Below are positions 1 to 64,000 of a DNA stretch of 64,000 nucleotides, one piece after another. Source of the stretch: Ostrea edulis (taxonomy: Eukaryota); contig NC_079165.1 of NCBI RefSeq assembly GCF_947568905.1, positions 45,942,001-46,006,000 of the forward strand, read 5' to 3'. The notes beneath the pieces are model-generated. The model had not been told where the DNA came from. It did no database searches and was given only the letters and a program-made list of their open reading frames with translations. Made by a program: the position numbers and the translations under genes. How positions within the stretch are numbered: position 1 is the first letter of the stretch; each line of letters opens with the position of its first letter.

Positions 1-630
1 TATAATATATATGTATTAATATTAAACGATATGACTAATTTGGACAGTCCCTCAAATGATAGACAATAATCACTATAATAATTTTGGCTCTACCATAAAA
101 CCATGCCCTTACCCCCTAGGATAATGAAATTTACAATTTTGGTAATTTAAAGGACTACCCACTCCTTCTAAATATCTATTTAGTTTCAATTTAGTATCAA
201 TAATATTAAAGCAGATATCATTTACATGTTTTGCACATATACACTATATATACCAAGTTTGTCCCTGCCCTGGAGTCAGCTAGAATCTCTACCACGGGGA
301 TTATGAAAGTTACAATTTTGGTAGAGGCCTTCCTGCTCTATATCACTATGCATTTAGCTTTTCTTACACATGTGCGGTTGTAATGTAGAGAAGCATAAAT
401 TTGAAAAATTGGTCTATTTTTGGCAGTTTTTGCCCCATCATAAAGCCCCAGGGATGCATGAGTATTGAAAATTACAATCTATGTCTCCCTTGTCCAAAAG
501 ATACTTCATACCAAATTTGAAAAGAATTGGAATGGTAGTTATAATCAAGAAGTTAAAAATGTTAAATATTTAATGCACGTCAGACGAAGATGGACGCAGA
601 CCAACTACAATAGGTCACCTGAGTTTAAAC
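1..630 (+). mobile_element. Non-autonomous Helitron/Helentron-like (HINE-type) dispersed repeat, partial
   Basis: Ends with the motif GACGAAGATGGACGCAGACC...AATAGGTCACCTGAGT. Related blocks (ccaaatttg..., ggccccata, ctatcactatgca) recur at ~44100-44750 and ~55130-56375. Family assignment is from recall, not a search. Confidence 0.4.
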
Positions 631-1245
631 CAAGAGGGTGGGTGGGATGGAATGCCAGTAACATCCCTCTCTAGATCTAACCCTATTGTTACAAGATTTT
701 ATACCCCTGGATGATGTACATGTATAAGGCTTAAACTTAACTTTTTATTTAGACTAGAAAAAAATTTGCTTTAAAACACATTTTTATTTCAACCTAGAAT
801 ATTAAGGTTCTGTTAGAACACGTGCCTATGATATCATCCACATATTGTAGTCCTTTTTTGAAGGAAAGCAACTTATCTGAATTGATAGTATAAAGCTATG
901 ATATTCGAAGCTATAGAAATATACAGTAAATGAAGAACTGAAAGTATCCGGTGCCCAAATCATTAAGTGTCCACGTGCACTAGCTTTAAAACATAAAATT
1001 CTGCAAAATCATTGCAACAATATTTCCATATAATACGCCTGTCAAATGTCAGGAAATTCCAGTTTATTTGTAAATTCTAAATGGCTTTAATTCTTCACTT
1101 TGCAGATTATAAAGCGCAAACTGTCCCAAACCAGGTTATACTTGTATTGTCCCAGAATTAAAGCCAATCATTACGTAAATTTTCTAAACACCGACACTGT
1201 ATATGATGTTGCTTACAGCCTATTGCATTAATTTCCTGCGTTCAG

Positions 1246-2480
1246 CAGGTTGGGAACACTTCCCTTACAGCAAGACATTCTTGCGAACATGCGATTCTCC
1301 CTCTTTAGTGAGAGTAGATATATCCTGTACAACTGAGAAAAACACCCGAGCAGTATATCTCTTCATAATGTTTCACGTTATATAAGAAAAAAAAGGGCTA
1401 AAATGTCAATACTTCTGCAATTATATAAATCAAAACAAAAACACTCATAATGGGTATTGAATTTCAACCTCTTTCCCTCATACGCAACAACATTGATATA
1501 AAATTTCTTGACTGTGTTGTAGTTGTCAATTTTATAGCGAGCAAAGGTCACGTAGCAAAGCAACGCGCTCTCTCCATTGATTACACATGTTTAAAAGGAA
1601 AATATAGAAACTAATGAAATATTAAACCATACCTATGGAACTTAAAAATTTTGGTCCCAATGGTGTCGATTCGAATACTATCGCACGGACATGTATTTCT
1701 CCATTTTGAATTTTGCGTACCCAAGTTCATGTCGTTCTGAGATGTTACATAAAATCCATAAATTAAAGTATGTAAATTTTATCTTCTTAATCATATATAT
1801 AATCACTTGTTGATTAACGCAAATTGTACAACATTTCCTATGTTTGTGCATTTGCTAAACACTGACGCTGAATATGACGTCACAATGTACTGTTTACATC
1901 AGTTGCATAGCGTTTCCCGTGTTCAATGAATAGGCAGATCAAAAATGTCTAAAGTTAGAATACTTTTATTGAGCTCTGTCCTCACATGTTAGGTGCTAAT
2001 ATTTCGGGATATTTTTTGTCCGCTGTTATGGATCTAGATACTAATGCCAATATTTTTTGCTTCGCCCTCAAACACGGTCACGCTGTAAGACATATTAGCT
2101 AAGTAGGTAGAAATAGTCTTTGGACTGGACCTGCTTATTTAGCATAGCAGTACGGAATTTGCCATTATTTTCAATCAAGACACCAAAACCCTAACCCTGT
2201 TTTTGGTAATGTATACTTTCTCGCTAAAGGCTAGAGGGATAATCGAGTTTTAGCAAGTAGATCTCGCTATAGGGTAAGTGTTCCCAACCTGTTCAATGAA
2301 TAGTCGGATCAAATGTCTAAAGTGTTACCTAGGATGGTTTGATAGAGCTCTGTCCTCACACCTTACGACAGTTATGAGCTAACTTCGGGATATTATTGTC
2401 CTGTTATGGATATAAATACTAATGCCAATGCATTTTGCTTCCCCTCAAACACGGTGACTCCGTAAGACATATCAACATAT
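1246..2480. repeat. Composite DNA-element remnant with inverted and direct duplications
   Basis: A ~30-bp inverted pair: CAGGTTGGGAACACTTCCCTTACAGC at ~1246 and its reverse complement at ~2267-2292. A ~180-bp direct duplication at ~1920-2100 and ~2291-2475. The block AGTAGGTAGAAATAGTCTTTGGACTGGACCTG (~2102) recurs at ~59445. Confidence 0.5.
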
Positions 2481-2784
2481 TGATATGTTTCTGAGTTCAC
2501 TTACCCCTTCTTTATACACTTTGTTAGCTTTCTTCAATTTGATGTCCAGGGTCGCCATTTTAAAGTCATGTGATCAAAAATCTCCTCCGCTCCTTATATC
2601 ATTAAAAAGAGAAGAAAATAGGTGGTGTTAAAGTTTAGTATTTAGTCAACTATAGTTGAGATCACTCCATGTGTATGGTTTACAGATCTATAATATGTAA
2701 CTATTTGGTTTATTATTAGACAAAATATCGATAAAGTATTTTTTATTTGATATAGGTAAATTGCAAGTAGGTTAACCTCCCTCT

Positions 2785-2934
2785 GGGCTGCGTTCAAGAT
2801 CGGAGCGGCTTATAGCCTAGGTATTTTGGTCGCACTGTATGAATGAACGCTTATTTTCTTTAAATGTAGGGCTAGTCTATACGTTCGTTCAATTTTATAA
2901 CACTACGTAGCCGCTACGCTCTTGAACGCACCCC
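2785..2934. mobile_element. MITE with 15-bp terminal inverted repeats
   Basis: Begins GGGCTGCGTTCAAGA and ends TCTTGAACGCACCCC (1 mismatch). A related copy at ~38895-39034 ends TCTTGAACGCAGCCC. Confidence 0.6.
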
Positions 2935-3083
2935 TACAGTTACTTCGGCCTATTACGGTACCCTTCGATGTTAGATGTAATCGTCCGAGGTGTGTCGAGT
3001 GATACTCGGCTTGCTCGGCCGAGTAGTTACGATTGGGATTAAATAATTACAAGGGAGACGTAGGTAACAGCTGTAACTACAAC

Positions 3084-3097
3084 GTCGCTAAGGAAAT
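3084..3097 (+). promoter_or_regulatory. Candidate RFX X-box upstream of the ciliary SAXO gene
   Basis: GTCGCTAAGGAAAT resembles the X-box GTYNCYANGGMAAC with a mismatch at the last base. It lies ~210 bp upstream of the ATG, just before a probable 5'UTR exon whose donor GTAATT is at 3146. Confidence 0.3.
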
Positions 3098-3293
3098 TTA
3101 CCTGAGTTTTCTCACCTGTTGTTTGAAGTTTGAAAATTATACCCGGTAATTTAGAATACGAAATAGATTCATATAGGATATAATGTTAAGCGATGGCATG
3201 TTCATAAAGCAAGAAGTGATCGAGCAAGTTATTTCCAAGTAGATCTACACCTAGAGTTTTTTGTTTTTTCCATTGTTTGATAATTAATTTAGC

Positions 3294-6200
3294 ATGGCTG
3301 ATGTCGACTTCTTAACAGAACAATTTCCTGATAATGTATCGGTCAGCGATCTGTGTGACTGCGGGTAAGTGATATCCTAATAAGAAATGCATGCTGTACT
3401 AATGGCATCAGTATTAATGTACGTGCAATCACAGGAGTCGGCAATTTTATCAATTATTTATGCCCATTTCTCATATTTCTACTTTATTGATAAAATTGCT
3501 GACTCCTGTGGTGCAATCTCGATTTATTTTTTAAGGTATATTTTTATACAATGCGGTGAATGCACCTATATATGGTTGTTTTCATTGACATGCATATATA
3601 TATGTAAGACTCCAAAGTGCGATGGGACTCCAAAGTGCGATGGTCACGCCAAACCCTGATGGTCTGCGCCAAACCCCGATGGTGTGACACGCCAAAGTGC
3701 GATGGTCCACACTCATGTGTCAAAGTGCGATGGTCTGACACGCCAAAGTGCGATGGTGTGACACGCCAAAATCCATTGGTTTTTGTAAATGACACAGTGT
3801 TTTGGTACAGACTGTACCAACCGTGTGTTGTTTCACTAAAATATCAGTGCAAAATTCATGCATAAAAAATAAGAAGTTCAACCTATTTCGTTGCCATCTA
3901 GTTGTCGTGTTAATAAACACAAAGTGTTCCAGCGCGAAATCGTGAAGAATGTTTTGCATTATCGCATATCCCCAGGATTTTATTACGTGTACGCCACAAG
4001 TAATAAATGATCATGAATTAAAAGATGTTTGGGCAAAGTAGATAGTTCGACAACAAATTTATCTTGCCGTTCTCACTATCCTCAACAGTGTAAACCTTGC
4101 CGTTGCTGTCGTCCATGTTGCATTTATTCGGTTTCATTTTGAAAGACATTGAGAATGACGTCACAGTGACGTCACAAACGTTACTGAACTCCGCACCATA
4201 TCGGACTTTGGCGTGACCATCGCACTTTGACGTCCGTAATGTTAACAAACCATTGCACTTTGGCGCAGACCATCGCACTTTGGCGTGACCATCGCACTTT
4301 GGAGCGACCATCGCACTTCAGAGTCTTACATATATATATATATATATATATACATGTATATATATAAATTATTATCATGTGTGTAACTGTACGGTATAAT
4401 ATGATGCACATTTGCATTTTAGGCCTAATTGTGACTTTTTAAGGTGAGATGTACTGGTGAACTGTGCACCCATGCAGGATAACATCTCCCACCAGCTACC
4501 CATTCATCTTTTTAAAAAACAAATGTTGAAGTTTGCATGCTACTCAGACCCACATAAGAATAACACCCCCCCCCCCCCCAATTAAAAAAAAGTGTAAGAA
4601 TGTAGTAATGTGTTTATATACCTAACCCAACATCCACACACCTTTTGTTACCCTGGCACACACCCATCCCTAACATTCCTTCCCTTTTCCAACTGGTCTG
4701 CTTACTTTGAGTGCATGGTGATTGAAAATTAAATCATTTGAATTTCATGATGTTTATATCTCCATCTCTATCTAACCATCATAACTGTATAAATGAGTAT
4801 TTTTGACAGGGTGTAATAATTGGCACAAATGTGATCTATGAAGTAAGATGAAAATTTAAAAGAAGTCTAAATATAAAATATTTCAGAGGAGATATATTTG
4901 AAGTTGGTGTTACTTTTAGTGATCGAAGACAAAAAAAGGTAGAAAATTAAAGTAAGAATTAGGAAAAACAATATGAGATGGTATAAAATGGAGTGGCTGT
5001 GTGCTTGATGGTGAATAGAAGCCACCAAGTGTTCTTATCATTATGAATACCTTCTCATATGCTTAGGTATTCTTTTCTGATGATTTATGGCTGATGTGTA
5101 TTACAATTTTCTCAACAAATTTATGTTCAAACATCCCCATTGCTTTATGACTAAATTGTTTGAACATTCTTGTACAATTTTATTGATAGCCTGTTGAATT
5201 TTTTGTTTTATTGGTCTATAGCTATATCTTACTGTGAAGATAATTTAAATCATTGTGTCTGTTGAAGTTTATGGTACTTAGATATAAACTAGTAGACAAA
5301 TAACAAGATTCATGGTGTCAAATATAGCACACATGCAGGTACAGCTTTCATATCTTATCTAGAATAAACACTTCAGCCATGCTCTCAAGATAGAATTATT
5401 TACGTTTTTGAACATGAGGATCTTTATATGTGCCTAGATCTTTTGTGCAAATTTCTTTCTTGCTTTCTACTAAAACTACATTTTTTGATTAAATAAAGTA
5501 AATTTAAAAGTTTTGGATTTCAAAATATTGTTCCACATATTTTCCACTTTTCATCCATGTCAAATTTCTCTGGTGTAGCATTCCTCCTTAATCAGTTTTC
5601 ACTGATTTTCAGGAAATGTAACTCTTCCATGCCCATAACTCCCTACAATGACAAGAACCCTCATCTGATTTGAATATATTTCTATTGAGGGTACCCTCTA
5701 CTACGATTTTACCAAGTATGAGGAAAATTCAGGGATAAATATTTTTCATGCCACTTTAATCCCATTAAAATACACTAGATTAATTAAGGTGTAAAATGGC
5801 GTAAAATGTTAACCGCTGGGTCCAAGGATTTACTGTAGTTAAAAAAGACCTGTTGGGTACATGTGGTAAAAGCCTTATAGTTATGATTTGACTCCACTCT
5901 CAAGAAAACATTCACTAATAGATAGAATCAATGGTATGATATTATTTTATTTTTCTTTGAACAGTTTGCACTTGGGATTGATTTAACATTTTATTTTTTT
6001 AAATATTCATTTTATTTTTTAAACTATTCATTTTTGAATATCATATGTGTATAATGTTTAATGATATTGTATCTATAATTAACTATCAAGGCAGTATCAG
6101 CAGTTGATACTCCTTTTGGGAAAGGATGTGATTGAATGATTTTGACAAAGATACTTCAATCTGTTTTTAATTTTTTTAACCAGGAAACATAAACGCAAGA

Positions 6201-8086
6201 AACAGAATGTCACTATTCCTCGGAATACATGTCCTTTTCCGACATCAGATTATGCCCAGACTTTCAAGGCGGTGGAGAACCCCCGCCCTCGCTCCAGTAA
6301 ACGCCCTCCACCTACACCAGGGGTAAGAGATCGACATTCAGCTCCCATGATCTTTTCCACAAACCAGAGAGATGAATTCAAGTCGCATGGTGCTGTGCCA
6401 AGGACAAAGCCCATCATTCCGGTAACAGAACTACCTTTCATATTCCTATGTCATTAAAAATGTTCATTCATTCACTTGAACTATCACATCCCTCCATGAC
6501 CACTTGTCTCAACACATAAGACACAACTAAACACTTGATATGTAGATGAAAGTTGGCATAGAATGGCCGGATTGTATCTCTTTTCTAATTGTATTAATCT
6601 CTGTTTTGAATGCATCTATGAAATACTTAGTTATCCTAAGGGAGTACATCTTTATGTTATATAATCTGAGGTATATATAATGTAAAATTTGTATTTGCTT
6701 TACAGACATCAGTCTGTTTAAGTCACTATTATTTAAAATGACGTGATGGTCTGTAATCTGTGTTGTGATTTTAAGAATTGTTCAAAACTTCATTTCAAAG
6801 CATAGTGGGTTGTCATTGATGCAGTCAAATTTTTTTGGTAATGAGACTTCATATTTAACCACAGGAGGAGAACTATGAACCTGTGAATGCCCCGATTGAA
6901 AAGTCCACCTCCTACAACCAAGAGTTCATAGCTAAACAAGCACAACCTGAATATAGACGGATGGAGCCCCGTGGTACAGTCCAAATTCCTGATGCTAAGT
7001 TTGATGGGCACACAACCAACAAGGATCACTTCAAGAAATGGGTCACACAACCCACCATACAGTTTCAAGAGCTACCTAGCTTTACAGGTATATGAATCAC
7101 ACTAGAAAATGCTTGAGGACTGCTAGAATACGCTTGACCTCCCATCTGCAGATCTCTTCTCTTGGGAATGTTTGGCATGTACTGTTTCCTCCCACCCCCT
7201 CAGGGAAGACATATTGTTTTTTGGCCTGTTTGTCTGTCTCAATGTTTGTAAACACAATTTCTCCTACAATACTGAATGTAGTTGCACAAGACATACTGGC
7301 AGGTTTTATCTATGAAATAAATTTTTGGGGCTACATGTATTTGCACTATGAAATGGACTTGGTCATTTTGATATATGGGAGTGTTTGTGAATGCAATGTG
7401 TGACTTTCTCAGCTTCAGATTAAAATGGATTGGAATAAAACTTGACAGTACCAATCTAAGTGTAGTAGGCAAGTTTTATATCAGATGTTCATTTTAGGAA
7501 TATTTTGTTTTGGATATGCATTTGGGAGTTCTAGAGTACCAAATGCTCTTTAAAAAAATGTCAGATGTCCTACTTACATGTAATAAATATGCCAAAAGGT
7601 TAGATGAGCATGACTAGTACAATGTAAGTTTACGAACCATCTAAATCATAAGATTTTATTAAAAGAATATCAAGAAAATTCCTTCACTAATTTTGAGTAG
7701 CCCCCCCCTTTGCTTTGAAATAAGTGTAGTATGTATAATTTCATGTCACTGAAATATAATTATATTATATTGAGGACAATTGCCAAGTTCAATTAATTAT
7801 GTAATGCAGGGATTGTAGAAGTTGTATGAATGTACTGTATTTTAAATGTGTCCCACTTTTGATGAGCCACAGAGAGGATATCAGTCATGTTAGTGTAGTA
7901 CACGTATTTAGGGCTATATGGACTTTAGATTTTGGCTCAGTGGTTAGAACACCTGATTAGTAATGCAGGGGATGCAGGTTTGATTCCCTGTCCAGCTCAA
8001 AATTTTCTCCTTCCCAATACTACATTTGGTGCTGTTGACCACCCATAGACTTGCAGGTTGTTCTGCCAGGGGTGAAAGAATCTGCT

Positions 8087-8119
<33 letters not shown>

Positions 8120-10518
8120 CTGAAGACAATTTAAGGCGGGAGAAGTGTAATATTTAGGGCTAGCTCAGTGGTTAGAGCACCTGACTAACAATCCAAGGGT
8201 CCCAGGTTTGATCACTGGTCCAGCCCAAAATGTTCTCCTTTCCTACACTATATTAGAATAGGACTGGTTTGATTCTGTTTAACAAAATTAAGACTGGAGT
8301 AAATCGTCTTTTGTAGGTTCCATTTTGTTTCCGGAGAAAAACAAACTACCACCAAGTGAAACAATGCAACAGTTTAGGGGTGAATTTATCAAAAGACCGG
8401 AGGCTGTGCGGTTAGCAGATGCCAATTTAAGAATGGAAGGTACAGTACTTTAAATGTGCATCCATTGTTAATTATAAAAAGAAATACTTACATCGTTTAA
8501 TTATATACTAAATTATTATGTGACATTTTGAATGAATTAAAAAAGTAAATGCTAATAATGTTTTAGGTGACTTTTTGATGACTACAACAAACAATGATAC
8601 TTACAAGATGTTCCATGGGGACCACCGGGCAGAACGTATTGTCAAGAAACCCACGCTACATACTTCTAAAAAGCTTGGCAAATTTGAGACGGAAACCCAG
8701 AACAGACGGGATTTCCCTGAATATGCAGGTGCTAGACCTGCTAGACTAGCTGAGCCAGCCCCAGAAACTATAGACCTTCGATTTGACAACAAGTATGAAT
8801 CATTATCTCTTTCACGTTTAAAAAAAACCTGAAAAGCTTGAGGTTTTTGTGGTGCAAAAATTATTATGATATCTATTTTCATTATGTAAAGTAAGTTTTT
8901 AAAAACAATTTTGACATTGTGCTTAACACCTTTTAACAGCATATATACAGGAGAAAATTTTGCTTGTGTGTAGATTGAATTATGGAAGTTTTATATTATA
9001 TGACCATTTCAGGAGAAACTTTCAGACAGAACAACGTGCTATCTATAGGGGTCATGATATAATGCAAAATCCAATGCCCAAACCAATCAGGCATGACTTA
9101 GAGGAATACAACCCACCATCTGTAAAATTTGAGACTGAAACATCAAATAAGGTAAGCATGAAACAGTTATTTGTTCAAAAGTCATATTACCATATAACAG
9201 CAGGGATTTTCTATACCTATTTGGGAATGGGGCCTGGGCCCTTAGAATTGGGAATTTAACATGATACATGTCAAATGGTAAAGTTTTGATAAGTCACTGT
9301 TTGATGCAGGCTTATAAAATGTTTACTAAGCATTTTATTTTGAAAATGTGTGTCAGTAAAAACAAACTAAAAAAGTGCTTTTGTTTTCTGATATTTTCTT
9401 GGAAATGTGACCAAGTTTCATTTTGGCTGATTCCATTTTTCTCTCATATAGTTATGCATACAGCCCTATGGCAGTGTTATTTACTTTCTTACGAACATTT
9501 AACAAACTCTGTTAAGTTCCTGTTCCATTTTGCTCTGGAGAAGGTTGTCAGATAATACTTGGAATTATGGGTAGACATTATCAGATCTATGGCCGTTTTC
9601 TTGTATCCCGATTCCATGTGCATTTCAATCGCAAACACATCTGAACAGTTTTGTATAAAGTTTTAGTGCATTCTGATCCTGAACAATTAAATTACACCAT
9701 CAAATTTTTGGGAAAAGTATCGATTTTGTAAGAGAATAGGGCCAAAATATGGCCCTAACACTGGGCAGTGGAAAATCCCTGAACAGGTATTTTCTGTGGG
9801 TGGAATATTTGTGACTCGATAATTATATTCTGCATTTCCAATTTCTGCACCTGCATTGTACATTGCACCTACAATGTATATATGCCTGTATGTATCTATT
9901 TACATATAATGAGATAGTAATTTTTGTGGATTTTTCCAATCTGCAAAAAATGGACAACCACAGAAAATACCTGTTTATATGGTATCTACTGGTATATAAC
10001 AACCACATTCATCGGAAGTAATTTTACTGCATGACAAATACTTATATGTAAAGGATAATGTTAATGTTTTCTCCTTATTCCAGAGGGACTTTCAACCAAT
10101 TGATATCACTGCCAATCTAACACACAAAGCAACTGTGCCACATTCAACAATTAGGGTTCCCGATGTAAAATTTGAGAGTAGAACCAGTTTTGGAGAGTTC
10201 TTTAAGAACTATGGTCCAGTCAAACGAGAAAGATATGGAGATTTCCACGAAAACCGACCATATATTCCTCCTCAGACAAAATTTGAAGGTGCCAGTACTA
10301 CAAAATCTACTTATATTCCCAAGAAATGGGAGCCTACCAAACCATTTGTACCAGAAAATAGACCAATAGAAGGTGAAGGTGTAATGGATTTCAACACTGT
10401 CCATAAGGAGACGTACCAAAAACCCAAGGTTAAGCCATGTAAAGCAGAAGTATATCTTATCCAGAAAGAACTTCAACGACAGAGAGCATTGGAAGCAAGG
10501 GCATTAGTGGCCAAGTGA
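3294..10518 (+). CDS. SAXO: Stabilizer of axonemal microtubules (SAXO/FAM154 family), ~484 aa, 7 coding exons
   Basis: join(3294..3364,6184..6421,6865..7087,8317..8439,8567..8792,9013..9151,10084..10518) = 1455 nt, open, all introns GT-AG and phase-compatible. The N-terminus has the Cys motif DLCDCGKHK. Repeated Mn-like units: KFDGHTTNKDHF, KFETETQNRRDF, KFETETSNKRDF, KFESRTSFGEFF, KFEGASTTKSTY. Confidence 0.88.
3603..4330. mobile_element. Non-autonomous TIR element with subterminal tandem repeats, inserted in (TA)n in SAXO intron 1
   Basis: Termini TGTAAGACTC...GAGTCTTACA. About 6-7 copies of CCAAAGTGCGATGG at 3611-3770 and reverse-complement copies at ~4205-4320. (TA)n flanks both sides. 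Confidence 0.8.
7894..8252 (+). mobile_element. Complete TRIM with tRNA-like LTRs (Helenus-type) in SAXO intron 3
   Basis: LTR1 7894-8024 (TGTAG...TACA). PBS TGGTGCTGTTGACC at 8027-8040 resembles the tRNA-His complement. PPT AAGGCGGGAGAAG at 8133-8145. LTR2 8146-8252. 4-bp TSD TTAG at 7890-7893 and 8253-8256. Both LTRs carry A-box (GCTCAGTGG) and B-box (GGTTTGATC/T) motifs. Confidence 0.85.
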
Positions 10519-11420
10519 GCATGAAATTTAACCATTCATGTTCAATGGAGCCATGTTGGATGCCTTTATATTGATTGCAGAACAGTAGCTGATTTCATTT
10601 GTTTTTTGTTGCCTTTTGATATACGTAATTTATTTGTAGAGTAACATGTTCACTGGTCTGCAGTTTAACATTCTTGTCTTCATACTTGCAATGTCAATGC
10701 TACAAATTTGATACGACAAGGATTCTAATTGAATTATTTTCAATGTGCCTTTTATACTAAAGAACATGCACTACTTTTTTCTTCCACGTGTAATTTTGTG
10801 TTGTATCTTATATGAATGTCTTTCATCTTAACATAAAAGTTTCCTATTAATATGTCCGTAATGTGAATTTATATATGAGAAACAGTATTTAATTGTTACA
10901 TAAATATGTATTTTATGAAGCTCAATAATTTTTTCATTACATTTGATACAATGTATTCATCAGAGTGATAACCATATATGCTTTTTTCAGACTGCTATGT
11001 TTTTTATGACTTTATATGTTATGTTTATTTCAAATTTTATCACATTAAATTTTGTTAAAATATACATTGTCATATTGGGTGCAGATGTTCTTCAATATTT
11101 CATTGGCAAGCAATATGTGGTTCTAGAAATCTGTTTAATGTTACAATCTTTTAAACAATGTGAATGCATGCCTTAATGAAAAGTTACATGCACACAAAAT
11201 GAGAATTTAGGCCATTTCTTACTACACTTTCTTGCATCTTTTTGGTAAGAGTGGGCTTTCATTCTTTATTTTTGTCACTGTAAATTTTAAACTGAAATCA
11301 AACTGTACACATTTCAATTGACAAAAAAAAAGTCAGTTATAAGACTACATCGCAACTACAAGAAAGGGATTCCTCTATACACAGGACTCACTAAACTCTG
11401 AATAAGTGTTTGGGGATGTG

Positions 11421-12580
11421 TGTAGCAGTGTTATTGAGGCTGAAGAAGCGTCAGTGACATTGAGATTTATTCATTTCAAAATTGAGGATTATCTCCCTCA
11501 CGCATAGCTCTTATCCTTAGACGAATTTGACTCCACTTTTTTGGCACACTGTTTTTCCCTATAATAGCTCTAAAATTTCAGATTTCAAACATTTCCGTTG
11601 AGCATCACTGAAGAGACATTATTTGTCGAAATGCGCATCTGGTGCATCAAAATTGGTACCGTATAAGTTTTTACATTTAGGAGTATTGGTAGGTATTGGT
11701 ATTCTCGTGAAGCCTAGATTGGAAGGGATGTTGGTATCTCCTTCTACCTAGTGTCTGCGAGAGGTGTTGATATCATCTGCATAGGTACTAGGTTTCAGTA
11801 AGGCTCAGTAAATCTGGTGAGCCTAAGTCTCAATGAGGTCTTGTTGACTGGAGAGAAGACAAGCAAACAGTTAACATCCATAGAGAAGGACAGGCAGACC
11901 ATTTATATATGTTGCGCATATTTGTATATTCTGAAGCGCACCAAGTTCTCCTGAAGGTCAGTTAGACCTATTGTAAATACGTTTTGCATATCTGTATATT
12001 TTGAAGTGCACCAAGCTCTCTGAGGTCTGCTACTACACAGACCCGGTCCCACGACATAAGGCAGCCAGATAGTCTGAACCCTTACACGTTACATAGAGTG
12101 GCAGCAGTGGGATATAGAGAGGCGCAAGCCATTGACAGATTTTGCGTTAACATCTTGGATGATCTTCAGAGAGAGAGATTACTATAATTGATGCGAAACT
12201 CAAGGAGCTGCAACAAAGTTTGGCGCTGAAAGAAGAGTTTGACCATTCCATTCCTACACGCCAGACTACTACAAAGCAGTCATCCTTATATGATTCAGGG
12301 ATGGAGACCGGATACCCGTCCATGTTTCCAAGACAAAGCGCATCACCAGTCGCAAGTTCATATCCAATGTCCCAAGGTAGTATGCTTAGTATCAGTGATG
12401 ACAGAGACACCAGACCTAAAGAAACTATGTTTAAAAGACAAACGATTTGATGTCAGGAGTAACGACAGGTAGACCATCAAGAGTTCTCTTCTCCCAAACG
12501 AGAAAATCTTGAATGACAGATAAATGATGGGCTGCCCAAAGGAAGGGGTGTACAGATGAAACCAGCCACTTATGATGGAA
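11421..12580 (+). mobile_element. Gypsy-type LTR retrotransposon remnant: 5' LTR, PBS and disrupted gag start
   Basis: LTR ends ...CACGTTACA at 12093. PBS TGGCAGCAGTGGGAT at 12099-12113 is complementary to a tRNA-Leu 3' end. A frameshifted coiled-coil ORF (DDLQ..ITIIDAKLKELQQSL) follows, then MKPATYDG at 12556-12579, a gag-type KPxxYDG motif. The LTR start at 11421 (TGTAGCAG) is tentative. Confidence 0.65.
11602..11645 (+). ncRNA. Minimal type I hammerhead ribozyme within a ~220-bp insertion (~11459-11677)
   Basis: GCATCA-CTGAAGA-GACA(TTATT)TGTC-GAA-ATGCGCAT-C-TGGTGC. Stem I pairs GCATCA with TGGTGC (one G-U), the core is CUGAAGA/GAA, stem II is 4 bp, and helix III is the palindrome AUGCGCAU. 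Predicted cleavage is after C11639. Confidence 0.85.
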
Positions 12581-13760
12581 GGTGAAGATAACGAACAGTG
12601 ATCAATCTCATAACTCCTATAAGCAATACAAAATAGAGAGTTGGGCAAACACGGACCCCTGGATATACCAGAAGTGGGACCAGGTGCCTAGGAGGAGTTA
12701 GCATCCCCTGTCGACCGGTCACATCCGCCGTGAGCCCTATATCTTGACCAGGTAAACGGAATTATCTGTAGTGAAAATCAGTGTGCCGAGAACGGCCTAC
12801 CAATCGGCATGAAACACGTCAGACAGTATTTGACCCGCTGATAGGTTGTATTGGCAAACTAGATCGTTATAACGACCATAGAATTTGCGAAATGCTGATT
12901 TTAAACGAGACTGTTGGAACCCCTGCACCATCAACTTGTTTGTCAGTAGCCTGCTTCGATTTGAAAACTGACCAAACGCAGAACAAGCTCTTGCGTATCG
13001 AATCAGTTGAGAGATGTAAACACCATATGCAGGTGATAATGGAATATTGCTACATAAATACAGGAAGTTGACGATGGAGAAGCTGAAATCATCCCGTTTG
13101 TCCTAAAGTTGAGTTGTTAGTTTGCTGTTAATATCTACTTTCAATAAATATCGAAGTATGAAGCAGAAGTGGACGACTCTGTGGTGTCTTTTATTTCGAG
13201 CTCACTGGAATATATCGCGACATATGAATGAAAATTATTATTGTTAATAGATAAATCGTCGTCGATATATCTAAATGCCGAATTGAAGGCCACAGCAAAG
13301 ATATTTGTTCTTCCCACGTAGAAGTTCTTGAATAAATTCTGCTTCATAGGAATATAAAAACAGGTCAGCTAACAAAGGAGCACAATTCGTGCCCATGGGA
13401 ATTCCAACAGACTGTTGTAATATCTGATCACCAAAGACCACGAAGATATTGTCAATGAGGAACTCTAGTATATTTTTTATTTCAACTTCAGAGTACTTGT
13501 GCGTGGAATCAGAGTGGTGTTTAACAAAGTAATTTTTTGGATGACTTATCACTAGATAGGAATTTTTGCGTTTTCCATTTTTGTTGAAGAAGCAACTGTC
13601 TATGATGTCAAAAAGTCTAGTCTTTAATTTATCGTGAGGAATGGTCTTCAAATAATCAAAGATATCTTCAATTATTTGAGTGTACGTTAATTTGGCGCTC
13701 CTTAACCCAGAGTTCTCCAATATTGTATGTATTTGCAATATTGTGCAAATCATGATTTAT
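12575..13760 (-). mobile_element. 5'-truncated, degenerate Penelope-like retroelement (RT, thumb, 3' tail)
   Basis: RT motifs GIPMGTNCAPLLADLFLYSYEAEF (ORF 13271-13753) and FRYIDD...ELEIKDTTES (ORF 13141-13347) lie in different frames. The C-terminal RKFYGRYNDLVCQYNL..SDVFH and the 3' tail are shared with three other copies in the window. Confidence 0.85.
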
Positions 13761-14514
13761 ACGCAAAAATCTTGATTCATATTCGATAATCCTGTAATTC
13801 ATATGCAGAAATCATGATTTTTATTCGATAATCTTGTAACATGTATTTGTATATGCAAAAATCTTGGTTTATATAGATGAAACTACCATGAATACTATTA
13901 TATCGTTATAACCTGCTTTTTGTGAAATTTTGGTAATGCTGTTGAAGGAAAATTGCAATTTTCTGGGTTTTGTTTTTGTTTATTGTTTATGTATGTCTCG
14001 CATCTTAAAAATCGTGATGACCTATATATTTAAATTGATAATTCATTAGTTTTAAATCTAATGAATTGAAATAAATACACTTTCTATACTTTTATCAGGT
14101 AACAATACGAGTATGGAGTTACCTTATTGCCGGCTAATCGGGAGTTAGCTGTCTTTTGCTATTGATATTATAAACCTTTTACCTTATTGTAGTTTTCATA
14201 TTTGAACCTATTTTTATCTATTACGGTTGATTAATATAGGCAAAAATGACAAAACGATTCGGAATTTTAAACCGAGATGACTTGAAGCGTGGATTAGGAA
14301 GAGAGAGGAGCGGATCTTGAACGGAAGAAATCATACAAACCAAACGTATGTTCACATTATAATGTGTTGAAAGTAAGAAATAAAAATTAACCTTATCCTT
14401 TGAGGCTTAAAATTCCACTTCTTGCAAACTGTTACTTGACGCTTTTTATTTTTAAAAAATATCAGGTAGTTCTGAAGATCGAATCACGTGATCACATTTT
14501 AAAGGGTTAAAGTT

Positions 14515-15020
14515 TATGAGATATCTTATTTAGTTTATGACATATCTTATACATTTTATGATATATCTCATAAACTGTCAATTATATGAGATATCTTATA
14601 AAATATATGAGATATCTTATAAACTTTCTTTTATAATATATCTTATAAAAGTTATAAGATATCTTATGAAGTTTATGAAATATCTTATAAAATGTCATTT
14701 ACGAGATATTCTATAGAATGTACAAGCTATCTTATAAAATTTATGAGATATCTTATAAAACATAAAAAATCTTATAAAAATAAAATTATGAGATATCTTC
14801 TATTTTTTATAAGACATCCCATAAACTTTATGATATATCTTGTTTGATATATAAGATATCTTAAATTTTTAAGAGATATCTTACATAGTTTATCTAGATA
14901 TCTTATATATATTATGATATATTTTAGCAACTGTAAATTATATGAGATATCTTGTAAGATTTATTAGATATCGTATTGAAAATAGAAGATATCTCATAAA
15001 TTATATAAGATATCTTTATA
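14515..15020. repeat. Degenerate tandem array of a TGAGATATCTTATAAA-like unit, probably internal to a DNA element
   Basis: More than 20 diverged copies of (A)GATATCTT/GATATCTC at irregular ~15-25 bp spacing. Confidence 0.7.
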
Positions 15021-15340
15021 GAGGAATAAATGTAAATGTGACGTGCCATATCTGTGGGCATTTAAGTCTTTATACTGCTGCTGAATATTAGACATTAGCT
15101 TAATAGATATGCAGAACTGGTTGGTTTTTTGTGTTTTTTTTCTCTCTCTAGATCTCGTTGACCTTGGGCCTAGTGATACTTTTAACTAATGACCGATCAG
15201 GCCTGTGGGCCTCTTGGTTTTTTTTTTACTTGTAAAAGTAAGCATCATGAGCTTTCGTATTTAATATACATTGCACATAGAGTTTACATATATTTCTTGA
15301 AACTGGCAGAATACATGGCAACAAAAATAACTTGTTGACC

Positions 15341-15501
15341 ATCCTGTAAAGCTTGCTGTAGATATCCTGTAAAGCTTGCTGTAGATATCCTGTAAAGCTT
15401 GCTGTAGATATCCTGTAAAGCTTGCTGTAGATATCCTGTAAAGCTTGCTGTAGATATCCTGTAAAGCTTGCTGTAGATATCCTGTAAAGCTTGCTGTAGA
15501 T
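15341..15501. repeat. 23-bp minisatellite, 7 identical copies
   Basis: Unit ATCCTGTAAAGCTTGCTGTAGAT. Confidence 0.95.
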
Positions 15502-16490
15502 TGGATTTTTATAAAAATAAAATGAGAAGAGACCCGATGAGTTTCTATATCAGCAGTACAAGAGGGTTAGAATTCGGTCGTGCCACATATCTGTACTTCA
15601 GAACGTCAAATCAGCCATCACCCATTTTATCTGTTCGTGGTTTGAAATTTTATAATAGCTCTCGATATAAACAAGAAGATCAAGTCCTTCATGATGTGAT
15701 AAGGGTTATGCCACATCACGCAAAGGTGAACGAAAAATACTCAAGTTCTTTCAATCTTCAACTTTTTGATCATCATAAACAAACTTTATTCTTTTAAAAG
15801 GGAAATTTATGCATAACACACATTCTGTTTTACTCATTAATATCTTTTTTATTGTTTAAAATAATCTAGAGAAATGAGATCAAAATTAAGCAAGGAATTT
15901 CGTGTAGAACTCATCCATTGAATGCAGGTTTTTATTTTGTTTCTCAAAGCTTACTAAATATCAAATATTTTCTTCGTGAATTGAAATTGTCATACAGAAA
16001 AGTCGAAGTCGTGATAGGACATCCATAGAGTTGTGCCTAGATCAAAACAAAAATTAATTTAAGATTCATGTGTGCAGTTTGTTTTTTCTGTATTGCTATA
16101 CATTGCACATTTCCGGAGTGTCTACGTCACGGTCTTGTTCTGAGGACCAGAGTCCGCGACTCATGTCCAAGGTTTCATGACTAAAGGCCTTAGATGGGAA
16201 TGCACTGTTATGGAAATAGGAACCTAAACAAACACAAACAAACTTCGTGGACAGACAAACATGATCCTTATTTTAATGGATTTTGGGTGTGCTGCTCTCC
16301 TTCAAAAGTCTTCGAACACTCACCAGACAGTCACAAAAAACTTATTGGACTTAAAATTCATTTTGTGGAATTCTTGGGATGAAGTAACCTGAGAACGGGC
16401 GCCCAGCTCCAAGTCGCTATTCACCCTAACATTTTTACAGCAAATTTATATACAAGGACTGTGATACAAAGAACTACACATAAAGTAGAT

Positions 16491-16553
16491 ATGTACTTTA
16501 TTATTTGCGTTTCAATACTCCTTGGTAAGTATACTAATTTTCATGTTTGTTAT

Positions 16554-16601
<48 letters not shown>

Positions 16602-19600
16602 AAGTCGTTTTTGGCTTTCGAATCTTTATTCCACGTGAAATAAAATTTTGATTAAAATCCCTATTTTTACAGCCCATTTTCTGCAAGATGCAACTTCGCA
16701 AACACGTAAGTATTTCCCATCTATTATCAACTTAACAATTCTTTTAAATCGGGTACATTGATTAATCCCCAATCGACGAGGGACGTTAACGGTATGTGTG
16801 GCGTATCAAACAGCATTTTATTCGGTGTTAAAAACTACACCAATATTTTGTCATTATTTTATACTTTCAATTTCATCTCTTCTTTTTTCTTTAAAAGTTT
16901 GCGGGCATATATCACACGATATATGCCCGTAAACATTCCGGTCCGCAAACATTACGTCACAATCAAATTTCTACGCCGTTAATTTTCATCTTTTACTCAG
17001 TTAAACCGATAAAGTTATTGTTAAAAATAAAATTATTGTTAGTTTCTAAATGAAATTGAAAGTATATAATAAAAAGGTTATAGACTTTGTATGGGAAATA
17101 TGACGACCTCGTTTTTTGTCGCGAACGGACCGAGCTTGCGAACGGACCTCGCAAGCTCGGTCCGTCTACGCGCCATAAAAATCGGTCGTCATATTTTCCC
17201 ATACAAAGTCTATAACCTATAAGTATGATAAACTATAAAAAATAACCCGATTTGACAATTTCGACAAAGTATATACGGGTATTAAAGAAATACTGGTCTA
17301 CTCAATGTAAGGAGAAAACGGTGATTTTCTAATGCATATTTACGAAGGAGTGAAGTTTATGGCGGATGTATGCAAACGCGCGAGAAAAATATTACTAGAA
17401 ACACCATGGGAGATTTACAGTGTGAAGTCGTACTGAATGGTGATTTCATGTTAGACATGAAATCTAACTCCCCTTCCATTGCTCAAAGTGGGGGGTTCTA
17501 CTCCTTTTTCCGTCTGAATGTCTTCTATAACTGAATGTGTCCCGCCAACAGCGTGCAGGCCTTCCACGCATTCACGTCGCCCTAAAAATGTTGACTTTCG
17601 AAATTCCGCGTGCAATGTCACGTGATCATGAATATTTCGAAATGGGGCGTTCAATATTCGACTCAGAGAATACATAATTAAATAGGAAATTAGCTTGATT
17701 ACTTTTTAATCCGATTGAATTAAATTGCACAATTTGCATAAAGTGTATAACTTGATGCATATAGCTTGATATAAAACACATGTTTTTATTCCTTCGATAA
17801 TATCCAAATAGCTTTAAATATCGTTTAAAAAAATACAAATACATTATGTACAGGCCACAATTTCTTATTCCTTCCCGAGATGAAATTCATATATGATATA
17901 TATTTCACTCACATGCCTTTTTTCATTTACATTTACTTTGAAGAAAGCAAATTTATTTGTGAGAACCAGTCCGACCGTCTTTCCTGTTCAAATAATGACG
18001 TCATCACAATCAGGTCAATAAATTTTGGAAGAACAAACCCGAGTGTTTGCGGTATGGACCCCAATACATACTGCTACTCCTCTGGAAAGGTCACCGCCAA
18101 CATCGCTAGGACCTGCAACAGCCAGAACTCGTGTCAGCTAACGGCCTCTGCCGCCAGTCTGGGAGAGGACCCCTGTTCTGGGACCTCCAAGTACCTGGAC
18201 GTCCAGTACGACTGCAATCCACCGCCAACCACCACCACCACCACAACCACCACTACCACCCCGCCATCCACACAGCCACAATCCAGCTCTGCTCAGTCAG
18301 GTTCTATCGCAAGTCCAAATGCAGGTTTGATACACTATATTCCATTCATTTAGGCATGCTTAGTTTAATTAAAATGACTGCTCACCACGCAGCATTCATA
18401 CCGTGTGAACTGTAAATAGGATCAATTTCTTTTGAAATTCTAAGAAATTCGCGTAATTATTAGTCAGTTAAATTCACTTATTGCTGAAGATAAGGCATCT
18501 TCTAGCACAGACAGAGTATGAAAATATAGCCAAATGCGCTTAGATTCAAACCTTCAGGGTATTATTTGTTTGAGAGTTTTACATGTAGTGTTTTAACATC
18601 CAGCTATTAACCAACCCCCCCCCCCCCAAGAAAACCCCCACAACAAACACATAGTCATTAGGATGTAAGGGGCGGCCCGTTTGATTTGGAAGTGGTGAGT
18701 TAGATCCACATTGTTATGTCTCATAACTTTCATTGATCTTTGATTTCTGATGTAAGTAAATCATAATACATCTTAAATACACTATCGCGAATCCCAGTTA
18801 CGTACATGATTATAATGTTTCAAATTCGATTTATATGCATAGGAAAAAAAAGTACACAAATATGTACAAAAAAATATGTACATATATTCTCTAAATGGAG
18901 AAAACCGTATTACGGATGAGACCGTATTACTGAACTGATTCATCATATATGTAGTTTGAAAAAAGTAATGCTAAACTTACTATGACTTCTTGTATTCTAA
19001 ATAAGAATTATTTGGAATATAGATAATACCGAGGTCCCGTGTCAGAGCAGTCACGGGTGTACCTTTCAACAAACCCGCCCAGTATCAGCTCCACATGTTC
19101 ACATTGTTTTCCTATTACGTGATTTTTTAATCATAAAAAAATCTGTTCAAATATTCATTAACATTGGTATGATAACACAGACTTTTATTTTAACTATCAT
19201 ATCTAGAAATAATTTGGTTGAATCATTTGTAGGAGATTGCCAAATTAGATATATTTATCATTAAACATGTACATAAATCTCTTACCCTTAGCTTAATACA
19301 GATTATTTTACTGCCATTGTTTCAAAAAGCAGATTATAATATTACATGTAGTGAAAATTCTGTTTGATTTGTCTGAATGACACATCGACATTTCTAAACA
19401 ATCTTGGTTTTAGAAAAGTGTATAACGGACAATAAACGTTTCAGGTGGTCCACAAGTTTGTCACGAATACCTGATATCAGGAAGTCATGGAATACCTGAT
19501 AATAAACTGACAGCAACAAGCTCGTGGTCAAATTCTTCCAATCAGGACGGCAAGGCGTACCGCGCAAGACTTTTCAATACCGGATTTAACTTTGGAAATG

Positions 19601-22600
19601 GAACCTATCTCGTTGGAGGATGGGTGGCAGGTGTCAATGACAAAAACCAATACATTCAGGTACAGTTATTATTTAGCTATTATACGAATAGCTGAAACAT
19701 GTCAAAGAAAAAAAGGCACCCAAACAATTTACATTTTATCACTGATATATATCTGGATGTCTTCCTGCTTTCTCATTTGTTAATATACACTTCTCTTTAT
19801 AATTAACAAAACTAGAAATAGGTAAATCTTTGTGAGGTCCTGATAAAGCTAAAGTGATTGATCTGTATATATTTTTTATTTGACCTGGAAAATCTTATTA
19901 ATCTTTTCAACCCCCAAAAATCACGTTTTCTGTTGATATATATACAGGCGGAGTTCAATTCTGTCAGTGTTATTAGAGGCGTGGTAACACAGGGGCGCAA
20001 TGTCAACACACAGGACCAGTGTTGTCACCAAAAGGTCACCAAATACAAAGTCCTGTACAGTGTGGATGGAATCACGTACCAGACCATCAAGGATCATAAC
20101 GGAAATGACGTAGTAAGGACCATTTTGTAAAGCCTGTATGATTTTAAAATGTTTAAGACACCTACAAATACATGTATGTACAAAAGTTTTTTTTTTAAAA
20201 ATCTTAATTTGTAGGTGTATATAGGAAATACCAAAGACGAAGAACTTGAAATGACAAACATGTTTGGGTGTCCGATTATTGCCAAATACATCCGTATCCA
20301 GCCTTTGGATTGGTCAGCCCATATAGCATTGAGATTTGACGTGATTGGCTGCAGGGCAACCACTGGTAAATAGAAAGATGCTTTCTGAGAAAATAGCATT
20401 GTTCGCTCTATATGATTAGGCTATAAGTATGAATATTACTTATAATGTACACGAATTTTGAATTTTGTCATCAAAGAATTTTACATGGATAGACATAGTT
20501 CAAGTTTTATACTAAATACAGGCTGCTGTATATGCTTGTTTAATAATAATTTTAAAAAAAAACCTTAAAGATCCATATGGACAATGTCCAAATGGGTGGA
20601 AGGAAAGACCAGGGTCCAAAACGTGTTACTTGATTACGACCAATCAGGCTCTTGGATGGAGAGAGGCCAGACAGCGATGTAAGCAACAACAAGGCGATTT
20701 CGTCAAGATTGATTCCATTCAAGAGAGGGTATGCATATTCTAAACAGTTGCTTACATTTACAATTGATAATTTTCAAAATTAATTTGCGATGAATAGTGG
20801 AATAAACCAACTAACATATTTTAAATATCAAATTTTAAAAAATTAACAGATTCATATATTACTCTTTCGAAACCATTTAGCTTGAGAACACTAATATTTC
20901 TTGCTGTCTTACTTATACATTCTTTCGTACCCACATATAGGATTGGCTCATTCAGGAAATCAAGCAGCGGGCGTTTACCCAAGTTTGGATTGGTCTAAAT
21001 AATCTTCCGAGGCGAGATAACAAAAATTTTCATTGGACAGACGGTTCTGCTCTAAATACAAACATTGTGTAAGCATACGTTGGAATTTTAAAGAAAAAAA
21101 TTGACAACACATATGAACGTCGATGCTATAAAATATGCATTCTAATTGTTTGTACAATATCTTAATCAAAGAAAGATTCACGATGATTTTCTTGGGTTGG
21201 TGTAATCATTGTGGGTTGAAAAACTTATATTGTAGCTTATTTTCACTACAACCCGATTCATTTGTATTACGTTTGTAAGCAGTTTTAAACATGGAATTTT
21301 ATGTATGGGTAAATACAAGTTATGAAAAATTTGCAGACCTTGGAAGACAGGTAATCCCGACAACTATCTTCAAAACGAACACTGTGGAGAGTTCTCCAAC
21401 GCAGAACTGAATGACATAGACTGTAATACCAAAATCAACTTCATTTGCGAGAAACCAAAGTGTAAGATCCACATTGTCTTCCTTTTCAAAAAAGAAAAGT
21501 AAAATATCTTCTTGAAAATAACAACAACAAAACTTATCCTGCAAATATTTGACCTTTTTTGGTTTAGTTTGGACAAATCCTAACTCAGCTACCACCCAGG
21601 CTCCACCCAACAGTCAGACTACCACAAACAACGCGGGATCCCAGGGCAGCACAAAGTCTGGATCAACCAGCACGGTGATCTCCCCTACAAAACATACAAC
21701 ACTGAAACCATCCACTCGTAAGTCGCTAAAACCATCTACTCGTAAGTCTCTAAAACCATCCACTTGTAAGTCTCTAGTCATTTTTAAAAGTTCCAATTCC
21801 TTTAAAGTTTAAATATTATTTTAAGTCTTGCATAATTTACAGAAACCAAAGTTATTCCAACGTTAGCTGGAGCTAAAGTAGTCAACGGGATACTGTTTAC
21901 AAGTAAGTTTTTGAAATTATTTTTTATCTAGAACAATTTCGAGCAGATCATTGACCCTATAATATTTCCCCCTTTTCCCACCAAAACTCATTTGTACACA
22001 ACTATTTCTTCCCGTCCAAAATAGGATAACGTTTGGTTATAAACTTAACTAATCTTGTCAGATATTAGTTTGTACCTGTTTACGAAGTATGTCGAGTTGA
22101 TAATATGCTACACAAATAACTATATTTCCACATATGTTGATAATAGGCTACACAAATAACTATATTTCCACACATGTTGATAATAGGCTACACAAATAAC
22201 TATATTTCCACACATGTTGATAATAGGCTACACAAATAACTATATTTCCACACATGAAAGTAAGAGCTGAAAGGAAAGGTTTATTTTTACTTATCGTCGT
22301 ATATTTATTATCTGCAGCTACTAGAGAAGTAAGTTAGGAGCCCATTTCAATTTTTCAAAATACAAAATTTACATGTAGATACATCTTCACAAGTCAAGGG
22401 TTATTGATTCGTTACCTCGCACTAAAGTAACGGATCAACGCTGACTCCTGAAGATCATGTAGGCAATGATTTAGAAATTCTTCCTTTTATCTTATCCTTT
22501 AACTAAAAAAAATTGGATGATTTGAATGCAAATTCAATAAAAAGTCTCATGAACGCCTCATGTTTGGTAATCGTCAATAAAGTATTTGAATTTTATCTAG

Positions 22601-22655
22601 TCTGACGTCATTGTCATAAACCATATTAAGGGTAGGGTGACGTTACAGGAAGAGC

Positions 22656-22709
<54 letters not shown>

Positions 22710-23876
22710 AATGTTCATGTATTTGAAAATGCTAAAAGTCGCATTAGCATGAAGCGAATAACAAAAAATGCGAATATCATCTAGAATGTCTTCAATATTG
22801 GTCCAGTCATTCTAGGGAGGAGTAACATACCGTCATAATGGCTGACCTCCTTTTGAAACACGAATGAAATTGTAAATATATTTGAAATCTAATAGCTTGT
22901 AAATATATCTGAAATCTAATAGTTTGTAAATATATCTGAAATCTAATAGCTTGTAAATATATCTGAAATCTAATAGCTGAGTTGGTAAGCCCAGTAGGTT
23001 AACATGTCGACTGCTGATCTGCACATCAAGTCTAGCAGGAGTTTTCATCCCCCTTATTACTTTCTGATAAAACTGCATTTTAACTAAATAAAGTAAAGTT
23101 GAAAGTTTTCAATTTGAACATATTCTTGTTTTTAGAACTTGTGCCCGATCCCTTTGTAATTATACGACAATAAGATACGTTAAAACAAATACACATCTAT
23201 ATCAGATTTCTCTGTGTTGACTGGTTGACGTCAATTTGTCAACATAACGCCTCACGCCTTACCAATTACCCTTTTCTGATGTCGACAAACTTTTGGACCA
23301 TTGTTCCCGTCCAAAATTCGACGTCAGGGGAAATAAATGTCAAATTTTTGTTTAAAATTTTGAATTTTATCATCAGTTTAAATTTCAATCAGATTTCGAA
23401 ATGGTATCCAAACAGTAATTACATAGGAATAATTTCTGCCTGTACATTGAGTAGTAGTTACTTTTACCGTTCAGTTCACGTCACCAGAAAATCTTGGGTA
23501 TTCATGTAAAAGAGTGGCCCAAAACAATGTCGTTTCAGGTTGGTGTCCTTTCAGTACGAGAGAACTAATATCAAACGACATTGTAGAATGCATCTGTATA
23601 CACGTATGTGATAAAAGAGCATTCAACAATAAATAAGAGGAAGACAATATTAGTCTTATAATTTATGGCAATATTCTTTCAGCGGGTTGCGGTAACCAGA
23701 ACGACTGCTATAATCTTGGTATTGGTGATCACCAATACTGTGCTGATTGCCATAGTTACCTGACATGCGCACCCAGTGGCATCTTCGTCAGGCCTTGCCC
23801 CTCTAATCTGGAATTTGACAACAACCTCCAGGCATGCGTAGCCAGATCCTGGACATGCAGGAGAGTCGCAGGATAA
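16491..23876 (+). CDS. Secreted multi-lectin mosaic protein (signal peptide, SUEL/Gal_lectin, F5/8 type C, C-type lectin, chitin-binding type 2), ~597 aa
   Basis: join(16491..16524,16673..16705,17944..18324,19445..19659,19948..20112,20215..20365,20571..20728,20941..21068,21337..21461,21568..21717,21843..21902,23683..23876) = 1794 nt, open, all GT-AG. Signal MYFIICVSILLAHFLQDATS. SUEL: CENQ..LSC..FGRTNPSVC..DPCSGTSKYLDVQYDC. FA58C: GVVTQGR, YIRIQPLDW..ALRFDVIGC. CTLD: CPNGW..CY..WIGL..WTDG..CGEF..NDIDC..FICEK. ChtBD2: 6+ Cys, RPCPSNLEFDNNLQAC. Confidence 0.88.
17076..17217. repeat. 142-bp imperfect palindrome, core of a palindromic non-autonomous element in lectin intron 2
   Basis: GGTTATAGACTTTGTATGGGAAA(T)ATGACGACC ... 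GGTCGTCATATTTTCCCATACAAAGTCTATAACC, with an inner hairpin GGACCGAGCTTGCGA/TCGCAAGCTCGGTCC. Confidence 0.85.
21703..21775 (+). repeat. 24-bp tandem repeat (3 copies) spanning the 5' splice site of lectin exon 10
   Basis: AAACCATCCACTC|GTAAGTCGCTA. GTAAGT occurs at 21718, 21742 and 21766. Confidence 0.9.
22096..22256. repeat. 40-bp minisatellite, 4 copies
   Basis: Unit GTTGATAATAGGCTACACAAATAACTATATTTCCACACAT. Confidence 0.9.
22870..22977. repeat. 27-bp minisatellite, 4 copies
   Basis: Unit TTGTAAATATATCTGAAATCTAATAGC. Confidence 0.92.
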
Positions 23877-24224
23877 AAAACTGTCAAATGTATTATCTTA
23901 CGTTACATTTCTCCAATGTGTGCCTCAGTATCCTTTATACAAACAATCCCAGTGTTGTATTGCACCAGTTTTCCAGTACGAAAAGAATCCGTTGCACATA
24001 CTTTTAAACATTATCCTCATTTGTTATTGTTTTCATCCTAAGTAATTCAAATAAAATGTTTTGGAAATGACTTTTTCTGTTCTTTTAATAGTATAATTTG
24101 ATTACAGAATCCCAATATCTTTTCAGTAACAACGTGATGTAGCCCGTGATGTAATAATTATTTTATTTGGAATGGTTTTTGCGACTGAATCAATAACGAA
24201 AACGTGAAAAAAGTGAAGATGACC

Positions 24225-24565
24225 ATTAAACAATGATCAATCTAATAATTCCTATAAAGAATACAAAATTAAGAGTAGGGCAAACATGGATCTCCGAACA
24301 CACCAGAGATGTAACCAGGTGCCTAGCAGAAATAAGCATCCCCTGTTGAATGGTTACACACGCCGTGAGGCCTTCATTTTGATCAGATAAACGGAATAAT
24401 AGGTAGTCAAAAATAGCATTTAAAGAACAGCCTAACAATTGGTATGAATCACGTCAAACAGCATTCTACCTATAATGACAGGTTGTATTTGTAAATCAGA
24501 TCGTTATAACGACCATAGAATTTGCGTAATACTGACTTTAAACAAGACTGTTGAAACCCCTCTAA
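24225..24565 (-). mobile_element. Penelope-like element 3' end fragment
   Basis: Homologous to 12580-12920 (GGGCAAACA..GG, AAGCATCCCCTG, GATCGTTATAACGACCATAGAATTTGCG). Confidence 0.75.
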
Positions 24566-26079
24566 CAAACATATTCCACGCGTTTTTCATTCCTAAACCG
24601 TTACTATCAGAAATGTGTCCTAGTCGATGCACACTATAAATGTAATTCCACGTGTTTTTCATTCCTAAACCATTACTATCAGAAATGTGCCCTAGTCGAT
24701 GCACACAATAAATGAACTACATTTTGGATATATCGGGTACAGTATATCAGGCTGCGTAATCAGGCGCATTTAAGAATTCATGTCAGCTTCAAACTAAAAT
24801 AAACATCTCTGTGTTCCTGCCAAACTTGCCCGACCTTTACACTTAACACGAGGAACATTGCGACTTAGATGACATCCACGCTGTTCCGCCACGTGATAAC
24901 TCCGTACAACACCCTCATTCTCCTGCAATCCTCATTAAATACTATATACTCGGAATACTTATCCACTACCAATCAGGAACATATTTCACAAAAAGTCATG
25001 GTACTAAATATTACCGTCTGTATGGGAAATTAGGTATACTTTTCATTTCAACTTATATATTTGTCATAAATTTGCGATCGTAAAAGATACTGCATTTAAC
25101 AAATTTCAAAAGGTACTCTTGGTCTCAAGAACGTTCTTAAAATAGGTAAACACGTCAGGAAGTTTACAACGGAGTGTCGTTCTAGGACGACGAGTGACAC
25201 GTCCCTCTCTTCCACCGAGAGACCGAAAACCCACACCTTACTTCATCATGTCTTATGCATCTTAGTCGGTAACAGCCACATACAGCCCTAATTTTGTTGT
25301 TATTGATTTTCCTCATATTCTGTAATTTTCATGTCGAAATATTGTGAAACAAACAACTATGTATTTGTGGTATTCCTTTGCAATATAAATATATACCAAA
25401 ACTAAATATCTTCATTTTCCAATGAGGTTTTTTGGAGATCAAAGATCATAACGTTTGATGCTGCATCGAAGCAGGGACATCGATCAGATAAATATAATAC
25501 AAGAAAATTTATCGATATCTCAGAAAGAACGGGTAGGTCATTATCTGAAATAAGAAATATACACCAACACGATCGACTAGGCTTAGTTGTGAAACACCAA
25601 AACGATCGGCTAGGCTTAGTCGTGAAACACCAATCCGCGTTACGCCATTCGAAATTCCTACTGTAATTAACTGACCATCTCAAATGCACACTTAAATGTA
25701 AAATACGGTCTTTCAGAGTTACGACAAGAGAGGAATTTTTCATGAATTTAAACTGCATAGTATACAATCATGATCATGGAGGAATCATGGCCTGGATTTT
25801 TAAGTTTGAGATTTTTCGAGAAATTCGAGCCTGTTTCTGGGTCACCATGTTGATCATCATGGTGAACGGAAGGTGGTTGGTATCATATCTAAAACTGGGG
25901 TGAAAACTCCATGAGTTGAAAGAACTTGTGCTGAAAACGTTTGTATAATATGCACTTGTACAATAAATATGTTCAAATCATAAAACTGCCTGTTTGTATC
26001 AAAATCAATAATTAAGCCTACTGATAATCAATCGCAGTAATCAAAAACCATTAAAAAAATTTCCCTGGACCATGAAGTA

Positions 26080-26918
26080 ATTCACACGAATTAATCTAAA
26101 CTGACTGTGATTCACACGAACTAATCTAAACTGACTGTGATTCATACGAATTAATCTAAACTGACTGTGATTCACACGAACTAATCTAAACTGACTGTGA
26201 TTCATACGAATTAATCTAAACTGACTGTGATTCACACGAACTAATCTAAACTGACTGTGATTCATACGAATTAATCTAAACTGACTGTGATTCACACGAA
26301 CTAATCTAAACTGATTGTGATTCACACGAATTAATCTAAACTGACTGTGATTCACACGAATTAATCTAAACTGATTGATTCACACGAACTAATCTAAACT
26401 GACTGTGATTCACACGAATTAATCTAAACTGATTGATTCACACGAACTAATCTAAACTGACTGTGATTCACACGAACTAATCTAAACTGACTGTGATTCA
26501 CACGAATTAATCTAAACTGACTGTGATTCATACGAACTAATCTAAACTGACTGTGATTCACACGAATTAATCTAAACTGACTGTGATTCACACGAACTAA
26601 TCTAAACTGACTGTGATTCACACGAAGTAATCTAAACTGACTGTGATTCACACGAATTAATCTAAACTGACTGTGATTCACACGAACTAATCTAAACTGA
26701 CTGTGATTCACACGAATTAATCTAAACTGACTGTGATTCACACGAACTAATCTAAACTGACTGTGATTCACACGAATTAATCTAAACTGACTGTGATTCA
26801 TACGAACTAATCTAAACTGACTGTGATTCACACGAATTAATCTAAACTGACTGTGATTCACACGAACTAATCTAAACTGACTGTTATTCACACGAACTAA
26901 TCTAAACTGACTGTGATT
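26080..26918. repeat. 30-bp minisatellite, ~28 copies
   Basis: Unit GATTCACACGAA(C/T)TAATCTAAACTGACTGT. The C and T variants mostly alternate, and there are two 27-bp deletion units. Confidence 0.95.
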
Positions 26919-27306
26919 GACGTCCATACTTCTTGAAACCAAACAACTTCGACTACTGTAACCTAACGTTCTGGTGGTATCAAAGAAAATGTTGTGTTAC
27001 TTTGTAATTTATTTGTGACGTTTTATACAATAAATTCCAGATTCATTTATAAACTGTTCTCTATCTTATCTACATAACGGAGTTTATGTTATAAATATAG
27101 TTTAGAATTCCGGTCAGAAATAATAGGGTCTAATTAGACTGTTAATCGACGACATGCATCCGAAATGTCGGGCTGGTAGTGGACCTTGTAACAATTAATG
27201 TAAACATGTGACTTTTGTATATGTTATTATTTGTAACGTCAAGCGCCCGTGGAAGAAAAGGGTATGATAGATTTTAGTAGGTACAATGCAATAAATGATA
27301 TTATAT

Positions 27307-27354
<48 letters not shown>

Positions 27355-27472
27355 GAAATTATTCTGTGTCATGTACCAATGACCACAGTTCAGTCTAAAA
27401 TGTGACCCGACGAACTACAGAGGGCGATTGAGATTTCGTGATCTGAATTTTTGAATTCAACATCCTCTGAAA

Positions 27473-30400
27473 ATGTTATTTATCGAAGCCATTAAAAAAA
27501 TTATTTCATCCCACTCCAAAGAAATCAGTGGGTTTGTCATCATTTGTATCACTGTAGTGTTTGTGAGAAGGAGAAAACCGAGGTAAGCAGATGAGTTTTC
27601 TTCTTTCCTTTTTCTGCGTTCAAGACCACAATTATTGTGAAATGACAACATTCATTTACCGTTTACTTTGAAATATTTCAGTATATCTCAGAATCCAGTT
27701 GTAATCATTGAAAATATAGCTTAATTTTAAGTTAACACCAATTCTACTTTTGGTACATGTATGTTGTCTTGGTTAGAAAACAATATCCCAAGAATGTTGT
27801 CATCCATCACCAAGTCGGCCGTGGTCCGTTTGCTCCGAGTATCATGCCTTTTGCTGTCAAATTGGAGACGTACCTTCGAATGAACAATGTGCCGTATTTG
27901 GTGTGTAAAATGCATGTACTTTTTAATAAGGAAAAGATAAAACCATATGCAACCAATTTGCTTATTTATTTGGACAACCTTGGGAATGTACACTTGGACA
28001 AAGGTTAAGGACCACCCTGTTTATGTGAATGATTCATTTTTCTACTTCGGAAACTTAACTAAGAAATTGTACCAGAATTCAATTGTCTTAAACTTTAGAC
28101 GTTTGCAAATTTGATTATAAATAATACACCATAAGACAACAAAATTAAACAATAAAATCGAAGCATGTTTATTTTAAAGTACAGTGGTCCTTCACTTTTG
28201 GTCAAGCGTATATCATTAAACCTATAAAGAAATATTATGGATATTCCTTAATTCTTTAAGAATGTCCACGATAGCTATCAACGAAGAAGTTCAAAGGGAA
28301 AACTGACTTGGATCGAATACAATGGAATGAAAGTTGCCGATTCAGAATTCTCTATAAAATTTATTAACAAGGCCTTTGATGTTGATCCTGACAAACATTT
28401 AACCGAAGAAGAAAAGGCTATGGCCTATGCTATGCAAATTATGGTTGAAGAACATACCTATTGGTAAGACATTCTATTTTGTAAACTATCTCTTGGTAAG
28501 CCATTCTATATATATGGTATGGTAAGAACATGCATCTTACTTATACATTATATATGTTAAAAACATATTTATCAATAAGACATTCTTCATGGTAGGTACA
28601 TACATTTGTATATATTGGTATGACATTATATTTGTATATATTGGTATGACATTATATTTGTATAGATTGGTATGACATTACATTTGTATATATTGGTCTG
28701 ACATTATATTTGTATATATTGGTATGACATTATATTTGTATATATTGGTATGACATTATATTTGTATCTATTGGTATGACATTATATTTGTATAGATTGG
28801 TATGACATTATATTTGTATAGATTGGTATGACATTATATTTGTATATATTGGTATGACATTATATTTGTATAGATTGGTATGACATTATATTTGTATATA
28901 TTGGTATGACATTATATTTGTATAGATTGGTATGACATTATATTTGTATATATTGGTATGACATTATATTTGTATATATTGGTATGACATTATATTTGTA
29001 TATATTGGTATGACATTATATTTGTATATATTGGTATGGCATTATATTTGTATATATATTGGTATGACATTATATTTGTATATATATTGGTATGACATTA
29101 TATTTGTATATATTGGTATGACATTATATTTGTATATATTGGTATGACATTATATTTGTATATATTGATATGGCATTATATTTGTATATATATTGGTATG
29201 ACATTATATTTGTATATATTGGTCTGACATTATATTTGTATATATTGGTATGACATTATATTTGTATCTATTGGTATGACATTATATTTGTATCTATTGG
29301 TATGACATTATATTTGTATCTATTGGTATGACATTATATTTGTATATATTGGTCTGACATTATATTTGTATCTATTGGTCTGACATTATATTTGTATATA
29401 TTGGTCTGACATATTTGTATATATTGGTCTGACATTATATTTGTATATATTGGTCTGACATTATATTTGTATATATTGGTCTGACATATTTGTATATATT
29501 GGTATGACATTATATTTGTATATATTGGTATGACATTATATTTGTATATATATTGGTATGACATTATATTTGTATATATTGGTCTGACATATTTGTATAT
29601 ATTGGTCTGACATTATATTTGTATATATTGGTCTGACATTATATTTGTATATATTGGTCTGACATATTTGTGTATATTGGTATGACATTATATTTGTATA
29701 TATTGGTATGACATTATATTTATATATATATTGGTATGACATTATATTTGTATATATTGGTATGATATTATATTTGCATATATTGGTATGACATTATATT
29801 TGTATATGGTATGACATTATATTTGTATATATTGGTATGACATTATATTTGTATATATTGGTATGACATTATATTTGTATATATTGGTCTGACATTATAT
29901 TTGTATATATTGGTATGACATTATATTTGTATATATTGGTATGACATTATATTTGTATATATTGGTATGACATTATATTTGGCTATGATGGAAGACTACA
30001 CCTACTGGTAAAACATTCTGTATAAGATATTGTGAGTATAATGATTTACCTCCCCTATATCTACTGACATTCTGAATAAGATATTGTGAGTATAACGATT
30101 TACCTCCCCTATATCTACTGGTAAGACGTTCTGTTTAAGATATTGTGAGTATAATGATTTACCTCCCCTATATCTACTGACATTCTGAATAAGATATTGT
30201 TAGTATAATGATTTACCTCCCCTATATCTACTGGTAAGACGTTCTGTTTAAGATATTGTGAGTATAATGATTTACCTCCCCTATATCTACTGACATTCTG
30301 AATAAGATATTGTTAGTATAATGATTTACCTCCCCTATATCTACTGGTAAGACGTTCTGTTTAAGATATTGTGAGTATAATGATTTACCTCCCCTATATC

Positions 30401-33400
30401 TACTGACATTCTGAATAAGATATTGTTAGTATAATGATTTACCTCCCCTATATCTACTGGTAAGACGTTCTGTATAAGATATTGTTAGTATGACGATTTA
30501 CCTCCCCTATATCTACTGACATTCTGTACAATAAGATATTGTGAGTATGACGATTTACGTCCCCTATATCTACTGGTAAGACGTTCTGTATAAGATATTG
30601 TGAGTATAATGATTTACCTCCCCTATATCTACTGGTAAGACATTCTGTATAAGATATTGTTAGTATGACGATTTACCTCCCCTATATATACTGGTAAGAC
30701 GTTCTGTACAAGATATTGTGAGTATAATGATTTACTTCCCCTATATCTACTGGTAAGACATTCTGAATAAGATATTGTGAGTATGACGATTTATCTCCCC
30801 TATATCTACTGGTAAGATATTCTGAATAAGATATTGTTAGTATGACGATTTACCTCCCCTATATCTACTGGTAAGACGTTCTGTATAAGATATTGTGAGT
30901 ATAATGATTTACCTCCCCTATATCTACTGGTAAGACATTCTGAATAAGATATTGTGAGTATGACGATTTACCTCCCCTATATCTACTGACATTCTGAATA
31001 AGATATTGTGAGTATAATGATTTACCTCCCCTATATCTACTGGTAAGACGTTCTGTATATGATATTGTTAGTATGACGATTTACCTCCCCTATATCTACT
31101 GACATTCTGAATAAGATATTGTTAGTATGACGATTTACCTCCCCTATATCTACTGGTAAGACGTTCTGTATAAGATATTGTTAGTATGACGATTTACCTC
31201 CCCTATATATACTGGTAAGACATTCTGTATAAGATATTGTGAGTATAATGATTTACCTCCCCTATATCTACTGGTAAGACGTTCTGTATAAGATATTGTT
31301 AGTATGACGATTTACCTCCCCTATATCTACTGACATTCTGAATAAGATATTGTTAGTATGACGATTTACCTCCCCTATATCTACTGATAAGACGTTCTGT
31401 ATAAGATATTGTTAGTATGACGATTTACCTCCCCTATATATACTGGTAAGACGTTCTGTATAAGATATTGTGAGTATAATGATTTACCTCCCCTATATCT
31501 ACTGGTAAGACATTCTGTACAATAAGATATTGTGAGTATAATGATTTACCTCCCCTATATCTACTGGTAAGACATTCTGTACAATAAGATATTGTGAGTA
31601 TAATGATTTACCTCCCCTATATCTACTGGTAAGACATTCTGTACAATAAGATATTGTGAGTATAATGATTTACCTCCCCTATATCTACTGGTAAGACATT
31701 CTGTACAATAAGATATTGTGAGTATAATGATTTACCTCCCCTATATCTACTGGTAAGACATTCTGTATAAGATATTGTTAGTATAATGATTTACCTCCCC
31801 TATATCTACTGGTAAGACATTCTGTACAATAAGATATTGTTAGTATAATGATTTACCTCCCCTATATCTACTGGTAAGACATTCTGTACAATAAGATATT
31901 GTCAGTATAATGATTTACCTCCCCTATATCTACTGGTAAGACATTCTGTATAAGATATTGTTAGTATAATGATTTACCTCCCCTATATCTACTGGTAAGA
32001 CATTCTGTACAATAAGATATTGTTAGTATGATGGTTTTCGTCCTAGTTGAGAAATTTTCACTTATGTAGAGATGTAACTACAGTGTAGCTTTAGGTTAAG
32101 TGTTACAAATTTTGATCTAAGCATGGGGATAACGACCGTACCAGTGTGATATGAGACCTCCGTATCCGACAGACCCGTGAATACCGGGTGCTTAGCGAAG
32201 GAACATTCACTACCTATCTTAACGTCTTAAAATTGGCCATGGCACCGAGATCAAGATTCGAACTGGATTGCTCGAAAAAATCTGTCAGAATTTGAGTGAA
32301 ATAGCAGCCTTAAGTCCAAGTTTCGACTTTAGTTTATTTCGAGATATGCAGATCTCCCGGTGTCGGAGCGAGCGCCCTCACTATCAAACTATCGAGACCG
32401 TTTTATATGGTAAAAACAAACATTGGTGAAGAATTCTTAACATAGATATCATTAAACCTACTGCATGGTGTCGCTTTTAATATAAGCTTATTTTCAAAGG
32501 AATTTAAAGCTTGATAAGAAAATACAATGACAAATTTACTTGCTGGAATTTTGGCAGGGTACTGAAAATATTGCATAATGACATTATTCAGATGTTAAAG
32601 TTAAGCATAGTATACAAGGATAATGACTAGTGTACTTATGAAATATGAAAAGCAGAAAACTTGACAAAACATCAGGTAGCATTTTAAAATTCTTGCATTA
32701 TTAGATGAAAATGAGTTCACAACTTTTTTATTTTAAAGTCTTGTTTCATAGCCATGATATGGGAAATGGTTGGACACATACAGTGTGTATTTCCTCTTTT
32801 ATTGACGGAATTCGTGAAATTTTTAAAAGATAACTTCTTTCAACAATTTCAGGGCAGTGACTTTTTTTCGTTGGGTTTACGAGCGGGCAGAGAAAATCAA
32901 CACATATCTCGGGATTCCCGGTCTACTGCGGTATTTCCTAGTACAAGGACTGACAAAGAAGACGAAGGCCCAGGGCCTAGGCCTTCATTCACCATCCGAA
33001 GTTTACAGTATAATGGTGGACGACCTTAGAAGTCTGGCCACATTTCTAGGTACAGTGTACGGGCTTTTCTTGGTGTGGTCCATATTTGTATCAAGTCCTT
33101 GGTGTCAAAGCTTTGTTCGATATACGTTAGCTTTAATCTCGATCTACACACAGCTTTTGAGCTTCATGCATCAAGATGAATAAATTAAAAATGTGATTTT
33201 TCAATTTTGGCTTCCATCGATCATGGAAAATAATAAGATCAAAATCCTGAATCTTTATCAATTATTGTGATGCTTCAGTGGGTTAAACTTTCTAGCGCGA
33301 ATATCATTTCCAATACACATTAGGTAATAAAAGATTTCTGATGGGTGAGGAACCTTGTAAGGCAGACTGTGCCATATTTGGTCTACTTTCTCAAATGTAC

Positions 33401-33722
33401 TGGCTATCTTTTGGTGGAGAGAACGAAAGAGCAATTAAAGGTACGCATTCACTTCACATGTATCATCAATCACTCGTAAAGTGGTATATTGTTAAGGAAA
33501 TAAATATCTCCACTTAGAATCTCAATGAGATTCAGATGATTATTTAGTGCACATGATGTTTAATTTCGCATGATGTAAAACATGAACTTTAGCAAGCTAT
33601 TAATGTTGTTTTCATTAGAGTTCCCTTGTCTGTGTGATTACTGCGAGAGAATGAAATCCACGTTTTGGCCTGACTGGGACGACTGCATCACACACGGAGG
33701 CACAAAAACAGCATCGAATTAA
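27473..33722 (+). CDS. FAXC: Failed axon connections homolog (metaxin/GST-like), ~284 aa, 6 exons
   Basis: join(27473..27582,27777..27900,28261..28463,32853..33049,33324..33440,33619..33722) = 855 nt, open. Motifs: N-terminal hydrophobic anchor, SIMPFAVKLETYLRM, SSKGKLTWIEYNG..VADSEF, MVEEHTYW, DLRSLATFLGNKRFLMGEEPCKADCAIFG.L.Q, YCERMKSTFWPDWD. Confidence 0.92.
28604..29980 (+). repeat. 26-bp minisatellite (~53 copies) in FAXC intron 3
   Basis: Unit TATTGGTATGACATTATATTTGTATA, closely similar to the exon 3/intron 3 junction TATTG|GTAAGACATTCTATTTTGTAA. Confidence 0.95.
29981..32035 (+). repeat. 54/59/62-bp minisatellite (~35 copies) in FAXC intron 3
   Basis: Unit ATAAGATATTGTGAGTATAATGATTTACCTCCCCTATATCTACTGGTAAGACATTCTGT. 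The 54-bp variants lack GTAAG. The array is preceded by a diverged copy of the exon 3 end at 29985-30007. Confidence 0.95.
32140..32270 (-). mobile_element. Degenerate tRNA-derived SINE fragment
   Basis: The minus strand reads AGTTCGAATC (B-box) followed by AAGACGTTAAGATAGGTAGTGAATGTTCC..CACGGGTC, similar to the SINE body at ~50270-50570. Confidence 0.45.
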
Positions 33723-33825
33723 GTCAACGTCTCCAAATCCACAGAACTAAAGATGATATGGGTCCTATTTGGCCACAGAATTGACAGTCGTTCTTTTGTA
33801 AATAAAGTGATTTGATTGATTGTAT

Positions 33826-34084
33826 ATTGTTTAAAGTCCCTCTCGAAAATTTTTCATTCATATGGAGACGTCACCATTGCCGGTGAAGGGCTACAAAATT
33901 TAGGCCTATGCTCGGCGCTCACTGCCTTTGAGCTGGGAGGAATATTTTTAAAACGTGCCACACCTGCTGTGTCACGGGGCCTTGGTTTTTGCAGTCTCAT
34001 CCAAAGGACCGCCCCATATAGTCACCTTTTACGACAAGCAAGGGGTACTGAAGACCTATTCTATCTAGCCTGGATCCCCGCGGG
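33826..34084 (-). mobile_element. SINE-like dispersed repeat in the FAXC 3' region
   Basis: GC-richer block ending in (TGAT)n. The minus strand contains CTTGCTTGTCGTAAAAGGTGACTA...GTGACACAGCAGGTGTGGCACG. A related fragment GAGGTCCCGTGTCA..GCAG occurs at ~19030. Confidence 0.6.
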
Positions 34085-36923
34085 ATGGGTGATATGTGCA
34101 AAGAATTCCGATACAACTCTGTTATTTTCAATTTGAACAGGTTTACTTGGCTACATTCAAAATTATGACACCAGAAAGATAACACGCTCCCCATCATATT
34201 CAGTATTGCAGTACTACTTCTTTTAAGAGATATGACTTAAAGATTAATTTTTTTGTTCTTTATTATGTTATTGGATATAATGAATTCGCTGTCTCTGGAG
34301 GTTCACCATAACTGTGTTTTACTGTAGATTGAAAGTTACTTCTTTTCTATAAGAGAAAGTATTTGCACGACACTTATATATACAAACAATAAGAATATTA
34401 CAAATACTACTTTCAAGAAATTGACAAGCAACTCATCCCCCCCCCCGCAACGCGGAAGGGGACATAGAAATACCGGCGTCCGTTCGTCCCACTTGACTTT
34501 GTGGACGCAACTCCTCAGAAACCGCTCAACGGATTTCGTTCAAATTTTGTAGGATTGTTAGTCACCATATGTAATTGATCATAAATTATTACAAAGTGTC
34601 ATCATTTTGATTTGACAAATTTTACAGGAGTTATGGTACTTTGTTGAATTTGCAAATATCCACCACAAGTAATAGCGCTGTTTCATTCCTAGTTCTTTAT
34701 TACTTTAAGCTTGTCATTTCAAACCGCCGCAGCATTTTTTCATCTTTATGTGCCGAAAATCATACAAATGTTGTATATTGTAGGTTTGATGAAATAACTA
34801 CTGTATCTCTTCAAAACAATATAGCGCTATACAGACTATGTTTTAGTCATCTGATGATGCACCAATGTTAGACGCGGAGACACAGAAAAGCATAGAATTT
34901 GAATCTTGTAGAGAAATGATGCGGGGCCATTTCTCTACGTTGAAAAATGACCCCAAAAGCAATTATATATATACAATATTACAATTTCCAATATTTTAAA
35001 ATGTCTATAGTTATGAAAGAAAAATTAGATTTGTTGATTTTATGATAGTGCAGTATTTGTATGCCTTTCCCCAATTATATACTGATGTCATAATTTAGAT
35101 CTATGTAGTCCCCTTTCATAACATATGCATGTAAACCTTATTATGGAAATACACCAAAACATTGCTGTCCATGGTAATTTATCAACTTCATTTTAAGATG
35201 ATTTGTAAAAAAAAAATGATCGATTTCTGTTGGAAGTGAGTCCTTCATCCAGTTCGTCCCAGCCTGTCCATGACGATCGAACATTGTAAATTAAGACTGT
35301 TCACCGAGTCACTTAGAAGAACTTTTACATGACTGATATAAATATAACATTTTTCTGTTGGTTGAGGATTATTATCGAACTACAAATAATGTTGACCGTG
35401 GGTCATGGAACAAGCGATATTTGTATACAGCTGATTATCTGTCACTATCATTGCAGATAAAAACAACGAATGCAATTGAAAATTTCGAATGACAATGATC
35501 ACATAAAGGCGATTACCCCGGTACATGTATATTTCTTTATATCATATCTGTACTACACAAAAGATAATGCTCAACTGAATTTATCATTGTTGCGCACATA
35601 TGTAATCTTAGTATAAAATGTGTGTGATGCGGAAATTTTCCTGCAAATGCCAGATTTTATAATTTCACTATGCGCACAGAGAAGGAGGTTGATGAAAGGT
35701 CCTCTTTTGATTAATCGAAGTATTTCTTTTAACATACGCAAGTATTATCCATCGCCCTATATGTGCACATATCAAAATATTGACAGATGTAAGTAAAATT
35801 TGAAAGTTTTGGTTAAGAAAGAGCAATCCAAGTAAAATCAGGAGTTTGTTATTTTACTATGTGACGTTTTGGTGCTATTTCGTTTGTATATTTAGAGAGG
35901 GTGTTGCCCTCCACATGACTTCGATAGGTAAAAATGTGTCATCTTCTACTTTAATTTCTTTTATAGGCCAAATTTATATGGTAAGTGTACTTTATTCTTT
36001 TACCTGGACCTGTGAAATTCTCATTGTGATTCCGTGTCATTTTTTCCACGATATGAGAAGAAAGAAATCGGTTTAAATTCATTTATTCTTTGTTTTTAAT
36101 GTGACAGTAAATATTGACCTTGAAATCAACAAGGTCTATGTCGTGTGTCATGATTTTCCAGATGCCCTTGCTATGAAATAAAAATTCAACGGGCGTCAAT
36201 TCGTCATATGTGGGATTGATCTGAACTTATGATATTTTCTATACGACTGACCGTTGAAAAATGATCCGGAGTCAAACTTTCACGACTTTGGAGTCATTTG
36301 CAAACGTGGAAAAATGGCCTCGGAAAGAAAGTACTTATATCTGAATATTTTTATGTACTACAATTAATAAATACTAAGTGTTAATCCCTAGTATAGACTG
36401 GACCACCTGGATTGGGTGGACCCCCCCCCCCCCCTTCGCTGAGAAAATTATGGTTCTGTGCATGGTATACATGTACGTGGCTACACTTACCCTAACGTAC
36501 GTGTACAGTAGCAGTCTTCCAACAGTTAAACATGAATATAGCGAACCTCCAGAACCAGAGAAAAATGTTCGTTATAACCGAACTTCGCAATATTCAATAC
36601 AATTTTCGTTATAATTATCACTTCGCAATAAGCGTGATTTCATTATAAGCGTGTTTTGCTGTATTAACTTTGAAATAACAGGTTATTATCATCATACACA
36701 CATTAGTCTTCTCCAGGTATTTTCTACATCCGGTTTTATACAGAACTGTTTGTAACAACAGAATTCTTTATCAGATTTTGTTAATTTTGATAGACATATC
36801 AAGTGAATTTTGCCAAAACAGTGTGTCCGGCGATAGTCAGCATAGTAACATAGAAGTGTGCGTGCACAACTCCATGATATCTGGTCCCATCTGTCTAGCT
36901 GATTCTGAAACGGGATATGAAAT

Positions 36924-37928
36924 TCAAGACGGCACGGACATTTCAGTTGAATGGAAGGTCTTGTTGCAGTTACATAATTGCCTAAAAGCCCTCCGAAACT
37001 TTACATCAAAGCATATATATATCAAAGGATTCATGAAATGGTTGATAATTGAAAACCGCCCAAAAATCGTCCATGTTATGAGGGCATTTTTAGGAAAGTT
37101 TAAGTAGTTCACATGAGAATAGTCCAAAACGAACAGAACAATTGTTGGAACGAACGATACGATGTAAACAACGACAATCACGGCATACATTACATTAAAC
37201 CCACAATGGACGCCTGCATGTGTACCTTCGGAATCCCCACAGATCAGCGGCTCACGTTCTGTCTCGGTCACGTAGAAGAGTTTTCTTAATCTTAGTGCAA
37301 TAAGGGCATACAGAACCACAAGAACAACAAGAATGATCATCATTATCGCACAAATGAAACCCATATACACGAATAGCAAATGGTGATAACGACGAACATT
37401 GTGCATGTCAATGTACTTGCATATATTTCCAGAAACGTTTCGTTCTTGAAATTGTATTGAAATTGTTGGAGTTCCAGACAGGGCAAGCCATGGAATCGTG
37501 ATGACAGCTGAGGCTACCACTGTGGAACAAACTGAAATCCTCCTGCAAAACAACGTCAATTCGCTGCTACGTACATGGCACACTTTTTTGTAACGCTGCA
37601 CGGCAATGATTAGAAGAAAAGATGCCGATAGAAAGCCAGTGAACATCAGCGAAAAATGAAGCAACCTGCAGCATGTCTCAGACGGGTAGTTGAAAAAGAA
37701 ATAATTATCCGTTACATTGTAAACTGTCATTGAGAGCGATCCTAACAAGTCCGTGGCGGCCAGGATGGGAATGAAGTACCGATTCCCATTCTTGTCAGCG
37801 ACTTTACAACAGTACAAGAGAATTACAATGATGTTTCCAACGACACCCAGAATTCCAGCAGTTGTAATGAAAACAGTGTTTGGCAATATTATATTCGCGT
37901 ACTCTTGAGATAAATTAGCCATGGGCAT
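36924..37928 (-). CDS. Intronless orphan class A (rhodopsin-like) GPCR, ~332-334 aa
   Basis: Seven hydrophobic segments. TM1 GVVGN, TM2 LAATDLL, QRY in place of DRY, TM6 SFVP, TM7 NPLIY, helix 8 KFRRAF. Likely start is the ATG at 37928 or 37922, followed by the N-glycosylation site NLS. The ORF track begins at an upstream TTG. Confidence 0.9.
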   Translation of the reverse strand: MPMANLSQEYANIILPNTVFITTAGILGVVGNIIVILLYCCKVADKNGNRYFIPILAATDLLGSLSMTVYNVTDNYFFFNYPSETCCRLLHFSLMFTGFLSASFLLIIAVQRYKKVCHVRSSELTLFCRRISVCSTVVASAVITIPWLALSGTPTISIQFQERNVSGNICKYIDMHNVRRYHHLLFVYMGFICAIMMIILVVLVVLYALIALRLRKLFYVTETEREPLICGDSEGTHAGVHCGFNVMYAVIVVVYIVSFVPTIVLFVLDYSHVNYLNFPKNALITWTIFGRFSIINHFMNPLIYICFDVKFRRAFRQLCNCNKTFHSTEMSVPS

Positions 37929-38009
37929 TAAAATATAGAATGGCACACAATCTACAAAATATGGCTGTATCTCGTTGCAAAGCAATTATTTATATAAATA
38001 TTTCCAAGA

Positions 38010-38560
38010 GGTTTTCATAAATAATCTCGTGACTAATGTTTGCCGACACAGACAAGGAAACATCAAACAAAAACACTTGGATCTCTTGTAAAGTTCCGTA
38101 GCATAGCAAATTAATGAAAGCGTGTGCCCATCTAGAAAACCTTATATTACGGTGTTTATATCTTTCAACTGATTCGATACGTAAGAGCTTGTACTGCTTG
38201 TGATGACTTTTTAAATTGAGACAGGCTACTGACAAACAAGTTGATGTTCCAGGGGTTTCAAGTCTCGCTTAAAGTTAGCCAATACATTGTATCATTCGGT
38301 CATATGCTGTCTGACGTGTTTCATACCGATTGTAAAACCGTTCTTGGCACACTGATTTGAATACGGATTACTCCGTTTACCTGAAGACATAGTGCTCACA
38401 GCGGGTGTGACCGGTCAACCGCAGATGCTTACTCCTCCAAGGCACCCGATTCCACCTCTGGTATGTCCAGAGGTCCGTGTTTGTCCCATTCTTTATTTTG
38501 TATTTCTTGTCAGATTTATGAGACTGATCACTGCTCGTTATCTTCACCTTTCATTTGTTT
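38010..38560 (+). mobile_element. Penelope-like element C-terminal and 3' tail fragment
   Basis: Contains GTTTATATCTTTCAACTGATTCGATACGTAAGAGCTTG (VYIFQLIRYVRAC) and the shared tail GTGACCGGTC..GATGCTTACTCCTCC..GAGACTGATCACTG. It is homologous to the reverse complement of 12580-13030. Confidence 0.8.
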
Positions 38561-40708
38561 GATGAAATAGTACATATGTATATAACAGTAACCGTTACTC
38601 CCAGTTTTCAAATTTTTCAGTGAGCTCGGAACTCTTGTCGTATGATAAAGATACACTAGTACATGTATATGTTGCCGTTTTTTTATGTTAAATAGTATAT
38701 TTTTTATGTTTTGTTGATGCAAGACAATTTAAATGAATAAGACACGAGAATTCTGGGACAGATGGAAATAGTTACCCAGAATACGATGCATTACATTTGT
38801 GAAGACTGGCGTTACAAGTCAACCTCGTATACACAGAGAAGTAATCTCGTTCCAACCAGATGCTCGGCTGTCTCCTTAAACCCCAACAAGCGAACAAGAT
38901 CGTAGCGGCTACGTAGGGCTCGGTAGCGCTACGATCTTGAACGATGTGCTAGGCTAACCCTACGTAGGGACAACAAGCGTTAATTCATACAGTGCGTTCA
39001 ATATACCTAGCAGCTACAATCTTGAACGCAGCCCCGATTATAAGCATCCTCGAGTTAAGGGCTTTCAAGTTTGTTCAAATGAAGACCCATGCCCCTTTCC
39101 AAGGGGAGATACATGTAATCACAAATATGTAAAAATAGGATGGAGTCATTTAAAAATCTTCTTCTCAAAAACCCCTGAGCCAGAAGAGCTGAAATTACAT
39201 GAACGCCTCTTGACATATCATTGGAGATTTTAGTTTGTTGTCTAAAACTTTAAAGAAGGGGAAAATGGGTAATAATAATCTAAATGAAATAGAATAAACA
39301 AAAACAAAAAATTATAAAAGCCAAGAAATAATGTTCAATTTCCTTCTCTAAGTGCAATATCACAAGAATAATGTTTTGATCAGTTTTAAGGTATTTGAGA
39401 TTTTAAGTCTATCGGGTATTTAGTGCGTTCATTAAAACAGTTGCTGAGGAAAAATAAGTCGTGTAACGTCTACACGAAGAACATTATTAAAATATGAGGA
39501 AGTAAGTAGCGTATAATTGATGTGAAATTTTAATTGACAGGTCCGAAATCTTCCATACTAGTCTGAATTTCGCTGCTGTCATAGGCGAGAAACGACTCCG
39601 TGACCCGGACCGGTAAATGTCCTAGTAAAAATAAACAAGTGAAATCGAGAGAACGATGACGTATATCTTTGTTATTTTAAGAACCAGTGACTTGAAATTT
39701 GGCATGCAAGTAGTTAAAACATTAATCTATGCAAGGAAAACGACAAACTACGCATAGCTTACCTAGTTTAAGATTTTTTAGGCATTTGAAGCGAGTGGTT
39801 AGTTTTTTATCTGTGTCAGAGTTAGACCCCTTTCTATATTTATGGTATCACAGAGTTCGGGCCCAAAACGGGCTTAGCCCCTGTGCACCAAATTGAGACT
39901 GTACAACAAACCATTAGCTGATGCAATACTATGAAGCCGCTTCAGTACTAACAGCTTAGTGAAAAATAAATACAAATACAGAAAATTTATTAGCATTCAC
40001 AGTCTAATAAATACTGTTTTTATAATATCATGAAACGTGTATAAGCACAGAATGTTGTAAATGGTGCCTGAGAAATCCAGTTTTAATAATGTATTTAATC
40101 ATTATGAACCAATATTTCTAAGCACTTTTGTGTTGTGCACTTACTTTTCAAATCTTCCGTACAGAACTTATGTCATAGATTTTTACTTAGTTTTCCTATG
40201 AATTTTAATTACATATGGTATATATTCAAAATAAATGCATTCTCTCGAATGCACATTTTTCATACTACAGAATATTTTAATGACTACACAACGTAAGCTA
40301 AATCAATAACACACATGTAGTTTGCTTTCAAAATTTACGTTGCTTGAAAATGATTACATCTTTTACACTTCCTTTCCATTCAGAAAAAAACCCAATCTGC
40401 TGACATGAATTATACGTAAAAATATTGCACCAATTTTTCAAAAACACTTCTACAGTATAGACGTACTCTCACACACAATAACCAAGACTGTATGCTTCAA
40501 TGCTCACACACAATAACCAAGACTGAATGCTTCAATGCTCACAAAATGTTTTGAGCAAATACAGCAGATAAAAACTACTGAGTACAGTAAATGAGTAAAT
40601 ATACATGTACATAAAAGACTGCACATAAAAGACTGTCAATTGCTGCAGAGGGGTTTAGTCCTCTTTCATTTCGTATTACCCAGTACGATTACAAAGCTTT
40701 TCTGTAGA

Positions 40709-42117
40709 TCAGTTTTCATCAGGTTCAGGTTCTAAAGGATAAAATAAAAAGTTGTCAAGTAACTGAGCAATACAACATACCATGCTTCCCGTTAGCTTCT
40801 TCCTATATATTCAATACCCTACTATTTTCACACAGAGCACGGATATACATACAATATCACTATTTCTTTTGTGTAACTTGACTTTTCCCCCTTCTTTTTA
40901 CATATAATCCCATTTATTTAGAGAGATAATGTGCTCATCTGTGGATTTGAACCTGGAGCAGAAAGCTCGCTAATCGAAAATGCAAACCATTCCGTCATCT
41001 CTTCTCTATACGTAAATAGATCGTATATAAACCACAGTTTATCACTAGTTAATAAAACTGCTGTAGAGAAAACTTGTCCAAATATTTGATTAACACAAAA
41101 ATGATGGATACTCCCCTTCAGGTCATGCACTATTTGTCAAAACCCTTATTACTATTTTGGCAAAGCATACAAAAAATGTAATGTTACTATATATGTACAT
41201 GTATATAAAAGAGATTGTTATTTCCTGTATTTTTTTCCTTTCAATAGAATTATCTTACTGTGATATTGACAGGCGTGTGTGTGTATCTGATTATCCATAC
41301 AGTAACAAACCTGGTATATTATACTTCTGTCGTATTTCCTCCATCAAATCTGTGCGGTCACAGGTCTCCAAAGCAGTAAAGAGTCGTTGCAGCAGAACGT
41401 TGTCTGCCTGATCCTCCTGACGATCTCGCCATTTCTGTAGAGCTATGCTAATCTGGTTAAGCACTTTGTAAGGGTTGTCTAACTGTATCTGCTCAATCTC
41501 TGCTTGTTTCAATCCAAGATATCCAACCACCAGGGACCACTCAGCTCCCAGTCTGGCAGCCACATACATCAAGCCAAAGTCAGTTAGAATGCCTGAAATC
41601 AGTCAATTAATTCCAAATATTTTCATTCACGGAACCCTTTCTCTTATTTTTCTTTTCAAATTGACATTGCTTTCATTATAGACAATGAATACATGTTTTT
41701 GCAAACTAGTTCAATCGTTTTTTTAGTACAACCTGTCCACGCAATCATTACCAAAAATGGAGCCTTGTCAAGGTCAAAGGGTATATTGGCTGTTCTGTTT
41801 AAAGTAACGAATGTGTCAAAGATATGATATTTTAGTACTTAAAAATGTAGTTTATATTTTTAAAAACTACATAAAAATATAAACAAATATCAGGAGATGA
41901 AGGTAGCAATCATTGCAGCAAAATTTGCATAACCCGCATTAGCACAATTTTTTCTGCAATGTTTGCTACCTTCACTACCCAATAAAATGACAGAGAGTAT
42001 TTTATTGTCTAAATGAATCAAAAACTTTCATTAGGGCCCCACAGTAGGTGGATACCCTACAGTGATCAGCCTATGTGTGTGTGCAGCTGTCTGTCCATGC
42101 AAATGTTTTTCTGGACT

Positions 42118-42151
<34 letters not shown>

Positions 42152-45100
42152 GTATCCCTGCAGCTATTGAATTGAAAATTTATACACGAATTTATATCAG
42201 TAGGTTACATATCAAGCTTGAGTCTCCTTTACATAATGCTACAAACAGGGGCCCCTTTGTGATACTTGCCATCACAATGATATTTACATGTAGCTGTTTA
42301 ATACGTTCATTCTGAGTATCACACAACAAAATATTACTATTTATCAAAAGCATTGCATTCTGATGATTCAAGATACATTTTTCAAACTGGGAAGTGAATG
42401 TTGTCAGTATTTTGCAGTCTAAAGCAATGGCAATTACTTCTAATAAAAACGGCTGGACAAAAACTTCATTATGATAGCATAATGACCTTGATTCACAGTA
42501 ATGACATAAAATTATTCTCATTGATTAAGTATGAGGTTCTAATGTTCATCCTTTCACAAAGTTACAGAATGGGACACCTATTTGTAAGGTTTTTAACCAG
42601 TCATTTGGACCAGACTGACCTTGTCTGATCATAAGAAACCTTTCTGCCACATATCAGCTTTTGAAGACCCTCCACTATATAAAGTTATCATCCATAGAAA
42701 ATAGTTAATCTCTTTATACTTTATACACATGTACCTGTGACCTTGACTTTGGTATGTTGAAAATGATTCAGGGTCGTAAATAACTTTTGCAAAAGTCTCT
42801 GCAACATAGTTGTGGCCTACAACAATTATCACAATAACTCGAGCATTGACAAAATGATCGTGACTCATAATGTATAAGCAACCTCTATGCCAAGAATGAG
42901 CTTTTAAAATCTGTGATTTGAACAATTTTTCCCCTAGTGACCTTGGCAAAATGACCTATACTCAGGGTTATAACAAAATTGTCAAATCATAAGCAACTTT
43001 TAATACAGGTATAAGTTTGTAAAGTTTATTGATTAATCATTTCAAGTTACATACAATGTGGAATGGAAGGATAGAAGACAAAGAGGAAGAGATGGAGAGA
43101 AATGGCTTCCCCTATTTATCATCCAAACTTAAGTTTGTAATGTCTATTATTATGCACAAAGCTTTTACATGTTAAGGTAACCCCACCCTCATGTGACCTC
43201 ACATTATTATGGGTTCAGAGTAAAAAAAAAAAAAAAAGCATTAATTTCCACATTATATAATTTTGATTTAATCAATAGCAAAATAAAATGTATATGTTGT
43301 CGCTTCTATAAAGATGTCAGCCACACACAAACAAAAGTATATATCAACATCAGAAAAATGCTCATTTTCAATAAACAGTATAATAAAAAATACACAAAAA
43401 AAGTGGTTAAAATGACAAAGTTTTAATTTTAACAGTTTCAAAAACAAAAACAAAAAAATGCTTGTTTATAAATTTATATGAATCAACTGTGTATATCAGG
43501 GAAAACATTGTTTAATAGACATACAACAGAGTATGCCAGCATAGGAGTTATTGCCCTTGACAACATTAATTGATTATTTATCGAAAATATATAAACCTTT
43601 TCAGTATCAAATAGTTTTACCAATTTTTTTATTGAACCTAGTGAATAAAATTCCTACAGAATATATGTTTCTATCAATCACAAATTTTAATCAATTAATG
43701 ATTTTGCAAAAACCTATGAGGTTACATGGGGATGTTCAGGAGTACAGAGGATATTTACCAATGTATTGTATTTTTAGCATATACCATATAGCCCTACCCT
43801 GTGGTCTGAAGCCTTGACCAAAGAGTAAACAAGAAATGTTTGTAAAACATATGTGCCCCCATGGTGCAAATTTGAAGAGGGTTATACACATGCATCATTT
43901 AATTGATAGTACAGGTGTAGTGTCATAACAATTCAAGATATTGAGTGGACAACATCTTCCTTTTAAGATATTGAATGGACAATATCTTCCTTTCAAGATA
44001 TTGAGTGGACAATATCTTCCTTTCAAGATATTGAGTGGACAACATCTTCCTTTCAAGATATTGAGTGGACAACATCTTCCTATGGGCAGTTTGACCCTTG
44101 ACCTTTGACCATGTGACCTCAACATCAATAGGGGTCATCTACCCTTTAGGATGTACCAGGGTTCCAAGTTTCATGTCTGTAAAGCAAAGGGTTCTCAATA
44201 CATGTATATTGAGTAGACAGTATCTTCCTATGTCCAGAGTGGATTGACTCTTGACTTTGGCCCAAAAATCAATAGGGGTCCTCTTTTACTCAAAACAACA
44301 TATGAAATATTATTATGATCAAGTGAATGGTTCTTAAGATATTGAGTGGACAACATGTGATCTACTGACTGACATACCAAAAGACCGACCGACAGGTGCA
44401 AAGCAATATGTCCCTCTTCTTTGAAGGGGGGATAAAAATTTCACAATTTTAGTAAGGGATTTTATGCTCATTATAACTATGCACCCAGTTTATTTCCTTC
44501 ATGTTTTAAGGAGTAAATATTTTGAAATATGAAATATATTTTCTATATATGACCCACTTAGCCCAGTTATGATGCCTGAACCCCTGACCCTGGGGCCATA
44601 ATTTGCACAATTTTGGAAGAGGCTTCCCTGTTCATTAAAACTATGCACTAAATTTGGCTCTACTGTACATGTTCAGGAGTTCAAACATGGAAACATTTTC
44701 TCTATATGACCTACTTGGCTATCTATCAACTTAAAATATGATTAATTCTTGTCATAATTAGCACTAATTCAATGGTAATGACTAAAAAAATAGTATTGTT
44801 CATATCAATCTCAATGTCTATCACACTGAAAATAGCATGCATTTGTTTGAGCACCAATGATGCTTAAGCTTCTTGGAAATTCTAACAACTAAAATGCATT
44901 TTAGTTATCAAATAAAAGAGTTACTGAACAAGCTAATGAATATTCAACCTAACTCATGCCAAAATATTTACCAATAAAGATTGGTACAATTGATATGCAT
45001 ATACAGTATATATATTTGTGTGTGTATAAAAAAAATTTGTGAGCATATGATACAATGTTTATAGTGTAAGACATCATTATACAAAGCTAACACAAATGAA

Positions 45101-48100
45101 GGAATATGATGGATTTAAATATTAAAATTCTTCATTTATAATCATTATAACTCTATCAATGTCACTGTCAGCTGTTCAGATCATACAAGTACCAGTATCA
45201 AGGTTCTGATGTTCAGCAAAATTTGCAAAAATCAATTAGAAGTGCCAGTGGGTAAAAAGTATTCGAAACATTTTAATGCTGACCGATTTAGGCATTGAAA
45301 TGTGTCGTACAGTAAAGTGCAATTTTTTTACTGAAATTTTGAAGTTTAATAATGACCTTTAACCTTATCTGAGCATAGTGTGTGACCTACCTGACCCCGT
45401 GCCATCCACTGTGTCCTCTAGACTGGCCAGGAACTCCTTTAACACTATTACGTGTTGTCCAATGTTATCCTGGAAATCTAGTCAACAGAAAACACAAATG
45501 AAAGATCGAAATCTGTTATCTGAATTAATATTTTCCAAGTTACAACACATTAATTATAAATAACATGCATATTTAATAGTAATTGGTTAACATTTTCTGT
45601 ACTTCATAATTATCATTCCAAGATAATGTGTTTTCTAATTTAAATGTGCTTGGTAATGATACATTAAGATAACTAAATGATTAACTTATTTGTACAGAAT
45701 TGGGTATGCTTTATAGGATTGAAAGTATTTCTTCATTTTGTTTTTTAAACAAACTGTGATTTGGTAATCCCTGCCATTCATTAGTAAACCAAAAGTATGT
45801 AAACACATTTATAGAAATTCACCTCATTTCCATAATTGGTTTTAATTTTTTTAAATTCTTTACCATAGTGCTGTTATAAAATGTGTGATTAAAGATGTGC
45901 GTGGGGCACAGGTAACGAGATCAGCTCTCATTTCCTATCACAAATTGTATATGCATCAAGCTGGCAGAAACAACAACACCTTCATTAATCATTATTCATC
46001 AAGGAAAACCAAATAAATGTAAGTACGAAGGTTTACGTCACAGTCTGTTACCTCCGTCATCAAAACTAAAATAAGCCTGGCTTTGTCAGAGTTACTCATG
46101 GTCTATCCTATAAAACAGGTAAGCAGTGTACTGCAATTTCATTTTTTTACCATAACATCTATCAGTCTTTTTAATTCAAAAATTTATCAATAAAATTTTC
46201 CAATCACAATTTTAAAAAAAATGATACATTGATTTTCTTAACTTATAAATATTTCTATATAAGGTTTTACTATGAAGACAGAGTGGATTCTTGGTATTTC
46301 CATTTTAATTTTCACACCATGTCAGGGTAAGTTTTAAAAACACTAGGTTAGATGTTGATTCTCCGGAAACAATTATGGCATAAAGGTTTTAAATTATACA
46401 AAATCATAATTATAATCATCATTTGTGTGATCAAGTTAGACAGAAAACATTGATAACTTGATAAATCTAATACATCAATATATATATATGTACATATATG
46501 ATATCATTCACAGGCCAGTTACCATTTGAGGTGGCATCAGAAGACCTTGGAAATGCTGAAGCGGATTTTATTGATTTCTTTCTGAGTAATCCAGACATGT
46601 TATTTAATGCACTGGATATTAATACTGAGACAACAACCTTAGCACCACTTGAAACCATAACCCTCAACTCTGGAACGGAACATACAGGGACACAGCAGTC
46701 TAATAATGGAACGGAACATACAGATCATACAAATCATGGAACGGAACATATAGATCATACAGATCATGGAACAGAACATACAGATCATGGAACAGAACAC
46801 ACAGATCATGGAAGTGAAACAGCTGGAAACAAAGATTCTGAACATGGATTAGTTGTGGAGGATGGCATGGTGCGTGACCCTGTATCTGGTTCCATTACTC
46901 ATTTATTTGACATACATGATGGGGCACTCTTAGAGGTTATACAAAGTGAAATAACTGGTGGACATGTAATTGACCCCCATACTGGAGAATTGATTCTTCT
47001 TTCTGAAATTTCTTTGTCAGAGGATACACATGCTTCCCAGACTACAACTGTATCCTTGACAACTGCTGATTCTACCACAGAAAGCCCCCATTCTAATCAT
47101 CCAGGGGAAAGTACAATTTCTGAGGTTAACAAAAATCAGATTACTTCACAGAACAAAATTGTGAATGGAGTTATCAGAGATCTGAGTACGGGTAAGATCA
47201 CACATATTGTGGATCCCCACACTGGTGAACATCTGAAAGTTATAGAAAGTCCAATATTTGGAGCTCATATTTTTGACTCCAAAACTGGTGATCTGATTAT
47301 TGCAGAAGATCATGCTCTGGAGCATGGTACAATTGATGTCCAACCTCAAACCTTACAGCAACAAACCGACGCTCCTCCACCACAAACAACACCAATAAAC
47401 ATCCCAGAAACTACAACAAAAGCTTCTACCACAACAACCCCAGAAGCAACCACCACAACAGAAGCAACCACCACAACAGATGCAACAACCACAACACGGG
47501 CAGCAACCACAACAGAAGCAACCACCACAACAAAGGCAATCACAACAGAAGCAACAACCACAACACAGGCAACCACCACAACAGAAGCAACCACCACACC
47601 AGATGTACATATATTAGAGGCTTTGGAGAAGGCAACTGTAGCTGCAACTAAAAAAACATTCACAACAACAGTTCAAACACCAGTACAGACTACCACAAAG
47701 AATCCAAAAGTATTCACGCAACAAGTACCGGCTGATCATGATAGCATTCATACACATGATAATGACCATCAAAATAACCGAGGAATAGTGATACATAACA
47801 TAGTGTCTTCCACTCCACAAACACCATCAAATAGGTTGTCAACAAACAAACCACCAAAAAGGAGAAGGAAATTTGGTACAATGAAGGGAATACACTCCAT
47901 ATTAAATAAATACAAGTCAGAATACGTAAAAACCAAAAAGAATCGAAAAGAAAAGTATGGTGATGACAACAATAATCCCAACATAAACAAAGTATTGAAA
48001 TGGATCGAACGAAGAAAAAATCAATTCAAAAAGGTTTTGCATAAAAAAAAGCATATTGAGGAAGAAAAGAAAATTAATCCAAATAAAAGATTTAAAATTT

Positions 48101-50782
48101 TAGACCTGGAAACCTATTTTCCAAGTCTTAAACGAAACAAATTCGGAGGACTAGAGGCACGGAAGAAGTGGAGAAATGCAGTGGGAAGCCCTAAGTCAAG
48201 AAACAGAAAGAGTGAAAACAAGAATACCCAAAGTACACTGTCAACAGAAAACAAGGCCAATTTAAACAGGTGGCATAGCAGAGCAATATTTCAAAATCCA
48301 CACAGCAAAAGAGTAGCAGGTGCAAAACAAGGAAACCAGCAGAACACAGCCAGGAAGAGGGAGTTTAATAAACAGATGTCCACCAAACTAAATCAAAAAA
48401 AGATGTCAACAAAAAAGAACAGAAAAACAACTAACACATCTACAAACACTGAGTTATCCAATAAGCCAACAACCAATACCAAAACACCCCCCACCAAAAA
48501 ATCTCGTCAAAGAGGGAAACGTAGAAAATTCAAAAATCTTTTTGCAAATAGACGAAGAGATTTTTTACGACGAAAACAAAAGAAACAAACACCAGTGAAC
48601 AAACACTCTGATAAACACACTGATCTGGAAAACTATGTAAAAAGTTTGAAAGAAAAAGTGACTGAAAACAATCCTGCATCACATCCAGAAAATCAAACTG
48701 CAGAGTCATACGCTTCTGATTTTGCCAGGAAAATAAATAACAAAAGAATTGCAAGAGACCCTAAAAATGTTAAATTGAGAAAAGCAAAATGGGAAAAGTC
48801 ATACTTAGCAGGCCAAACTGGGACATAATTCTAAAATTATAAAGCATGTAATAAAGGTGTATTCAGACTCAGTTCTATGTTCTTGTTTAATATTCATCAC
48901 GGTCACTTAATCTCTTTAGAGAAGTGGACAAGCCTGCTACTGTTCCCAATCTTTCCTCTAGTCTTTTGGCTCTGTTTAATTTGCAGTTCATGGCATAAAC
49001 AAAATAGAATCTATACTTATATCAGGGTGTTTGCATATTCATTTGAAAAAATGTACCTTTATTTTTCAAACAGTTCTTTTACACATCATTAAGCAAAGCT
49101 TCAAACCCTGTCATGGCCTGACCCAGGACCCATGCTGTGAACAAACTTGAATCTACAATTCATGGGGATATTTTGCATATCTAATTTGACAAACTGTACA
49201 CCTGTGGTTCTTGATCAGAATTTTTAAAGAACTTGAATCTACATTACATATGGATGCTTGTATTATGTATACCACTTCGACATACTGTGTCAGTGTTTAT
49301 TAAGAAGATTTTACAAGCAATTTTCTGTTATACTCCTATGTAAAATTTAGACCCCAATGATGACACTGGCAATGGGAATCATGGTTTAAACTATCTTGCA
49401 TCTAAAGTATACAACAAAGATTTCATATAACTTTTGGATCTACTGGTTCAGTGGATCTTAAGAAGAAGATTAATTCTAAACATCTCCCTCAATTTTTTAA
49501 ATTAATTTCCCTTCGAATGGGGAGTGACCCTTCATTGAAATAATTCTAAATCCTCTTTATCCAAGGATAATTTGTGGCAAGTTAAGAAATGTACATAGTT
49601 AACAATGGACATACTTGTAAATAAGTATCAAAGTCATTCTTCAGTCAGAATGGGGTTTTTTTGTTTTTTTTTTAAGTTTTACAAAACATCATACCAAAGT
49701 TTTTGATTTTTACACCTACTGATATTAAATTGAAATATATTTTAAAACATATGGCTATTTTGTTTCTCTTGGGACTCTTCCATGTTTCATATAATGAAAT
49801 GATTTTCAATCTGGATCAGTATTTGTTTTAGAAATGTCACTAAAATGTTACTACATGAAAAATAAGAAGATCTAAAGCTTGGCGATAGGAAACAAAGTAG
49901 ATCAATGCACTCATACTGTAGGAAAACAATGAACATGGCAATGCTGCTGCTGAAAGAAGTGCTATCATACACTATGTAACACTGCAGCCATGAAGAATCT
50001 GACATTCAAAGTGCTGGGTTTACCATAATCATAAAGGTGTGTTAAAAAACAACAACAACAAACCACTTCAGATAAAACATGTCACAAGGCCAAAGTGGGT
50101 ATTGGAACAATAAAATCATGTGGCATTTTACCAGATATAAAGTTGGTGGCAATGCTATGGCCATATGAAGAAAATTCAAAATATTTTTTCCTTTAATACC
50201 CGATATATTACAGATTGTGTAATTTTATATTTGCTTTATTAAAGAATCTGGTTGCTTTAGCCAAGTTGTGAGGCCGCTTGCTTTGTAACTAGGGTGTCCT
50301 AAGTTCGATTCTTGATAGGAATGCCAAATCTAACCAAAGATCTTTAACATAGCAAATGACATCAGAAGCAAAAATCATGGGTCTTTCAGTAATGATCTTA
50401 AAAATGAAGGTGTAATGTCACTGTAGACTTGGCAATATAAAGAACCCTCACTGCTGTGGCACCGAGTGTCATGCAATGGTTAAAATTTGTGGCAATTCAC
50501 CTACAGCTGGTGATGTCTCTATAAGAGTAAAAGTTCATTGAATGAGAAATAAAAGATCATACAAATCAACAACAAAAAACCACAAACAACACACACACAC
50601 AATTTTTGAGAAAATGTACTAGTACAACTAATAGTTCTGCCTCACTGACATGTATTTGGAAAGACAGTTGGAAATTCATGCTACAGTGTAAAGGGACTGA
50701 TTCACACCCCCCCCCCCCCTCATTTTGTTTTTCACTTTAAATTGTTAAAATATACAGTCTAATACAGTTATATGTTTAAAAG

Positions 50783-50818
<36 letters not shown>

Positions 50819-53800
50819 ATGAAGGTCATAGATCATGACAGTAGCTCATTATAGAGAGTTTATTATTTGTTTTGAAAACAAAGATTGAGGTGTGTCATTG
50901 TTTACAATGTTTTCAAAATAAATGGATATCGTGGATATCGATCCAAATTTATTATATATATCACATTTCAAGTATACTTTTGGTAAAATGTGTCATTTAA
51001 AAGTAAAATTTGTGACTGTACAAAATTAAGATGCTTTGAATTACAAAATTAACTTTTCACTGGTTTGTTTGTAAACATAAAAAGCTTGAGTGTTTGTTAA
51101 CATAACACAGAGTTAAGGCTAAAATTATGCTCTTTTCCTTGCATTCAGAAGGTCCAAATTTTCATTTTCAACATCAAACGAGTTGTATTTTTAATTTTTA
51201 ACATATAAAATGAAAAATATTTTCTTCAAAACACATTGCCAAAAGAAATGTTAACTTCACCTTTCTACATCATTTCATTGAACTTCTTGCATTGAGTTAT
51301 ATATTTGATATGGTAGAGTAAAATGCATAGTATCTTCTGTCTAATTACACATACAAACCTGAATCCAGGGGAATAACCAGGCAAGCTGGAACAAAAGTTT
51401 CTGGAGACTTTTGGCAGGACTGAAGCTGATACAGTTTCTTGGGGCATACAGTCTCCAGGTAGAGTTCTGCTGGGTACTGGTGGGGTTCAGTATCCCCTCG
51501 CAAGATACAGTGAGAACACAGTAAGTACTGCTCCACATGGACTAAAGGCCATTCTTGGAGCAGAGATTTCATGTCTTGGTAGATTCTCAGGAGCAGGTAC
51601 CTAATATCAAAATATATATGTTTACTTTTTTTGGTATTACAGGCACATCAAAATTCTATATCCAGATATGTACATGTAATTCACAATATTTTTTTTCTTT
51701 TGTACAGACAATCATTTTGATGTCAGAATACTGTGCTGTGCTTTTGAGAGGACATTCTAAGTTTTAAGAATTTGTGTCTGATCCTTTCGTTACAACAGCT
51801 GTACAATGAAATAGGTTCAAATCACCTTGTTGTTTATTCCGAGGAGCATGGCTAGAGGTACATAAAAGGGCAGGACATGTATTTGTTATTTAAGTACACA
51901 TCTCCTATATAAACAGGTAGTGTGGCTGGTAGATTATAACAATCATACTGGGCTCTACATAGTTAAAGTATTCAGCTTAAAACTAACTTCAAAATTAGGT
52001 AAAACTCATCAAGGCCCTGACCCACCATTTACCTGAGTTCCTGCAGATCACTGCCCCTGACTGCCATCACTTACCAGAGTTCTTGCAGATCACTGCCCCT
52101 GACTGCCACCACTTACCAGAGTTCCTGCAGATCACTGCCCCTGACTGCCACCACTTACCTGAGTTCCTGCAGATTACTGCCCCTGACTGCCATCACTTAC
52201 CAGAGTTCCTGCAGATCACTGCCCCTGACTGCCACCAAAATGTCTGTTCTGCCATCCTTCTGCTCACGGGTCACAAGGATCTTGGATTTATTCTTAAATG
52301 CGAGGACACCATTTTTCCAATCCTCTCGTTTAGACACATGAGCCTGCAGCCTTGAAGAGAGTTTTTCAAAGAAGTTTGGAGGAGATTTCGATGGGAACAG
52401 GTACAGAGCAGAGAGTTCCACGATATTCCTCGGAGTTTTAATGGGCCACTTCACAAACACGTCATTGGATGCTTCTGTTTTAAGGAACCATGGAAATCTC
52501 AAAATGCGACTAGATGTATAATTTGTTTGCAAGCTGCTTGGAATTTCATAACATAAGTCAAATTTCAACATGAGATCAACAAAAGTGTCTCTTGCTTCTG
52601 AAGAAAGTTTGAAATGATAGAGACAAAAGTGGAGTAACTCCAGTGTCATAATCCCTTTTGTGAGAAAATCTTCCTTCATGGCAACAAATTTCTTCTGAGT
52701 CAAGCCAGCAATTTTCCCAAGAATTTCATCATATACCACTACTTTCTCAAAATCGTGTTTAAATATTGCCCGCAACATTTCAACCAAAGTTTCTGGCTGA
52801 TGAAACACAATTCCCTGCAGCTTGGGGTTATCTGAATACCACATGATTTCTCCCGTAGCATGTAGATACTTCAGAACCATCTCTAGACTTGACACTGCTG
52901 ATCCCTGAAGTGAAATCATACTCTGTTTCAATTCATTCATCACATCTTCAAAAATTCTCAGGGCCTCTATAAATGGCAGGATTTTCTCTGGATATATGGC
53001 AATCTTCTGCAGATATTTCCACCATGGATCGGGTAATGGTCTTTCCTCTGCATCCTTCAGAGTTTTCACCAACAAATTTCTGAACTCATCAACACCTGTC
53101 AGTTCATCAGCACAACTCACAACATGTATTTTCTGTGGCAACTTTGATCTTGTTTTCAACATTTTGTAGATGCCATTTCTTTTTTCTCTAAGTCTCTGAA
53201 TTTCAATGTCTTCAAATCTTGTACCAGTATCTTTATTGGTCAGTGAATTGAGAGCATCATCTGTTCGGACTAATTGAATCTCTATTTCTTGTATCTTTTT
53301 ATCTTCAATGATTTTCATTTTATCAGAGATATCCTCTAATATTTCCTCAATTTCATCTGCCTTGCAAAGGTCAACATGGGTTCCCACCATCATAATAACT
53401 GCTCCAGGAGATCTGTCCATGATGGCATCCAGCCAGTTACCAACAAAGATATCATACAGATCTGGTTGGTACTTACTCAAATCAAACACTAAAACATGCA
53501 AAGCATCTGGGGTCAAAAACATGTGGTGTGCAGCAGAATAAATATGATGTCCACCAAAGTCCAACAATTGGACTCTTAGATCAGATTCCGGCTCCCAAAG
53601 ATGACGTTCTAGGACCCATGTCCTCTCATGCTCTGCTGTTAATTTAGAGTGGCCTAGAATCAAAGCATTTCGAAGACTAGTTTTTCCTGCTTTAGCTGCA
53701 CCGATCAATATCATTTTCATTCTGTGTTTTGCCTGGCTGATTCTGTACTCTCTTAAAAAGGTAAAGAGTGCATCAGTGCCTTGGTTACAGACTTCTTGAG

Positions 53801-55055
53801 GAGGAACTTTAATGCTGTTACCGCCGAGATCTAACAGCCCTGTCTTTGCAAGCATCTGTAATTTGTCTAACAGCAGTGGTATGCTGGTTAAGTCATTAGA
53901 TGAAACATCCAGTTCCTTCAGGTTTGCTAGTTGGTAAATATTTTCTGGTAATTGTTTTAGTTCATTTAATGACAGCAGAAGTGATTCAAGACTCAAACAG
54001 TCACACAGCTCTGCAGGAAGAGTGGTCAATTTGTTTCCACGCAATTCCAATGTTTTCAGCTTCTTTAATTTCTTTATAGAAGGGGAAAGTTCCTCCAGGT
54101 AATTGTCACCAATTTCAATACTTTCTAAATGTTTCAAGTCAAACAAAGTCTCTGGGAGACTCACCAATGCATTTCTTCTCATGATAAAATGCTTGAGCTT
54201 TTTAAGTCCATTTATCTTTGGTGAAATTTCTGAAAAATAATTGTTATTCAAGTTTAATGTCCTTAGTTCAGACAACTGCAGTAACTCTGGCGGAATGTAA
54301 GAATTTAGTTTCAATGCCCCTGTCAAATTAAGCTCCCTCAAACTAGTGCAATGAACAATATTTGAGGATACATATTTCAGGAAATTTCCTTTCATATTCA
54401 GAGACTCCAGTTTTGTCAAATTGCCCACTTCATCTGGAATTGTATGGATCTGATGCCAACTGACATCCAGATACTGCAGCTCCTTCAGCCCACAAGCAGC
54501 TTTCGGTAGTTCCTTCATCCCTCCTTCTCTTGGATACCATTTTCTTGACAGCACAAGATATTCGATTTTCTTACAATGGCTAAGTTCGTTTGGAATTTCC
54601 GACAAGAGATTACCACCTAATTTTAGTGTTCGCAAATTCCTTAATTTTCCGATATCTGGTGAAAGAATTTCCAAATCATTATCTCCACAATCCAGCTCAG
54701 TTAGAGACTCCAAATTAAACACCGGCACTGGGATCTGTTGAAAGTGGTTGAAGCTCAGGTTGAGTTTTTCTATGGATTTGCAGGTACCAAAAGACTTGGG
54801 TAAAAGGCATAAATAATTTCCCACTGCACTGAAATTCTTCATTCCAACTAAATTTCCTATTGAGGTACCACCAACAGGAAATGACATGAGTCTTAAGAAT
54901 GGCAGTGAGACATCCTCCAGGTGCATACTGTAGATGATGCGTGGTACCCATCCTTTGTATTTTCCCTCTGGCACAATCAAGATTGATCTTCCTTTAGGGT
55001 CTTTCTGCACATACTGTTTGAATGCCTCAGAGGCATGACTGTTTGTTGCCATCAT
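40709..55055 (-). CDS. MFHAS1: LRR-Roc-COR-Death ROCO protein (MFHAS1-like with a C-terminal death domain), ~1162 aa
   Basis: complement(join(40709..40731,41311..41592,45391..45477,51359..51600,52201..55055)) = 3489 nt, open. An unspliced alternative ends at 41291. About 13 LRRs; Roc G1 GAAKAGKT, G3 LDFGGH, G4 VGTHVD; COR (L.YLHATGEIMWY, QPETLVEMLRAIF, LMLKFDLCY, FPWFL); a CSHC..C..C motif; death domain (ARLGAEWSLVVGYLGL..IEQIQLDNP..ALQKWR..ALETCDRTDL). The symbol means '-like'; orthology is untested. An upstream coding exon cannot be excluded because the frame is open from the acceptor at 55073-55074. Confidence 0.9.
43934..44083. repeat. 30-bp tandem repeat (5 copies) within a dispersed element in a ROCO intron
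   Basis: Unit CAAGATATTGAGTGGACAACATCTTCCTTT, with further single copies at ~44205 and ~44337. Confidence 0.9.
46272..48828 (+). CDS. Secreted low-complexity polyampholyte protein (~789 aa), nested antisense in ROCO intron 2
   Basis: join(46272..46326,46514..48828) = 2370 nt, open, phase-1 GT-AG intron. Signal peptide MKTEWILGISILIFTPCQG. Blocks in order: acidic N-terminus, GTEHTDH repeats, two ~50-aa internal repeats, a TTEAT mucin-like tract, and a Lys/Arg/Asn-rich C-terminal ~320 aa. A probable 5'UTR exon ends at the donor GTAAGC at 46119. Confidence 0.85.
50270..50570 (+). mobile_element. Degenerate tRNA-derived SINE
   Basis: A-box-like TAGCCAAGTTG and B-box-like AGTTCGATTC, body AAAGAACCCTCACTGC, tail ending ACAAATCAAC. 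Confidence 0.5.
52025..52236 (-). repeat. 42-bp tandem repeat (5 copies) made of the 3' end of ROCO coding exon 1 plus its splice donor
   Basis: Minus-strand unit GTGGCAGTCAGGGGCAGTGATCTGCAGGAACTC(T/A)G|GTAAGTG(A/G)TG-like. GT donors at 52200, 52158, 52116, 52074 and 52032. Confidence 0.95.
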
Positions 55056-55129
55056 TACAGCTGACTGAAATACTGCAAAAGGAGCAAGAAAACAAAACGG
55101 TTACACATTTAAACTCATACTGAAAACTC

Positions 55130-56375
55130 AATACAAGAGGCCCATGGGCCACATCATTCACCTGAGTCACCTTCGCACATATATTCAATGATTTTCCCTA
55201 TACATGTATATTCACATGTAAAACTTTGATCCCTACCTCTGAAGACAATGATTTACTATGTCAGAACCAGAAGCTTCCGTGTAAATTTGAACTTTACTGG
55301 CCCAGTAGTTCTTGAGAAGAAGATTTATAAAGATTTTTTTCTATATATTTACATTAGTGATGGGCAATCGGACCAAAAACCATAATCGATTATCGGTAAT
55401 AATTGGACACATGTAATCAATTAATAATCAGAATTGTCATTTAAGTTTTTTCCCCTCAAAATAGATAACAGAATAATTAAACATATGGAAGCAACATTTG
55501 AATTCTTCTTTGTTTCTTTTGTTCACAGGTAAATAAATCAGAATTTCAATATATCAAGTAATGAAAATTATTTATAATCACAATTTCTCAAAGATATCAA
55601 AAATAGACTCCTTTATCTGACTGATGAATGTTGTTACCGTCCTTCACATCTCCCGTCATTTTGTTTGCTTGTTTTTTTATTGGGTTTGACATACAGAAAA
55701 TAAAATTTGAACAAAATTGAATTTCTGGATTTTTTTTGGGGTCAACGATGTTGGTGACATTTATTTTGAAATCGATTAGTAGAATCATAGGTCTCTGAAT
55801 GGCCGACAATCGATCATTGGCAAAAATCATCTCATCACTAATTCACATGTAAAAATTTGATTCCTTATTGTGGTCCCACCCTACCCCCAAGGGCCATGAT
55901 TTAAAAAAATTCGAATCTGCACTGTAAGAAAGCTTCCATGTAAATTTGAACTTTTCTGATCCAGTGGTTCTTGAGAAGATTTTTAAATGACCCCTCCCTA
56001 TTCTTGTGATTATCTCCCCTTTGGGAGGAACATGGCCCTCAATTTGATCAAAATTATATTCCCTTCACTCAAGGATGATTTGAGCCAAGTTTGATTGAAA
56101 TTGGCCCAGTGGTTATTGAGAAGAAGATTTTTAAAAGATGCCAATTTTTTTTTTTTTTTACTAATTTTTGATTATATCCACTTCAAAATGGGTGTGGCAC
56201 CTCATTTGAATATGTAGTTACAGTTGAATCCTCTTAACCCAAGTTTGCTTTGTGACAAGTTTGGCTGAAATTAGTCTTGTGGTTGTGGAGAAGAAGTCAA
56301 AAAGTTCATGGACAGATGGATAGACAAACTTGACACCGGACGAAAGGTGATCAGAACAGCTCACTTAAGCTAATA
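55130..56375 (+). mobile_element. HINE/Helitron-like non-autonomous element interrupted by a hAT MITE
   Basis: Starts ACAAGAGGCCCATGGGCCACATC..CACCTGAG and ends GGTGATCAGAACAGCTCACTTAAGCTA. The sequence resumes (ATTCACATGTAAAAATTTGA) after the insertion at 55355-55840. Confidence 0.6.
55355..55840. mobile_element. hAT-type MITE
   Basis: TIR TAGTGATG...CATCACTA. 8-bp TSD ATTTACAT (55347-55354) and ATTCACAT (55841-55848), 1 mismatch. Confidence 0.8.
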
Positions 56376-56693
56376 GTACATGTACTTTGTTACACATACA
56401 TACCTGTCTATTCATTTTGAATCATCTTTTATGTTTGGACTGCCTGTATTTAACATTATGTTCCCAATCATGGTCTGTATCCATACCTACAATGTAAACA
56501 TGTTAATTAACATGGAATGCCACGTGTTAGTGTTTTTATGGCTCGGGCTTGATTTAGGGCCGAATATCGACCCAAGTCCCAACCTGAAATTTTCCCAAAA
56601 TCTGACCAATAAATTCTTGTTCATAAACTCTAAAACTTCTTTGTATGACGTATCTAAATAAAATGTTTATATTCATATATTGTGTACACTTGA

Positions 56694-57935
56694 CAGAGAT
56701 GGGGTAATCGTAATCTGTAATCGTAATCGGCTGTAATCGATTATAGTTTTTCATGTAATCAAATGTAATCTGTAATCGTGTACTTTTTAGATTACATGTA
56801 ATTGTAATCTATTACATTAATTTTACCCTGTAATCATGATTATTTTTAGATTACTTTTTTGATTACTTTCATTAATTTTGTATATTTTTCATGGTTTTTT
56901 TTTTTAATTATCAACAACTTTTCTTCTAATGATTTTTTTATAAATATTATTTCTTGATATCTTATTCATTTAAATCAGATGCATTTATTAATTTATTTCA
57001 TTCTATATGTTTTATATATTTATTTTACAAAAAAATTCCCTAATTTAAAGGTGCATGAAACCATATCATTATGGAAACTAAAGGGAAAATTATTGAAATT
57101 AATGTTTTCCTGTTTTAGTTTTAGTCAAAACAATAACAGATGTCCTTTTATTATATACATTACAAATGCTAGTGAAGGGACAGTCAAAACAAAAATTGGC
57201 TTCAATAGATTGATCACCAGAGAATGCTTTGATCTCATGATGGCTGTTAATGGCTGCTATCTGAATTTTATATTAAAAGGCTTTCATGCAATTTTCAGAT
57301 TCACTGTTGTAGAATAGATTTATCTTCTTTCAGTTGAAAAAAAACAGGCCATGTACCCCTCCCCCATATTTGTTTTTGGAACAGCCTATAGATTTCACCG
57401 TTGTTTTATCAAGTTTTAATGTTTGATTAAATTTCCTGATGGGGTAATCCAGCCTTCATAACCACAAAACAAAAACAACAACAAAAATGGCTATCGGAAG
57501 ATGAAGGTTTTATACACCTTTTATTTACATTACTGAAAAAGAAACAGAAACCTCATGGTTGTCTTTCTTGGAATTCAGTTTAGATACACTTGATCTCTAC
57601 AGGTGAATTTCTACTAATTGACTAAACTAACAACTTGTGCACTGAAAACTGGGTGTTATTATCTAAGTTCCCTAGAGTGTGACATGTCACCTGGAATATT
57701 TATAATATGTGGGTTTTAATTATGAGACAAATAACAGCTAAATAAGATAACTTTAAGATAAAGTTATGATAAAAAATGTTTACAGTTGTTATGTTTTCAA
57801 TTGTAATGGATTACTTTTCAAAGTAATTGTAATTATAATCAATTACATTTCTAAATAGATGTAATTGTAATCATAAATTTCAATGTAATCTGTAATTATA
57901 ATCGATTACTTTGAATGTAATTGACCCCATGTCTG
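56694..57935. mobile_element. hAT-type non-autonomous element with GTAATC/GATTAC subterminal repeats
   Basis: Termini CAGAGATGGGG...CCCCATGTCTG. Flanks ACACTTGA and ACACTGTA form an imperfect 8-bp TSD. Dense GTAAT(C) and (G)ATTAC motifs occur in both subtermini. Confidence 0.75.
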
Positions 57936-58062
57936 ACACTGTATCTATTATGTTTATATTCATATATTGTGTACACTGTATCTATTATGTTTATATTCAT
58001 ATATTGTGTACACTGTATCTATTATGTTTATATTCATATATTGTGTACACTGTATCTATTAT
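57936..58062. repeat. 37-bp minisatellite (~3.4 copies)
   Basis: Unit ACACTGTATCTATTATGTTTATATTCATATATTGTGT. One partial unit also lies left of the hAT element at ~56663-56690. Confidence 0.9.
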
Positions 58063-59513
58063 GGCACTTTCAGTGATGGAAACCTTGTGATTTTGGTACA
58101 GTGGACACTGTCAGTACTGGTTTTTGTTAGATATGGTTGTTATATATTAATTATACCTTAAGACACTTCATTCTAAATGTATGATTGATGAATACCACAA
58201 ATTTTCATTAAATTAATTTTCCCCATTTTCTAGTTTTGCTGCTATTTTTCCCAATTGTAAGGACCCCGGGCCCCATGGAATTTTGTGTGTTTATTTGCTG
58301 ACGTGATGCGCAAAGAAATTAAATGGTGAGGTGACGACCTAATTTGAGTGATGCTTTATTTGTTGGTGTTAGGGCTGTTTAAACGACAATAGCATCGTAA
58401 TAATCATGATCTATTTGTAGAATAATCTTCCGATAACTGAATCCTCGCGTCTTGGAAGATAGATCTGGGAAATAAAGTTGTAAGAGGTAGGTAAAGCAGC
58501 TGAATTCCCACTTTTCAATATGGAGTTCACTCTGACTCTCCCCCTCACACGCCACAATATAAAAGCGGGGGTAAGAGTCAGAGGAATCTCAAATTATGAC
58601 AAGTTTTGATCTGACAGAAAAGCTCACATCAGCCTTTGGCTCATGTGAGCTAAAAAGTAGTGGTTAGGACTTTCGAATTACTTTGACATATCTATGGTAA
58701 TCGTGATATTAGTGTTCAAGATATCGAAGTTCAACTACATATATATCCCCATTGCATTCCTCCCCCCCCCCCCCCCCCCCCTGAGAGCTACCATTCTGCA
58801 ACAATTCTCTACAATTGTGGAGAATAAACACAAACATCAGGATGATGATTGACATTATATGAAGAAAATTTCTGCGAATGATTACGACATGTATATTGTT
58901 TTGCTTCTGACTTTTTTTTGCTATTAACAGCTACCTAGGTATTTAAACCTACTTAAAGTAGCTACTTTTACCTGTTTTTGAAAATATGAATAAATAATAA
59001 TTAAGGCGCATCTTTTAAACAGGTCAGTCATTTTATGTATCGTGTTGTGCATGTGCACGGCAAAATTTGGAGTGTAAATTTGACTACTTTACGAGGGTGG
59101 AGAATGCAGAGGAAATGCATGAATATTCGCCCCAAAATCCTTTAATGTAAAATTAATACTGATTTGCAAGACACTCTACACTTTTTATTACGTGGTTTTG
59201 ATCCTAAGCTCCTAGAAAATGGAACTGGGTGCTGTTATTGATGCAAATTTGAAAGGTTAGAAAGTAATCATTTTTGTCCAATATTTTTGTGGTATTCATC
59301 GTCAGTGTAAGTGAATCAAGAAATTTGGTACACACCATATTGCGCCGTTCCTGCGTTTGGCCACCAAATGTAAGTAAAGGAAAACGTATGTAAAAATAGC
59401 TACCTGGAGTAGGTTTAAATACCTACATAGCTATAAGTAGCTACGTAGGTAGAAACAGTCTTTGGACTGGACCTGTATATTTGTTCATCAATGGTGATCA
59501 AATCATTTGATAC

Positions 59514-59987
59514 TGTAATGATTCCAGATATTTGAGGTACGACCATGCAGAGTTCTCAATTAGTCACTTTACATCACGTGATCTCATTTGTGTATAAATA
59601 CCGAGACTCCGCAGTCGTCAGTGTCATTCTTATAGAAGACCCAGCCAAATAGAGAGAACGAGAGTTTGTGTACTAATAAAGTATGCATGGTAAACAATTC
59701 CTCGCCTGTTCTTACAGTTAGAGAGTGAATTTGGAAGGCCATCAGAAGTCTGGCCTGCCACGAAGAGGTTGACCTCCAGTAACGAGGCTTGCCATAGTTC
59801 GTTTTTGGTGTCGTCCGCATTGGCTGAACAGACCGTCGTCCAGGCCGCTATACTCATTGTCCGTCCTGAATAAGGCATCCTACAGTGAGTGTAGTGGTTG
59901 AAGGGCTACCACATATACTGTCCGTCCTGAATTAGGCATCCTACAGTATATGGGGTAATCTGAGGGCGACAGGGCTCTAGATCTACA
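59514..59987 (+). mobile_element. Possible solo LTR
   Basis: TG...CA termini (TGTAATG...ATCTACA), internal TATAAATA and AATAAA, higher GC, and a short internal duplication (TGTCCGTCCTGAAT(A/T)AGGCATCCTACAGT x2). No TSD was found. Confidence 0.35.
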
Positions 59988-60984
59988 TTTTGTTAAGTTA
60001 GCACTACCAGTTTATCGTTGCTTGCCTCTGATTGATATAGTGATTCTCTGTTTGATGATAATCAACCTAGATAAGGTTAGGACATATTTGTATATTTTGG
60101 CAGTCCACTAAAATCATACCAATTAGTTTAAATTGTTATTGTTGAATACCCCAAACCCTGGAATTGACCAGGTACGATCCCAGAATTTAATGTAAATACG
60201 TTACAATACCTTGTGTTCGAATCAAATTTATATAAGGAATGGAAGAATTTGAATTCAACATAATTGTATCAGACTAATAATTAAACCTAAAGAATTTATT
60301 GGTGACCTTGTCATATGTCTTAAGCGGTAAACACACAGTCAACCGAGCTGCTTACCTCAGACTCGGTTATGCATTGCATGTCTATTTATTTTGAGGGGAA
60401 AAAAACTTCATTTTGATCATTCAGGCAGAAATTTCAAAAAACAAAACGTTCAAAGAACATTAAGTCCATTATAGTTCAAGTTAAACCATTGATTTCATTT
60501 TTTTACCTTAGGATTTTCATGCACTTGTACTAAATTTCTTTTTGATTTTGACCTCCAATGTATTCAACATTATAGAAACTTCCGGCAGATTTGGAATTTC
60601 GAACCCGACGAAATATTTTATCCCTTTTCAGAGTTATCGTTCCTTGACTGTAAGGAACGATAGCTCTAGGTAGATTCGTTTTTTTACTGCCCAAAAATTA
60701 TTGAAATAATATATAGCATGTGATTATATGTAATGTTTAAAATCTATTGCTTTGGTTAACGAGACTGTGACTAATTCCAGTTTTATCAGAGATCAGATCT
60801 AAAAATACATTTTGATATTGGTAACGTTAGGGAACCTTACACCTCGTTTCCTTTGGTAGTTTAAATATTCCCTCATGGTATGGGTCAGTAATGCTCATTA
60901 AACAAAAGTTAATTAAGGATAATGACAGTTTGCTATCAAGTAGTACACACACATGCAATGTACTTACATGCATACTTACTTGCC

Positions 60985-61182
60985 ACACTGATTTTGACTG
61001 CGGATAACTCCGTTTGCCTGATCAAGATATATGTTGACCGGTCGACAGGGCATGCTTAGTCCTCCTAGACACCTGATCCCACCTCTGGTATATCCAGGGG
61101 TCCGTGTTTGCCCAACTCTCTGTTTTGTATTGCTTAAGAGTTATGTGATTGATCACTGTTCGTTATTTCTCTTCCCTTTCAT
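60985..61182 (+). mobile_element. Penelope-like element 3' tail
   Basis: Matches the reverse complement of 12575-12790 (CCACACTGATTTTGACTGCGGATAACTCCG...GATTGATCACTGTTCGTTAT..CCCTTTCAT). Confidence 0.8.
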
Positions 61183-61187
61183 ACATA

Positions 61188-61345
61188 TGTAGCAGTCAGC
61201 CGAATTTGATCGCCGGTGGCCATATTCTAAGCTCAGTTGGTATAGTAGATGACAAGAGATTCAGGGGTTCCGGGTTCAAATCCCTTTGTATTTCCCCCTT
61301 TCCGGTTACAATTGGTACCGTGACCATCCCTGGACTTGCAGGTGA
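61188..61345 (+). mobile_element. Second Helenus-type TRIM, 5' LTR and PBS only
   Basis: LTR TGTAGCAG...CCGGTTACA (61188-61310) with A-box AGCTCAGTTGG and B-box GGGTTCAAATCC. PBS TGGTACCGTGACC at 61313-61325, then GGACTTGCAGGT, also present inside the 7894-8252 element. No 3' LTR was seen. Confidence 0.7.
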
Positions 61346-61688
61346 AAGTTTACTTAAAATAGAATCAGAGTGAATCTGAAGCAATAAACCCATCAGAACA
61401 GCAGAAAATGTCGATTCATGAATCATTGTCATCCTGTCAGTAATTCCTGCTCGTTATCGCCGATTTGCGTTGACCTCGAAGGTCACAAGTTTTGAAAAAA
61501 AAAAAACCGGAAAAGAGGCACTGAACACGTGTCAGATTTGTAAACAATTTAACATGCCAATTTTAAAGAAAGTTCATTATCAAAATTTTATTTCAGCAGC
61601 ACATTTGCGTTTTTATTACTTTCTTACACTGTTTGTCATTCATGAAACGATGTGATATTTAAAAAAATAAAAACGGCGCGTGTAGCTT

Positions 61689-61747
61689 ATTCTCTTTAGA
61701 GAAGTCGAGAGGCACAGCCTATGCCTCTCGACTTCTCTAAAGAGAAT
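61689..61747. repeat. Perfect 26-bp-stem hairpin with a 7-nt loop
   Basis: ATTCTCTTTAGAGAAGTCGAGAGGCA-CAGCCTA-TGCCTCTCGACTTCTCTAAAGAGAAT. Confidence 0.9.
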
Positions 61748-62054
61748 ACGTGAAGCTCAGCAACCCGATTATGCCCTTGTCCTTGTATACGCGACGCAAT
61801 GGCGGTTTATACGAAACGCTCATTGTAAGTATGCTCTCAAACAATATTCCCTTGTTTATTTTGCTGAATTTTTCTTCAGATCTTGGGGTAAATATTAAAA
61901 CGACCTAGACACAATTTGAACTGAAAATTTTCAAATTTAATTTATCCATTTTTATTGTTTGCAATGCTTATTTGGATTGTCAATTTCCTCTTTGAAATTT
62001 AGAAAATGTTCCTTGAACACGGAATTCTGCAAGTGCTTTAAACTAGACCCTATG

Positions 62055-62290
62055 TCTGCTCATTCATAATATCATTCAATATATGCAATGCATCCTTGGT
62101 AGCTACGAATGACAAGAAGATGGGAAGTAAAATCTTCCAGAGTGCTTGGGCAGCGATTTTGTGGGCTCTTCAAGTTCATAGCAATATGTAAGCCACCCAG
62201 TCTCTCTATGTACTCTGGAAATGACCATTGAAAATCAATTTGAAGTACAGAGCTTGATCAACTACTAATACAGAATGCCGTTGACCAAGA
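62055..62290 (-). pseudogene. Degenerate DNA transposase fragment, probably Academ-type
   Basis: Frameshifted minus-strand peptides GQRHSVLVVDQALYFKL, ERLGGLHIAMN and RAHKIAAQALWKIL match the DQxLY...LGGxHxxM pattern I recall from Academ-like transposases. Not verified by a search. Confidence 0.5.
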
Positions 62291-62299
62291 CGGTCAGAT

Positions 62300-62468
62300 A
62301 TGTAATGGTTATCGTCTAGCATCCTCGTAATATTCACATTATCAAATAGATGGGCGGTCTTCTGTCACGAGTGCGCGGAGCGCACGAGTGAGAGAAGGGC
62401 CGCCCATCTCTTTGATAATGTGAATTTTACGAGGATGCTAGAAGATAACCGACTTTTGTCACATATTT
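62300..62468. repeat. Palindromic non-autonomous element core (copy 1)
   Basis: GGTTATC.TCTAGCATCCTCGTAA.ATTCACATTATCAAA.AGATGGGCGG ... CCGCCCATCTCTTTGATAATGTGAATTTTACGAGGATGCTAGAAGATAACC. It is nearly identical to 63630-63785. Confidence 0.85.
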
Positions 62469-62834
62469 ACAGTGATTTTCTTTTGTTGTTCAGGTATTGT
62501 ATCTGGTTATCATCAATAGGGTTTTGTTATCGCATATGTGATAAAACGAGCTCCTCCCACCTTGTTATCGCATGGGCGGTACTAACATCAGAATTACACA
62601 ATAGAAACAAGACAGGGATAATTCTGTTTTCGTGAAGTTACTTTTGCTGTTTCACGGGCGAAGCGTGCGCCGATCGATGTCTGGGGCGTTGAAACAGACG
62701 ATAAGTGTTATGTAGCAAATACATGTATACACATACCTGTGACAGTAATATATGTTAAATAGTTCTCTCTCTCTCTCATTTTATAAAGAGTTTGCTAATG
62801 CAAGTCTTTAATCTTTTTCCGACTTTAATATTTA

Positions 62835-63071
62835 CGGAAGCATATTAGGGCCGCAGCAGTATCTTTTTTTAGTTTGTTATAACAAATTAGTAATTTGTTT
62901 TAACAGATTATTAATTTGTTATAACAAATTACTAATCTGTTATAACAAATTACTAATTTGTTATAACAAATTAATAATTTGTTGTATCAAATTATTAATC
63001 TGTTATAACAAATTAATAATCTGTTATAACAAACTAAAAAAAGATACTGCTGCGGCCCTAATATGTTTCCG
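62835..63071. mobile_element. MITE with long TIRs and an internal ~21-bp array, TA target
   Basis: CGGAAGCATATTAGGGCCGCAGCAGTATCTTTTTTT ... AAAAAAAGATACTGCTGCGGCCCTAATATGTTTCCG, flanked by TA on both sides. Internal AATTA.TAAT.TGTTATAACA repeats. It interrupts a local ~370-bp duplicated unit. Confidence 0.85.
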
Positions 63072-63276
63072 TAAATATTTGTGTTATACAGCCACCAACA
63101 TGTGATAGATACTGCAAGGGATAATCAGTTTTCGTTAAGTTAGTTTTGCTATTTTACGGGTAAAGCGTGCGCCGATTGATGATGGGCGTTGAAGCAGACA
63201 GGAATTGTTATGTAACACATATACACATACCTGTGACCGTGGTTTTTCCCCCCCCCCCAGTCAGTAATGTTAAATA

Positions 63277-63327
<51 letters not shown>

Positions 63328-63420
63328 ATAAAGAGTTTGCTAATGCAAGTCTTTAATCCTTTTCCTACTTTAATATTTGTGTTATACATGTTTTCTTAAA
63401 ACATTTGTACAAATACATGA

Positions 63421-63998
63421 ATAGAATTAAATTCCTGAAAAATTATTTATGAAGCCACCAATATGTGATTGATACTGACAGGGATAATCAATTTTCGTTA
63501 AGTTAGTTTTGCTGTTTTACGGGTAAAGCGTATTAAATTTTATATACACATGCATCTATGGCAATCTACCATTGTATTGAATGTATGCATGGTTCAATAA
63601 ATGTAAAATGAGAAGCTTTTAAAATATGTGACGTAATGGTTATCTTCTAGCATCCGAGTAATATTCACGTTATCAAATAGATGGGCGGTCTTCTGTCACG
63701 AGTTCGCGGAGCGCACGAGTGAGAGAAGGACCGCCCATCTCTTTGATAATGTGAATTTTACGAGGATGCTAGAAGATAACCGACTTGTCACATATTTCAA
63801 AAGCTTCTCATTTTACATTTATTGAACCATGCATACATTCAATACAATGGTAGATTGCCATAGATGCATGTGTATATAAAATTTAATACGCTTTACCCGT
63901 AAAACAGCAAAACTAACTTAACGAAAATTGATTATCCCTGTCAGTATCAATCACATATTGGTGGCTTCATAAATAATTTTTCAGGAATTTAATTCTAT
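63421..63998. repeat. ~580-bp foldback palindrome reaching the window edge
   Basis: 63421-63620 is the exact reverse complement of 63799-63998. The inner part is an imperfect palindrome centred near 63709. Confidence 0.95.
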
Positions 63999-64000
63999 AC

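What the first reader, a model, noticed from the sequence alone, without database searches (positions are those of the whole stretch)
46272..48828. Nested antisense gene encoding a secreted block polyampholyte (acidic/His, Thr-rich, highly basic)
Seen: a two-exon 789-aa ORF with a clean signal peptide lies entirely inside ROCO intron 2 on the opposite strand. I saw no Cys in the mature chain. Its blocks are ordered acidic N-terminus, (GTEHTDH)n, two folded-looking repeats, (TTEAT)n, then ~320 aa dominated by Lys/Arg/Asn with multibasic sites such as KRRRK and RKRRK. Established: His-rich metal-binding blocks and charge-segregated low-complexity sequences characterise molluscan shell-matrix, adhesive and coacervating proteins. 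Inference: a novel biomineral, cement or mucus component, possibly self-coacervating or processed by convertases into cationic peptides. I recognise no homolog.
Basis: partly seen in the sequence, partly recalled or inferred. Interest (0 to 1): 0.75.

Follow-up and report, generated by a model that had tools for sequence, protein, structure and literature searches.

The report
Oyster secreted mucin-like charge-block protein gene
This is a real, spliced and conserved oyster gene, sitting backwards inside an intron of a larger gene, that encodes a secreted cysteine-free protein with an acidic histidine-rich head, a sugar-bearing threonine stalk and a strongly basic helical tail; its job is still unknown and it belongs to no described family.

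Summary
A plus-strand gene at about 46062-48871 encodes 789 aa: a signal peptide, then a Cys-free chain with an acidic N motif, (GTEHTDH)n, two ~55-aa His/Asp repeats, a Thr-rich tandem array and a 325-aa tail of net charge about +68.

- **Transcription:** RNA contigs show the predicted intron (46327-46513), an extra 5'UTR intron (46119-46263) and a poly(A) tail at 48871 after AATAAA. The gene therefore has three exons, not two.
- **Nesting:** It lies in host intron 45480-51360 of a minus-strand LRR-Roc-COR-Death gene. Saccostrea and Crassostrea share this arrangement.
- **Relatives:** Single-copy orthologues (45-51% identity, auto-named 'mucin-3B-like' and 'mucin-22-like') exist in other oysters. 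All have a signal peptide and no mature Cys.
- **Selection:** dN/dS is 0.06-0.27 in five modules and 0.4-1.0 in the linkers. The tail holds conserved helices. The His repeat is expanded only in this species.
- **Deeper family:** An exhaustive profile search found three distant relatives with the same module order in an unidentified eukaryote, one in conserved linkage. No Pfam, PDB or Atlas match appeared.

Best reading: a non-polymerising mucin-like extracellular protein with a metal-binding head and a polyanion-binding tail. Tissue and function are untested. This is an ordinary nested gene encoding an uncharacterised family.

The parts
46062..46118 (+). 5'UTR exon 1 (the part supported by a contig; probably starts further upstream, about 45900)
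   Evidence: In one search an X1 contig carries the joint 46116>46262 (GT..AG, cut +2), which places the donor GT at 46119-46120. The upstream block 45897-46067 is 70-77% identical to Saccostrea and Crassostrea loci. The Crassostrea mRNA-derived ORF P0007 reads through at least 237 nt of 5'UTR.
46264..46326 (+). Exon 2: 8 nt of 5'UTR, the ATG at 46272 and the signal peptide MKTEWILGISILIFTPCQ(G)
   Evidence: The joints on both sides appear in one X1 contig. The orthologues carry equivalent signal peptides ending G/S before QLPFE.
46327..46513 (+). Intron 2 (187 nt, GTAAGT...CAG)
   Evidence: In one search the joint 46325>46513 skips 187 nt with GT..AG ends. The same intron is spliced out in Crassostrea contig L004.
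46514..48871 (+). Exon 3: 770 codons, TAA at 48826-48828 and a 43-nt 3'UTR
   Evidence: RNA contigs cover it in runs X1 and X3.
46516..46617 (+). Conserved acidic N motif (QLPFE...LGNAEADFIDFFLSNPDMLFNALD)
   Evidence: It is nearly invariant in oysters, with dN/dS 0.09-0.16. The core A-x-A-x-FID-x-x-x-x-NPD is shared with distant relatives P0050 and P0051.
46702..46813 (+). His-rich tandem array (GTEHTDH)n, expanded only in this species
   Evidence: TRF gives periods of 21 and 30 nt. The orthologues have a gap here. Two DNA runs carry an in-frame 9-nt indel at 46717/46720.
46828..47010 (+). R1, first His/Asp-rich beta-type repeat unit
   Evidence: Alignment A4 shows invariant G, TH, D, H, L, V, S, I, H and D. 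dN/dS is 0.06-0.09. AF2 predicts short strands at low confidence.
47152..47343 (+). R2, second repeat unit
   Evidence: It aligns in A4, has dN/dS 0.10-0.16 and is an own-genome profile hit.
47344..47715 (+). Thr/Pro-rich mucin-type (PTS) region containing the 18-nt tandem array 47441-47603
   Evidence: Thr makes up 30 of 50 residues at the peak. TRF finds 9.2 copies. The region is poorly conserved, with dN/dS 0.4-0.7.
47851..48825 (+). Basic C-terminal region (325 aa, about 29% Lys+Arg, net +68) with conserved helical modules C1 (aa 446-555) and C3 (aa 701-770)
   Evidence: Charge is. Invariant motifs include RRKFG, KYxSEY, VLKWIExRK, YFPSLxRNKFGGLE and KSYLA. dN/dS is 0.14 in C1 and 0.2-0.27 in C3. 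AF2 predicts helices with block-mean pLDDT up to 79 and pTM 0.20. The helix at aa 490-520 is amphipathic, with muH 0.59.
48850..48871 (+). AATAAA signal (48850-48855) and poly(A) addition site (about 48871)
   Evidence: The sequence is. An X3 RNA-Seq contig ends at 48871 followed by a run of 25 A.
45480..51360 (-). Host-gene intron that contains the whole nested gene
   Evidence: An X1 RNA contig covers the 90-nt exon 45390-45479, and its loose ends map to 51361-51390 and 41562-41591. The minus-strand splice sites are visible.
52185..55094 (-). Host-gene large exon (LRR, Roc and COR-A domains)
   Evidence: Pfam finds LRR_8 at 1e-30, Roc at 1.4e-10 and COR-A at 5.3e-10. The exon is 88% identical at the amino-acid level to the Saccostrea host gene.
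41294..41602 (-). Host-gene Death-domain exon
   Evidence: Pfam finds Death at 1.4e-12. It is syntenic in Saccostrea.

Best explanation
This is a single-copy, three-exon, protein-coding oyster gene, transcribed from the plus strand inside an intron of a minus-strand LRR-Roc-COR-Death gene.

Its product enters the secretory pathway. The mature chain begins at QLPFE and has no cysteine, so it cannot form disulfide-linked polymers. It is built from five selected modules separated by fast-evolving spacers:
- an acidic N motif;
- two copies of a ~55-aa His/Asp-rich beta-type unit (R1, R2);
- a Thr-rich stretch of the kind that carries mucin-type O-glycans;
- a strongly cationic C-terminal region made of conserved amphipathic or charged helices.

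I infer that it acts outside the cell as a monomeric mucin-like matrix or mucus glycoprotein. The cationic helical tail would hold it electrostatically to polyanionic material such as sulfated or carboxylated glycans, acidic matrix or microbial surfaces. The glycosylated stalk would act as an extended, hydrated spacer. The acidic His/Asp head would bind divalent metal ions or a partner.

Shown here: gene structure, splicing, polyadenylation, conservation, selection pattern, nesting and absence from known families. Inferred only: secretion (from sequence), glycosylation, metal binding, polyanion binding and the site of action.
For: **Transcript.** Both introns appear as GT..AG joints in an RNA contig. 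An RNA-Seq run shows a poly(A) tail at 48871 downstream of AATAAA.

**Orthologues.** Saccostrea cucullata XP_062587394.1 is 51% identical. Crassostrea virginica XP_022322077.1 and two large Logan clusters are also orthologues. All have a signal peptide ending just before QLPFE and zero Cys in the mature chain.

**Copy number.** The gene is single copy in its own genome.

**Selection.** dN/dS is 0.06-0.16 in the N motif, R1, R2 and C1, and 0.2-0.27 in C3. It is 0.4-1.0 in the linker, PTS and C2 regions.

**Secretory features.**
- No hydrophobic segment follows the signal peptide; the maximum Kyte-Doolittle 19-residue mean is 0.72.
- The Thr-rich 18-nt tandem array has 9.2 copies.
- Charge is segregated, about -44 against +68.

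**R unit.** It has three invariant His and two invariant Asp (a third in at least 90% of rows) across ten aligned units.

**Tail.** It is predicted helical with no tertiary packing; block-mean pLDDT reaches 79 and pTM is 0.20. One helix is a strongly amphipathic cationic helix.

**Wider family.**
- The same module order recurs in distant relatives P0050 and P0051: signal peptide, N motif, His run, R unit, Thr-rich stretch, polybasic helical tail.
- P0050 sits next to a HAD-hydrolase gene whose oyster counterpart lies 66-71 kb from this gene.
Against: - **No expression site:** No tissue, stage or protein-level evidence was obtainable. The runs are coded, and contig depth cannot rank expression.
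- **Untested chemistry:** No glycosylation, metal-binding or polyanion-binding data exist.
- **Weak models:** AF2 models are low confidence, with mean pLDDT 41.7 for the repeats and 52.0 for the tail. The fold of the R unit is therefore unknown.
- **Tail homology unproven:** The oyster tail and the tails of the distant relatives are not alignable. Shared tail function rests on composition alone.
- **Other roles fit:** A conserved basic tail with conserved RRKF motifs would also fit proteolytic processing or a gamete or immune role.
Confidence: 0.45

Rival explanations
1. The protein is a self-associating block polyampholyte used as a structural material in shell matrix, larval or adult cement, or periostracum. 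The acidic head of one chain would pair with the basic tail of another and condense by coacervation, with His-metal cross-links.
For: The chain shows extreme charge segregation, about -44 against +68. It has a signal peptide and no Cys. This species has a His-rich array. The distant relative P0050 carries a 1,250-aa His/Pro/Val/Asn-rich extension reminiscent of structural proteins.
Against: - There are only 7 Tyr and 35 Gly in 770 aa, so there is no DOPA- or Gly-based adhesive chemistry.
- There is no Asp/Ser-rich mineral-binding block.
- The His heptad array is absent from the other oysters.
- The most conserved parts are discrete motifs and helices, not composition.
- No paper or proteome mention was found, although supplements are not searched.
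Confidence: 0.2
2. The protein is a precursor that is cut at conserved di- or multibasic sites (RRK, KRRK) to release cationic amphipathic peptides, either antimicrobial or signalling. The acidic N half would serve as a neutralising pro-region.
For: Invariant RRKF occurs twice. The conserved segment FGxMKGIxSxLxKYxSEY is flanked by basic clusters in all species. There is a cationic amphipathic helix with muH 0.59. Anionic pro-region plus cationic peptide is a known layout for antimicrobial precursors; this last point is general knowledge, not tested here.
Against: - No furin-type R-x-[KR]-R site is conserved. Crassostrea has TGRRK and Saccostrea has TQRRK at the first site.
- The Gly needed for amidation is not conserved.
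- The N half contains two strongly selected domains (dN/dS 0.06-0.16), which is unusual for a mere pro-region.
- A 100-aa mucin stalk is not typical of peptide precursors.
Confidence: 0.15
3. The protein is a reproductive or gamete-surface protein, such as an egg-coat, sperm acrosomal or seminal component. It would use the basic tail and His/Asp head in gamete interaction.
For: Secreted, Cys-free, highly basic proteins occur among mollusc acrosomal proteins; this is general knowledge, not tested here. The linkers evolve rapidly and a repeat expansion is specific to this species.
Against: The core modules are under strong purifying selection across genera, unlike typical fast-evolving gamete-recognition proteins. 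No expression data point to gonad.
Confidence: 0.08
4. The protein is not secreted. The basic tail would be a nuclear-localisation and nucleic-acid-binding region, and the N-terminal hydrophobic stretch would not function as a signal peptide.
For: KRRRK and RKRRK-type clusters resemble nuclear localisation signals.
Against: A classical signal peptide sits on a dedicated exon. Its n-, h- and c-regions and small residues at -3/-1 are kept in all four species examined, and the residue after the cut is invariant. A Thr-rich PTS array is also present.
Confidence: 0.03

Closest known systems
Small non-gel-forming secreted mucins (for example vertebrate salivary MUC7), compared from general knowledge
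   Same: Both have a signal peptide, a monomeric chain with a central Thr/Pro-rich tandem-repeat (PTS) region, and a charged His-containing non-repeat domain next to it. RefSeq pipelines also name the orthologues 'mucin-3B-like' and 'mucin-22-like'.
   Different: There is no sequence similarity to any mucin domain and no Cys at all. The PTS region is only about 100-120 aa. Most of the selected sequence lies in the N motif, the R units and the basic helical tail, none of which mucins have.
His-rich metal-binding structural proteins of marine invertebrates (mussel foot protein-4, Nereis jaw protein, squid beak His-rich proteins), compared from general knowledge
   Same: Both are secreted and have His-rich tandem peptide repeats alongside charged blocks.
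   Different: The His heptad array is not conserved even among oysters. The conserved His residues lie in a defined ~55-aa domain instead. Tyr and Gly are very low, and there is no sequence match.
Oppositely charged cement polyelectrolytes (sandcastle-worm Pc proteins), compared from general knowledge
   Same: Both combine strong polyanionic and polycationic character in secreted proteins, which is the basis of the coacervation idea.
   Different: Here both charges are on one chain. The anionic part is only moderately acidic and is not phosphoserine-based. The cationic part is made of conserved helices.
Uncharacterised relatives P0050, P0051 and P0049 from ENA metagenome assembly ERZ26168041
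   Same: They share the module order: signal peptide, A-x-A-x-FID-xxxx-NPD motif, His run, R unit, Thr-rich stretch and polybasic helical tail. P0050 is linked to the same HAD-hydrolase neighbour as the oyster gene.
   Different: They have one R unit, not two, and it carries two Cys. The tails are not alignable to the oyster tail. P0050 has a 1,250-aa N-terminal extension. No Roc/COR gene lies within the flanks available. The source organism is unidentified.

Membership tests
Gel-forming mucins (MUC2/MUC5 type) | Cys-rich VWD/C8/TIL and cystine-knot domains for polymerisation | tested here: not met
   No Pfam domain is found at E<=10 except a sub-threshold Plectin match. The mature chain and all orthologues have zero Cys.
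Gel-forming mucins (MUC2/MUC5 type) | Long Pro/Thr/Ser tandem-repeat region | tested here: met
   There is an 18-nt tandem array of 9.2 copies, and Thr reaches 30 of 50 residues. The region is short, about 100-120 aa.
Mucin-like secreted glycoproteins (broad class) | Dense O-glycosylation of the PTS region | not testable with these tools
   This needs glycoproteomics or lectin blotting.
Plectin repeat (PF00681) | Match above the Pfam gathering score | tested here: not met
   The match has E 0.26 and 11.6 bits against a cut-off of 20.5, over 13 residues only.
Amidohydrolase superfamily, N-terminal beta-sandwich segment | Significant sequence match, reproducible with a broader profile | tested here: not met
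   There is a single hit at E 0.99 (8rja_A) with profile A2. It was not recovered with the more diverse profile A4.
His-rich DOPA adhesives (mussel foot protein type) | High Tyr (DOPA precursor) and Gly/Lys content in tandem repeats | tested here: not met
   The chain has 7 Tyr in 770 aa. The His repeat is not conserved in orthologues.
Acidic shell-matrix proteins (Asp/Ser-rich type) | Long Asp- or phospho-Ser-rich blocks | tested here: not met
   No 50-residue block holds more than 10 Asp plus Glu, and no poly-Asp or poly-Ser run is present.
Convertase-processed peptide precursors | Conserved R-x-[KR]-R or Gly-Lys/Arg-Arg sites flanking conserved short peptides | tested here: inconclusive
   Dibasic RRK motifs are invariant, but the P4 Arg and the amidation Gly are not conserved. 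Cleavage cannot be tested here.
New family defined here (N motif + R unit) | A-x-A-x-F-I-D-x(4)-N-P-D motif followed by an R unit with invariant G...TH..D.H....L.V..S.I...H..D | tested here: met
   Alignments A4 and A5 include the window, three oyster orthologues and the two distant relatives P0050 and P0051.

The most novel reading that the evidence does not exclude
The gene may found a previously undescribed family of lophotrochozoan extracellular 'tether' proteins. A new ~55-aa His/Asp metal-binding domain and a polycationic helical tail, joined by a glycan stalk, would drive metal- and charge-dependent condensation. In that case a single-chain complex coacervate would be used in oyster cement, shell or mucus formation.
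Probability: 0.12. Interest if true: 0.6.

Novelty: new variant of a known kind. Interest (0 to 1): 0.35.

Why it matters
Oysters cement themselves, build shells and coat their surfaces with secreted proteins, most of which are uncharacterised. This gene gives a clean, conserved, single-copy example with two unannotated modules (the N motif and the R unit) that recur in the same order in a distant species. It therefore defines a small family that can be tested directly for metal binding, polyanion binding and phase behaviour. The nested antisense position is conserved across oyster genera, but nested genes are common in animal genomes (PMC13309782, PMC3786989). The nesting alone is therefore not remarkable.

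Tried and rejected
**Family and structure searches**
- **Pfam:** Only a sub-threshold Plectin match appeared.
- **ESM Atlas:** Feature searches of the repeat region and of the tail gave no usable hit.
- **PDB profiles:** Searches with A2, A3 and A4 gave only E of about 1 or worse. The amidohydrolase-like resemblance of the R unit did not recur with the broader profile, so I dropped it.
- **AF2:** Models of the repeats and of the tail had mean pLDDT 41.7 and 52.0. They were too poor for a fold search, so I ran no fold search.
- **Tail homology:** hhalign of the oyster tail against the P0051 tail found no homology, probability 0.3%.

**Literature**
- Searches by accession, automatic names, peptide motifs, run accessions and descriptive terms gave nothing relevant.

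**Context and paralogues**
- No second gene with the R unit was found in the own genome.
- No ROCO exons lie near the distant relatives.
- Two Crassostrea virginica contigs that might have shown the host gene were not on record.
- ORFs flanking P0051 gave no oyster match.

- **Joined protein:** I did not search the joined 789-aa spliced protein as one sequence. Exons were handled by reference, and exon 3 carries 770 of the 789 codons.
- **Complex prediction:** I did not use it, because no specific protein-protein contact is claimed.


Full report
**What is there**

The long plus-strand ORF at 46498-48828 joins in phase to a short upstream coding segment. The ATG is at 46272. Fifty-five coding nucleotides encode MKTEWILGISILIFTPCQ plus one base. 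A GTAAGT donor follows at 46327 and the acceptor is CAG at 46511-46513. The product is 789 aa. I never submitted the joined protein as one sequence. All searches used exon 3 by reference (770 codons, window:46516-48825:+) or parts of it.

- The N-terminal 50 aa are acidic.
- A (GTEHTDH)-type array follows (21/30-nt tandem repeat, 46702-46813).
- Two related units of about 55-60 aa come next, 41% identical to each other.
- A Thr-rich region contains an 18-nt array of 9.2 copies at 47441-47603.
- The last 325 aa have about 29% Lys+Arg, 12% Asn, pI 11 and net charge about +68. The first 445 aa carry about -44.
- There is no Cys after the signal peptide and no second hydrophobic segment.

**It is transcribed, spliced and polyadenylated on the plus strand**

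I laid four public runs on 45000-50500.
- **X1:** One contig carries two GT..AG joints. One is exactly the predicted intron (46327-46513). The other removes 46119-46263, so there is an additional 5'UTR exon ending at 46118.
- **X3:** This run is on record as RNA-Seq. Its contigs lie on 47661-48871 at over 99% identity. The last one continues into a run of A after 48871, 16 nt past an AATAAA at 48850.
- **X7 and X11:** These cover introns and flanks evenly and behave as DNA.

Two caveats apply. X1 is labelled as a different organism from the DNA holders and differs at several percent of sites, so the splice evidence may come from a close relative or divergent haplotype. Contig depth cannot be used to rank expression.

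**Host gene and nesting**

The minus strand carries a 2.9-kb exon with LRR, Roc and COR-A domains (52200-55100) and a Death-domain exon (41294-41602). A 90-nt minus-strand exon at 45390-45479 has clean splice sites. It sits in an X1 RNA contig whose flanking letters map to 51361-51390 and 41562-41591. The host intron is therefore 45480-51360, and it contains the whole plus-strand gene.

The arrangement is conserved:
- In Saccostrea cucullata the orthologue lies antisense inside a 1,162-aa LRR-Roc-COR-A-Death gene. The exon-by-exon order is the same, and a neighbouring rhodopsin-type GPCR gene is also shared.
- A Crassostrea contig carries the 90-nt host exon upstream of its copy.

Nested genes are frequent in animals. 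[quoted passage not shown] The topology itself is ordinary.

**Conservation**

Word-index searches with the whole exon-3 protein and with two sub-regions found only four clusters, all from oysters. They include Saccostrea cucullata XP_062587394.1 ('mucin-3B-like', 51% identity) and Crassostrea virginica XP_022322077.1 ('mucin-22-like'). Two Logan clusters have 121 and 647 member sequences.

Every full-length orthologue has a signal peptide that ends G or S just before an invariant QLPFE, and none has Cys in the mature chain. A Crassostrea mRNA contig has the same intron removed. The gene is single copy in its own 895-Mb genome.

Nei-Gojobori dN/dS varies by block. dS is near saturation, so the values are rough.

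| Block | dN/dS |
|---|---|
| N motif | 0.09-0.16 |
| R1 | 0.06-0.09 |
| R2 | 0.10-0.16 |
| C1 (aa 446-555) | 0.14 |
| C3 (aa 701-770) | 0.20-0.27 |
| Inter-repeat linker, Thr-rich region and C2 | 0.4-1.0 |

The alignment shows that the His heptad array is an expansion private to this species. It is even length-polymorphic, with an in-frame 9-nt indel in two DNA runs.

The basic tail holds long invariant motifs: RRKFG.MKGI.S.L.KY.SEY, PN.N.VLKWIE.RK..FK, YFPSL.RNKFGGLE.R.KW, RRKF and KSYLA. AF2 predicts these as helices without tertiary packing; block-mean pLDDT reaches 79 and pTM is 0.20. One is a strongly amphipathic cationic helix. 'Block polyampholyte' therefore describes the charge layout well, but it understates the amount of specific, selected sequence.

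**A wider family**

An exhaustive HMM search of 1.84 billion representatives with the repeat-region profile gave 11 hits.
- **Non-family rows:** Apart from the two oyster orthologue representatives (P0001, P0003), four hits add no new family member. P0047 and P0048 are bisulfite-converted copies of the oyster gene. P0054 and P0055 are bacterial repeat proteins, one of them carrying CshA-type adhesin repeats, with chance similarity. I did not inspect the sequences of P0052 and P0053. P0052 matches only the low-complexity linker.
- **Distant relatives:** Three proteins from one metagenome assembly (ERZ26168041) score E 5e-9 to 1e-8. They are P0050 (1,598 aa), P0051 (470 aa) and P0049 (281 aa).

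Read directly, P0050 and P0051 each have the same module order:
1. A signal peptide.
2. The motif SAHA.FID.W..NPDA, matching the oyster NAEADFIDF.LSNPD.
3. A His run.
4. One R unit sharing all invariant positions, G, TH, D, H, L, V, S, I, H and D. Here it has two Cys.
5. A Thr-rich stretch.
6. An extremely basic Lys/Arg/Glu/Gln helical tail.

The tails do not align with the oyster tail.

Two exons of a HAD-type hydrolase lie 6-9 kb from P0050. Their best matches in the oyster genome (64-70% identity) are at C2:45,917,100-45,922,610, only 66-71 kb from this gene. In an 895-Mb genome that is very unlikely by chance. P0050 is therefore probably the positional counterpart in a distant species. No Roc/COR exons occur in the 19-21 kb available around P0050 and P0051, so the nesting may be specific to oysters. 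The source organism is unidentified.

**What it is not**

It has no Pfam domain, no PDB sequence relative and no Atlas look-alike. It fails the defining features of several families:
- Gel-forming mucins, because it has no Cys-rich domains.
- DOPA adhesives, because it has only 7 Tyr.
- Acidic shell-matrix proteins, because it has no Asp/Ser-rich blocks.

A faint resemblance of the R unit to the N-terminal strand pattern of amidohydrolases (E 0.99) did not survive a broader profile.

**How it most likely works (inference)**

The conserved signal peptide, the missing membrane anchor, the Cys-free chain and the PTS array point to a soluble, monomeric, O-glycosylated extracellular protein. The R units have three invariant His and two invariant Asp (a third in at least 90% of rows), which makes them plausible divalent-metal or partner-binding modules. 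The cationic helices are suited to binding polyanions. The stalk would separate the two ends.

I give this tether-type mucin-like reading 0.45. The alternatives are:

| Reading | Confidence |
|---|---|
| Coacervating structural material | 0.20 |
| Processed cationic-peptide precursor | 0.15 |
| Gamete protein | 0.08 |
| Non-secreted protein | 0.03 |

None can be settled without expression-site and protein data, which the tools could not give.

**Verdict**

The functional inference remains open. The gene is already present in RefSeq annotations of related oysters under automatic mucin-like names and is otherwise undescribed. It defines a small unannotated family. This is a solid but modest finding.

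Noticed in passing
Loci L014 and L015 (Crassostrea-type contigs); window 42000-55000: Two hits of the big search (P0047, P0048) are translations of bisulfite-converted DNA. In L014 against the unconverted L003, all 475 non-CpG C are converted but 24 of 26 CpG C are kept, so the gene body is CpG-methylated in that sample. In the window, CpG o/e is 0.3 in the nested gene and 0.07-0.47 in 1-kb windows across 42000-55999 of the host gene. It is 0.97 in the neighbouring GPCR gene. The nested gene lies inside the host's methylated domain.
   Followed up: partly
window 45787-46076: A non-coding block upstream of the nested gene, covering its promoter and 5'UTR exon, is 70-77% identical to Saccostrea and Crassostrea although synonymous sites are saturated. 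It lies only about 400-500 nt from the host's 90-nt exon.
   Followed up: partly
window 52010-52267: The peptide from the end of the Saccostrea host-gene exon matches four times in tandem here.
   Followed up: partly
window 36927-37985 (-): An intronless rhodopsin-family GPCR ORF of 353 aa (7tm_1, E 1e-19) is syntenic with, and 59% identical to, a Saccostrea ORF downstream of the host gene.
   Followed up: no
window 49048-49231 and 49416-49599, 50336-50500: Contig depth spikes in the DNA runs, up to about 23,000 against a background of about 86, and many loose ends occur. These mark high-copy repeats or transposable-element fragments in the host intron just downstream of the nested gene.
   Followed up: no
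window 46717-46728: Two DNA runs carry an in-frame 9-nt deletion inside the His-rich array, at slightly different registers. The repeat is length-polymorphic but stays in frame.
   Followed up: no
G000:C2:45917100-45922610 (outside the window, about 25 kb before its start): A HAD-type hydrolase gene here is the counterpart of the gene next to distant relative P0050. This is evidence of old conserved linkage.
   Followed up: partly
L010:4542-9338 (P0050): The distant relative has a 1,250-aa N-terminal extension made of degenerate His/Pro/Val/Asn-rich repeats (HVH, NPNNV, VDP motifs) with no Pfam match. It may be a structural protein in its unidentified host.
   Followed up: no
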